Shown: piece by piece, positions 1 to 64,000 of the stretch
How positions within the stretch are numbered: the stretch's first letter is position 1
Layout: each line of letters opens with the position of its first letter
Notes under the pieces: model-generated
Databases searched by the model: none
What the model saw: only the letters and a program-made list of their open reading frames with translations
What the model was told of the DNA's origin: nothing
NCBI GenBank assembly: GCA_010093745.1
Contig: MU005961.1
Coordinates: 186,001 to 250,000, forward strand
Direction of reading: 5' to 3'
DNA from: Piedraia hortae CBS 480.64
Taxonomy: Eukaryota
Length of the DNA stretch: 64,000 nucleotides
Program-made: the position numbers and the translations under genes

Positions 1-54
1 CAGAACCCACCATAGTTGCGTCTTGGTGTTCACCGGAGGTGATACTCCGCCAAT

Positions 55-960
55 CTAGCGTGCTTTCGCGCAACGCTCTGTTACATGTCTCTTGAACGAG
101 AGATTTCGGTCGAGGTATACTCCGAATCCTCTGACGGCTGGCTGGTATCCTGTCGTTGTGGGCTCGTTGGAGAAGTCGTCGCTCGCAATAAGCGTGGGCG
201 AATCCCTTGACCTGCCTCGCATCAGTTCCGCCTTTTTGCGCGCAAACTGGACCTTATGCGTTCGACCGTCGTCCGCCCACCCCAACCGCAAGTGCTGATT
301 CTGGTTGAGGGGTTGTTTCAGGTATAGGAGGGTACAGCACGGGTGATAGCGGGCTTCCCTGAGTGCCACAGGTCACTGCGGCTGGTAGTGTCGTTTGGTC
401 CGCCGCTCTGTATCTTGCGCCATGGTTTCTGTAAATATGGGCCTCCACGATCTAGGGGACTACCAGTCTTTCTTTTCCGGCTTGGGGATCATGACCACAT
501 CTGCTGTACGCCAGATCCAGGCACACGTTGGTAACAGCAAGGAACCAGTGGTTGACATGATCCCAGCATGCTCGCATCAGGGATGCTCTCTATCCCTGGT
601 GCTGTGCTCTTCGACCGAATCGTCGCTTCTTCTGTGAAGACTGGAAGCCTGATGTCGGGGATGCGGCAATGTTGGTGCTCTTATGGTTGGGCGCCTCTGG
701 TGAGCAATGTGCGAGCATCGTGCAACGGTTCGACCCAGTCTCCAAATTATGGCAGACCTCGGCGACAAGTCTAGAATCTGTCCAGTCGTGGGTGGTTTCA
801 CCGGCACTGCCAGTATGCCTCATGCCACTGGAAATTGTCCAATTTGTAAGGCATTGTCCTCCGTCTGCACTTACCGTGACCGCGGGCTCGAACATGGCGT
901 CCTTGACATTAAAGTTCCCTGCAATGAGGCTGTTGAACTCTGGGGCAGATGTTTTCAGTG
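55..960 (-). mobile_element. Degenerate non-LTR (LINE, Tad1/CgT1-like) ORF2 fragments: endonuclease and reverse transcriptase
   Basis: Minus-strand motifs: LIAGNFN (APE endonuclease, ORF 590-964), VVMIPKPEKKDW*SPRSWRPI (about 440-500), QGSPLSPVLY, GWADD, FGVYLDRNLSFKRHV. Contains a stop, frameshifts and large internal deletions. Confidence 0.85.
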
Positions 961-1089
961 CCACTTTTCAAATGGCGCGAAGTCCAAGCTGGGTGGGTTT
1001 GACCTTGAGCCTGGTGCAGTTCTGGGCTCTGTACAGAACCTTGACGAGGTCCTAAATATCCTTGATCCAGTGGGCAACTTGGAATTCTG

Positions 1090-1400
1090 CATCGGGCTGG
1101 TCCAGGCATCAAGTGTCAGAGCGATAGTCCCAAGGGAAGTGGTCATTGTCTCCGCCAGCTTGAGGGCCATCCTGTTGTGAGAGTCCATGGTCTGTTTGAA
1201 ACATGTCTTGGGGGTAGAGATTTCCATCTCGGTCTGTCGACAGATGTCTCTGAACTCCTGGTTCTGGACAAGACTGAAAGCCTGGTCGTCCTTGACAATG
1301 AACCGGCAAATCACTGAGTCCAGGACTGCCTGTCTGAGCCCGGTGAAGATGCGCTTGGCGTTTGGCTGTTTCCCATGATCATGTCCTGATCAACCGCATT
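1090..1400 (-). mobile_element. hAT-family transposase fragment
   Basis: RFIVKDDQAFSLVQNQEFRDIC and IALTLDAWTSP match the hAT segment that carries the first catalytic Asp (DxWTS). Truncated. Confidence 0.7.
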
Positions 1401-1767
1401 TTTGCGCCTGTTGCCGAACCCGTTGAGTTTGTTGCACCTCCTACAGATCTCAATGGTGATTCTTGATGTGTCGTGTGCGGGTTGAGGTGCTGCCGGCCTC
1501 ACTCTGGAGGTACCTCTTGCTGCAGACGCGGCCTCGAACGAAGGCAGATCTTGCGGTAGAAGCCGGCGTTACGTAGGAACGCCGCAAAATCTGCTAGCCG
1601 CCCTCACCAGCTCGGTGAGGTAGCGCTGACGGCATTTGTGGCTGAATTGGCAACGTTGAGTACCTTAGAACCGTTGCCCGAGGCGCCGGCGGCGAATGAC
1701 CACAACCCAGTGTGCCAGGTGCCGGGTGTCTGCAAATGTCTGCAGTAGCAGGTGTTATGACTGCATC

Positions 1768-1910
1768 CTAGTGGTCCTCGCCGCGGTGGTGATACGTCGC
1801 GAAACCTCCATGCCCCGCCTTAGAGGCCAGAAGGTGGTGCAGGTCGGTTTCTTTCAGCTGTAGTGCTGAGGGCTCGCGAACGGCGAAACCATCTGCCCAT
1901 GTTGAATTTG
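1768..1910 (-). mobile_element. LINE ORF2 C-terminal fragment
   Basis: LHHLLASKAGHGGFATYHHR resembles LQRLLALRTGHGDFAAYHRR in the LINE fragment at about 12.35 kb. Confidence 0.65.
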
Positions 1911-3078
1911 TATCTGTACTATTTCTGTACACCCTTGAAATGCGACAAATGTGACGTGGCGCAGTGCGTTCGAAGTCCTGGGCTGTAGGATGGTGATGAG
2001 GCGAACACATCCAACCGCGCCTCGTACCTGGCGAAGAAGGCAAGCACCAGTCGCACAGGAAGCTAATATACTTTGACTAGTGCCTCCTCTTGCTTGTGGG
2101 ACAGGCTTCTACGCGCATCCTATCTATTGACGTTGAAGCTCTGAGGTTGAACGATTGATGTGATGCTTTCTGGCGGTAGCTGCGAAATTTGGCTGGGTGC
2201 CATTCTCGATAGGATATGGAGTTTTCAAAGAGCAGCATACATCATAAGATTGATTTAACTCCCGAGTCTTAGTTACGAGCGTCATCAATTTACTGCTGCC
2301 GCATCTCCCATCAATTGAAGATTCATTCCAGCGTGTGCAGGATACTTGCCAATTCAAGTTAGTCAGGCACGAAGACATTACTCACGGTAGGATCCCGCGT
2401 TATGCAGGAACGTTGTGAACTACCTCTAGGTCACTCACCAATACAGCAAAGTAGTCGTTTTGGGCCTGCAAGATCAAGTTCCCGCCTTGGGCTTCCTCGA
2501 AACCTTGGCTGATTATGGTTCTGAGCTGGCGAATTCATAGTCGCCAACGTTGTAGAGCCTTCTCACAACGCACGTGGTAATCAGACGTTATGATGTTGAC
2601 CCGATGGTCCTTTGCCAAGAAATCTCTGTGGCCCCACCAAGTAGTGGGGCTAACTTGAGCAGGGGCTGGTAACCTTATTATCACTGCGACTTTTTGCCAA
2701 CGATATCCACATGACCCAAGAGGCGATAAGAAACGGGATTGATGTGTTCATGCATGCTATGTCGAGTGATAGATAATTAAAATTCAATCGATGATCATCT
2801 GGCAAGTGAGTGGAAGATGATCAGGGAACAATTAAGACGAAAAGAAATCTCGCCCGATCCAACTGACATACTGTAACTGACCCCATTGCATTGCTCTAAA
2901 CTGGCGCAAATGAGCGAAGCAGGTGAGTATGCTTAGTGTAATTTCCGTTATCATGGTACAACGTCTGTAAGAAGGGATCTGATGCATAGATGACCGAAGC
3001 TGCAAGTCACCAAGTTACGCCATGGGGGGAAGGGGACATAATGCTCTATGCTCATGTATCGACTCACCATACACTACA

Positions 3079-4404
3079 CTACTGCGCAGGACACTGCACC
3101 CTCTCGGCTCCATGATGCATTTCTTCATCTTCATCGTCGTTCATAGCAGTGGCGCGTGAGCCATCTCTAGCCGCGTCCATTTTCTCGAGCGGGTAATCGT
3201 CTGTGACAGCGTCCGGAGGAGGAATATTCTGGGGCATGCGTGGAGGAAGAACAGACTCGAGTGCCTTGATTTGCTGCTGCGTCATAGGCGTCGGGGCGCC
3301 GTTGGCATCAAGCGGGCCCTGGATGCGCTCGGGGAACTTTACGTCAAAGTGCACGTACATGTTACCGAAGTCGTGGTGACGGTACGACGGCATGCCCTGG
3401 CCGCGGATAACCTTGACCTCGCCTGCGTTTCACGTCAGCGTCTGTTTGCAACCACAGCAGCTCTACTTACCTGGCGAGATGACTTCTCCAGCTTCCAACT
3501 CGACCGTCAGCCACCGGTCGTCGAGGTGCTCAATGTAGATGGCGCCACCCGAGAGGGCGGTCAAGAGATCGATCTCGGCGTGGTAGAATAGGTCATCACC
3601 TTTGCGCTGGAACCGCGGGTGCGGCTTCTGCTCAATCTCAAATTGCACATCACCCGGCTCGACGCCCGGCACCTGGTCTCCCTCTCCTTGCAAGTCGATC
3701 TTGGTCCCACTCTGCACTCCGCGGTCGACGGGGACATGCAACACCTTTCGTTCTATGATGGTCTTTTTGCCACCGCAGTGCTTGCAGCGGTCCTTTTCGC
3801 GAATCGTCTCGCCCTCTCCCTGGCAGTCGGGACACACGGTCTGGAAGCGTTGGATCATGGGACCCATCTGGCGCATCATCGTCTTCGCCCCCTGGCCGTG
3901 GCAGCCGGGACACGTCTTTACTGCACCCTCCTTTCCCCCGCGGCCGTCGCACTTAGGGCATATCACGCTCTTCTGCAGTGCCAGCTTGCTGGTTTTGCCT
4001 TTGTAGATGTCCTCGAGACTGACTTTGTGTACATGGTGAATCGGCCGCGCTTTTTTCGGGCCCGTGTCGCGCATTCCGCCGCCAAACATACCGCCAAACC
4101 CGCCGCCAAATCCACTTCCGAATATATGCGAGAAAAGATCTTCCGCTCCCATGCCGCCACCCATGCCGCCAGCACCTTCTAGACCTTCCTTGCCGAATTG
4201 ATCGTACATCTGACGCTTCTGGGGGTCAGAGAGTACTGAAAAGGCCTCTCCGATCTGCTTGAACTTCTCTTCGGCTTCCTTGGAATGCTGATTCTTGTCA
4301 GGGTGATGCTTCATGGCGAGCTTTCGGTACGCTTTCTTCAGCTGCTCGTCGGTTGCGTCCGGCGCGCAGCCCAATACATCATACAGTTCTGTGTCGCGCA
4401 CCAT
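3079..4404 (-). CDS. YDJ1: Type I Hsp40/DnaJ chaperone (Ydj1/Mas5)
   Basis: J-domain HPD, G/F region, four CxxCxGxG-type zinc motifs, C-terminal CaaX CPAQ. ATG at 4404; 48-nt intron 3423-3470 joins the two ORFs in frame. Confidence 0.96.
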
Positions 4405-4668
4405 TGTTGATGGAATGTTTGCACGAGTGGAAAAGAGGAATTGTGTGCGAAGGGGCGAGAAAATGTCAAGTGAGCATGGGATAAGCACGGGAGGAGCCGA
4501 GAATCTTCTACCAGATTCTACGCCTGCGCCGCACTCCCTTATTGGTGCGCCACACGTATATTTGACGGGATCACAAGCCTTATTGGCGCGTAGTCCCACC
4601 CCCACATTACAGAGCTAGAATGTGATTAAACCGTTCACAACACACGACTACGCTTCCTCTTCCTCTTC

Positions 4669-5727
4669 CTACTCTTCTTCATCACCTGGCGACGTTCTAT
4701 CGTCGACTCGATGCACTTTCCGGTGCCGTCGTAGATTCGACACTACGGAAAACTGCCGACCGCAGTCCTTGAATGTGCAGCGGAAAGCTGATTCTTGTTA
4801 GCAGGTTGGAAGGGAGAGATGAACAGTCGCCAAACGCTTACGTTTTTCTCCCGTGTGACTGTACATGTGTGTTTGGAGTGAGCTCGGCCGCGTGAAGCGT
4901 TTTTCACAAACTTTGCACTTGTGCTTCTTCACCGAGGTCGATCCAACCCTAGAGCTGAATTGACCCATCATGGACTGTGCCGCCGGTAAAGGTCCTGGCA
5001 TCAGTATAGGAGCAGCATTTGATGATCCCGCAGCTGCTGTGGCCACGGCGGGCTGGCGCGGAATGGTGAGGGCACTGCAGGGATCACCCACGTCACCTGG
5101 GGAGCTATAACCCCCAGGAGAGGGCTCGCTAGCAGAGGAGTGTCTGTAGTTGGCGTAAGTACTGGCTGATGAGATGGACGAGTTGGCCGAGTGAGAGGTC
5201 GGGAACGCAAAAGCATCTACATGGCTGGTCGAGGCTGGAGCTGCGTATAAATTCTCGTTCAAGACGACGAGATTGCGTCCGTCCAAGGAATGGGAGTAGC
5301 CTTGCCGCTGAATTTCCGTTGCATGGGTGAGAGGGTGAGAGGCCCTTCGTATAGCGTAGGCAGGGCCATAATTGGGCATATAACTATGGAATTGCTGAGT
5401 ATATTGCGGCGTGGCTACTTGAGGTTGTTGTGAAGGTTGAACTGGCTGTTGCACGAGAGGATGTACAAATGACGTTTGGGAATCAACTCGCGGCGGCGTC
5501 TGCTTTATGACCTGTGGCACTGGTTGATATGGCTGCAACACCATCTGTTGTTTTTGTACCTGTGCTTGTTCTTGCTGCTGCTGCTGCTGCGTTTGTGGTC
5601 GGAACTGTAAGTCATCACCGTTCCAAGAACCTAAAAACCTCGGCGGATTACTGAAACATGCTTGCTGGTCGAATGACTGGCGGGCATTTTTAAATGTGGC
5701 AGACAGTTGATGCCGATCGGTAGCCAT
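4669..5727 (-). CDS. C2H2 two-finger transcription factor, MtfA/Nrg1-like
   Basis: CKVCEKRFTRPSSLQTHMYSHTGEK, then intron 4788-4841, then PFRCTFKDCGRQFSVVSNLRRHRKVH; stop at 4669-4671. Q-rich N-terminus. Confidence 0.88.
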
Positions 5728-6043
5728 TTCTTATGATAAATCTAATGAAATTCGACCAATTTCGCAAACGGCGAAGGTGAAAAGTGTGGAGAAGAACGTG
5801 TTAAGGCACAAGCGTGACTGCATTTCCTTCCCCTCCCCCACGAGGCTGGGCGCGCCGTGGGGTAGGGTATCGAGGATGTGACTGGAGTTTCAGCTGCCGC
5901 AGGGATCTGCATCCATCCGCCCGGAATCATGTACGAGCCATGTACACAATCTGCACTGATACATCGGCCTATACTCGAGGCAAGCTGAACCGGCTTAAAG
6001 ACCCAGGGGTAATTACAACCAACATACATCCGAAAGTGTTTTA

Positions 6044-8359
6044 TTACATTCCCACGTGCTGGTTGATCCAGCCGAGTACCGTCTTGTGCCACACAAGGCT
6101 ATTCTCAGGCTTCAAGACCCAGTGGTTCTCATCAGAGAATGTTAAGAATTCGCTTTCCACGCCTCGAGTTTGCAAAACGTTGAACGCTGCTAGGCCTTCC
6201 GTTATCGGCACGCGATAATCTAACTCGCTGTGTATAACGAGTTGCGGCGTGGACCAGTTATCAATAAAGTCATAAGGGTTCCAGCGAGGCCATGAAGTCG
6301 TGTTCTCCTTTCCACCGGCCCAGGTTGGTAGGCCATAGTCATGGAAGGGAAACCAAAGCTCTTCAGTTGCCAACATGCCTCCAGACAGAGTCAGAGGTCC
6401 GTCATGGCAAACCAGGCACTTGAACTTTCGCCCCAAAGGATGTCCTTGAATCCAATTGATCTTTTCTCATCAGCCTTGTCCTCGTTATCCAAGAGCCACT
6501 TACCACGTATCCACCATAGCTAGCTCCAAGGGCTACTGCCCTGTTCGTATCCACATCCGGAAGATTCTTTGACACCCAGTCAAAGGTATTTACAAGATCC
6601 AGGTACGGGTCACCACCCCAGTTCTGTTTGATAGCATCGGTGAATTCCTGTCCAAAGCCCGTTGACCCCGTTGGGTTTGCAGACACCACAATGTAACCTT
6701 TGACGTCAGAAGCGTCTGTGATAAGGACTTGCCAACTCACCTTGCTCCGCAAAGATCATCTGGTTCCACCGCGTGCTCCAGCTATCGCTCCAGCTACTCT
6801 GCGGTCCACCATGAATCAGGAAAGCCAATGGGTATTTCCGACTCTTTTGATAATTACTGGGCCGGATAACCCAAGCCTGAACATTCTTCCTGATGCTCGG
6901 GTTCGATGCCGGGGTCAAAATGGACGAAACCTGGTCATAACTGATACCGAAACGAGCTCCATTCCCCGACAGCGAATTGGACCATTTTACTTTAGCAAGG
7001 CCCGTTCCGGATGTATCCAGCAGCCGGTATAGCGAGCTGTCGACCAGAGACGTTGAAGTAACCATTACTCGGCCATCTGCCAGTGGATTGATGCTGGTAA
7101 TGGAGCCACGATCAGTCAGGGCCCTAACTCGGCCGTTCAGCAAGAAAAGCTTTGTATAGCCTTCGTCCTCGGCTACGGCTAGAATGGCACGGCCATCATG
7201 TGTAAAAGAAATCATTTCAGGACTGCGGTCCCATCCTTCAGTTGGAACAAGGTCAGGCTTGGCATCAATATCCTCCATGCATAGCACATGGTTTTGATCA
7301 GACTGCAGTGTCAGATATTACCCTGCATTCGTTTGCACTTCCTCACCTCGTAACCATTCTCTTTCATGGCCAAGAATGCAAGACGTTTGCCCGTTGGAGC
7401 GAAGATGGGATACGTTTTGGCCCCCTCGTAGCCCTCAACAACCACTTGTTTGAGCCCCGATGTAGTGCCATTGGCCCAATCGGTGATTGAGAGAGTGTAT
7501 ATATTGGTCTTGGTGTATAGAGCGCGATTGATGCTGGGATCCTTTGACGTCAAAACAATGGCATCAGCACGGATGTCAAAATTGTCCGGGCCGCCAAACG
7601 GACGAATGGGTGATTCAAGGGTTGTATTGGGCAAAACATTATGAATGGGTGAAAGGCTCCACTTGTCCTGATTTTGGACCATCTTAGCATACCAGATCGA
7701 GTTGCGTTCCTCTGTCTCCCAGCGATCCCAATGGCGGACCATCAAGCTCTTGTACAGCTTTCCGGATGACAAAGGTTTCGGGGCATTGGGAGATACGATG
7801 CTACCGTTCGGATGGGCTTCCGCAGTAAAGGCAACTCCGAATGCATGTCCAGGGAGAGCTGAGGTATTACTTCTAAACTTCAACTTGAAATATGTTTCAG
7901 GGACTTACAGACGACTTTGAGATTCTCGGCATCGGCATCGATCATGCTGACAGATTGGGCAGACGCTGACGAGCTAACGTCAAAAAAACGCAGCGTCGTG
8001 CTGCCATCATCTTCTGAACGCAGGTACACGAGTTCATGATCACTAATCCAATTCGGACTCGATGCACTTTGTTCTTCAACAAGTTGTGTTTGATTAGAAG
8101 AGATATTCAAGACTCGAATCTGAGAAGTTCCCGCATGCTGCTCAAAGCTGTTCCCGTAAGCGTACTTTAATCAATGCAGGAAGAAGCTTCCAAGGCAAGG
8201 TTACCTGTATGCCGAGACTGTGTATGCAATGAGAGTACCATTGGCGTTAGGCACCCCGGCGGAACGTCTTGGTGCCGAAAGCAGGACTTCAGGAGTTAAC
8301 TTATTTGCTGCTTGCGCCAGTGAGATGACTGCTAGCAACACGCCGTACAGTAACTTCAT
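6044..8359 (-). CDS. dppV: Secreted dipeptidyl-peptidase V (S9 family)
   Basis: Signal peptide MKLLYGVLLAVISLAQA; motifs IHGGPQ, NPTGSTGFG, nucleophile GASYGG, DYRVP, DENHWV. Five GT-AG introns restore a continuous frame. Confidence 0.92.
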
Positions 8360-10944
8360 TGTTGATAGAAGAGATAAGGCGCATGGTTGAAGGATGCGGT
8401 ACCTTTATCAAAACAATTTTGCTTTTTACCCATGCACGTCGGTCGGTTGCCTCTTATGGAAGGCATGGAGCTTGGTTTACCGGAGACATTTCACCATGGC
8501 CCAATAGAGAACCGTGCGCATGCGCCATGTACTTGTCACTGCAGGAACCAATGCATGTCAATCGCGATCCCGCATGGTATGACAGGAATTTCCCCAACTT
8601 TCCCCGCCTTGCACTCAAAACGTTGCATATCGACAATCAAATCCTACTTAATTGACGCATAGCAGTCAAATTTTAGCGGCGATTGAACAAGTCCGCGAAG
8701 ACCGAGATTCAGCTCTTCAAGCTTATTGGGATATCTCATTGTTGGGATCGGAGAAATGCTTCATCGTCCAAATTTTACCCGAAGCAGCTTCGACTCCTTC
8801 TATATGTGTACTTCATTTATCCGTCTTATCTTACCTTGCATCGCGAGAGCTTCAAGCTTCACCTCAAAGCAGCAGGCAGGGCAATTTACCTATCTAGTAT
8901 TTCCGTGTCACACAGTGTCAATCCACAACAGAATGATTGGTCTGGGTCTCGTATGAAAAGACCATTGAACTAGTTTGCTTATACGTATGTAACTGTCACG
9001 ACCAGTGCTGGCAAGTACAGCATCGGCAGCGCACGCCGCAATCACATTGTAAAAATCAGGGCTAACAGTTGGCTGCACCTCTTCTGCTCATTCTCGAAAA
9101 AGCTGTCAGCAACGCGAGGCCGACCAGGAAACCAATAGTCCCAACGCGACGCGAAGATCCAAATGCATCATGACGAGAACACAGGACAAAGATTTCTATG
9201 CAAGGGCAAACGACAAAGCTAAAATTTTACACCTGCGTTTACCGAGATACAACATTCGATTCCAATTTTGCACTTCGATTCAAGTGAGATCAAGCTAGAG
9301 CGTTCATGGTTCGCGCTACTTCGACCCAAGAACAGACCAGTTCTCACATTTTTGCAATATCGTGTGTCATTACCTTGTAGGGATTTCTTCCCACGGATAA
9401 TTGTCATTTCATGAAGCAAACGAGGAGGATTGACTTCTAGACGCAAGCGTCGCCAAAACGATGAGAGGATCAGCTCGAGATCTGCAACACAAAGAAAAAG
9501 CAAAACCTCAGGTCAGTGAGGCTTCCGAATCCAGTTAATAAAGTATGCAGTTACCACACATGAGCCTGTTAGGCATTGAATCCCATACAACCGTTCAGCT
9601 TCAGATCAATGATCTTCAACCACAGGCCATATGTTGCGATAACATTTCGTCGCCCAAAGCAAACCTTCCGAGCCCCTTCTTCTCAACTTGAAGGTGGATA
9701 ATTGTCGTTCAATCAAATCAAGTCTCACCTTGATGTGATTACGAAGATAGATGAAGAAGTTGTGACACATCGTTGACGAAAGCTTGGGTGGGCATAAATC
9801 TGTTAACGCCGTGGCGGCATCGTCCCGGAGTGATGGCGTGCTAGAAAGGCTAGAACTGTAATCGTATTTTGACCCCTAACCCGCAAATCTAACCCCGAGT
9901 GGTAAACCAAGTGAAATCACGCCACAGAGCTTCTCCGCAAAGCGAGCATTATGCGTAATGCTGTAGTTGTCCCTGCGCTCTGTATCACCGACCTTATCCG
10001 CGAAGACAAAGCCAACACGGTGTAATGCACGAATGCGGCGAAGTGCTTATGTTTCTAACCAAGTGAACGAGGCCCAAGAACGCATTTGGCTACGTAGCAT
10101 AATGTTCCTATTACTTCTACGTATTCTAGTCTTCACGTCATCCCCCGCAAGCAACATATTATATACCAACCGCAGGAACACTGCATTCACGCTTCACAGA
10201 ATGTCGAATGGTCGTGCCAACTAGACTAGTCTAGTCTGGTCCGGATCATGATTGATCAACGATAGCCCTAACCGATGGCCTTCATGCTGCCCACGCGAAC
10301 TGTCTGCCAAACCCCGAAGCCACCCACCTCAAGAGGGAACAAAACGATCATTTTTTGCTAGCGCAGCGTCGCAAAATGGTGACGGTGACTTCCCTTATAC
10401 CATCTTTCGTGACCAGGCGCAGATTTGAGCGAGCCGTTATCCATGGTAGCCGGGCAGATCGCGATGTATAGGTCTGCATTGACAATATGGCTGCTACATA
10501 ACGCTTGCATGCAGCGACCTCTGTCTCGGCCCGTTGGGCGTCTTATTCGCTCCTTCATGGGGCCGACAGGCGTGATATCAGGGCCAAATTGGGCTGGGTC
10601 ACCATGATGTTAAAGGAACGGAGTTGCGAACTGGCTGGCCAAAGTGGAAGCAAGTGTTTCCGATCCAGATGCAAAACCGACTGCTGCTGAGACAAAACCA
10701 AACGGCAGGAGAATGCACAGGGTATAAGGCGGACAATTATTAGAAGGAACTGGAATTGGGCCTCCCTGAGACCTTGCGGCGATGTGCGGGGCTTTGCTGT
10801 TCAAAAGGCCCCACACTACAGCTGAAGGGGCACGACTGTCACCTCCTTTTGGCCTCGAGTACCCGGAGCACCTCATACCACGGACTGGCCTTTCGCCGCT
10901 GGCACCTCTAACTCTGGCTTGGGAGCCCCACGCCAGCAACTTAA

Positions 10945-11609
10945 TAGAAGTCTTCTCCACTGCGTGCACACTTTTGATCACCACTTCAAACTTGAATAAC
11001 ATCACGCACAACCATGGTACATAACTATAGGTTGACTTTTTCGAAAGCGCATGCTCTAAGGATTCGTATGGTTCAAGTTTTGTATGTTCACGTTCCTTCC
11101 TGCGATCGGTATACTGCAATTCATGTCAAATGGCACCATTGCAGAGATGTCGCCAGTACAGCACCAGCTAACATCTTTCACATACTTTGCGCTCATGAAC
11201 GTACTATTTGTGGTCTCGCGTTTCCAGTGCACTTTGTTTCAGGCATGCGCAAGGTCGGGTAGCTGTGTTCTGTCCGTTCAGAGTTGGCGGGTCGAATTCG
11301 CGACGTCGCTTTCAGTTTTGAATCGACCTAACACAACGTATAATTGCCGCAAACAGTCGTGAGCGGTCTCATACGATAGCTTGCATTGTACAGACTCGAA
11401 TGGTATGCAATTTGCATGGTTAATGTTCTGTTTTGCTTGTTATCTATTCGGGTTTGTTTCGACCCCTAATGGCCCTAGAAACCCGCAAGATTTCGAGCAA
11501 TCGCACTTTGAATACTATCATAAAAAGCAGTGGAATATAGATTTAAAGGTATGGACTTTCGCCTAAATCAATCATCAAGTGTTTGAGACGTTCAGGTGTC
11601 GCGCTACAT
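10945..11609. repeat. Left arm of a 665-bp inverted repeat
   Basis: Reverse complement of 13821-14485. Mirrored ORFs translate identically and paired coordinates sum to 25430. Confidence 0.97.
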
Positions 11610-12603
11610 CGCTCATCCGAACTGTAGATGGAAAGCACCCGCTGGCAATCAGGGCTTCCACTACCAAACACTGCGCAGCCGCACCTTGAGGCTGAGGACA
11701 AAACTACAACGGGCAGGATTTTTACTGCAAAAGATTGACCGACCTCCTCTGATTGATCGGCGCTTCACAGCCGGATGTCGGTTAGATCCTACGAACGGAG
11801 AATCCAAAGAAGAGGCCGCAGCACACTTTGTGTCGTGGCTCTCCACCCTACCCTCGTCAGATATCGTGGCGCTCAGCGACGGTTCACAGACGGGCAAATG
11901 GGACATTGGCTATGGCTACGTCCTCCAACAAGGCGGTCAGTACGTGGGGATGGGCAAGGCGAGGATCGACCCCTGCTCAGCCGTGTTTGACGCCGAGGCA
12001 GTAGGTGCGTGGCGCGCCCTAGAGCGGGCTGTTGCACACCGGGAAAGGACAGGACAGGGAAGGATATGGATCTGTGTCGACAACACGGCCGTCATCTGGT
12101 GTTTACGTGCGGATGCCTCTATCTCGTCCCACTGGACGTTTCAAGCGCTTCACCAAGTTGCCGATGCGCACGACATCGAAATCAAGTGGTGTCCAGGACA
12201 TTGCGACGTCCAGGGCAACGAGACCGCAGACGAACTAGCAAAGGACGGCAGCAAGGAAGCGACCCTCTCTGACCTTTACAAGACCTGGCGACTCCCGTAT
12301 GCGGTGCGGGAGAACGCCGAACTCCACCTGGGACGCCCGATCCTTCAGCGCCTTCTGGCGCTGAGAACGGGACACGGAGACTTCGCGGCATACCATCGCC
12401 GCTTCCATCACGACAACGCAGTTCTCAACTGCAGGTGCGGCCGACCAAAGGCCCCTGAGCACTTGGTGCATTGCCCGCGCGTTGTTCGCCAGTGGCGAGT
12501 CTGGCCCTGGTTCTGGGATGGACCGAGGCGGATGCTGGATTTCGAAGGGTGGAAGAAGTATCTTGCCGACCTGGTTAGAAGGCCCACAGACGAGGTGGGT
12601 TAA
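11610..12603 (+). pseudogene. LINE ORF2 RNase H and C-terminal zinc-knuckle fragment
   Basis: SDGS, VFDAEAVGA, VDNTA, KWCPGHCDVQGNETADELAK (RNase H D-E-D-D residues present); GHGDFAAYHRRF; CRCG...HLVHCP. Confidence 0.9.
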
Positions 12604-13197
12604 GGTGTATTCATCCCGTTGGCGACGGATCGCGTCGGACTCGCCAAAGGTGGAGACGAGGGCCCCCTCCAGGGCGCTCCATTGTTGCAGCAACTGGGGC
12701 TTGGAAGGAAGTGTCCTTACGAACCACTCACGGGCTACTCCCCGGAGTTGGTTGGCTGTATACGCGCACTTAATCCTCGTATCCCCTAAGTCACTATCGA
12801 GAAGCTCCTTCAATTTGACATGCGTCAGGAACGCAGGCAGCGTGCCGGCTTTGCCAGCGAACGTCTGCCAATCCGACGCGTCAACCTCATAGCTCGTCTG
12901 GGGCTTGGTGTCGATCTCCATCTTAGGCCCAAGCGAATCCAACGGTGGATGGTCGTCGTCTGATTCGGAATATTGTTCGTCCGACGGACAAGTGTCGGGC
13001 CAGAACCCGGCGGCGGTGCGTTCCTCGGTTGGAGTATGCGGAGGGTGGCGAGAGAGAGCGAGCGCCCGTCCCGATGGCGGCGTATGTGTAGGGCGGGCCG
13101 TCCTACCTGAAGAGCTCATACTTGCCGCGTTTGTTGCCAACACAGGCTTCTTTCGAGAAATCTGTCCGCGCGGCTGAGCAAAATCTATGGGAAACAC
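12600..13197 (-). pseudogene. LTR-retrotransposon gag-like fragment
   Basis: YTANQLRGVAREWF...WSALEGALVSTFG resembles the Ty3/gypsy gag capsid pattern (L.G.A..W, W..F...L...F). Truncated against the LINE fragment. Confidence 0.6.
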
Positions 13198-13357
13198 AGG
13201 CCGCAGGCTATCCTCGCAATGCGGAGGAGGACCGTGGCTGGATAACAGCCCTTTGAGGCTCGAGATGCTTGCTAAGGAACCTAACGTATGTAGGTAGACC
13301 TAGTTTAGCACGCCCCCATGCCCTTCGGGAGGTCGCGAATGGCCGTTAGCGGTCATT

Positions 13358-13675
13358 TTGCCCGGCGTAAAACATCAAAAAAAAAAAAAAAAGGCTCGGG
13401 AGTTGGAGCGGAAGGAACAAGAGAAAGCGCAGAGGGCGCGTGAAAGGGCGGAGGCCAAGCCGTTGAAGGCTGCGGAGATTTTGCGGAAGCGACAGGAGCG
13501 ACAAGCCGCTAAAGAGGCCCGTATGGCAGCAAAGGCACGAAAGAAGGCCGAAGTCGCAGCGAGGAAATCCGCCGCTCAACACAAGGACGATGACGACTAT
13601 GTTGAAGAGTAGCAACTCAGGAGGTCCACGAGGCAGGCGATCGGTAAGAACAACTAGATTTGTATCAGTAAGTAG
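13358..13675 (+). pseudogene. C-terminal K/R/E/A-rich coiled-coil tail of a pogo/Fot1-like transposase
   Basis: ARELERKEQEKAQRARERAEAK...RQAAKEARMAAKARKKAE, followed in another frame by GRRSVRTTRF. It points toward the arm whose inner end resembles the sequence downstream of the pogo relic at 18.15 kb. Confidence 0.55.
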
Positions 13676-13820
13676 GCAGTATTGATGTATTGCTGCTATC
13701 CGTGTAGCGCACAAGCAGTCGGACGTGGCGCTGGCGTGAGTTGCTGGACGTGGGGGAACCGCCCCGCGTTCCCCAGCGAAAGCCGGCTCGAAACCTCTCA
13801 AACTCGCCGACTTTCGAGCA

Positions 13821-14485
13821 ATGTAGCGCGACACCTGAACGTCTCAAACACTTGATGATTGATTTAGGCGAAAGTCCATACCTTTAAATCTATATTCCAC
13901 TGCTTTTTATGATAGTATTCAAAGTGCGATTGCTCGAAATCTTGCGGGTTTCTAGGGCCATTAGGGGTCGAAACAAACCCGAATAGATAACAAGCAAAAC
14001 AGAACATTAACCATGCAAATTGCATACCATTCGAGTCTGTACAATGCAAGCTATCGTATGAGACCGCTCACGACTGTTTGCGGCAATTATACGTTGTGTT
14101 AGGTCGATTCAAAACTGAAAGCGACGTCGCGAATTCGACCCGCCAACTCTGAACGGACAGAACACAGCTACCCGACCTTGCGCATGCCTGAAACAAAGTG
14201 CACTGGAAACGCGAGACCACAAATAGTACGTTCATGAGCGCAAAGTATGTGAAAGATGTTAGCTGGTGCTGTACTGGCGACATCTCTGCAATGGTGCCAT
14301 TTGACATGAATTGCAGTATACCGATCGCAGGAAGGAACGTGAACATACAAAACTTGAACCATACGAATCCTTAGAGCATGCGCTTTCGAAAAAGTCAACC
14401 TATAGTTATGTACCATGGTTGTGCGTGATGTTATTCAAGTTTGAAGTGGTGATCAAAAGTGTGCACGCAGTGGAGAAGACTTCTA
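13821..14485. repeat. Right arm of the 665-bp inverted repeat
   Basis: Reverse complement of 10945-11609; ends ...GGAGAAGACTTCTA. Confidence 0.97.
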
Positions 14486-15179
14486 ACACAGGCTGTCAAG
14501 GCTACCTTGCCAAGCTAATGATGTGGCCAGACAGTTTCTGGCTTGTCTAATATTACGGAGTTCTACCTTGAGGTTGGTCCTCGCTTCTGATCATCGTGTT
14601 ATGTCTTGGGACACAGCAAGCTGCCTAAACTTCCCGGGCAGCGGTGAGGAAGGGGAAAGGGTTAGTATCAAGCCCATACGAGGCTGGACGTGCTGGTTAG
14701 GTAAGTCAAAAGACCGCGAATAGTTCTTCCTTTTAGCATGCACATATCCCGCTCGAGAGGGTGTGGTCGGTTATTCGCGGCCGAGATATCACGGCGAAGA
14801 AGTTATTCGAAATTATGGGAGAATCTCGAACTTTGACCGCCGTGAAAATAGTGAATTTCTCATTTTGGCCTCCGACGACATATCCCACAATTAGAGACGG
14901 CAAACCCTTTGCTTGGAGCGTGGACCATTTCCAGTGCACCGGATAACTGCTAAGGTGGGTCTGGATCAAAGCCCGTTCGGTCTTTCCCGCCCTTTGGAAG
15001 CTGTTCGCCTTCCTGTAGTCGCTCTTGTTTGTTTGCTCGTTTGTCCTGTGCCCAATGACGTTGTGAACCGGTCGCGAATAACCAACCGCGAGTCATGTCT
15101 ATCATAGGACATTCACAACGTATGATAGCCAGCAAATCTATGCCGGTAAAGTTATTTCGAATTCCCCGCTGCGTGCCTT

Positions 15180-15330
15180 CCATACCGATTGTGGAGTGTC
15201 CCAGTCTCTTCATGGCCATGGTAGAAGAGCATTTACCGTGTGGCGGTCTCAGAGCATGCGCCAACACCATCTGCAGCAAAAGCCCATAGATGGGGCAACT
15301 CTGGGAAACTTGCGTTGGACGTAGGAACAG
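15180..15330 (-). mobile_element. Possible highly degraded hAT dimerisation-domain remnant
   Basis: Frameshifted pieces QRKFPRVA / AFAADGVG / RLGHSTIGM loosely resemble fungal hAT C-termini. Confidence 0.25.
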
Positions 15331-18144
15331 GCCATGTCTCGAAGAGGAGGTTCCCCTCGCAGGGCGGTATAAGATCTGCCCCTCGCTGTACTCATCGCTT
15401 AGCAGTCTCGTCTCGGGAAAACTGGGCCCTCGCCCCGGGCGACTGGCAGCATCGCACACCCGTTGAGATTTCTTGGCTCTGCCAAGCGCTGTAGTGTAGA
15501 CGGGCTCGTAGCCGGCACCGCGTAATTACGGGTGGAAGTTGTCGGTGATTATTCGGTTGCGCATGGCCTGACGAATGAAACCCGTAGATGCATATCACTC
15601 TTTATCTCCACGGCCTAAAGATAGCGTGCATCATAAGCTATTGGTAAGACTGTGAAGAAGGCCTTTGTTATTGAATTCGCTTGTGGTACCAGGAGCGTTC
15701 CTTGACTTAAAAAATAGACAACTTTTGCCTTGCAAGCTAATTCGGTTGCCCGAAAGTCTATTCTGCGCCTTCCACGAACTTCTGCACATGTGATTCACTG
15801 TTGCCCACATCAAAGATGGAAGGAACCTCTCAGGGTCGTTCAAGCTTCCCTTTTTCCAACACTCGCACGTAGCTCACGTCCAATTCCCGTCATCTCGTTG
15901 GACAATAGAGACAATCGAAATCAAACACAACCTCGCATATCCAGAGGATGCAGGGGTCTCTTGAAGCCATCCATTGGTCGATCACAGACTCTCGACAACG
16001 AAACATGGTCACTGGCTCGCTCACGATGCACCGTGAGTTGTGCAACTCGTCAGAATACGCTCTGCTGGGTTTTAATCTAGTCCTTGCTGAAGCATTAAGG
16101 CGGCGAGGATGTGGGCTCCGATGGAAACTCATGATGCTAGAACGAAGCATGTTGAAACATCTGAGGATAGCGACATCAATGCCATGACATAGGTCAAATC
16201 GTCCCCCAACAAGACCGTTACCAAAGAGAAGAATTGTTTAGGTTACAAGCCGCAGCCTGCTAAATTGTGTGTAGTCGTATTGAGGATACACGCCTCCTAT
16301 TGTGGCCCCTTCAACAAGCTGATGATGCCGAATCTCAAAATTGGATCTGGCTCTCAATCAATTAAGGCTTTTACGGCCCGGGAATGCTCCCTGAAGAGCG
16401 TGATGCATAATGTGTGTGCTACTCGTACATGTGACGCAATGGCGAAGTGGGGGCCCCGGAATATTTCCGTGAAGTAGAATGCCAAGGCTGCACGGTGCCT
16501 CCGCACTTGTCAACCAAGAATGTTTTTTCAGAAACTTTTTTTACTACCCACCCACTCAGAGCGGAACTCTCGCGTGGATTGCTATTACTGATGGTACCAC
16601 CTAAATTGTAACTCAGCCTGTCAGACACCTAACTGAGGAAGATAGGGCCCCGGACTTCTCGAGGGTTTTGCCTCACCAAGAATGTTTCCCTTGGGACGTG
16701 GTCATGTAACAGGATGTTGTAAGGGCGAATGCGGTTCAGGTCGTACCGAAACGTGGGGCTGTCTTGGCACACACAAGTCTACCCCTTACTTCCTCTCCCA
16801 ATAGGCAGAGGATTACTCACCCGCCTTTCACTCTTCACCTCCGAATCCTTCAGAGTCACACACCATGGCAGAAAAGGCAAAACCTCCACACACTCAACCA
16901 TCGCACGCATTCAACCAAGAGAAAGGGAGAAGAGGAAAAGGAAGGTGCTGGAGGAGAGCGGGTCAAAGGAGGCAATGGAGCTGCGTAGAGGGAGGAGAAA
17001 AGGACGGAGATGAAGAAGGCGGGGGAGGATAATGCTCCGGCGCTGTCGATCCCGTAGGCGACACGCGGCGCCTACAGTAAACAACGGATAGAAGCCAGCC
17101 TAGAGCATGTGAATAACCTTCTCACTGCCGGCGGCTAAAGCCCAAGGATCGCAAGTCTTCTGGGGGGCTCAAAGGGGGTCACTCTAGAAGACTTGAAAAG
17201 GATCCCCCAAAGTCTCGCCTACAGGAGAGGGTTCTCACACTTGAGCAGATATACTGCTTTAAAGCTTTCACCACGGCCGAGCCCAAGCGGATCGACTTAT
17301 TGGTCCAGCATGGTGGCTGTTTCGGCGAATGGGCATCCATATTGAGGCGAGAGGTCGGCAATACGTCAGCTGTTGATACGTCCAATGATGAACTGAAGGA
17401 CGCGTCACGGGCTCTTCTGCGAAAAGATTATGGACGGTGATAAGCGCCGCGACTAAGATGAGGGAGGCCCCGACCCAAAAAAATGATTTGGGGGATCCAT
17501 CGCTGGGCAGATTGCTGTCCTCACTGCCATAACAGCGTGAGGGGTCTAATTGCTGGCAAACAAGCTTCGCAAATGATAGAAAACATACACTCAGATCTTA
17601 ACTCTTGAGAAGCGCAAGCGGACAAGCACAGCTTACCGCACCACTCATCCGCTGCATCACGGGAAACAAAGTTAACGAGCTGCAAGCACAGGATCCATGT
17701 ATCAGTTGCAGGGACAGGAAGCAGGCTAGCACGGGCCGTCACCTTCCCCATGTTGGGTCTGGCCCCGTGCCGCACTTTGAAGAAACATTTACGCGGCAGA
17801 TATTGTCATCTCAATTGGCAGCTGTACAGGGCACAGAGGGGTGGGAAACAATGCCTTCAGGGAACGACGATGGCATCTTGACATCAATGATGCATGTACA
17901 GTATGTAGAACGCATACTTCTTCGATTCAAAGTTTACAGGAACGTTTCTCATTGGCTTCGAATTGACACCACACAGTACATGATCATGTATGAGCAGGAA
18001 ACTGGCAAAGAAAATAATTGAATGCTTTGCGTTGCCAATCTGCACTCAAGTTTCGTTTCCAAGTTAGACAATCGTCGAACTCCCTCTAATGGGCACAAGA
18101 ATTTACATAAAACCGGTGGGGTACGAATAGCCTTTCTGTCTGAG

Positions 18145-19600
18145 TCAAGAGTGTTTGAGACATTCAAGTGTCAAGCTTGATTGACGAGCTCGAGCGATTT
18201 CAAGCGGGTGTTCAACAACACCTTATGCTACATGGAAGAGGTTGAGCTCCTTATCTGCTTGTAGGCTAATATACATCAGCGCTGCCTAAAGCTAGTTGCT
18301 CGCTTGGCCGCCTCTTCTCCTCCGCTCGCTCGCGCTGCGCAGCGGTCTTCCTCGCCGCAGCTTCCACCTTTCTTCGTGTTTTCATTTGCCCCTGGCTCCA
18401 GCTCCCGGGCCTTCTAATTCACCTTCGTGTCCACGAACAAGGCCCCCCATGCCCCTCCGCTGCCTTCACCTGCTCCATCAGGCGAGACTTTCGCTTCCTC
18501 TTCCGCCGATCCAGGGCCGATGTCTTCTCCAGGTCAAACCTCAAAACCATACAGAACTGCATTGCTGCTCAGTGTCTGCTGCATTATCCTGACCTCTAGG
18601 TCCCTCTCCCCGCCCAATTAGATAAGCCTGGAAGCCAAGGAGCTTGTCTGGCACTAGCGCCGCATCCCAGGGAAAAATTCCCGTCTTCTGCCACAACGAG
18701 CAGATACTCTGGACCCTAAAAGCCTTCCAGAAAACATCCCCCCCCCCCAAAAAAAAAGAAAAAAAAAAGAAACTCCGCTTGGTCATCGTAGGGAGTCCCA
18801 GCGACCTGCTGGTGAACTCATTTAGCCACTGGCTGTAGTAGTTCCGCGGAGGTGAGAACAAACCCAAATCTAGGTGCTGTAGCCGATGGGTGGCGTGCGG
18901 AGAGTGAAAAGCGATGAGAATCTTGTTTGCGTCGCAGAAATTCAGGAACTCTAAGATTGAGATATGACCCGTGGCCGTGGACAAACAACAGGCGCCACCT
19001 CCGCCTGGCCTTGGCATTTGTATGCTTGTCAAACATATTGACCAGCCAGTCCAGGCCCAGCTCATCATTGGTCCAGTCATTAGTGCTGGCCGCAAAGTAG
19101 GCCCTCTGCTTATCCGTCTCAACTTATTCGGTCCAGGAATCCTGCACCACCCCAGACACCGCGGCAAAAATAACAGCTGGGGGCAATGATGTTCCGTCTC
19201 CGCAGATGGAGCCGATCACTGTAACCCACTCACGGCTTCCATTCTGGCCGGCCCTAACCAGGTGCCCTTTCTCAAACTGCGAGCGGGTAAAGACCGCCTT
19301 GGTCTTCTGGGCATTGCCGATCATAAACACCTTCTCGTCCATATTATAGATATCCTCCGCCTGGATTTTATACTGGCGGATTATCTGCTCGATCAGGGTG
19401 AAATATTTGGCGTAGCTTTCCCTGCTATCCGCCTTGTGCTGGGACAAATCGAGGCCGTTCAGGCATCGACAGTCCAGGTTGTGCTTGTGGCGTTGGACAA
19501 AACAGGAAGGGCGTCTTTCTTGCAGATTCCTTGTGCGATGTTTCGCAGTACAAAAAGTTATCTTCGCGCTTGTAGGTTGTCAAGAGATGATGGTCTATCA
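18145..19600 (-). mobile_element. Degenerate pogo/Fot1 (DDE_1) DNA transposon
   Basis: IYNMDEKVFMIG, GSREWVTVIGSICGDG..LPPAVIF, RRWRLLFVHGHGSY and HATHRLQHLDLGLFSP spread over several frames, with multiple frameshifts. Confidence 0.92.
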
Positions 19601-20380
19601 ACTCCTAGCCAAATCGCAGATGACGCCGAAAGCGAGGAGCAGCTTCTTCCAGACGTGCTTGGGAGGAGGGTTGACATCTTGCAAATCCTCTAGATTACTT
19701 CCTGCAGAGCATCTAGTGTTGGAGGCAAACAACGCTCGCATGAGTAGCAGGAATAGAAGATGAGTTCCAGCTCCTGATAATTTGTAATTCTTCTGACGCA
19801 ATGTGAATCCGCTTGGGAAGCTTAACCAACTCCTCCATGAAGGTAAAACATCGTGAATCGCTCATCCAAGCTTCTGAATAGGCCAGAGTCTCTTAGGACG
19901 TCTATGGCGTAACAGTCATGTTGTCGCCGATGTGGACCCCTGCCGGTGCCGACAACCAAGGACGGTATTGCACTGCCTAGCAAAATATCGAGGTGGTATG
20001 TAATGCCAAGAATAGCTATGTTTTGACATTAGGTTGGTGACACTCTATGCTCCCTGCCTTGACAAGATAAATTCACACAGAGTCTTCCGAGATGCATTGG
20101 CAAATAGGATCCTGATCAATCCAGACGTAATCTTATTGCTAAGCACTGCAAGGACTCCACTTTGTGTGCGAGTGTGCTCGGCACGACCAATTCCGGAAGT
20201 CTTGCGGACATAAAATTCTGGTGCCTAGCAAGGAAGTGGTTTCTTTTGAAAGCCCCAAGTGGTCGGGGGTAGTGTGCAACACAGACGGCCGTTCGGCCGC
20301 CGTGGTCAACGGTAAATGGATCCATTAAAACTTCTCTCTGCAATAAGTATACAAAGGTACAGAAGAAAAGAAAAGGGCGA

Positions 20381-21508
20381 TTAGTCTTCTCCCAGTTGAT
20401 CCATGACGCCCTGAATGAGATCAGCCAGCTCATCGACATTCGGCCGCCTTTCCGGTTCAACCCTTAGGCAAGCGCGTACAATGTCCTTGACGCCTTCTGA
20501 GATTCCACGATCAGCTTCACTCTTAGAAGCCCTTTTCTTGCCACTGGTACCTTCGTCCGGGAATCTCCAATCGCCATTAAGCACACAGAGCGAGAGAGAT
20601 CCGCCAGATTCCTCGCTGCGAGCTTCAAATGGCGACTTGCCTACAAGACATGCGTATAGAGTACAGCCTAGGGACCATATGTCCACTGCAGTTGTGACAG
20701 GAACGCCAGTCTTGACGTCGAACAGCTCCGGCGCACGATAGGGCATGGTGCAAAGCTCGGCGGCCTCATCCTGGAGCTGGAGGGCGAGGGAGCGATTGGA
20801 GGGTGTGACGGGGCTGCGGGCAAGAGAGCCCATATCCATCAGCACGGGAAACGTGCCGGAGTCAGAGATCATGATATTGGATGGCTTGATATCCCGGTGC
20901 GCGTAGGACTTCACTGGCGCATCTTCTGCTTCACCCTCCATCAGCGGTTTTGCCAGTCCGCCCTCATCTTCTTCGGCGTCAGATGACGGCCTGGCTCTCT
21001 TCTTCTTTTTGGGATTATACTGGTGCAACTCCTTTAATGCCTGGCAAACGCCCAGAAACAGGCCCAGTAGGCGCCGTTCTGGGACCTTTGCGCCATTGAC
21101 TAAGTTTGCATTGATCATGTCCTGTAGATTGCCTCTTCTGTAATACGGCAAGAGGATATACACCGTCTCCTTGTCCCGATCCACCTCCCAATCCACAACG
21201 GGGATAATGTTCGGGTGGTCAAAGAGTCGGTAGGCCTCGACTTCTTTTTGAGCGCGAGACAGTGATTCCTCACCAAGCGAACAGCGGATCTTCTTGAGCG
21301 CATAATACGTGCCAGGATCTTCCGGCGTCGAGACGAGATAGACGTAGGAGAAGCCTCCTTCGCCCAGGAGCCGCAGGATCGTATACTTTTGGCCCCGGAT
21401 GGCAATGCGCGGACTCCGTGGGAAGCATGTGAAGCATTGTGCCAGTTGCCAGAGCGTGTCCAGGAGGTAGTGCGAAAGCTGGGTCAGAGCCGCCGGTTGG
21501 TGGGACAT
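20381..21508 (-). CDS. ENV7: Ser/Thr kinase, NAK family (STK16/Env7-like)
   Basis: GEGGFSYV, ALKK, HRDIKPSN, DMGS, CTMPYRAPE; N-terminal Cys cluster QCFTCFP. Confidence 0.9.
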   Translation of the reverse strand: MSHQPAALTQLSHYLLDTLWQLAQCFTCFPRSPRIAIRGQKYTILRLLGEGGFSYVYLVSTPEDPGTYYALKKIRCSLGEESLSRAQKEVEAYRLFDHPNIIPVVDWEVDRDKETVYILLPYYRRGNLQDMINANLVNGAKVPERRLLGLFLGVCQALKELHQYNPKKKKRARPSSDAEEDEGGLAKPLMEGEAEDAPVKSYAHRDIKPSNIMISDSGTFPVLMDMGSLARSPVTPSNRSLALQLQDEAAELCTMPYRAPELFDVKTGVPVTTAVDIWSLGCTLYACLVGKSPFEARSEESGGSLSLCVLNGDWRFPDEGTSGKKRASKSEADRGISEGVKDIVRACLRVEPERRPNVDELADLIQGVMDQLGED

Positions 21509-21563
21509 TGTTGTAGCTTCCCGGCGGCGGTCTGGTCTGACCAGAGACAGGTTGTTGAACGGG

Positions 21564-21566
<3 letters not shown>

Positions 21567-21614
<48 letters not shown>
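21567..21614. repeat. (TGAT)12 microsatellite
   Basis: Twelve perfect TGAT units counted directly. Confidence 0.97.
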
Positions 21615-21659
21615 GTCCCGGAAGAACCCCGGGCGGGGAATCTGCGGCCTCCCGAGGGG

Positions 21660-22320
21660 CAAACTAAACGTGTTCCCCCTAGTGGGGAACAGAATTATTT
21701 ACAAAGGCGCAATGCGCCAGTGGGCCCGACGTCGCGGACCAACACCACCCCGGTTGGCCTGATTGTCTTGATTACATTGGGTGTAGCCTCGAGGGAAAGG
21801 GCTCGCCAAACCCCTCCCAACGAACTCAGCGGCGATCCTAACCCTGCCGCGGATGCCAAGGCCCTCCTTCTTGACCCCACTCCTTGGCTCCACAATAAGG
21901 AATGCATGTTATAGGAATGTAGTCGGAAGGTGGAACGGCCCATGCCGCTGATGCGTCACGTTGACAAGAAAAAGTCATTGTAGCTTGTCAGGACTCAGGG
22001 TCTACGTCTTACGGAAGGGCCCGGTCCGCCCACGGCCCGAACCTAGTGATCCCACTATGCGGCACGCAGGCGGCACTAACTTTTCTTTTCTCTTCTTCCT
22101 GCGTTGTTCTCTGTCTACATAGGGCCCACGAAGTCCTCTCGTTCATAGCCCATTGCTTCGAGCCTCTCACCCTTGTCTCTCATCGATCCCTCGGCCCCGA
22201 CCACTTGTTCTTAGCATCGCGTCCAGACGTAACTAGACATCATAGGAAGATATCTCAGTCTCGTTTTCGCCGAGTTGATCTGAGAGTCACCTTTATACTA
22301 ACACGCAACAGATGATTACA
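21660..22320 (+). ncRNA. Candidate telomerase RNA (structured ncRNA); ends approximate
   Basis: Template-like CCTAACCCT at 21837-21845, enclosing helix, crossing stems, three-way junction with a P6.1-like hairpin, downstream splice signals, and no recognisable ORF. Confidence 0.4.
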
Positions 22321-22399
22321 CTGACAGAGAAAAAGATAGCTATGGTACACTGTATCCAGCGCCAGGATGATTCATAACAGGCATCAAATCGTCATGTTA

Positions 22400-24189
22400 T
22401 TACATTACCCTTTCCTTTGGTCGCAAATTGATAACCGACTCCAGTTCACGCAGCATACTGGTATTACGGTCTCGCTGTGCGCGAAGGCTCATCTGTCGCT
22501 CGCGTTCTTCGTGCATCTTCTTTTGACGCTCTTCACGCGTGCAAGTGCGAGGAAGGGCAATGGCTTCGAACACTTGCTCCTCATCAGATGCTGAATCCCC
22601 GCTGAAACGATCAGACAACTCGTCTGCCTTGCCGTCTTCCACCGCTGTTACACCACTAATGCTCGAAATAGGTGAATGCAAAGGGCTACCCGTCAATGCC
22701 ACGGACGAGCGATCTTCAACTTGTTTTTGGGTTTGGAGAGAAGATTTTCCGGCTTCCCACGCCTGCATGAGATCTTTGAGGTCCGTTCCGATAGCATCAT
22801 ATTGGTCCATCAGTGAAGGGCCAAGGTCATCGGCGTCGGACTGCTTGATGCATCGATTGGCTTCATCCCGTAAGAGCTGCATCTTTGCCTGCAAAGATCG
22901 AATCCCAGACGAGAGATTGTCGATCTTACGGACCTGCTGCCGCATCTGTTCCCTTCCTGGGACCGTCGAGTTCTTTACTGGCGTACGTGGACTCGGGATT
23001 GAATCCATCTCTGCGAGAACACGCGCTAACCTTTCTGCTCCTGCACCAACCGTCTTTCCCAAATCTTCCATTACTTCTGTCGACACGCGCCATCGATTAA
23101 GGTCTGAACGACCACCATCCGCACCCAGCGCCATTAAAAAGCACAAAGTGGCCCGTCGTAAGAGCGCAGCTCGGTAACTGAGCACACGCAGAGACTGGAG
23201 CGATTCCGCCTCTTCTATTTCACCACCCGAAGCTTCCTTTACATCCTGCGCTTGGACATTGTAAACATCAAAATACTTTTCCACATCATCTTCATCGACC
23301 AACGTGCTCAGAATGTGGCATGTTTGAGCACATGCAGGGATAACGGTCGCCTGTGCTCTGTACACGGCCTTTCGGAGTCGTGCACATCGTCTGGGACCAC
23401 CCTGGTTTTCCAACCGTGAAACAGGCGGCATCGGGGTGCTAATTCGGTATCCCTTGGAGACCAGCTCAACTTCCTGGATCAGGGACAAAGCTGCAGCAGT
23501 CGATACCTCCAGAGATTGCCAGTTGTTGGTCAAGGCAGACGCCGAGTTGACGGCGCGTTGACGCAACGACTTGAGCCATTGGAGTCGGAAATAGACGTAG
23601 CTGGCAAATGAAACAAAGACAAGAGCCGAAAAGGTGACGAGCGTGGCTTGACAGCCTGATCCGCTTACGCACCTCGGCCAGTTAGAGAGGAGGTAGGACA
23701 CCAGCGTTACAACAGCGGCAGACGAGGCGACCGCTGCGATGCTGTAAAACCCCCCCTGGAAGACTGCGCTCGCTGCAGTTTCGGAGTTCGGATTAGTTGG
23801 CGTTATAAACTGCCGGGGGTGATCGACGTATTCATCCAGTAACTGTGAGGCGACGATGATGTATCGAAAGTGTTCCATGAATCGCTCATTCTCCACTCGT
23901 CCCAGGCGCAAGTTGGCCGACGACCATGCCCCGCGCAACCGGCTCAGATGCGATTGATGCTGGCGCAATTGCAAGGGCGGCAGAAGCTTCCATTTTGCAG
24001 GACGTCTTATGATATTCGGAGGGGCAAATTGCGCCTTGTCTTCATCGTCCTCCCGCCTGTTCTGGTCAAAACAACCGTCGCCTGAGCGCGACTTTGATCA
24101 GTATCGCGTCAACGCGTCGCGCCACAGTCAAGCTCACCTTCCAGGAGATAATCGGCCAAGGGCGTTCCGTTGGCGTGGATTGTTTCCAT
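22400..24189 (-). CDS. vezA: Vezatin-like (myosin-binding motif) protein
   Basis: FMEHFRYIIVASQLL, IQEVELVSKGYRISTPMPPVSRLE, MLRELESVI. Exon 1 METIHANGTPLADYLLE, then intron 24082-24137, in frame with ORF 22400-23974. Confidence 0.85.
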
Positions 24190-24591
24190 TGTTTGATTAA
24201 TTCATACTCCGATTCCTATTGCTTGTAGCGCAGTCTGTATGTATTATCCCAAACAATGACGTTTGATGTATTTTAAGATTGGAGGATCAGAAGGCAATCA
24301 ACCGGGGTTGTAATCTGAAACCTGTGAATCTGGGAAGGAACGCCATCTTCCATTCACACACACATAGTGCTACCCAGTGCTGTGCCTTTGAATATAGCTT
24401 TGCGTTTCGATTCTGTGACTGTGTCCGCATGACTACACGTGCGCACTCAATCCCGTAGAACAGCTCAAGTTGTACTGCTTTCGTTTCTCATTCCGGGACG
24501 CGCGCAGGTGGCAGCCATGTGCGGCGGCCCGTCCCGCTGTCCGCCTCATGTTGACGAGTGACCACATTCAGTCCCAACGTGGGCGGTAAAG

Positions 24592-24962
24592 ATGTTTGAC
24601 GAGAAAGAGCTGCTCATTCATCCCATTGTTCAAGAAAGCGTTCAGCATAATGCTAGAGTAGGCAACCCGCGAATCAAAACTGCGCAGCTAATAAACAGAC
24701 GGTATCCAACATTCGAGCGTTAACTGCCTCCCTCTTTGGCGTAGCCGCCGGTACACTCGGACTTGAGTCTTGGCCAGGCTTTGTTTTCTACTTTCTTGGC
24801 ACCGCCATCGTGTCCACACTGATATTTACCCTAAGAGCTGAAAGCAAATCGAAGGCTTACTTTTATCAACCCTTTGGTGATCTTTGGATGGGTGATTTGT
24901 TTGGTGGGCTGATGTCGTTTGTGCTTACATGGACGTTGTTTTATGGGCTCTGCAGAGCATAG
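24592..24962 (+). CDS. EMC6: ER membrane protein complex subunit 6 (absent from the ORF track)
   Basis: MFDEKELLIHPIVQESVQHNAR, intron 24658-24698, then TVSNIRALTASLFGVAAGTLGLES...FVLTWTLFYGLCRA*; 109 aa. Confidence 0.92.
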
Positions 24963-25026
24963 TGTATACTACGTGTAGCTGTACAATCAACAGCGCGAGT
25001 GGAACCGATAAGTTTCAGTGGTACCA

Positions 25027-25097
25027 GGCGCGTCCAATGTTGGTGCTTACTAAGCGTCACCCTAATTGGATCGCGCATTGAACGCGCATCGACGCGT
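25027..25097. promoter_or_regulatory. Cluster of MCB-like (CGCG core) sites upstream of PCNA
   Basis: ACGCGT at 25092-25097 plus GCGCGT, TCGCGC and ACGCGC within 70 bp. Confidence 0.65.
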
Positions 25098-25113
25098 TTC
25101 CAGTTTGTCACAA

Positions 25114-26062
25114 AGTGACCCGAACGTAACGCTGCACACGATTCAACAGTAAGCTGCTAAGCTCCGGCGCTGTGTTATCTAACGCTATATAGTGTTGGAA
25201 GCGCGCCTGGAACAGGCGAACCTGCTCAAAAAGGTGGTCGACGCCATCAAGGACCTTGTTCAGGACTGCAATTTTGACTGCAATGACTCTGGCATCGCCC
25301 TCCAGGCCATGGACAACTCCCATGTTGCCCTCGTGTCTATGATGCTCAAATCGGAATCCTTTTCCCCGTTTCGCTGCGACCGCAACATTGCTCTCGGTAT
25401 CAACTTGAGCTCCCTGCAAAAAGTGCTCCGTTGTGCGCAGAATGAGGACGTTCTCACGGTCAAGGCCGAAGATGCCCCCGATGTTGTTAGCATGACCTTT
25501 GAAAGCGCCGACAACGACCGCATTAGCGAATACGACATCAAGTTGATGGACATTGACCAAGAGCACCTGGGCATCCCGGATACCGAATACGCGGCGAATG
25601 TGAAGCTTCCCAGTAGCGAATTTCAGCGCATCTGTCGCGACCTGAGCGCGCTTTCCGAGTCTGGTAGGTGCAGCATTATACTTTGAAAGGACCGGGACTA
25701 ATTATCAGTTTCTATTGAGTGCACCAAGGAGGGGGTCAAGTTTGGATGCACTGGCGACATTGGCTCCGGTGCCGTCACTCTGCGCTCTCACACAGACGTC
25801 GACAAGCCGGAGAAGAATGTGGACATTCAGCTCTCGGAGCCCGTGGCTCTTACCTTTTCGCTCAAGTACCTGGTCAATTTCTGCAAGGCCAGCGGACTCA
25901 GCGACCAGGTCAAGCTGTGTCTGAGCAACGAGGTGCCACTGCTCGTCGAGTATGCGCTCAGCAACAATAGCTACCTCCGCTTCTACCTCGCTCCCAAGGT
26001 ATGCTTTTTATTTTGGTCAACCCCCGCAAAGCTGACGTCAACAGATTGGAGAGGAAGAATAG
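25114..26062 (+). CDS. POL30: Proliferating cell nuclear antigen
   Basis: LEARL...[12 protein letters not shown]...[14 protein letters not shown]. Introns 25115-25192 (splits A|TG), 25664-25708 and 25999-26044. Confidence 0.97.
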
Positions 26063-26161
26063 AAGTCATGACGGAACGAGACTATGGAGCGGGTGTCTGT
26101 GTCAGCACTTGATAAAGCGGGGTTGCCCCAAATGTTTTTTTTTTTGTTTCTTTTCTTCCCC

Positions 26162-27321
26162 ATGGACGAGTGTGAGGTTCCAGAGACCAGCGTGTTGGCG
26201 ATTGCCAGTCATGTGCGTGCTGATTGGATTGGCGACGGAGCTTAGCTGATTAGCCAAAGGTCACGTCAGGGTGAGTAGTGGGACCTTGTACTGACCTTGT
26301 ACTGAACACGGAAGCTATGTCGGTAATACAATGGCCACATTCTGCATGCAGACGCTGGGGTGCGAGGTTTCGGCCATCAACACTGTGAATTACAGTAGGA
26401 GAGCCTTTTCTGGCCCAGAGGAAAATTAACGAAGTCATAGGCAACCATGTGGCTTACAAGATGGTCAAGGGACGCAAGACGATGGCCGAAGAAGTGGCCG
26501 ATGTCTGGACAGGACTGAAAAATGCTCGACTGGACCGCTTCGACATGATGCTTTCTGGCTACTGTCCGTCAGCCGCTCTGGTCGAAGAGGTGGGGAAGAT
26601 TGCACACGAGCTCAAAAGCCGTAGTTCCCCGTTCTTCTGGGTCCTCGATCCGGTCATGGGCGACAACGGCCGCATTTACGTCGCCGAAGATACTGTTCCC
26701 GTGTACAAGAAGCTGTTGCCAGATGCCGATCTCATCTTACCCAACCAGTTCGAGGCTGAGCTGCTGAGCGGTGAGGAGATCAAAAATGTATCTGGGGTGG
26801 CCAGGGCCATCTCAAAGCTGCACAAAGAACACGGGATTCCGCATGTGCTCATAACCTCCGTCCGGCTGGCTGAGGACAGTGAGTCCATGTTCTGCGTTGG
26901 ATCAACAGCCAACAGCAAAAAGGAGCCCCGAGCTTTCCGCATCAGTATTCCCCTCTTCCCCGTCTTCTTCTCTGGCACGGGCGATATGTTTGCATCGCTC
27001 ATGGTCGGTCGACTACGCCAGGCTGCAAATGAGGCGAAGCTCCTAGACAAGCCGCACTGGAAGAGCCCAGACGAGGTCGATGCCGTCCATCAGCCCCTCG
27101 CAAAAGCTGCTGAAAAGGTTTTGGCCAGCATGCACGCGGTGCTGTTGGACACTACTAAGCATTACGAGGCTGCGTGGCGGGAAACCCTAGATGAAAGCGA
27201 GCAAGAGAGACATGTGCGTCTCACACGGGCGGCTGAAGTGCGTCTGGTGCGGAATTCGAAGCTGCTAGTCTCGCCACCTATGGTTCCCGGGCTTGTTGCT
27301 CAGCCTCTTGACTCGGCATGA
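26162..27321 (+). CDS. BUD16: Pyridoxal kinase (Bud16-like)
   Basis: VLAIASH|VTSG|YVGN...SNH, DPVMGD, PNQFEAE, GTGD. Introns 26213-26259, 26271-26314 and 26395-26440. Confidence 0.9.
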
Positions 27322-27404
27322 TTTGGAACCGGGAACAGCCCGGTATAGAGACGACCTAAAAAGCTAGAGAATACAATAAACAAACGCCATCTATATTCCC
27401 ACAC

Positions 27405-29861
27405 CTAATCTACATCTTTGGGTCTTAGCGGCTCCTTTTCACTGCTATCGCCCTGTTCGCTGTGTGCGTGATCGTCGTCGCTGTCCTCGCCGAGGCCGAA
27501 CGCTTCTCGCTCTTCATCTTCTCCACTCCCGCTGTCGCTTCCCGGCGCGAAAGCGTCGTATAAGCGTCCGGCTTTGGTACCACCATTGCCGCTGTCATTT
27601 CCATCTTCATGGTCAACCATTTCGAATTCGTAGTCTTCTCTGTTCGCCAGCCATCTTTGGCGACGAGTGCGGTAGCAGTACCAGACGCCAAGACCGATGA
27701 GGAAGATGAAAATCAAAACCATTGAACCAAGGATCCATATATGGGTGGACTTTGTTGGGTGGAACGTCGGGAAATGATGGCCCCCGGAGGCATCAGTGGA
27801 AGTGGAAGTTGGAACAGACACAATCTCGTCTGCTTCTACGGCGGTGGATGAAGGTTTCGCATTCACAGGTCGGTGAGGATGGTCGCTTGGATTGCCGGGC
27901 GGTGGACCGGTTACTGCCGGAACGTCGACGCTTGTAGTGGCCACTTCGGGCTCGTGCATTACGTCGTGGTCGTCGTCGTCATGAACAGTTGGGAGGGGAA
28001 GGAGAGCCTGGGAATCGGCATTTCTGGACTCACCCCATAGCTTGAGGTGCCAGTCGACAAAGACGCCCAAATGTTCGTTTTGAATGGCATCTTTGACGAT
28101 TACGGTCCACTTGCCAATGCCACTCTCGCCCCAATGGGCCACAGACATGAAGGTCCAGTCAACGTAGCCAGCTGGTGCCCCATCATTGCGGCGGTGAGTA
28201 GCCAGATGGCTGACCATGCCGCTCGGAGATCGCAGCTCAACACTCAGATCGCCGCGGCGCGAATGATTGACGTTCATAGTGACGGTAACGTGCTCGATAC
28301 GCTCGAGGTTTGCCTTTTGCAACGCAGCATCTGTAACATCAAAGGATGATGCCAAGCCCTTGTTGCCCTGTGGAATGGCGCGGTTTACGTGCATCCACGG
28401 ACTAAAGAACCAGGCCTGCGGCTTGACGCTAGTCCAATTCTTGGCTGTCTCGACCAGCGCCCAAGCATCGGCCTTGCCATAGCCGTACTGATGCGAAAAG
28501 CGCTTTCCAACGGCCTTGTTCATGGTCCAATCGTCAGGCTGATCTACCTCAATAGCCGTCAACACCGTGATCCACTGGATATCACGCCACGTCAGTCGCG
28601 GATTCACCTCCAGCATTAGCGCATACATGCCGGCCACCAGCGGTCCAGCAGCTGACGTGCCGCCGTGGCCATTGTAGCAGACATCACTGCCAACATCAGT
28701 GGTATGGATAGCATCACCAGAGCCCGACGAGTACGTCACAACAAGTTGGGCAGCACAGCGTTCACTGTAATATGGGTGCAGGCCCTTCCGGTCGATGGCG
28801 CCAACGCTGACTGAGTAGATGGAGTTTGTGTAGCCGTCAAAATTGCAATTATCGTCATTGGCCGCACCATTGCCAATGGCAAAGACGAAGATGCTGCCCA
28901 GACCGCCGCGACCCTTCTGGATACCCGTCAGCATCGCCCGCTGAATCAGAATGCCTGGGGCCGCCATGCTCTGACCGTCATCAGGTGGCCCCCATGAGCA
29001 CGAGTAGATCTGGTTCTGCTGGTACGCGTAGTTCATGGCCACCGCTTCGTCGGCATCGGCGATTGGCTTGCTCAGGATGCGGACGCCGGCTACGCGACCG
29101 CCATAGGCCACGCCGACGCCGCACACATTGTTGCGCACTGCCGCTACTTCGCCGGCGCAGCGTGTGCCGTGCTTGTCTTCGCTGAGCAGCGGCCGAGGGT
29201 CCTTGGCGTCCTCGTTGAAGTCGTAGGAACCCTCACGGAAGTAGTTGTCCCGCAGGTCCTCGCTGTCCATGTCCAGCCCATCATCCACAATGCACACGGT
29301 GCTGTTGGCTCCAGTGATGCCCGACGCCCATACGTCCGTTACGTTGATGTCGTGGCCAATCTGCACGTGGTTGAACAGATGCCACTGCTCCTGAAATATC
29401 GGATCTTTGATGTCGAGGTTGGATGCGATTTCGAGCCCCTGCCGTACCGCCCACGGCACTGGCTGGTCCTGGCGCTGCTGCCGTGGGGGGCTGCGCTTGA
29501 CCAGCGGAAAGCGCTTTTCCAACTCCTGCTTCTGCGACAGCTGCACGCCATCCAGCACATGAGGCTCTTCGCTGCCAACTTCTCGCTTTCGTCTTCTCCG
29601 CTTCAGCTCCGCACGTTTAGTCTTGATATGATCATAGCCGTGCCTTCTCTCATTATCCCGCAAAATATAGTGGTCCTCGAGCTCGCCGAGCGGCCCGTCG
29701 AGGTGCAGTCCCAAATGGTCGGCCACGGCCTGCGGGTCAGCGCGCGGTGCCAGATGGACAGCATAGTAGTCGTGTAAGCTGTAGTCTCGCATAGCATGTG
29801 CCCCTCGGATGCCTATTGCCAGAGCTATCTGCAGCAAACGCAGTCCATTGAGCAACCGCAT
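27405..29861 (-). CDS. KEX2: Kexin-like proprotein convertase
   Basis: Signal peptide, KR pro-cleavage site, catalytic triad motifs VDDG / HGTRCAGE / GTSAA, P-domain, TM helix, acidic tail. Confidence 0.97.
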   Translation of the reverse strand: MRLLNGLRLLQIALAIGIRGAHAMRDYSLHDYYAVHLAPRADPQAVADHLGLHLDGPLGELEDHYILRDNERRHGYDHIKTKRAELKRRRRKREVGSEEPHVLDGVQLSQKQELEKRFPLVKRSPPRQQRQDQPVPWAVRQGLEIASNLDIKDPIFQEQWHLFNHVQIGHDINVTDVWASGITGANSTVCIVDDGLDMDSEDLRDNYFREGSYDFNEDAKDPRPLLSEDKHGTRCAGEVAAVRNNVCGVGVAYGGRVAGVRILSKPIADADEAVAMNYAYQQNQIYSCSWGPPDDGQSMAAPGILIQRAMLTGIQKGRGGLGSIFVFAIGNGAANDDNCNFDGYTNSIYSVSVGAIDRKGLHPYYSERCAAQLVVTYSSGSGDAIHTTDVGSDVCYNGHGGTSAAGPLVAGMYALMLEVNPRLTWRDIQWITVLTAIEVDQPDDWTMNKAVGKRFSHQYGYGKADAWALVETAKNWTSVKPQAWFFSPWMHVNRAIPQGNKGLASSFDVTDAALQKANLERIEHVTVTMNVNHSRRGDLSVELRSPSGMVSHLATHRRNDGAPAGYVDWTFMSVAHWGESGIGKWTVIVKDAIQNEHLGVFVDWHLKLWGESRNADSQALLPLPTVHDDDDHDVMHEPEVATTSVDVPAVTGPPPGNPSDHPHRPVNAKPSSTAVEADEIVSVPTSTSTDASGGHHFPTFHPTKSTHIWILGSMVLIFIFLIGLGVWYCYRTRRQRWLANREDYEFEMVDHEDGNDSGNGGTKAGRLYDAFAPGSDSGSGEDEEREAFGLGEDSDDDHAHSEQGDSSEKEPLRPKDVD

Positions 29862-30402
29862 TCTCCTATTGTCCCTTCACCCGGGAACTATAAATGGTGC
29901 AAAACTAGATGTACCAGGTCGCCGCTCATCTCCCAACTCGTTTATATGGCGCAGCAACAACACAGTGGGAGTAGCCGGGTAATCTGGCCCTCCCACTTTG
30001 TTCCATCTGGCTGAAAGCGGAACAGGTGTCCAATTCCGGGCCCGGCCCGACCCGAGACGTGTCAAAGGAAGGTGGGGACAGGTGGGGACAACATAAAGGC
30101 GCTGATCTTGGCTTGAAATAGAAGCCACGAGGTGGGGTGTGTGTGGCTGTTTATCAGAATTTCTGTGCTTGTGCCTTCCCAGTTAGAAGCTGGTAGACAA
30201 GCTTGTCGTGAATGTGTTAGCGTCCTTGGGTGGCGGCGAACGTGCAGGCTCACATCCCGGGTTTTTGCGGTCTGCCAGCCACTCCAGAGTACAGCATTTG
30301 CTGTCCATTATCTACCCGCGGTCACCCCGACTCACCCTAAGCTAACTGTCCATTATCATTATTTTCGGTGCGTGACTCTTGTCTGGTGTGTAGAGCGCGA
30401 GC

Positions 30403-33400
30403 ATGGAAGGCCGTCGCCGCTCCGGTGTGAGGGAGCAAACCCACGAGACGGGCTTCTACCGCCAGTCTACTGCGGTGCCCGCTGCTCCTTCTGGTCCGTA
30501 TAGATACTACCAGCCGCCAGCTGGGCCGCGTGACTCGAAGTCGGCTGTCACCGAGTCAGTGCGGTCCGCGCCCGGAAAAGCACCGAAGCCGCATGTAGAG
30601 GACACTTTACAGCTCCCGATTGACCCGGACGCTGTCCCGGCCAACGTCAGAGATGCGCCATGGGGTCCGGAGCCAGAGCAAGAGCCTCAGCTGCGGGAGA
30701 TGGAGGATCGGCCCATCGCAAATACCGTGGAGCGCCTAAAACATGGCAGTGTCTCGGATCAGAGTCCGTTGCAGAAGCTGGAGAGGGAACTGGTCAGCAA
30801 AGAGGAGAAACGAGCAAGAGCAGAAGAGGCAGAGGCAAAGGTAATGGAGAAGGATGCTCGAAAAATGAAAGACGAGACGCAGCATGACTACTTTACCTTG
30901 CCAGCACCGGTCCATGAGACCCGCGCCTCGGATGAAACAAGACACATTAGCGAGCCCGTGGTTCAGCCCGAGGATGACGCTATTAGAGCAGATGAGAAAC
31001 GGCTCACTGGCCCAGACCGCTTCCGACGAGCAAGTGAAGCTCTTAAATCCTCTGGTTCAAATAAACAGCGCTTCTACGCCGCCAATAAAGTTGAACAGTC
31101 GCGCGATTCCCCCGTAGACCCGCTACAAGGCACGGTGGGTAGATCCCACGCTCCTATAGCTGAAGTTGCGACCCAACAGCACAGACGGTCTGGCTCTGTC
31201 GAACAACAAGACCAGAATTTTGCCCAAATCTTCTCGCCGTTGGATACTGATGGCGCCACCGAATCTGTACCTTTGGATAGCAACTATATCCGCAGCCAGA
31301 AGAGGAATGTCAGTTCTGCAAGTGCCGATATTACCGGCCATCATGGCCCCAGGCAGGTCAGCTCCACGAGTGCAAAAACCTCTGCCACGGAACGCCCTCG
31401 TACCAGACAAGCCAGTTCTACAAGCGCAAACACTACTTCGGACCGGTATCATACCAGAGAGGTCAGCTCAGGGAGTGCAAATATCAAGACACCGTCAGAA
31501 TTCGAGTCTGCTGCTGCTAGGGGCAAAGCAGCTCACGAGAGACGCAAACTGATGTCCCAGCAGAGTGGTAATTCTGTCCCTAGAGCAGGAGTTGCTGCGC
31601 GCAAACCTGTGCCAAATCGCGCTGTGTCTCTAGGACATCGGCCTGGGAGCGGCATCGCCTCTGCTGGCGGAAACAGAGACCAGTATTCTTCTCGTGAAGT
31701 TGGCATGGCATCTGCCGGGCAGACTCCGTACCTGTCACCCTCGTCGGCCATGCCTGCACCGGGCGTAATGCCTGCCCAACCACTGCCCGCACGGCGTGCT
31801 TCGCCACAAGCAGTACAGGGGGCGGTCCCTAGGCCATCAGATCCTCGAGCCCCTCACCATCTACAGGAGCCAAGTCATCATCATGGCTTGGGGCAGCACC
31901 CATATCCTAACCTGGGCCCGTATCTTGAGGAATGGCGTTCTGCTGGCGTTGCAAGGCTCACGGTTGCCGACTTGACTGCTGCCGATGTTCCTCCAGGGAT
32001 GACGGCCCAAAGCTCTGCCATGATCAATGAGCCCTATGAAGAAGACGCCAAGAACTTTTCTCCTCCCTTGTACCTCCGATGCGGACCATTGCTACGCTAT
32101 ACGGGTATGCGACGAGAGAAAATGGTATCTGGTCGCGCGCGTGAGGTCTGGCGTGGCAGCATCATGATTGTTACCGATGACCGGCAATCCGATGTCTCCC
32201 TGGCGCCCACTTTGCGGCTGTTTGTTCAGTCCATGGAGCTGCATATACCTCCATCGCCGCATTTGGTAAACTTGGGTCACGAGCTGCCTCCAGAAGCCGA
32301 AGACCCAGTCACAGGCCAGGTCAAACTGTCTCGTACAGGCAGGCCCCTCTACGTGCGCCCAGTCCATGATATCGATGCTGTCGACCTCAGCCGTGCAGAA
32401 AACCCCCAAGGACTGTATGCGGCTACGCGCACACCCGTCATGGGCCCCCAAAGTATGGCTACACATGATGTCAGGACCAGTCAGCATATCACCTTTCAAG
32501 ACAAAACTCGCATCAAGGGTCGTTCGGGTGAGAGTGTTGGCTGCTATCGGGAAATTCGTGCTGCCCGCCTTCACACGGAAAGGGGTCTTACATTCTGGCG
32601 TTTCAATGTAGAGATTGAACTGGCCACCGAGCAGAAACGGATTGCGTACCGGATCAACAATGGGCCTGCTATCGGCTTCTGGGTTCCAGCCTTGGGCGAG
32701 ACGATGAATGTCATGTTCCATTCCTGCAACGGCTTTTCCCTGTCTGTTGATCCAGACGAATTTTGCGGCCCAGATCCTCTCTGGCGTGATGTGCTGAACA
32801 AGCATCAAGCTCGACCTTTCCACTTGATGATTGGCGGTGGAGACCAGATATACAACGATGCTGTGATGCATTCTGGGGGACTGTTTACCGACTGGATCAA
32901 TCTCAAGAACCCCGAGCACAAGCGGCATGTGGCTTGGACGCCTGAAATGCAAGATGAGCTCGAACAGTTTTACCTTGATCGCTATGCAATGTGGTTCAGC
33001 CAGGGCCTATTTGCCATGGCCAACAGTCAAATTCCAATGGTCAACATGTGGGATGATCACGACATCATTGATGGATTCGGGTCTTATCCTCATCATTTTA
33101 TGCGAAGCCCAGTCTTTTCTGGCCTCGGTGCCGTCGCCTTCAAATACTACATGTTGTTCCAGCACCAGAGTCTGGTCACGGAAACGGAAAAGGAGGAACC
33201 GAGTTGGCTGTTGGGCGCAAATCCGGGTCCGTACATCAACGAACTGAGTAGAAGCGTGGCCGTCAGTCTTGGCAAAAATGTCTTCTTCTTGGCACTAGAT
33301 TGTAGGATGGAGAGGATGCGTGACGAAGTTCTTACCCAAGGCACGTATGACAAAGTTTTCGATCGAGTGCGCTATGAGATTGGCGAAAGGGATGGAAATG

Positions 33401-35244
33401 GCCCAAAGCATCTCATTATTTTGCTTGGTGTGCCCATTGCCTATCCCCGTCTGAACTTTTTGGAGAATACGCTTACTAGCCGGGCCATGGATCCCATCAA
33501 GTCGCTCAGCCGCATGGGAGTTTGGAGTGGATTCACCAACAAATTTGATGGTGGTGTCGAAGTATTGGACGACTTGGATGATCACTGGACAGCCAAACAT
33601 CACAAGGCAGAGCGCAACTGGTTGATCCAAGAGCTCCAGGCACTCGCAGCGGAGACGTCGGTGCGCATCACCATCCTTGGAGGAGACGTTCACCTAGCCA
33701 CAGTTGGACGTTTCTACACACCTACCAAGTTCGGTGTCCCAAAGGGCAGAGATCCCCGATACATGGCCAATATTATCAGCTCTGCCATTGCCAATACACC
33801 TCCACCAAATGCCATGGCCGATCTACTCAACCGACGGAACAAGGTCCATCATCTGGACGATGCCACTGACGAGGACATGATATCCATCTTCTGGGAGGAT
33901 GTAGACGGGAAACGGCGAAACAACAATTGTCTGCTTCCTAGACGAAACTATTGCACCATTCGGGAGTACTTTCCGGACCAGACTCCTCAGGCTCCAGTGG
34001 ATGAAACTTTCTCGGGTGAGAGCGCGGAGAATGTCAATGAGGCATACCGTCGAGAGACTCTGCAACGTCGTCCCAGTCTCACACGCGGACTTGTCCGCCG
34101 GCTCACGGGCTCGAGGGCCAAGAACCCGCCTCTGTCGCTGGCGAATAGGCCGCAGAATGCGTTGCAACGCAGCAATAGCCTCGATTCCTCTGTCGGCCAA
34201 GTTGGCGAACCCGGACCGTCTCGCACCAACAGCTTCACCTTCCGCCGGTCGAATAGCTTCACCTTCCGCCGCCCCACAGACGCAGTGCCGGCCCAAGTTC
34301 AATCGACAGACCTGGTTGGGGGACTTGACATCTCATTGAACGTAGAAGTTGATCAGCATGACCCCGCCGGCAATACGGTACCTTATCGTCTCGTCGTTCC
34401 GACCTTGCTTTATGAGGGCGAGGCCGATGTAAACGCAGCGGCGATTACGGGCAGGAGGCCGAGTTTCATGGATCGCTTCCGCGGCCGTATTGGAGAGCCG
34501 GTTGTTTCACCCAGCGCTACTGTCGGTGGACCTCAATATCAACCGTATAACCTCGACCAGGGCAGTTCCATTGGCCATACGGGCGTCGATCAACATCAGG
34601 GCCTTGTACCCGTCAGCGGAGGTAACATGGCCAGGTCCATGGGCCAGGGATGGCATGGTGTTTCCGCCTCGAACACAGGAGGAGTTGCGGGTGAGATGCG
34701 CGCGGGTTCCAACCAGGTCCAGCCGCAGTGGAACCATCAAATGACTTCAGCACCGCAGGCACAGCGAAGCGGCTACCGCCGCATAAGTGCTCCTCAACCC
34801 CAGTCTCAACCCCAGTCCTGGCCATCTCAAGGACAGCATCAATCTCAGACTTTGCCAGCTCGTGGCCAGTACCCGAGCGACGATAGCCTGACTGCATCCT
34901 TTGAAGAAGACGTGGGTATGGAGGAGATTGTTCAGGACCCTGGTCAGCACGGATATGGTCACCAGGGTCAGAATATGGCCATGGATATGCTTCAGGATCA
35001 GGGTATGACCACGAGTATGCATCAGGGCCATGGCATGCCCATGCAAGCCCAGGGAGGAATGCCATCCCGGCCACCAAGGCAACGACGCCCGAGTAAGGTC
35101 GAACAGTTCTTTGGCATCGGTGATGTCAATGGACCCTGGGGTGGAAATGGCCAAGGAAGAGTGGCTCCGGTCACGAGAGAAGATGTTCCCATGGACATGC
35201 AGCAGATGACTGAAAAGAGGCGCGGATGGAGTTGGCGAAGGTGA
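30403..35244 (+). CDS. Large protein with a PhoD-like metallophosphatase domain and disordered termini
   Basis: Uninterrupted 1613-aa ORF with FHSCNGFS, GGGDQIYND, WDDHDIIDGFGSY, DDHW and GGDVH. Confidence 0.85.
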   Translation: MEGRRRSGVREQTHETGFYRQSTAVPAAPSGPYRYYQPPAGPRDSKSAVTESVRSAPGKAPKPHVEDTLQLPIDPDAVPANVRDAPWGPEPEQEPQLREMEDRPIANTVERLKHGSVSDQSPLQKLERELVSKEEKRARAEEAEAKVMEKDARKMKDETQHDYFTLPAPVHETRASDETRHISEPVVQPEDDAIRADEKRLTGPDRFRRASEALKSSGSNKQRFYAANKVEQSRDSPVDPLQGTVGRSHAPIAEVATQQHRRSGSVEQQDQNFAQIFSPLDTDGATESVPLDSNYIRSQKRNVSSASADITGHHGPRQVSSTSAKTSATERPRTRQASSTSANTTSDRYHTREVSSGSANIKTPSEFESAAARGKAAHERRKLMSQQSGNSVPRAGVAARKPVPNRAVSLGHRPGSGIASAGGNRDQYSSREVGMASAGQTPYLSPSSAMPAPGVMPAQPLPARRASPQAVQGAVPRPSDPRAPHHLQEPSHHHGLGQHPYPNLGPYLEEWRSAGVARLTVADLTAADVPPGMTAQSSAMINEPYEEDAKNFSPPLYLRCGPLLRYTGMRREKMVSGRAREVWRGSIMIVTDDRQSDVSLAPTLRLFVQSMELHIPPSPHLVNLGHELPPEAEDPVTGQVKLSRTGRPLYVRPVHDIDAVDLSRAENPQGLYAATRTPVMGPQSMATHDVRTSQHITFQDKTRIKGRSGESVGCYREIRAARLHTERGLTFWRFNVEIELATEQKRIAYRINNGPAIGFWVPALGETMNVMFHSCNGFSLSVDPDEFCGPDPLWRDVLNKHQARPFHLMIGGGDQIYNDAVMHSGGLFTDWINLKNPEHKRHVAWTPEMQDELEQFYLDRYAMWFSQGLFAMANSQIPMVNMWDDHDIIDGFGSYPHHFMRSPVFSGLGAVAFKYYMLFQHQSLVTETEKEEPSWLLGANPGPYINELSRSVAVSLGKNVFFLALDCRMERMRDEVLTQGTYDKVFDRVRYEIGERDGNGPKHLIILLGVPIAYPRLNFLENTLTSRAMDPIKSLSRMGVWSGFTNKFDGGVEVLDDLDDHWTAKHHKAERNWLIQELQALAAETSVRITILGGDVHLATVGRFYTPTKFGVPKGRDPRYMANIISSAIANTPPPNAMADLLNRRNKVHHLDDATDEDMISIFWEDVDGKRRNNNCLLPRRNYCTIREYFPDQTPQAPVDETFSGESAENVNEAYRRETLQRRPSLTRGLVRRLTGSRAKNPPLSLANRPQNALQRSNSLDSSVGQVGEPGPSRTNSFTFRRSNSFTFRRPTDAVPAQVQSTDLVGGLDISLNVEVDQHDPAGNTVPYRLVVPTLLYEGEADVNAAAITGRRPSFMDRFRGRIGEPVVSPSATVGGPQYQPYNLDQGSSIGHTGVDQHQGLVPVSGGNMARSMGQGWHGVSASNTGGVAGEMRAGSNQVQPQWNHQMTSAPQAQRSGYRRISAPQPQSQPQSWPSQGQHQSQTLPARGQYPSDDSLTASFEEDVGMEEIVQDPGQHGYGHQGQNMAMDMLQDQGMTTSMHQGHGMPMQAQGGMPSRPPRQRRPSKVEQFFGIGDVNGPWGGNGQGRVAPVTREDVPMDMQQMTEKRRGWSWRR

Positions 35245-35455
35245 TGGTGGGCAGCGATAACCTGATGACAACCTAATAGAGGAATGACCTGATGACGTGT
35301 TGTTTGTAGATCTGTAATTACTTTTATCGTGCTTTCCTGTAAACAATTTTTGTGTCCTTTTAATGCCCCGTTGGGTGGTTGCAAGGCCGATGGTTAGACT
35401 TTCAAAACATTGGTTTCGAATTCATGGTCATTACTGAGCTGCCTTTCCAGTACCA

Positions 35456-35944
35456 CTACAGCGTCAACTCAAGAAACACAGTGTTTTTGAGAGGCGTCGG
35501 ATAGTAAGCGGGGATCTCGACAAAGCCAAGAGACCTGTACAACGCCAGGGCTGAAGTCATTGTATCCAACGTGTCTAGACGCATGGCACGATAGCCCAGA
35601 GTTTTAGCCTCGTCTATAACTGCGTTTGCAAGCGCACGCCCAATGCCCTGACCGCGGCCATTTGGAAGTACGTAGAGCCGCTTCATCTCGCAAAGTTCGC
35701 CCGCAGAATCTACTGACGACAATGGTCTCAAACACACGCATCCAAGAGTTTCACTATTAGACAATGCGCGAGCTAGCAACAAGGCACCCATTGGGGGAGA
35801 GTATTTTCCAGGCAAAGTGTCCAGTTCGTTAGCAAAGCCCTGGAAAGAGAGGTCAATGTTTAGCCATTCGGCGTAGGAGATAAAGAGCGACTTGATGGCT
35901 TGCAAGTCCTGGATGCCGGAAACTGGCTTTATGACAAAGGACAT
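35456..35944 (-). CDS. GNAT-family acetyltransferase
   Basis: CEMKRLYV..GRGQGIG (acetyl-CoA motif A), MRLDTL, ALYRSLGF. Confidence 0.9.
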   Translation of the reverse strand: MSFVIKPVSGIQDLQAIKSLFISYAEWLNIDLSFQGFANELDTLPGKYSPPMGALLLARALSNSETLGCVCLRPLSSVDSAGELCEMKRLYVLPNGRGQGIGRALANAVIDEAKTLGYRAMRLDTLDTMTSALALYRSLGFVEIPAYYPTPLKNTVFLELTL

Positions 35945-36215
35945 GAGTAAAGTTCGTGTGATGCCGAATATGTGCCCGAAGGCCCCCCTTGTGATAAGGC
36001 ACAGTTGAAGTCTGGGTCAATTTTCGTTATTTACGTCAATGAACGTTTCGGAAGTGGCTAGCGCGTCCCTGTGGCTCAACCCCAGTGACTCACTAACCTC
36101 ACTCTTCTTACCCACCACACACCACACGCGCACTCAGTGGCGACACTCGCACTCCACAAACGCGCTTACCAATACCATTTGGCAAATAAATACAATCACT
36201 CAGCACTCTGACAGC

Positions 36216-37603
36216 ATGGCGAGAGGTTCCCGCCCTAACCGAGCTACGCATGACCGCGATGGCGATGTCAAGATGGGCTCCGCCTCCGTTTTGTCTGGCC
36301 GACGCGCCAACGGAATCAGCAAGAATCAAAACGTACAGTCTAGCACCAGGGTTGCCCGCCCCCGCGTAGAAGCTCCAGGTCGTCGCGAACTCATGCCCCG
36401 CCGTCCCGGTCGTGAAGACATTCGTATGAGGGAGGCTCCTTCAGGGCCTAGGGAGAACAGAGAGATGCTGGTAGAGCTGAAGATCACGGGCTGGGAGAAA
36501 AGCAAGGCGTCAGGAGATGCCGACGGCGGAGCCGCGTCGCTGATCAAGTGGATGGAAAAACGGGCGGGAATCAAGATGGGCAGTCGGGCCCGGAGCCTCA
36601 AGGTGAAAAAGGTATGTCGTCGCTGCATGGCAGGTCGATGACGCCTTCACCGGCTCGCGCAATTCCGGTCCGCTTTCGTTTGCAGCCAATCTCAGAACGA
36701 CGACCGTGAGCACAAGGGCCGCGTGAACGCGTCGGCCTGTCCGGGCCGATTTGAAATACTAACGGATGGCAGTCTCGCATATCAGGACCGGATGAGATGG
36801 TTATCAAAGTTGCTTCGTCCGATGCAAACGCCTTTGCTCGGCTGGACCGCTACCAGTGGGCCGGCGTTGTAGTCCGTATTGCACGCCTGGATGCTCCCGC
36901 ATCTTCGATCGTTCAGACGGCCGCACAGGCAGACGCCGAGAACACTAAACGCATGCTTCTCAGCGTGCTCGAGCGGCGATATGAATTCAAGAGCAAGTTT
37001 CTCGATCTCAGCGCTCTGCGTGCAGACGAAGAACTGCAGAAGCAAGACATTTTCGCCAAAACGTCGACCACGCACAAGTTCTTCCCCGCCATGATGCGTG
37101 TGCTCGAACTGTCGTTTGACTCCAAGACGGCGCGCGATGAAGCCGTGTCCAGCGTGTCCCTGGCCAACAACGATTTGACCGACGTGTCTCTGGTGACCAG
37201 CTTGTCACAAACGCTGCCAAAACTGGTGAATCTGGATCTGTCCGGCAACAAGTTCGAAAACATCTCGGCCTTGGGCAACTGGCGTCGCTGCTTTCCCGAT
37301 CTTTCTCACCTCATTGTGACCGGTAACCCGATGGAAAGCAAGGATCCGGAGTACTGGAAGACAGCCATGAATTGGTGGCCTAAGCTCCGCTTTCTGAACG
37401 GACTTCCCGTGCGTGACGATCAAGGCATGAGCTTAGCAGTCATGCCCTATGAACTCATGGCCCAGCTTTCGGTGAAGACGAATATGGTGCCCAGTTATTC
37501 TCGTCTTTGCCTGGAACAGACCAACTGGGACCTTGAGAAGGCACTCGACGCGTTCCACAATGTCAAGCACACACTACCGGGCGAAGCATTCACAAGCACT
37601 TGA
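36216..37603 (+). CDS. MEX67: mRNA export factor Mex67/NXF1, short form (about 408 aa)
   Basis: Arg/Gly-rich N-terminus; LRR block (KFLDLSAL, KFFPAMM, SLANNDL, NLDLSGNKF, GNP); C-terminal TAP-C/UBA (KTNM..YSRLCLEQTNWDLEKAL..F...LPGEAF). Intron 36612-36772. Confidence 0.88.
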
Positions 37604-38105
37604 TGGAACAAATATGGGCAAGGGATTACACGGATGATGGTGAAGGGCGTGGGAAGTTTAGTCAATCAACCATCTTTGTGGTCTGTTTCACCCTTTGTAC
37701 TCGTAACGAAATTGATGTGTCGAACGCTTGAGAGCTGATATCCTTTGTTGCCTTTAGTGTACCTGTGGACTCGACAGAGTCAACTAGATTTTCGTCTTGT
37801 AAATAGCCCAGTCTGTTCTCAAATGTTGGTACCTATACTTGAAATAATGTACATATGAAAAAGTTCCAAGTTCGTCACCACAGTAAAGAGAAAAGATTGA
37901 AAAGGTCAATGATTTTCTACAGCCTAATGCTACAACCGATAACAGCAGCGTATAAAACCGCCAGTGTAGTATCGTCTCTTGGAAAACGGCAATTCATTCG
38001 CTTCGTAACGTCGTCGTGTAGCCCATACTCCCTTCGCCATGTGCCAGTCCGTCGACCTTTGTGCAGAAAAGGAAACACTGTCGTTAACTGCCCCATACTC
38101 CCCAA

Positions 38106-39845
38106 TTATCTAATTACACCCCATTCTCCGACAATACCTCTAGGGAGATTCTTATCCTTTTTCTGGAAGCAGTCCCAGAAGCGGAGCGTCTCGTCCCCGG
38201 CACCGGTTACGATGGTTGTCCCATCGGGGCTCATGGAGAGGTAAAGGACACGGTACGTGTGCCCCGTGAGTGAGGCTACCGGGGTCATGCTAGGATACTT
38301 CCAGATATTGATAGCATGCTGGGAGTAACCGTGGGTTGAGACGATTTCGGGCGTTAGGGTGCTGAATAGGAGGTTGCAGACTTGGCTTCCTGTGTCGTGG
38401 GAACGGATTAGGTGAGGGTTCAGGGAGGAAGGAGAGTCGGCCGAGTTGCGATTACCGGAGAAGTCGGATTGAGGCAGCGGGTCGAGGCTCCAGCCGAGAC
38501 GAGAGTCGGGCGCTGACGCCGCTCCGCGCGCCGTGGAAATCGTATTCCAGAACTTGATACAGCGGTCAGCCGTGCCCCCGCCCGATGCGAGGAGACCGCG
38601 CTGTCGAGGGCTCCAGGCAATGGCCTTGACGGCGGCGCGGTGACCACCTTCGTTCTCGCCCCACTTGTGCAGCCAGCGATCGTCCATGCGGTCCCAGATA
38701 AAGATCTTGTTGTCGTTGCCGCCAGAAGCAAGCTGGTCCGTGTCGGCGTTCCACTTGAGACCGCAAACCTCTTGGCGGTGGCCCGCCAGCCGGCGGACAA
38801 ATTGCGGGGCGATGCGCACGTCGCGATGTAGAATGGAGCGGTCGCGCGAGCCCGTTGACAGAACGTGCGCGTTCCACGCCAAGCTGCTGACGCGCGCCGA
38901 GTGTCCCGTCATGGTGCGGAGACGTCGCTCGGTTACGGTGTCATATAATATCAGCAGTCCGCGCGCGGTGCCAACGGCGAGGTGGTGACCGCGTTGAATC
39001 CAGCTGACGCTCGTCACATTGTCGTTGTCTTCCAGCGTGCAGAGCAGGTTGACAGCGCCCGACTCACGGCCCCAAAGGTACACCGACGCCCCTAGCCCGA
39101 CGGCCAGCACATCGTTTGGACCCCAGTCGACGAGGTTGAGGTAAAAGTCGTTGGCAAGATCCGGAGCGTCCAGAACCTTGTACGGCGCCTTACTAACCTG
39201 GCGCGGCGTCTTGCGCGGCGACAGTAACATAGCCTGCGAGCTGAGCTTGACCGGCGACAGGCTGTACAGCTCCGAACGCACATTGACATTGGGCCCGCGG
39301 TCGCTGCGGGAGATGGATCGCGGCGTTAGCGATGGCGTCGGGTTGGCCGCGTACGAAAAGAGGTTCTTGTTCGGTGTCGAAGGGGTCAGAGCTGCCCCGT
39401 GTGGCGAGCTGCGAACGGGCGGAGTCCTGTTTCGTGTTCCCTCATTTGTCCGGAACGCCTGAGGGATCTCGCCATCGAACATTTCCGAGCGCAAAATGGT
39501 GGAGAGCATGCGGTCACCATCGCCGCGCTTACCTGGCTTCGCCGGAGAAGCATCATCGTGTAGCAGGCTATAGCCCTGCGCGAGGTCACGTCCAGTACGG
39601 TTCGGGATGAAGCGATCGCCGCCGCGCTGCAAACGCTGCCGTTTCCTGCTGGGGCTTCCGCCCGGCGTGGACGTCCGCGACACTCCTACTTGCTGCGGTA
39701 GTCGCCCAGCAATGGTCGCGTTGTTATCTCCTATGCGCTCGCTGAGCGATCGCTTCCCAGTTACCGGCGGCGGAGTTTTGCTGCGTTCGGCGGGCATGTC
39801 GTTGTTGTCCTGGTCTCGCAGCCGGGCGCTGGAGCGCCGTGACAT
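38106..39845 (-). CDS. CDH1: APC/C activator, Cdh1/Fizzy-related WD40 protein
   Basis: C-box DRFIPNR, PYKVLDAP.L..DFYLNLVDW, GGGTADRCIKFWN, C-terminal IR tail. Confidence 0.92.
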   Translation of the reverse strand: MSRRSSARLRDQDNNDMPAERSKTPPPVTGKRSLSERIGDNNATIAGRLPQQVGVSRTSTPGGSPSRKRQRLQRGGDRFIPNRTGRDLAQGYSLLHDDASPAKPGKRGDGDRMLSTILRSEMFDGEIPQAFRTNEGTRNRTPPVRSSPHGAALTPSTPNKNLFSYAANPTPSLTPRSISRSDRGPNVNVRSELYSLSPVKLSSQAMLLSPRKTPRQVSKAPYKVLDAPDLANDFYLNLVDWGPNDVLAVGLGASVYLWGRESGAVNLLCTLEDNDNVTSVSWIQRGHHLAVGTARGLLILYDTVTERRLRTMTGHSARVSSLAWNAHVLSTGSRDRSILHRDVRIAPQFVRRLAGHRQEVCGLKWNADTDQLASGGNDNKIFIWDRMDDRWLHKWGENEGGHRAAVKAIAWSPRQRGLLASGGGTADRCIKFWNTISTARGAASAPDSRLGWSLDPLPQSDFSGNRNSADSPSSLNPHLIRSHDTGSQVCNLLFSTLTPEIVSTHGYSQHAINIWKYPSMTPVASLTGHTYRVLYLSMSPDGTTIVTGAGDETLRFWDCFQKKDKNLPRGIVGEWGVIR

Positions 39846-40637
39846 GATAAGAGTGATGTAGCAATATGAATCGGTTGCGCCTTGCGTGGCGGCGCGTGGG
39901 GTCTTGCGAGAGAAAGATTAGTGTGTTGGAGCAAGGTTGCAGTCAACGGCGCATAGTCGCGCTACGGTTGTCGGAGGTCAAGTTGGGGACGCGCCGAGGA
40001 ATGGAGAAGCTGTCAAACGCACCAATCAGAGGCCGCGCGGTGGTGGGCCGGGCAACGCGACCGAAATGAACCTCCTCAAAACGATCTTCGCCAAAGGGGC
40101 GTGTCAATGAGAAAACGGTATGGATATAGTCTTCTTGTTGCTGTGGATGTGATGGGCAGAGAAGCTGCCTACAGCTGCCCGACGCGACTACAGCAATAAC
40201 AATAACAAACCCACCCTACAGCGCGCGCGTAGCCACCTGCCTATTTTCTTATTGGTCAACGCGTCGCGCCATTAGCGGCTACCTGCAGGTAAAGCCGCCC
40301 GCTCCGTCCCGCGCTTCGCGCTCGCTGTTACAGCTGGCGCCCCAACCTGGCGTCTATATCTGCATCACAAATTAGCCCTACACACTAATTTGTCTCCTCC
40401 GCCAGGTACAAAGGGGGACTCAGAGAGAAGATTCGTTCGACATCGGACTTCTGAAGCCGTCACCGGAATGGTGTCACAGGACGCCGCCCACAGTAAAGCC
40501 GCTTCAGAAACCCTTCCGCCTAAGGATGACATTTTTTGTTCTCATCATTGCCGTAGTTTGTTGTCAGGCAGACGACACACATACCTTGACTTCGAGGTTC
40601 GTTCGATACCGGATCTTCCCTTCCGGCTGTTAGGTTA

Positions 40638-41157
40638 TCAATAGTCCATCTCCACCTCTTGACTAGTCTGGTCGTCAAGCTCCCTGACTATTCGCCGGTG
40701 CGTACGCGATCCCTCGACGGGATCTTGGTCTTGGATATACGCCTCCCATTTGCGCTTGTGTCTCTTCTCGTACGGAACATCATTACGGTACTTTGCTTTG
40801 CTCCTCGCTGTTTTGGCCAGGGTCTTGACTGCGTCTCCCTCCAGAGTGCCAATGGCGATGGCTCCTTGACTTGCAGTCTCTTCGCGCTTTAGAAGCTCCT
40901 GAACTTCCTTCTGTCTGAACATGGCCACCTGAGTGTCTGTCAGAATTCGTTTCGTTCCATCGCTGTAGTATCCCAGGCCATCGTCTTCATCTTCTCCCAA
41001 TGCTGTTGCTGCATCCACAAACCAATTGATTGGAACACTATCGTCGCCAAAGTGGGAGTATTGAAAAGCGATGAGGTCATCCTATTGCTTAGTCGCTTTG
41101 TCCGCCGTAGCAGGCCGTGCCTACCTCTGTAACGGTGGGGAGTCTGTAGTTGGCCAT
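40638..41157 (-). CDS. Small fungal protein, DUF3807-like
   Basis: MANYRLPTVTE, intron 41082-41124, then DDLIAFQYSHF...DDGLGYYSDGTKRILTDTQVAMFR. Confidence 0.75.
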
Positions 41158-41300
41158 GTTTGCGGTGTTCGTGTGTTTGTGGTGATTGGTGATTGGTTGA
41201 TTTACAACGCTAGCTGGAATACTGACAAACGATTGGCTCACCTCTGGACCACGTCAAAATCATTACCGATATCACCTATTCGTGGTTACTTGTAGACTCT

Positions 41301-42532
41301 ATGGCTATCCCTGAATGGCAAACACTCAACGTCGCCCTCTCCGAATTATGCCTTAATACAACCTTGCGTTGCGGTCAATCATTTCGGTAGCTCAGCCCCT
41401 CCGGTCTCAACATACGTATTTCTCATTGACTCGTTCCAGCTGGCGTCAACAAGCCGAAACGTGGTGCATAGCCCTTTATGGCCGTATTCTGATCCTCAAA
41501 CAGGATGCTGACAATCTTTACTTTCGTTCTGTGCCCCCAGATCCCGTCCATCCCTATTCCACCAAGGATTTGATTGAACACTACTTCAATCTGGGTCCTT
41601 CCCTCGCACTTTTGTATAAGCACTGGAGTTCACGGGATGCACATTTCGCGGATAAAGCTCCCTACTTTTCTGGAGTACGGATCCTACGACAAGATCCCTG
41701 GGAAGCATTGATAGGTTTCATCTGCAGCAGCAACAACAACATTGCTCGCATAGGGAAGATGGTTAGTAGTCTCTGCTTTCGATATGGAGAGAAAGTCGGA
41801 GAGATCCATGGAGAGCCGTTTTTCGATTTCCCCTCTCCAGAAGCCTTGGCTAAATACGATGTAGAAGCTCAGCTAAGAGCCTTGGGCTTTGGCTATAGGT
41901 CTAAATATGTACATGCCACCGCATGTGCTGTTGTGAAAAATGGAGGCGAAAGCTGGCTGAGATCACTAAGCAACCCAATGCCTGCTACAGACCTATCCAA
42001 TGAGGATGATTGGGATCCTGCAGGTCGCATTGGCTATCGCGACGCCCACGCTGCCCTCCTCAAGTTGTCCGGTGTAGGCCCCAAAGTGGCTGATTGCGTG
42101 TGTCTGATGGGCTTGGGCTGGGGTGAAGCTGTGCCGGTCGATACACACGTATGGCAAATTGCAAAAAGGCACTACAACTTCTTTCCTTCTGCCGGACGGA
42201 AGGAAACAGGAAATTTGAACAAAGCTCTATATGATCAAGTTGCAAATGGATTTAGGACTCTCTGGGGTAGGGAGGCGGGCTGGGCGCATAGCGTCCTCTT
42301 TGCGGCCGACCTGAAGATTTTCAAGGACAGGGGAAAACCGGGTAGCACTGAAGCGGACATTGAACTCGAACCAACGGAAGAGATGGGAACGACGGATGCA
42401 ACAGCCAAGGAAATGGGAATCAGGGGTATGGAGGCTCCGTCCAAGAAGAGAAAGGTAAAGCCCGAGGTTGAAACGGACGGGGCAATAAAACAAGTCGTGA
42501 CGGCCGAGAAACGTAGAAAGGCCAGGACATGA
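41301..42532 (+). CDS. OGG1: 8-oxoguanine DNA glycosylase
   Basis: TLRCGQSFR|W (intron 41387-41439), FICSSNNNIARI, HhH motif LSGVGPKVADC, VPVDTH, AGWAHSVLF. Confidence 0.96.
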
Positions 42533-42564
42533 TTCTGGCTGGCCGCGGCCAGTGCCTTTGAGCC

Positions 42565-43775
42565 TTACAGGTCATTGTACCCAAGAATGCGCTTCTTGAG
42601 GCCCAGATCCGATACTGCCCATGTCCATGCACGGCCTGCTTCTCCGCCAAATAGAGACTCTGGCGCTGATGATTTCTCCAGCATGCTGTCCTTTTCCATT
42701 GACTTGATCTCATGGCCAGTTGTATATGAGAGAAAGTGCTCAAATTCGTCATCTTCCAGCGCAAGAGCGTTGCCAGAGATTCCTGCGCCATGCGTCAGCC
42801 TATCCGCTAGTCAAAATAGATGGAGGCTCACCATGACAGAGACATGGCTCTTTGGTTAAAAGTCCACGCTCCAGGATGCACTGCCTTCCCTTTGTAATTG
42901 CCTTTTCGATCTTGTCCCGTAAATTGGGAAAATAATCGCGGATGCTGAGAAGGCTAATAATCACCCCTGGAGCTCCGTGACACACCTGGACCAGGCGATC
43001 GCGCTCAGGGGGCACAGAGCTGGGGAAATTACCAGACTCATACTGGTAGGTGAGCAAGACGGCCAGTTCCGCCTCGAGCTTCTCGGCATACTTTGTTGGA
43101 TTGGTCAGCACAACTTGCGTAATGATGCCAATAGCCCCATGAATGGCTCCAATGTACACCTTTCCATGCCACTTCCAAGGCCGCGGAGAATCCAAAATAG
43201 CATCAATCACATCCTCTTGCGTATCACCGATGAGCTGCAAAGTCTTCGGCTGATCAGTAAAAGAGGCCTTGACCAGACGAAGCAAGTAGAGATAGCCTGC
43301 ACGGCCATAAAGAAACTCGTTCTCGGTCTCTGGATCGAGTACTTCGGCGCTGTAGTCGCAAAGGTTGCTCACCATGTCCTCGTCTTTACTACTCGCAGCG
43401 CTAATGGCGAGCAATGAGAGAATGTCATCCATGATGCCGCATTTACCGACACGGGGACCGGGATAGCTGGCAATATGGTCCTGAGCCGCTTTTAGATAGG
43501 CAGCGCTCCATGACCCCAACTTAAAATCACAGATTTCAAGATCAGGGTAGAGTTGCTGAAGGACGAGGAAGGTGTAAGCAACGCTGACTGGTCCTTGGAA
43601 CAGGCCACCCCCAGGACTACAAGTATTGGGAGGGTAATTTGTCACGAGACGGGACAATGATGCTTCAAGCTGTCGACGTGGGTCTGGACCTTAGTCAAGA
43701 GCCCACCTTGTAGGTTATACGCTTACCTCGCCGCGCTAACGGAGCGTCGTTCTTAAAGTACCGTGGTGGAGGCAT
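42565..43775 (-). CDS. LanC-like (lanthionine synthetase C-like) protein
   Basis: EFLYGRAGYL, GAIHG, GNFPSS, VQVCHGAPG, CLCHG|ISGNA. Introns 43684-43726 and 42783-42831; stop at 42565-42567. Confidence 0.9.
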
Positions 43776-44868
43776 CACGCCCAAGATTTTGGTAGATTTC
43801 AGGTTATTTTATCATCAAACCCACGGTTGTTTTCCCATGTCCCTACATCTACTTGTGAGTGACGTCGAAGGTGGGGTTGGCGCGGGGTCGACGTCTGTCA
43901 CGGTTCGGGCCTTAGCGCGCGTGCTTCCGTTAGTATTATACCTTTCTATATTCCGGCCAATCAGATGACCGTCTCACCAGAGGGGGGTTATATAGATGGT
44001 CTGTTTCGGAGAATGACCTATTCAATCACATTACTCACATATCATTCAAAGACATGCTTAAGGTGGTGTCATCCTAGTGTGGGAGGATGACCGGTTCAGT
44101 TAAGACGGCCTGCCAAACCAGAATCTTCCATGTCTGCCACAGCCGTGAATGACCCGGCAAGGGCAACAATCCTTGCTTCACATGACCATTGATATCATGT
44201 ACTTTCGGATGAGAGTTGGATCTAAGACACCGTCTATTCTAGTGTGCCGACAATCCCCAACGCGTTGGTCCGCAACTGTGGCGATTAAGCAATTTGCTGC
44301 CCCACCATCACCAATTGGCCATCAATTAGCCGGTCAGTCAGCACCAAAACGCCTGTCAACTGTGCCCCCGGTGCACGTGGACAGACCGATTAAAGAAGGC
44401 CCGGGTTTGCCTAAACCAATGGATTTAACTCGGGCGCTCGAGTTCACTCGCCAGCGCCTTCCAGGTCCCACCGACCGGTGGCGGAACTCCAGCAAGCCGG
44501 CTGAAAACTTCACTGCTCAACGTTGCCACCACACTAGATAGATGACTCTCGAGGGCAAGTGGTATTAATCCGCCTTCGCGTCGACCAGTCAATGAAACAG
44601 TGTGTTTCTCCCCTCACTTACGTCGCCCACTTGCCACTTGTACCCCTTCCTTTGCCGACAACGGTCGCAAAGCATCGACCGATCACGCCTTTGGTCGATT
44701 ACGCGTGACACTTTGCGCGAGACCGAACAGGCTTAGATGTGGCAGTGACGGAGTACGCCCGCATGTTCTAATTGCTGCACATAACCTGCCTGGCACCCAG
44801 TTGGACTTGTGGCTGGTGCCAGACTTGTTGCCCTACTAGTTATCTTTTGGCACCCAATCTTCTCGTTG

Positions 44869-47116
44869 ATGGACTCAGAGGAGGGAAGAGTATTTGTGAA
44901 GGTGAGTTTCTATTCCTTGCTCTCTTTTCTTCCTCTCATTTTTTTCGTCTGTTTTTGTTCGTTCTGGGTCTCCCCTTCCATCCTCCTTTTTACCTCCTCA
45001 TCATTTTTCCTCGGTTTGCTTTGTTTTTCATCATTGAAGCTAATCTCTCTAGAATTTGGCATGCCTGGTGCGGCATTATGAACGTGCTCTTGCCAATGCT
45101 ATTCAGTGGCCGCATTCGAAGCAAAGTACATCTGTACGTGAGCTAGACGCCGTAAAGCTAGTCCTCACGCCCCATCATCTCTTCTATCTTCTCACAAAGT
45201 TTGAGGAGGTCTTGGGTGTGGATGTAGGCCCCATGAATGTGCGACTAGAGCACCTTAGCAATCGCGACATCCCATCAAACTACGTTTCCTTTCGTGGGCA
45301 CGCACCCACGTCAAGAGGCAAATCCAACCACGCTGGATCCATACAATCGACGGCTTCCAGTCTTCGCAGCGTCACGTCCAGAGTTCTATCCGTGTGGCAT
45401 AGCCTAACGGAAACGACGCGCCTTGCCCGAAGAGAAAAACGAAAGTTACAATTTCGCGAAGATATCAAGTACCTTTACTCATGCTTCACAAAGCTGCCCG
45501 CCTTGAAACTCGCACCAGATCATGGAGCCCCGTTGATACCCGAATATGAAGCATATCCATTCGATACAGCAGTGCCTCTTGTGGTCTTCAAAAATCTGAG
45601 TGTGTTGGAAATTTCAGACTTGGACTTTAGACAGTTCTACGGCTGGCATCGCTTGGCTGACCAGCTGCGAAGCCTAACATTGAGACGTTCACGTGTGGAC
45701 GATGCCATGGATGTGCTTCATGATGTTGTGCTGGATGATATGGAACGGAGGCGCAAACGGGCGGCCAAGGCTCCAGTTTTGGCGGTGCCATCAATTTCGA
45801 CATCTCACTGGCCATCGGTGTTCAGCCCAAAAGCCCGACAGCTCGCATTAGAACGGTCTTACTCCACTCCTTGTTCACCCTTGCTGGATTCACGAGGCGG
45901 CTCGCTGGACAACATCTCTCCGATGGCCAAAAAAATATCAAGTGAAGGGTGCGCAACGGCGGGGTCCCGTAACCCTTCTCCAATTCGGCCATTCAGCTCC
46001 CGTTTAGAGTCTATCGACGTAACTAGACAACGCCGAAGCCATGCTCTATCAGTGCGAAGACTCTCAGGCAGCTCCGGATCGAGTCGTGTAGACCTGTTGT
46101 CGAGGCACAGCTCAAGTGATCTATCAGCCATCTGCCTTTCGCCTTCGAAATGGAGTCTGTTGAAACGACTCAGCCTTGCCGATAATGGATTGACATCCCT
46201 AACGGTAGAAAGCCTACGAAATGTGGCCGATTCTCTGCAATCGCTCGACCTTTCTGAGAACTTGTTCGCCGAGATACCTGAAGCGCTTTCCAGTCTGACC
46301 TCGCTGCGAGAGCTCAACCTCAGCGAATGCATGATAACCAGCCTGACGACGCTAGCTCAGCACCCCTTACCTGCTGTCACTGCGCTGGACTTGCACTCGA
46401 ATCGACTGCCTTCACTTACAGGTGTCGAGAGGCTACAAACCTTGCAACGCATCGATCTTGGCGACAACAAGTTGTACGATCCTACCGAGCTGCGACGACT
46501 AACACATGCCCCAGAGCTAATGGATGTTCATGTCAACAAGAATCCATTCACTCGAACTTACCGCAATTACAGAGTCGCCATCTTCAATGAATTTAGAGAC
46601 ACGCCGGGATTCACTTCGGACATAAGCATTGATTCCCAAGGCCCGACGTTCTACGAGAAGAAGAAGTTGCATGACCAAGCAATAGGGCCAGCCCTTAAGC
46701 CGGCGAGGAGTCGACATGAGGCCAAGGAAAGCGTAGCGGAGCCGGAGCATACTATAACGATGCCGGTTGTCAGTGCAAAACAGGGCCACAGACGGGCATC
46801 CAGCGATCCTGGATTACTGGCAACTCCCCAAAAGCCTAAGATGCGACGGAGAAGGCTGGTCGAGCTCGAAATGCACGAGACCGGATCATACAGCCACGAC
46901 GGACAGCCGCTTTTACCACCAAGCACGCCTGTGGGCCGCAAATTGGGGGCGACTGAATCAACACCGTTTCATACAGCACCTACATTCGATGCGAGTCCAG
47001 TGTTGAGAATATATCCGGAGATGACCGAGGCGCCCAGTCCCACTCCTGCACCTAGAGCTTCAACCTCAGCCTCCATGGACATGTCCTCTGTTCCAGCGCT
47101 GTTTGGTGAAGAGTGA
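44869..47116 (+). CDS. Leucine-rich-repeat protein (fungal; nischarin/STK11IP-like LRR block)
   Basis: Exon 1 MDSEEGRVFVK, intron 44902-45052, then NLACLVRHYERALANA; repeated LxxLxLxxN units. Confidence 0.85.
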
Positions 47117-48067
47117 TTTACTCCTTTTAATGTCATATGGCGTGCACCTGAGCGATGGCGTTCTGTGTGTCTGGGGATTACTGCTTCTGTCGGCTGACAG
47201 GGTATGGTACACGCATTTCAGTCGCAAGACTTGAGAGTGGAAGCATAGAGAGCATTTTAGCGAGGCGTTTGCATTGTGCATCAACCTACTTGGGGTGGGC
47301 TACATGGGCCAGTATGGGCCTCTTAATCATGAAATCTAACTCAAGACTCCTAATGTCTCGATTCCGGAGGGGTGATGGGGGATATATAGAATCAAAAATG
47401 GCAAACATTGTTTGACGCTTACAATCAGATGGTTGTTTCTGAGGGCTGTCTGGGTCGCGCACGTATTTGATTGACAATTTGATTGAAGCTGCGGGCCACG
47501 TGTAGTAAAGCTCCATTCCTGGCGCTGACGCCAAGCCCAAAGCCCCCTCCGGCCCGAAGCGAAGCGGAACATCTTTGCGTTGAGCAACACACTCTCGCGA
47601 ATTCTTCCAATTCGCCCCGCGTGCAGCTTGTGAGAGCGCTACTAGTTCCATCGTCCACCTGCCTTTTTTGCATCGCGGTCGTCCCCAAACTAACGTCATC
47701 CAAACATTGACCGCCCGCCGCGTCAAATTTGCTCGCGGCCGCGAAATCCCCCTTGCAAAAGCGTCACGTCTCCACCATCCCCCCACCCACTCTTGTCTGC
47801 AATCTGCCGCACACGTCTAGTGGGTAGGTTCGACTGATCTGCGCACGGGAGACACCTGCCAACTAAGGTAGGAGCGACGGTACCCAAAGCGGAGACGTCA
47901 ACTGCCCTGCTGGTCCCCACTCGGTAAGACTTTGTGAGCTGCAAGCGTGCTACAGGCTGGGAAATCGCTGACGATAGAAGCTTGTAACGCTTTCATACTC
48001 ATATTGCCGCAGCGGCGCGGCCAAAACCCGCTGCACATCGTACCCTACCCCAGACGCAACTGCGGCA

Positions 48068-49134
<1,067 letters not shown>

Positions 49135-49570
49135 GCGTTCGAATGCTGCTAAGCATCAACACACAGCGGTCGCTGACAGGGCGATCTCGGTCGGGACACG
49201 GGGAGGGGTGTACGATGAAATGCATGAAGATGGCTGTGGCAAAGTCACCAATCAAGTTGCTCCATTACCTTTCCTGACAGTTTTGCCTTTTCATGGGTGG
49301 CTGCCCCTCACGTCGTGTCGCGAAGCGACTATGTTGTATCGAGCCTTTCAAGAACATCTTATCGTTGATGTGCGTTGCAAGTTGAAATGGTTTGACGACA
49401 TGGCGTGTAGAGGTTCGTGCTAATGTACCACCGTACCAGTTTATTTGATGTTGCCAAGACCAGCCACTCTAAATATCAGCCCCGCGACGCCACGAAATTA
49501 AGGTTATAGCGACAGGGTAGGGCGTTGATATACGACGGCGAATCGCCATCGTGTCCGTTCTATCGGTGCC

Positions 49571-51372
49571 ATGCGCGTCTCTGCCCATGGCGGTTTGATG
49601 CAGAAGCTCTCCGTCCCCGGGGCAAAATGGCGCAACGAAGATCTAGAGCCTACGCCGCCTGAGCGACGAACCTGGCAGTGGTGGAACTGTACGTCCGTCC
49701 CGGTATCGTTATCGTCCTCTAATTTGTAGATGCCATTTTCTACTGGGGCTTGTCCTTTGGCAATTGGACATTGGGCTCGACGATGATAGGGATTGGGCTC
49801 AATTGGTGGCAGTCCATTCTTACAATCTTTATTTCTCAGCTCGTCAGTTCCATTGCCATGCTATTCAATAGTCGTTGTGCCAGCGTCTACCATGTGGGAT
49901 ATCCCATAGTGGGAAGATCTGTCTTTGGCATGTACGGCTCATATTACTTTGTTGGCGTATGCCGTTTTTACCCCTGGTGTCTGCTTCCATCTGACGAAAT
50001 AGGTTCGAGCTCTACTCGCAGTCATCTGGTACGGCGTTCAGCTCTATACCGGCTCTGCTCTTTTAGCCAACATGCTCCGAGCCGTCTTCGGTCATCATTA
50101 TACCGGCATTCCGAATCATATTCCTGCCTCGATTGGCATCACCAGCGCTGGCATGCTGGCCTTTTTTCTGTTCTGGCTTATCCACCTCCCTTTGACGTTT
50201 TTCCGGCCCCACCGATTGAGAAGATTCTTTTGGTTCAAGGCAATAGTCATGCTGCCAGCCATTCTAGGTCTCTTCATCTTTTGCATGGCAACCACTGATG
50301 GGCGCATTGGACTACGAAGCTTAAAAAACACGTCAAAGGCCCAGAATAATGGCTGGGGCTGGTTCTTCATCTATTCCATAAATGCTGGCATGGGTATGTG
50401 GGATTCTTACTCGATCGGACCAGCTAATGATTAGGCAATACTGCCACCTTGATTACAAACCAGCCAGACATCGCTCGTTGGTCCAAAACGAAAATGGCTC
50501 CCATGTGGTCTCAGCTCCTTTCCAATCCTATTGCAGTAACGTTCTCAGCCAGCCTAGGAATTATCTCTACGGCCGCCACCAATAATGTGTGGGGGACAAC
50601 TTTATGGTAGGCATCGTTGCTACAAACTCGGGTATCACGGCTAATTACTAGGAATCAATGGGAACTCCTTGATGCTATTCTTGATCGACATTGGACCGCA
50701 GGCGGCCGCACGGGTGTCTTTTTTGCCGCTGCTGGTTGGAGCGTCAGCATCCTCGGGACAAACGTCGCAGCCAATATGATTCCCTTTGGAGCAGATTCCT
50801 CCGTGCTGTTTCCTCGCTTCATCGATATCCCGCGTGGCCAGCTCCTGGTTGAGCTTCTTGGCTTTGCCATCTGCCCGTGGAAGATTCTTGCGAGCGCTAG
50901 TACTTTTACCACATTTCTCGGAGGCTATGGCTTGTTTATGGCCAGCGTCACTGCAATCATGGTCTGCGACTATTGGTGTCTGACTCGTGGCAACATTTTC
51001 CTGGAACACCTCTATACCGCCAAGCCAAATCCGCACTATAGATACCTTGGAGGTGTGAATATCCAAGCCATCATTGCGTACATCGTTGGTATCGCCATGC
51101 CCTTCCCCGGATTTGTTGGAACTCTTGGACCAAAAGTAAGTTCTGCTGCGCAGAAACTCGGTCAGCTTGGATGGATGCTTTCTTTTGTCTCCTCGTTCGT
51201 TGTGTATTACATCTTATGCCGTATTTGGCCGACAAAAAATCAGAAGATTATCAAGCAGTCGGGCTATTCATGGGAAGAAATGAGCAAGAGGGAGCTGCCG
51301 ATGGGGGCCGCACTGGATAATAATTGGAAGGACTATGATTCACAGGTCAGGATCATGCAAAAGTGTTCATGA
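49571..51372 (+). CDS. NCS1-family nucleobase/allantoin permease
   Basis: NEDLEPTPPERRTW, RSVFG..G, NQPDIARWS, NVAAN..PFGAD, ICPWKIL; multiple TM segments; about 4 short introns. Confidence 0.9.
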
Positions 51373-52743
51373 AATAACGAATAATGTTAAACACTAGAAT
51401 AATTATGTTCATGTGTAACAGCTTCTTTGCTGTTTGGATGATTGTGTGGGATAAAATCTTCTATCATTCGAGCACTCTTGTCGGAAGGGTGAATCTCCGA
51501 GGACTAAAGGGGAGCGGATATCGACCACAAAAATTTTCACTCAACTTTTACCGAAAATGCGAACGTAGATGTCTGTCTATATGAGGTGAGGTTCGAAACC
51601 TTCCCCACACTACCTCAGTCTAACCGCATTCGCCAGGACAACGTCAGCGAACCATGCCCTTAAGCATGAACGAGACAATAACCCGTCCCAGGGAAAACTT
51701 CCTCTATAGAGGTAAAAATCCTGAGAAGTTTCGACTTCTATCTACAGTTGTGGTCATGGTAGGTGCCACATCCTTCTGACAACTCTTCTCACGGCTTCCC
51801 CGGTGTCTGGTGTGGTGTTGTCACATATATTCAAGCCATGAAGATAAATGAACCGTGGATAGATCAGATATGTATGGATCCTCGTATCTTTCCACCCCGT
51901 TGCTCCCGGGTGTGTCCCTCAGATCTCCTCAAAATTTGCATGTCTCGACGTATTCTATCGAGTCAAACGCCCTTGCAGGGGCCTTGAATGGGGCGTCCTA
52001 TATCATCAGTTCGCACATATGAGAACAACGCATGTCAATCACCTTGTCTTCGGGCTGATTACGTTCAACCTTCTAATTCTGATCGGGTTGGAATACCATT
52101 ATAATGTCTTGGTTCGATGGCGAATCAGATTGTTGGCCTCACGAAATATTTATCCAATTGCATCCAACTAGGAAGACTATTGCGAACCAAAAAAAAACTG
52201 GTGAGCATTATTTGGTTCCACTTGGGAACACTTCATACAACATACATGACCTTGAAATTATTCATTTGCATGAACTATTGTTATACGTACAGTAGCCAGA
52301 CCACATCCGAGAGAACTATACACTATTAATACCGGTAAAAGCTCTACAAAGTGGCTATAAGCTAACCCCGCCATCACCCAAGGAGTTTTATCTACAGGAC
52401 CGAAACTAATGTTTGGCTCGTTGATCATCCAAAGACTGATTTCGATTCCATGTATCCTTCTTTCATCTTCCTTCGGAAGAAAGATCATTGACATAGCTCC
52501 CAAATTACTTTCCATGATCGATAGGCACCTCTTACGCTCGTTACATATATTCAATCGGTCGCAGAAATCCAAGTGCTAATTTCAAAAAAAGCCCAACCAG
52601 TATCACCAGCTCGTCGTGCTGTACGCTACAATCGATTCGAAGAGTATGACCACGCTAGAAAGCAGGTCTGTCTTGTGCACTCTCTTTCGAGACAATAAGC
52701 CGTAGGATATGTTTGTATACCTTCATCAAATAGGCATGAAATT

Positions 52744-52824
52744 GCCTCTGTGGTCTAGTGGTATGACGTGTCCTTCACAAGATGAGTACGGACAAGGTCC
52801 CGGGTTCGATACCCGGCGGGGGTA
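52744..52824 (+). tRNA. tRNA-Val(CAC) with a 9-nt intron (52780-52788)
   Basis: Acceptor GCCTCTG/CGGGGGT, A-box TGGTCTAGTGG, anticodon stem TGTCC/GGACA with loop TT-CAC-A|C, T-arm CCGGG-TTCGATA-CCCGG, discriminator A. Confidence 0.93.
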
Positions 52825-52828
52825 CACC

Positions 52829-52833
52829 TTTTT
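52829..52833 (+). terminator. Pol III T-run terminator
   Basis: TTTTT four nt after the tRNA 3' end. Confidence 0.75.
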
Positions 52834-53038
52834 GCAACTATGAGAGTCTTATAAAGCATTGAACCACTCTTCTCAATTTTTTTTTTTGCTGTGGTAAAAA
52901 AGTTAGAATAGGTGGTATGCCTTCAGCACCTTCCAGATTAGGCTTACTGCACCTAGTTAAACCGGCAAAATCGCGGCAGAACCTAATTCGCGCCAAGGCG
53001 CGTCGCGTCAGCTTGTCACTCTTCTCAAGTAAACCAAC

Positions 53039-54541
53039 ATGTTCACACCAAAGGCACAGCCTCGAATAGATTCAAAACGCCGTGCAGTCTTGGACCCTCG
53101 GAAACGGCAGTTTGCCAAGGCACCATGGGTTGAATCAGACTACAGCCACCGTATGAACTTTTATCTAATCCCACCTACTGGAGACGTGAGCTTGGAAGAC
53201 TTTGAAGAATGGGCCATTGCTCGGCTAAAGGTTCTTGCCGAACTTGAAGCCTGTCAGTTTCGGAACAAGTCGGCAGCAGAAACCGAGGAACACATGCGTC
53301 CGGTGTTGGAGAGGCATATGCGGCTCAGCAGTAACATGAGCCGCAGCGGGGACCGCGATTGGGAGAGGAAGAAGGACCACTACTCTCATTGGACCCTGAG
53401 ACTGGCATTTAGCTCCACTGCCGAGCTGCGACAGAGATTCGCGAGGTTGGAGACGCAGCTCTTCCGCCTAAGGCTGGGTCAGGACGATGGGAGGGAGCGC
53501 AAGGCCTTCATCGATAGCCTGTCCATGAACTGGGCGCTCGTGGACGAGAGCGAAAAGGCCAGTCTGGTCGACGAACTAAAGGCGGCTACGGGATGGCACC
53601 GAGGTGAGGAGGAGAATTGGTTCAAGACCGAATGGGAAAAGGTGTCCGACCTAGTTGAACGCCGCCAGTGTCTGCTGAAGATGGGCCAGGCCTACGTGCA
53701 TGTTCGGGAGCAGCAGGGCATGGTGGTGCAGGAGTTTGGCCGCCAGCTGGAGTCAGCGCTCACGATGAGTGCGCGCTTCCTCCCACAGCTGGACGAGGAC
53801 AACCGTGTGTTACCCATCTTGCACCATCTCAGCCAGAGTTTCGTTGCCCCGGATGCTGGCTACAACGAGAGCTCGAGCATAGGAGACTTGACGGTGCCAA
53901 CGGCCGCATCGATTGACGCACTGAGCGTGCATTTTCCTTTGTGCATGCGGCAGCTACACATGGAGCTACGACGGAACGGTCACTTGAAGCACTTCGGGCG
54001 ACTGCAATACACGCTTTTCCTCAAAGGGATCGGTCTGAGCCTGCCAGAGTGCATTATATTCTGGCGCAAAAGCTTCCGCAACTTGACTGATGAGAAATTT
54101 AAGTCCGAGTACCTCTATAACGTGCGTCACGCGTACGGCGACGTGGGAGGGGACGCCAACAGACGCTCAAAGGGCGCCACACCTTACTCGTGCCAGAAAC
54201 TCCTCACTGAGGCCCTTCCCTCAGGCGGCCAATCACACGGCTGTCCCTACCGCACCCACGGAGCAGATAATCTCATGGCCCTCTTGCAATCCACTGGCGT
54301 CACCGACAAGTCCCTGCTGCAAGCTGTGCAGGAGGACGTGGGCAAGCAGCGCTACCACATTGCCTGCAACCGTGTCTTTGAACACACCCACAAGGCCCAG
54401 CTCAAGCGCGTCAAGGATCAGAACCTTTGGCCTGCCAGCGAACTGGATACCATTCTCCACCCAAATACTTACTTTAAACGTGCGTTCATGTTGAGTAACC
54501 TGGACAAATTCAAAAGCGGGGATATTGGAGTTGATGGTTGA
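53039..54541 (+). CDS. PRI2: DNA primase large subunit
   Basis: KDHYSHWTLRLAF, FPLCM, HLKHFGRLQYTLFLKGIG, YNVRHAYG, PYSC, HGCPY, IAC (Fe-S cysteines), HPNTYF. Confidence 0.97.
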   Translation: MFTPKAQPRIDSKRRAVLDPRKRQFAKAPWVESDYSHRMNFYLIPPTGDVSLEDFEEWAIARLKVLAELEACQFRNKSAAETEEHMRPVLERHMRLSSNMSRSGDRDWERKKDHYSHWTLRLAFSSTAELRQRFARLETQLFRLRLGQDDGRERKAFIDSLSMNWALVDESEKASLVDELKAATGWHRGEEENWFKTEWEKVSDLVERRQCLLKMGQAYVHVREQQGMVVQEFGRQLESALTMSARFLPQLDEDNRVLPILHHLSQSFVAPDAGYNESSSIGDLTVPTAASIDALSVHFPLCMRQLHMELRRNGHLKHFGRLQYTLFLKGIGLSLPECIIFWRKSFRNLTDEKFKSEYLYNVRHAYGDVGGDANRRSKGATPYSCQKLLTEALPSGGQSHGCPYRTHGADNLMALLQSTGVTDKSLLQAVQEDVGKQRYHIACNRVFEHTHKAQLKRVKDQNLWPASELDTILHPNTYFKRAFMLSNLDKFKSGDIGVDG

Positions 54542-54891
54542 ATTGCCAGTTCACTGACGCATGTGATGAAATCGATGAATTTGACGGGCAGGTTGTCCGT
54601 GAGAGACAGGCGACTCATGTAAATGTCTCTTTTGCCATCGACCTATTTGGATGCCATAAGCATAATCAATGGCCGCCATGAATGCACGACTGAACGATCC
54701 ATGGAACTAACCAGCAACTTGACCGTTGGTTGGTATAGGGGCGTCAGCATCGATGTGACGAGCTAGAGACCATAATACCAGGTAAAGCAGGCCAATCCTC
54801 CAGTAGAGATTTGGAGCCTGGTTTAGACAATTATGTACGGTTGACTAATGCCTCCCATTATAACTTTCATCTATCCTATTTAATTTTCCAG

Positions 54892-56642
54892 TTACTCACC
54901 AGGCCCTCTTTCCTTCCGCAGTCGTTCTAACTTTTGCTGAAGCAAAAGTTCGTTGGCTTGCAGCTTGCGGATGTACACATTAGCCTGCTCTATGGTTGCA
55001 GCTTTGCTGCTACTTGACCTTGTTTCGCCATCTGCGGCACCGTCCGGACCACCAAGATTGGGCGAATCTGCTACGGCTTTGGGAAGCAACGCCTGCATTT
55101 CCCGAAGAGCCTCATTCATCCGATCTCTTCGCCCTTGCTCTGCCAACTTGTGCGACGCCCGTTTCGACGTCAACCCTACCGACAGTGCATCTGGGTAATT
55201 CACCCCCGGTACGTGGTTGCCTTCGACAATGTTCTGATAGTTTGATTTTGAGGCCAAGAGGGCCTGGGTTGAGGCATTGGCTACATTTGACCAGATATTA
55301 ACTTACGTCTCAAAAGTGAAAAAAAAAGGGTTGACTGGATATACTTACAGCCCTGGGGAAGATTGGGTTTTATATTGGGACTGATGCGGGCGCGGATTGC
55401 AGGAGATGCTCCCGAGTTGCGTTTCTTGCTGCGACCGCTTTTGGTTTCTTTCTGCTCCTTTGGCTGAGCCCAGGGTGATGCGGCTGGTAGAGGTGATCCT
55501 GGGATAGAACTCGAGCACGGAGTACTTTGTGGTCCCAATTTAGGGGTTTTACGTGATACAAGCCCATCTGAAAGTTCATTTGACAGAGACCCTGGCGAAG
55601 CAGAGATAATGTTTGAGTTTGTCGCGGGTTCTGGCAGCCGAAAATCATCTATCTCGAGAGGATTGCCAATTGGAGTCACGGCGAGGCTGCTGACTGGATG
55701 AGAAGTATTGCTGTTTGCCAAAAATGATCGAGGCGTTGCGGCAGCAGCCAAACCTCCGTGTTGATGATGCTGTAGTGACGGAGAAATCACAGTACTACCA
55801 GTAAGAACGGGACTTGGGCGAGGCGGAGGTCCCATCAACGGCCGTGCAGCTTCTGGGGCTGCTTCTCCATGCAAGTTTTCAGTGGAGCCTGATGTCAATG
55901 CAGGTGGACCAAGTGAAATCAAAGCGTCCGACTCACCCTCCGCCGGCACGGAATCGATAAGTGTATTAGACTTACGCTTTGGAGCCGTTTTCGCAGTAGG
56001 TTGGAGTCGCTCCTTTGACCCTTGACGCTGCAGACAGTCTTGTTTTCCATCTCCAACATTCAGATCTATTGGTGATATCGCATTGGAGCTTGTTGTCAAA
56101 GCATGCTCCGTGGCATGGTTTGGCTGGTCCCATGGAGAGTCGTTCAGAATACTCGGTGAGAACGGATCGGGTATGGAAAAGTACGGGTCATTCGTCAAGT
56201 CGAACATAGGACTCGTAGTCGGCAATTGGGGTGTTTCCGTAGCAGATTCCAATGGGGAAGTTAACCCAGACTCTTGCTCCAATGCACCAGGCTGCACAGT
56301 TCCAGATGCGCTTGGGAACATCGTTGCGGCATGGATGAGCGCATCGTGTCCCAAAGGCGTTGGTGGCATGTGATCATTGTCAAAGTATTCAGATGGCCGT
56401 GCACCGTCTTGACTCTTGGATTTGAGGTCCAAGTAGGCGATACTGGCGTCAAGACCATGTCCGACATCTTTTGGTGGCTTTGAAAGCTCGGGTGTATCAA
56501 GCTCACAAGGCGGGAGCGTACTTTCTTCATCTAGGCACAAGTAGTCCAAGTCGGTGCCTTCTAGCCCTGGCCAATCAGTGAGTCCACCTAGGCCATCGGC
56601 CAGATGTTTTCCTTGTGACCATGTCCAGCAAGACGTGTCCAT
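54892..56642 (-). CDS. bHLH phosphate-acquisition regulator, Pho4/NUC-1/PalcA-like
   Basis: ASKSNYQNIVEG...SKRASHKLAEQGRRDRMNEAL...SKAATIEQA..YI. Intron 55281-55348 joins the two ORFs in frame. Start codon uncertain. Confidence 0.88.
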
Positions 56643-57582
56643 GTCAAGCCCAACTCAAAGGCTCTACTCAAGGACTCTAGAGGGCGTCTTAGCAGTCACC
56701 GCGCAGCTGTACGGGTGGCGTTACAAGAAAAAGGAAACCCCACGTCGTGCCTTAGTGATTGAGAGAAGTCATCTTCATGTCACTTACGGACCGCTCCATG
56801 ACGACCCAGTAGCATAACGTGGGTGTGCAAACGTGAAAATCACACGACAGTTGGTCAAGTTTCTTCATCGGGGAGCACTTTCCACGGATTTCAAATATTT
56901 GCACGCTAGGCTTTTGCCCACCCGATTTCTTCCGCCCTTTGGCGTCTAGAAATTCAGCTGCATACTTTAAAGCTGACACCCCACCCCCACTGTGAACCTT
57001 TGAATTATTGCTAACTTGTAGATTGCGTATACAGTTGTGTGCGAACAATGACCGAGAAGTCGTTCAAGACGTGTCAATGGTTGGTGTATAGGATATGGCA
57101 ACTAATTCTCCGGACGATGTAAACTCTGCAGAGCTGCAATACTGCCGAATCTGGTCATATCAGCGATGCCCTGAAATGTGTCTGCGATTTCGTCAGCAAG
57201 GCTACTTCCTTCAAACGAGCACCATGCATATCTCCCTGTAGCATCGATGCTCCTGGAAGTGAATTGTTCTTTTCCCTTCTAACCTTCTGTGATAGATGCT
57301 GATACTTTAGAATATAACCCTGGACGTGCTTGATGCCTCGCCCGTTGTATTACCATAAGTACGACCGTCCAGAAGAAACTGGCTAGAGCAGGTACTTGTA
57401 CAAAACCTCCACCCAGAACATGTTCCTCCAGCGCATGCGCATTTGATTTGCGAAACCAGAAAGCAATGCGATGCACCCAGGCCCGCGAGTTCGCAGTCAA
57501 CAAGACACCGGAGCGGTGCCAAATTCCCAAAAACGCCTCTCTTGCTTCTATCGACACGGTCGACGACCTGTTGCGTCCACGA

Positions 57583-57959
57583 TTACATGCTTGAGCAGCA
57601 GCCACCTTGCTGTTGCGGTGCATAGGGATCTGCGCCTCGCGGGACCTATTGGGGTCAGTAGTTGGCAATATGGGCGTCGAAGTGCGCACCTGTCCCCAGC
57701 GGCTCGGGACCATAAAATCCCTGGGTTCCTTATCTGTGTATGCAATTAAGCTGAGAGAATGGGTCAGCGCGCAAAAGATTCAGGGCTACAGGAAGAAGAC
57801 ATACTCAGCTGCCGCTTCGGACACGGCTATCCGCCTTCTATTTAAGTCTTCTTGTAATCGCTGGTTCAACTCCGTCAGTCGCCGCAGCTTCAGCTCTGCC
57901 ATGGACTGCTTTTTGCTCCTCCCATTGTCCGTGTTGCGGCTTTCGTACGGCGTCGACAT
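57583..57959 (-). CDS. gpgA: Heterotrimeric G-protein gamma subunit (absent from the ORF track)
   Basis: KKQSMAELKLRRLTELNQRLQEDL...DFMVPSRWG...DPYAPQQQGGCCSSM* (CCaaX). Introns 57751-57804 and 57646-57689; 92 aa. Confidence 0.95.
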
Positions 57960-59862
57960 TTTTCTCTGCTCCGCTTATGGGATAGCTTCGCGGGCGCAGT
58001 GGAGACGTCGTGGGCTTCCCTGGCACAGGACGGGGCGGAAAGGTTCGGGGGAGAGCGGTGGCCTGGTCCCACGCAGCGGCCTTGACCAGTCAACCGCCTA
58101 TTCCTTGGATAACCACAGTCAGAGATCGCGGCGCATTCGTCAGTAAAGGAGGGGAAAGGCACCGATAGGTTGTGGAGCGGCTTGTGTGACCTGTGGCCTG
58201 CCTGTGCGTCTCCGTACCTCCTCAGCGCAAAGCGCCAAGTGGGTCCCCTGCTGACCGGCCTGTAGCTCTGGTACAGCGTGAGCCGCGCACGTGAAGTCTC
58301 GCTGCCGCCGCTGGGACGAGGAGCGGAAGCGAAGAGGTAAGGCCGCGGTGGAGTCGGTAAACGCGTACGAAAGCGAGTGCGTAGGCGGCGGGAAACACGG
58401 ATGCGCCCTGCCCGCCCGGTTGCAGCAGCAGCAACGACAGTAGCAGCAACGGCAACGGCAACAGCAGCAGGAACAACAATGGGTGACGGGCTGAAGGTTC
58501 TAGGAGAGAGAGTTGGCCAGCGCCCTCCCTGAATCTCGGCTAGCGGCTGTTTAATCAATCTTTAGCAGAGCGCAATTGATTGGGCAGACGTGTGCTGATG
58601 CGCGCTCGTTCAATCACTGTTCACGCTGCACTCGGAGTTATTAATAAAATTCTGCTGTTGTGTTCATTGGCTCTCGGCTGTGTTGGCGACCACGTCGCTG
58701 TGCACTACAACTCGGGTCGAACCCACGTGGTTCCGATCCGCAATATTAGCAACTTTGCCCAACTGTGTACTACAATCGTTCTCGTTGTCGTAAGCCAGCT
58801 GGTAAGCCCTGTAATGTGCCACAGCGGTCAATTGGAACATGGAAAGGCCACCGGGCCAGCTTAGTAGCTTCTAGCAGCTGACCTAGGACGATTTCCTATC
58901 GTGCCAATACTTCTGTCCAGAAAGCTCTGCAGGCCTCAAATGATCCAATGCGCAGATTTGCACCGTAATGCTCACCAACCAGCTACTTATAGTTTCGGCT
59001 TTTGCTGGGCATGCTGACAACAAAGGGACCCTGAGACATGGCTCACCCAGATTCATCAATGCCCCGAGTGTACTGCCCTAGTTTGACCACAGTCGTCTAG
59101 ATAAGACAACAGCAATATCAGAATAATCGTGATTAGTAGGTTGTGCCTTGCCGTCCCTTACATCTCGATTCACTGCACACCAGATTGCGGGTGTAGACAC
59201 CGAGGCCCTGCTATGGGGAGAGATGGCGTGTCGATTTTGGTGGTGAAAAAGGAAAACAGGAGCATGCCTCACTTGTCAGACTGCTGATGAACAAATATGC
59301 AAAGCTACATAGTTTTGTATATTTCGGTCCGTAGTATGTATTAGAGACCGACGACTAGTTCAACGTTGGCCTTATCATATGACCTCTTGCTCAGTGCTAT
59401 CAGCTTACAGTTGACAACTGGGACCAAGGCCAGCCACGGCGCATTTGTATGCCATCAGTAGTATTTATTCCCCATCTTATTTAGTTGCATACGTCAAGTT
59501 GCCAGCACTCTCCATCTCGCCCTGCCGGCCGTGGAAATGCCATTCTTACAAAACATGCTTTGGTCGCAGCAGTATTTACAGTGAGTCAAACCAACGCACC
59601 TGAAGACTTATACTAGACTGGAAGAAGGAGTTCTCTCGAGTGACTTTTTGAATTTACTGGCAGGGAGTTGGTGATTGCACGAGGACCGGCCCGCGCCGGG
59701 ACAGTGTGCCAAGCCCAGCGAGCACGGTCCACGTACGCCAAACCCTTCAGCCCAACGACAAGAGAGCGCGCAACACATCGTGCAACAGTGACATTGCGAG
59801 CAAGGTACATTGATCGACAGTTTAATTCTCCAGGCTAGCCTCTCCAAAGGCAGTCTCCCAGC

Positions 59863-62847
59863 ATGCCTCCCCCTCCGCACACCCGTCCTGAGAATGTCCT
59901 CAAGCGGGCTCAAGAGCTCATTGGGGTCGGTCAGCAGCAGGCCGCTCTCTCCATTCTGCACGACCATGCCGCCTCCAAGAGGACGCGCAATAGTACCATT
60001 GCGGCTCTCGAGCCTTTGATGTTCCTTTTCGTCGAGCTTTGCGTCGATCTTCGCAAAGGCAAGCTTGCCAAGGACGGTCTTTACAACTACAAGAACACCA
60101 GTCAAAACACAAATGTTGCGACAATCGAAGTTGTTTTCCGTAAGTTCCTGGATTTGGCTGAGCTGAAAGTGAAGGAAGCGCAAGCCAAGGCAGATGAAGT
60201 GTCTGGAGCTGGCGGATCCCATGAGTCCGACGCTGCCCTGGCTAATGTTGGAGACTTGGAGGCTATGGAAACGCCCGAGTCGATTCTTTTGTCCACGGTA
60301 TCTGGTGAGCTATCTAGAGACCGAACTGACCGCGCCATTGTCACTCCTTGGCTCAAGTTTCTGTGGGAGGCGTATCGCACGGTGCTTGATATTTTGAAGA
60401 ACAATGCGCGACTGGAGGTCATGTATCAGACCACGGCCCATCAGGCCTTTGAATTCTGCAAGCACTACACTCGCAAAACAGAATTTAGGCGCCTCTGTGA
60501 GCTGCTTCGGAACCACCTGCAAAACGCGGCCAAGTACTCTTCAACCCCCCATGCTATCAATCTGAGCGATCCGGAGACGTTGCAGCGTCACCTCGACACC
60601 CGATTTGAGCAGCTCAACGTTGCCGTCGAGCTCGAGCTTTGGCAGGAGGCCTTCAAAAGCGTCGAGGACATTCATAACTTGCTAAACCTGTCTAAACGGC
60701 AGCCCAAGAACTCAATGATGGCCACATACTTTGAGAGGCTTACCCGCATATTCTTGGTGAGTGAGAATTATCTCTTCCACGCGGCCGCATGGAGTCGTTA
60801 CTACAGCCTACTCAACGCCTCTGCTCGTGCTGTTGCAGCCGGCGCTCTCAAAAAGGACAACCCATCCAACATTTCAGAGGCCGATCTGACCAACGCCGCA
60901 ACGTTTGTGCTCCTCTCAGCGTTGTCCATACCCGTCATCAGCACGTCACGCTCCCGCGGTGCGCTCATTGATATCGATGCCGCACGCAACAATACAAATG
61001 CCAGGCTGACCAATCTTCTCTTCATGAGCTCGCCGCCCACGCGCACCATCCTTTTCAAAGATGCGCTGAGCAAAGATATCCTCCAACGCGCACGGCCAGA
61101 GATCAGGAAACTTTACAACATTCTCGAGACCGACTTCCATCCCAAGTCTATCTGCAAGACAGTTGCTCCAATCCTGTCACATATTGGTGCGGACGAGGCG
61201 TTGAAAAAGTATGGTATGCCTCTGCAGCAGGTCATCCTCACCCGCTTGTTCCAGCAGCTGTCGCAAGTGTATACCGATGTGAAGCTCCAGAATGTCCTTG
61301 CCATGGCCCAGTTTCCGGAGCCTTTCCAGGTCAGCGCTGCCATGATTGAGATGTTTATCTTGAACGGCTGCAAAAAGGGTGAATGGTCGATTCGCATAGA
61401 TCACTCCACCGGCGTCTTGACGTTTAACTCGGATGTCTTCTCCTCGTCCAGGGCATTACACCCCGGCTCAGCCACGGGCGCTGCGGAGGGTGACGAAACC
61501 TTTGTCCAACGTCTTCAAAGCACGCCTTCGGAAATTGTGCGTTCGCAGCTGCCCCGACTGTCAAAGGCCCTCTCTGTGGCGGTGCAGTATGTGGACCCGT
61601 CGTACCGCGAGCAGCTTCGTAGTGCCAAAGCAGCAGCTCTGCATAGAGCTGAAGTCGGTGTTGAACAAGAGCACATGGAACTTCTAGCTCGCCGTGACAT
61701 TATTCAAAAGAAGAAGGAGTCCGCTGCGTCTCAGGCCGCCGCTCGTCAGCGCGATGAGGAACAGAAGCGTAAGAGCAGGCAGCAAGAGCAGCAAGCGGCC
61801 GAGGCGGAGCGTCTTGCCCAAGAAACCAAGGAAAGGGAGGAGCGACGTTTGCAAGCCGAGCTCAAGAGGGTTCAGCGCGAGGAAAAAGAGAAACAGTTGA
61901 AGGAGCTGCAGAAAGGAGGTGTCAAGGTAGACATCTCCAAGTTCGATGTGGACGACCTCGACAGCAGCTATATACGTGAGATGAAACTAAAGTTCCTCGA
62001 GCGGGAGAAGAATGAGATGGGAGAACGGGTACGGGTGGCAGCGAAGCGAATGGATCATCTTGAGCGTGCCTACCGGCGTGAGGAAATCAAGCATCTGCCA
62101 GGTGATCAAGCCAAACAGAGAGAGGCAGATCTCAAGGCTTATGAAATTATGAAAGCTGAAAAGCTCGATAGCGCCAAGCAAAAGCATCAGGAGGATGTTG
62201 CACTCAAGAACCGCCTCACCAGGCTTTTCCCAGCTTATGAAAGCTTTAAAAAGACCATTTCGGACCAGCGCCATGCAGACTTTGAAAAGCGACGCAAAGC
62301 GGCCGAGAAGGAGCTGCAGGCCAAGATGGACCAGCGCCGCCGCGAACATCGCGAGCAAAAGGCTGCAGCTAAGCGTTGCGCGCAAGAAGAAGAACGCAAA
62401 CGACGCGAAGAAGAAGAACGAATAGCCAAAGAGGCGGAAGAAGCTGCTCGAGCTGCGGAGCTGAAGAAGGCCGAGGAAGCAGCTGCCAAGGCCGATGCAG
62501 AGAAACGCCGACAAGAGAGGGCTGAAGCAGCCAGACGACAGATGGAGCGTGAGGAGGAAGCTCAAAGAAACCGTCTCCTGCGTAAACAAGAAGCGGCTGC
62601 CTCTTCAAGGCCGCAGCAACCCTCGGCAGCTGCCGGAGTGTCGAGAGGACCACCGCGGCTGCAGCTTCAAGGCCGAGGTGGGGGCACTACGGGGCCAAGT
62701 TGGCGGGAGCGTGACGCAATGAAGGCCCGTGGTGAATTACCTCAGTCTGCAGCGGAGTCCCAGGAACCGAACAAGAAAGCGGACACCAAGCCTGCCGCAT
62801 ACCGTCCTCCGGGAGCTCGGGGAGCAGGCTATAGGGACAAGAAGTGA
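59863..62847 (+). CDS. TIF32: Translation initiation factor eIF3 subunit a
   Basis: [43 protein letters not shown] domain, charged coiled-coil tail. Confidence 0.97.
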
Positions 62848-63414
62848 GGAGCCAGCAGTTTCCGTAGCCAGGTCCATCGCTGTAAACTAAAAGCGTGCAA
62901 ATTGTTGCCATTGGTTCCCAACTAGTTATATCATCATCTTTGATCACTACATGGCTACGTGGTAGACTAAGACGAAGACAGCCCATCTGAAATCGATTCA
63001 TGACATCATGGGCTTATAGCTAGGGTTCACCTTTGGGGAGCCTTTTAGGGTTTGTTAACATCGGCCCGCCAAGACCGTTTGGGGGGAACGGCGGGTTCCG
63101 CGGCGTAAAACTCTCGCACTCCCCCATCAACAACACCACACACGCATACCCATCCCCAACCCACCTGTCTCCCCTCATCTTCGCGTATCGCTCCTTTGCT
63201 CACTCCTTCATCGTCGCTTCGTTGTCATTTCCCATACACGCCTTCTGTTTGCTGCAGCGTAGCGGTTGTTTGATTTTTGCACACCAACGTCCAGAAAGGT
63301 AAGTCTATTGTGGCGTATGCTTCGTAGTGCGCGCTGACAGCCCCGTGAGAGCTTTCATCTTCCAAAGCTTTCTCCGTTTACAACCGACTCCCCACGTATA
63401 TATCTCAAGACATC

Positions 63415-64000
63415 ATGGCGACCGAGGGTTCTGCCTATCCTATGCCGGGGGTCAACGGTCATTCAACACATAATACCGAGCTCGAAAAGCAGCATAGCTA
63501 CTCGCAGTCGACTGCACAGAAGCCTCAGGTCTCCAAGAACGAGGTTGGCTGGTACTTTGTCGAGCAATTCTACACAACCCTCAGTCGCAGCCCGGATAGG
63601 CTCTACCTCTTCTACTCTAAGCAGTCCCAGTTCGTGTCTGGTGAAGAAGCAGAAAAGGTCCAAGTTTGCGTTGGCCAGCGCGCCATCAACGATCGCATTA
63701 AGGAACTCGACCTCCACGACTGCAAGGTCCGTGTGACCAATGTAGACTGCCAGGGTTCCGGCTCCAACATTGTCATTCAAGTCATTGGCGAGATGTCGAA
63801 CCGTTCTTTGCCGCACAAGAAATTCACGCAGACGTTTGTCTTGGCTGAGCAGGTCAATGGCTACTTTGTGCTGAACGACATCTTTCGGTTCCTGGTTGAC
63901 GAGGAGGATGAGGAGCCTGTGGAAGCTGGAGCGGCATCCGAGCCCGCAGTGACGCAGGAAGCGGTGCGGGAGGTGCCTGAGGAGCAGCCGACGACGCAGG
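63415..64000 (+). CDS. NTF2-domain stress-granule protein (G3BP/Nxt3/Bre5-like), runs off the window
   Basis: EVGWYFVEQFYTTL...IVIQVIGEMSN...KFTQTFVLAEQ.NGYFVLNDIFRFL. Probable 5'UTR intron from 63299. Confidence 0.9.
   Translation, partial: MATEGSAYPMPGVNGHSTHNTELEKQHSYSQSTAQKPQVSKNEVGWYFVEQFYTTLSRSPDRLYLFYSKQSQFVSGEEAEKVQVCVGQRAINDRIKELDLHDCKVRVTNVDCQGSGSNIVIQVIGEMSNRSLPHKKFTQTFVLAEQVNGYFVLNDIFRFLVDEEDEEPVEAGAASEPAVTQEAVREVPEEQPTTQ

Follow-up and report, generated by a model that had tools for sequence, protein, structure and literature searches.

The heterodimer Mex67-Mtr2 (NXF1-NXT1) is regarded as the universal bulk mRNA exporter of fungi and animals, and its NTF2-like part is held to be indispensable. 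In Schizosaccharomyces pombe, mex67 is non-essential, and animals possess domain-reduced paralogues, NXF3 and NXF5, which retain the NTF2-like domain. Work on individual domains, cited here from the available parts of the papers, has assigned them distinct roles. In yeast, the middle domain binds Mtr2, and both the domain and this binding are needed for association with the pore, while the C domain is important without being essential (PMC2175290). The NTF2-like domain (NTF2L) and the UBA domain contribute one FG-binding site each, and human TAP needs two such sites; a TAP form with two UBA domains gave about 50% of CTE export, and the NTF2L-p15 unit was found to bind RNA as well (PMC4330393). 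The NTF2L pocket is also where Sac3N and Mlp1 dock (PMC4509546). Single and double nulls of mexA and nxtA in Aspergillus nidulans are viable and show growth defects (PMC3192866). Paralogues with altered domain content are also described: all three trypanosome Mex67 paralogues keep NTF2, with TbMex67L lacking the UBA domain (PMC12774637), and a germline NXF paralogue exists in Drosophila (10.1101/608273).

Here, we describe a Mex67/NXF gene whose product departs from this plan. It lies on the + strand of a 64-kb stretch of fungal nuclear DNA, referred to below as the window. The encoded protein has the N-terminal arm, LRR and TAP-C/UBA domain, and probably the RRM-like part, in common with canonical Mex67 (Saccharomyces cerevisiae; Chaetomium thermophilum, 4wp6/4xm4/4wp2; A. 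nidulans MexA). In contrast, it is without the NTF2-like domain, which in canonical Mex67 binds Mtr2/NXT1, FG repeats, Sac3N/Mlp1 and pre-ribosomes (PMC2175290; PMC4509546; PMC4330393, as far as their available text goes). The intron and the GNAT neighbour of the gene are those of full-length Dothideomycete Mex67. As in TbMex67L and in NXF3 and NXF5, one module has been removed, and an altered function is presumed. However, the reduced paralogues described so far lose the UBA domain or N-terminal parts and keep the NTF2-like domain, whereas the window protein loses the opposite module. An engineered TAP/NXF1 without NTF2L (Braun et al., 2002, cited in the available text of PMC4330393) asks the same question of an exporter free of NTF2L and p15; that construct carries two UBA domains and thus two FG sites, while the window protein has one UBA domain. 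In a full-text literature search, no paper on a Mex67/NXF protein lacking the NTF2-like domain was found.

Gene model, transcript and domain content

The gene has two exons (Table 1), and their 132 and 276 codons give the 408 aa that an earlier note, made from the sequence alone, had put forward. The end of exon 1, LVELKITGWEKSKASGDADGGAASLIKWMEK...KVKK, agrees with the consensus of the RRM-like region in full-length relatives, and exon 1 of relatives matches window positions 36366-36638 by tblastn. The intron is placed as it is in full-length relatives, whose coding sequence is split at residue 146/147 of the Friedmanniomyces Mex67 (P0014) in about 20 loci. Two public sequencing runs cover the gene: X1, which is possibly the assembly's own source, and X2, which comes from another study. 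X1 provides a single contig across 35400-38200 with 0 differences. X2 provides two contigs, 36169-36611 and 36771-37808, both with 0 differences and 0 gaps, and a small one in which 36609 is followed directly by 36771; the 161 nt passed over have GT..AG ends and, with the cut shifted by +2, are exactly the intron of the window gene. X2 also includes an unspliced contig (36582-36800), and its cover is absent from the intergenic stretch 35964-36151 and around 37844-37937. Neither run is recorded as RNA, and we treat X2 as such because of the spliced joint and the missing intergenic cover, and the joint in turn means that X2 includes RNA of this gene. The window Mex67 gene is thus transcribed and spliced.

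Table 1. Features of the window Mex67 gene and its head-to-head neighbour (window coordinates).
Feature	Position	Strand	Basis or content
GNAT acetyltransferase gene, head-to-head with Mex67	35456..35944	-	Pfam Acetyltransf_1, 9.8e-16
5' UTR	36169..36215	+	First X2 RNA contig begins at 36169
Exon 1 coding, 132 codons	36216..36611	+	Arg-rich N-terminal arm, DRDGD motif, putative RRM-like first half from about 36468
Intron, 161 nt, GT..AG	36612..36772	+	tactaac branch site at about 36758; spliced joint in X2
Exon 2 coding, 276 codons and TGA stop (37601-37603)	36773..37603	+	Putative RRM-like end, LRR, 12-residue linker, TAP-C
NXF-type LRR, exon-2 residues 65-209	36965..37399	+	Pfam PF24048 LRR_NXF1-5, 2.7e-9, 37.2 bits (cutoff 30.5)
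LRR C-terminal cap WWPKLRFLNGLPVR, exon-2 residues 201-214	37373..37414	+	Translation
12-residue linker DDQGMSLAVMPY, exon-2 residues 215-226	37415..37450	+	Site where about 240 residues are gone
TAP-C/UBA-like domain, exon-2 residues 227-273	37451..37591	+	Pfam PF03943, 6.5e-16, 58.1 bits (cutoff 21.3)
3' UTR	37604..37808	+	X2 RNA contig 36771-37808 stops there

The putative RRM-like region is split by the intron, and both of its halves align to the RRM region of relatives. The LRR matches that of C. thermophilum Mex67 (PDB 4wp6) at 5.5e-33, and its model superposes on the same structure with a TM score by target of 0.92 and an rmsd of 2.2 A (Foldseek). In the LRR cap, residues W201, P203, L205, R206, N209, V213 and R214 are invariant in the alignment with nine full-length relatives. 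The TAP-C domain matches 4wp2 (3.9e-6), 2khh (5.6e-4), 6exz and 2jp7 in the PDB; it retains the NWD motif at 37523-37531, and its residues C246, L247, W252, F261, A272 and F273 vary little or not at all across a 36-sequence alignment. From that alignment an AlphaFold2 model was built for exon 2 only, with a mean pLDDT of 92.3, a pTM of 0.80 and pLDDT values of 88-92 in the blocks of the junction. Residues 2-38 form beta-alpha-beta elements in this model of exon 2 alone, and TAP-C appears as three helices at residues 225-267.

Between these domains, the earlier note had seen an LRR cap joined by only about 12 residues to the UBA/TAP-C domain in one open frame, and had suggested that the entire NTF2-like domain was gone. 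Each part of this description was borne out. The cap is followed by TAP-C after exactly 12 residues (17 when counted between the Pfam LRR and TAP_C matches), and in Pfam, which returns LRR_NXF1-5 and TAP_C only, the exon-2 translation gives no match to an NTF2-family domain, PF22602 included, at E<=1. When aligned with nine named full-length Dothideomycete Mex67 proteins, the window protein leaves about 240 columns empty, corresponding to the NTF2-like domain and both of its linkers. Against yeast Mex67 (8hbn), query residues 27-221 correspond to yeast 74-259 and query residues 221-274 to yeast 544-597; as the match jumps from 259 to 544, the equivalent of yeast residues of about 260-543 is gone. 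Nor was a coding remnant of NTF2L found across the 64-kb window with tblastn and a Mex67-NTF2L profile, the best matches being at chance level (E 0.006 and 0.11, respectively). Two stretches were considered and set aside. The best tblastn match to NTF2L sits inside an RNase H-like retroelement ORF (12137-12359). The ORF at 63349-63999 was rejected both as Mtr2/NXT1 and as a fragment broken off from Mex67: its product is G3BP/Bre5-like, an acidic tract coming after the NTF2 part, and receives no match from the Mex67-NTF2L profile. Descent and two of the domains place the window gene with Mex67, yet its product lacks the NTF2L feature that defines the family.

Could the junction be a product of assembly, as the earlier note allowed, or of a faulty gene model? 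Read coverage across 37400-37460, which the note had wished to see, is provided in X2 by the single contig 36771-37808 (0 differences, 0 gaps, no joint), which runs across 37415-37450 and so shows the LRR/TAP-C junction in data other than those of X1. Nothing was found in favour of an artefact, although X1, as the possible origin of the assembly, is non-independent; the unaltered passage of X2 from another study, its spliced exon joint and the presence of the same junction in a Piedraia hortae protein taken as coming from a separate assembly (see below) speak against it. We therefore regard an artefact as most improbable, and an assembly deletion is rejected, as both X1 and X2 contigs cross the junction unaltered.

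Full-length and short relatives

Whether the short architecture is simply normal for this class of fungi was asked by searching with exon 2 against a 90%-cluster database, which matched 75 other proteins, seven of about the length of the query and 68 longer. PF22602 (NXF_NTF2) is present in all 75 of these other relatives. Those with names belong to Teratosphaeriaceae, Mycosphaerellaceae, Cladosporium, Myriangium and Elsinoe and are 33-58% identical to the query. A scan of metagenome contigs gave 72 loci, which were then probed with the Friedmanniomyces Mex67. In 66 of them, coding sequence runs from the LRR into NTF2L in the same frame, and 60 of these reach TAP-C; five end at a contig edge before the NTF2L point, and one (L072) has no match at 1e-5. 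A direct join of LRR to TAP-C was not found in any of the 72. The LRR+TAP-C short form is not the norm among close relatives, which disposes of the idea, also raised in the earlier note, that the class as a whole has this architecture. The description given there of a stripped-down Mex67 without the Mtr2/NXT1-binding domain stands: the gene is real, transcribed and inherited, and the domain is absent by Pfam.

Further afield, short forms do occur. A full HMMER search through the representatives of 1.84 billion clusters at 50% gave 391 relatives, of which the best 150 were examined and classed by profiles cut from the alignment of the window protein with nine full-length relatives. Among the best 150 of 391, 148 representatives were new: 93 are full, 20 are fragments and 35 have LRR and TAP-C 0-110 residues apart with no NTF2L. 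In 34 of these 35 short forms, Pfam finds LRR_NXF1-5 and TAP_C and gives no match to an NTF2 family at E<=0.01, the other being P0189, for which Pfam shows the LRR only. The window protein fits this class of LRR followed by TAP_C, having 0-110 residues between the two and no NTF2 family match. FastTree was run on 215 rows with the NTF2L columns removed and P0168 omitted owing to its short LRR. The 35 short rows of this tree (the window protein and 34 others, again from the best 150 of 391) require at least 21 changes, at least 13 of which are forced by starred branches. All-short clades comprise seven rows (100, starred) and three rows (99, starred) in the same sample, and the full-length row nearest to the window protein by path is P0051. 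Junction sequences differ among the groups of short forms. The short forms are thus not one clade, and they would have had several independent origins across fungi. Some short entries may be faulty gene models. In the Protein Atlas, with NTF2 families skipped, no cluster of at least 50 members has LRR and TAP_C only; the best feature matches score at most 0.84 and count as leads only.

The nearest short form is known by name. It is the hypothetical protein K470DRAFT_236618 of P. hortae CBS 480.64 (P0080; 317 aa; a TAP-C domain-containing protein in UniRef), and the comparison with it takes the organism of the window and P. hortae as two different organisms. Exon 2 of the window gene is 43% identical to it by BLASTP, and the alignment has no gap between the final LRR repeats and TAP-C, the junction included (LNGLPVRDDQGMSLAVMPYELMAQL in the window protein and LNGLPLRGQDGKFLAMPPHEILAFF in K470DRAFT_236618). 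Both proteins have the same Pfam content, LRR_NXF1-5 and TAP_C. They differ in that K470DRAFT_236618 is without the Arg-rich N-terminal arm, carries NWN where the window protein carries NWD, and scores 31 bits for TAP_C in place of 58. In a quick IQ-TREE run (LG+C20) on 54 rows, namely 50 of the 76 Dothideomycete rows (26 near-duplicates were dropped) and four outgroup rows, the two proteins form a pair within a 28-row Teratosphaeriaceae-like clade (91); the SH-aLRT support of the pair is 88, unstarred, and both rows are long branches. This position fits the reported placement of P. hortae in a subclade of Capnodiales with Acidomyces (available text of PMC7082219). Because the two proteins share a gapless junction, the deletion would have been inherited from their common ancestor. 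No paper on K470DRAFT_236618 was found in a full-text literature search with the locus-tag prefix.

Locus, origin of the deletion and constraint

Several observations bear on the question of how the gene came to be short. The window protein is nested in the clade of Dothideomycete Mex67 proteins (100, starred, in FastTree; 97, starred, in IQ-TREE). As the ancestral intron is retained, a retrocopy origin is rejected. Relatives encode LRR, NTF2L and TAP-C within one exon, which points to an internal deletion and leads to the rejection of exon loss. Upstream, 271 bp separate the start codons of the window Mex67 and the GNAT gene. A GNAT gene, 44-56% identical, lies upstream of full-length Mex67 in the same orientation in eight of the 72 metagenome loci, and taken with the conserved intron this neighbour indicates that the window gene is the parental Mex67 locus. 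Against this argument counts the fact that GNAT adjacency is confined to Cladosporium-like loci: all eight are 85-89% identical to the C. fusiforme Mex67, and the Teratosphaeriaceae-like loci with sufficient upstream flank, L003 and L016, have no GNAT gene. Downstream neighbours differ as well, with a Cdc20/Fizzy gene in the window and SF3B1 in locus L012. Overall, the gene is best read as the ancestral Mex67 locus, shortened in frame by about 240 codons.

Separately, a DnaJ gene found 9 kb from Mex67 in three more distant loci matches window positions 3466-4299 at 75%, a weak sign of loose synteny. Loose synteny is typical of this fungal class.

Across the nine full-length proteins 76 columns do not vary, and the window protein keeps 67 of them; two of the nine losses fall in the misaligned junction. 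The open frame of 408 codons, these columns and the retained NWD motif point to purifying selection, and the remnant can be taken to be under such selection, though faster-evolving. Over the columns occupied by the window protein, pairs of Teratosphaeriaceae are 55-73% identical, and the window protein shows 47-52% identity with all Mycosphaerellales and 43% with Myriangium. Measured from the root of the 28-row clade, the path to the window protein is 1.03 and that to K470DRAFT_236618 is 2.32, a much longer branch, while the 24 full-length rows have a median of 0.47 and a range of 0.21-0.69, a long full-length row, P0093 (1.73), having been set aside from this median. By this estimate, the short proteins evolve about two times (window protein) and about five times (K470DRAFT_236618) faster than their full-length relatives. 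The faster rate of the short clade is what a redundant duplicate would be expected to show, and it counts against the short protein being the sole copy.

A history that accommodates these observations would begin with the ancestral Mex67 of a Dothideomycete near Teratosphaeriaceae and Piedraiaceae. One in-frame deletion of about 240 codons within the large second exon would have taken out the NTF2-like domain and the linkers on both sides of it, fusing the LRR cap to the first TAP-C/UBA helix. This deletion would predate the divergence of the lineages of the window protein and of K470DRAFT_236618, and the remnant would since have been held by purifying selection while evolving faster than full-length Mex67. 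The protein retains its cargo- and adaptor-binding parts, and loading onto mRNPs may proceed through the N-terminal arm, the putative RRM-like part and the LRR. The UBA-like domain, with its NWD motif and core residues kept, would contact FG repeats or Hpr1, to which this domain binds in other species. The heterodimer with Mtr2/NXT1 would not form, and the FG pocket of NTF2L, the docking of Sac3N and Mlp1 and the platform for ribosome binding would be lost. At best, the protein would be a partner-free export factor with one FG site, a weak translocator, or else an adaptor or modulator. Since yeast needs the middle domain and TAP needs two FG sites, a protein with one UBA domain is predicted to be a poor translocator; several copies per mRNP might offset the single FG site. 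The earlier note had gone on to propose an mRNA export receptor that is possibly independent of Mtr2, and judged from its domains the window protein may act as one.

Rival readings and implications

On balance, and by no great measure, we favour the reading that the window gene is the parental Mex67, carrying an inherited deletion, still functional and probably the only copy. That the short protein is the only Mex67 of its genome is itself marginally likelier than the contrary; such a state would be tolerable because at least one filamentous ascomycete can live without mexA and nxtA. We infer the loss of Mtr2/NXT1 binding, the residual function and the sole-copy status alike. The main rival holds that the short gene is an extra, diverging copy beside a full-length Mex67 elsewhere in the genome, having lost its NTF2-like domain once it was freed from export; such a copy may be a specialised or regulatory factor that competes for adaptors, RNA or UBA ligands, or that handles only some transcripts, by analogy with the NXF paralogues of animals and the Mex67 paralogues of trypanosomes. 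The long branches of the short clade agree with it, as does the recurrence of short forms (35 of 148 fungal representatives among the best 150 of 391), some of which adjoin full-length rows in the tree (P0200/P0193 and P0084/P0094) in a manner that fits repeated truncated duplicates. Three full-length proteins from large assemblies, P0030, P0034 and P0051, could belong to the organism of the window. Paralogues with altered domains are documented in TbMex67L (PMC12774637) and Drosophila NXF (10.1101/608273), both in the available text. However, the short gene sits at the ancestral GNAT-Mex67 locus with the ancestral intron, which makes it the parental copy, usually the one of the two that keeps the function. 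In addition, P. hortae is absent from the 68 longer matches to exon 2 even though the database includes its proteome, a lack that weakly favours a sole copy, the word-limited 90%-cluster search having also missed many known Dothideomycete proteomes. The gene set of P. hortae is the most reduced of its class, with the fewest genes of 101 Dothideomycetes (available text of PMC7082219). With the evidence divided in this way, an extra copy is a doubtful explanation that nevertheless deserves to be taken seriously.

One could also imagine that Mex67 is dispensable in this lineage and that the gene is a decaying relic, drifting to loss while it is still transcribed. The faster evolution of the short clade would suit this, and so would the state of K470DRAFT_236618, with its 317 aa and no N-terminal arm, its lower TAP_C score (31 versus 58 bits) and its NWN for NWD; mexA of A. 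nidulans is likewise non-essential (PMC3192866, in its available part). A relic, on the other hand, would hardly be expected to keep its frame open in two lineages only 43% identical, to preserve 67 of 76 invariant columns in the window protein, to yield a model that is confident throughout (pLDDT 92.3) and to be correctly spliced into a transcript that is present. We consider decay improbable.

The preferred reading of a parental and probably single gene can be extended. A single NTF2L-less Mex67 might serve free-living or commensal Dothideomycetes, comprising the organism of the window and P. hortae, and the LRR-UBA mini-Mex67 would then be a functional class that has arisen many times and gone unrecognized. 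This extension is put forward tentatively, and we do not quite lean towards it. It would entail that there is no Mex67-Mtr2/NXT1 heterodimer, no FG site on NTF2L and no docking of Sac3N or Mlp1.

The NTF2-like domain is the module responsible for partner binding, the FG pocket, the docking of TREX-2 and Mlp1 and a ribosome-binding surface, and it is exactly this module that has been lost. If the short gene is the only copy, it shows how far an export receptor can shrink, amounts to a natural knock-out of a module that is essential in budding yeast and points to back-up routes, which would fit the viability of the A. nidulans mexA and nxtA nulls. If a second copy exists, the short gene would be the first fungal domain-reduced Mex67 paralogue found in our literature search, and one minus the module that others keep. 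In either case, it offers a ready construct for testing what the LRR and UBA can do alone. That a gene without this domain is still transcribed, spliced and conserved suggests that this lineage may manage without part of the textbook export machinery.

Surroundings of the Mex67 gene

Synteny is lost directly past the Mex67 stop codon when the window (37604-39845) is compared with positions 11525-15976 of L012, a Cladosporium-like locus that carries a full-length Mex67. In Cladosporium-like loci, SF3B1 lies downstream of Mex67 on the same strand, whereas in the window this place is taken by a Cdc20/Fizzy WD40 gene on the opposite strand.

The open reading frame (ORF) at the window end, 26 kb from the Mex67 gene that lacks an NTF2-like domain, encodes a complete NTF2 domain followed by an acidic tract. 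With this composition the predicted protein looks G3BP/Bre5-like, and the ORF was rejected as a candidate for Mtr2/NXT1. It was likewise rejected as a detached Mex67 domain.

Elsewhere in the window, two perfect inverted-repeat arms enclose 2201 nt. Either a retroelement fragment lies here within an inverted duplication, or the sequence was mis-assembled as a palindrome. On the strand opposite the RNase H-like ORF, the same enclosed stretch holds a 354-aa ORF with no Pfam match. The single tRNA gene is reported by ARAGORN as 'tRNA-???' (82 nt); because its anticodon could not be named, the gene perhaps contains an intron.

Features of the window outside Mex67
Feature	Position	Strand	Remarks
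Inverted-repeat arms	10945-11614 and 13816-14485		670 nt each, 100% complementary
RNase H-like ORF	11587-12600		Inside the inverted-repeat-bounded stretch; Pfam RNase_H 3.3e-7
Cdc20/Fizzy WD40 gene	38106-39845	-	Downstream neighbour of Mex67
tRNA gene	52744-52825	+	Rfam 49 bits
NTF2-domain ORF	63349-63999	+	Continues past window end; PF02136 4.9e-25

Splicing of the Mex67 intron

Both a spliced and an unspliced contig are present in run X2, from the second study, across the Mex67 intron (36582-36800). The unspliced reading frame meets a stop at 36639-36641, and such a transcript would be predicted to give a 141-residue N-terminal fragment.

Short Mex67 relatives in other fungi

Among the best 150 of 391 relatives, two clades consist exclusively of LRR+TAP-C proteins, which have no NTF2-like domain between these two parts: P0156, P0165, P0197, P0208, P0211, P0213 and P0217 (starred FastTree support of 100), and P0127, P0191 and P0205 (starred, 99). 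Both are well supported on long stems, with proteins of 318-456 aa. The LRR+TAP-C architecture seems to be stably inherited in further fungal lineages too.
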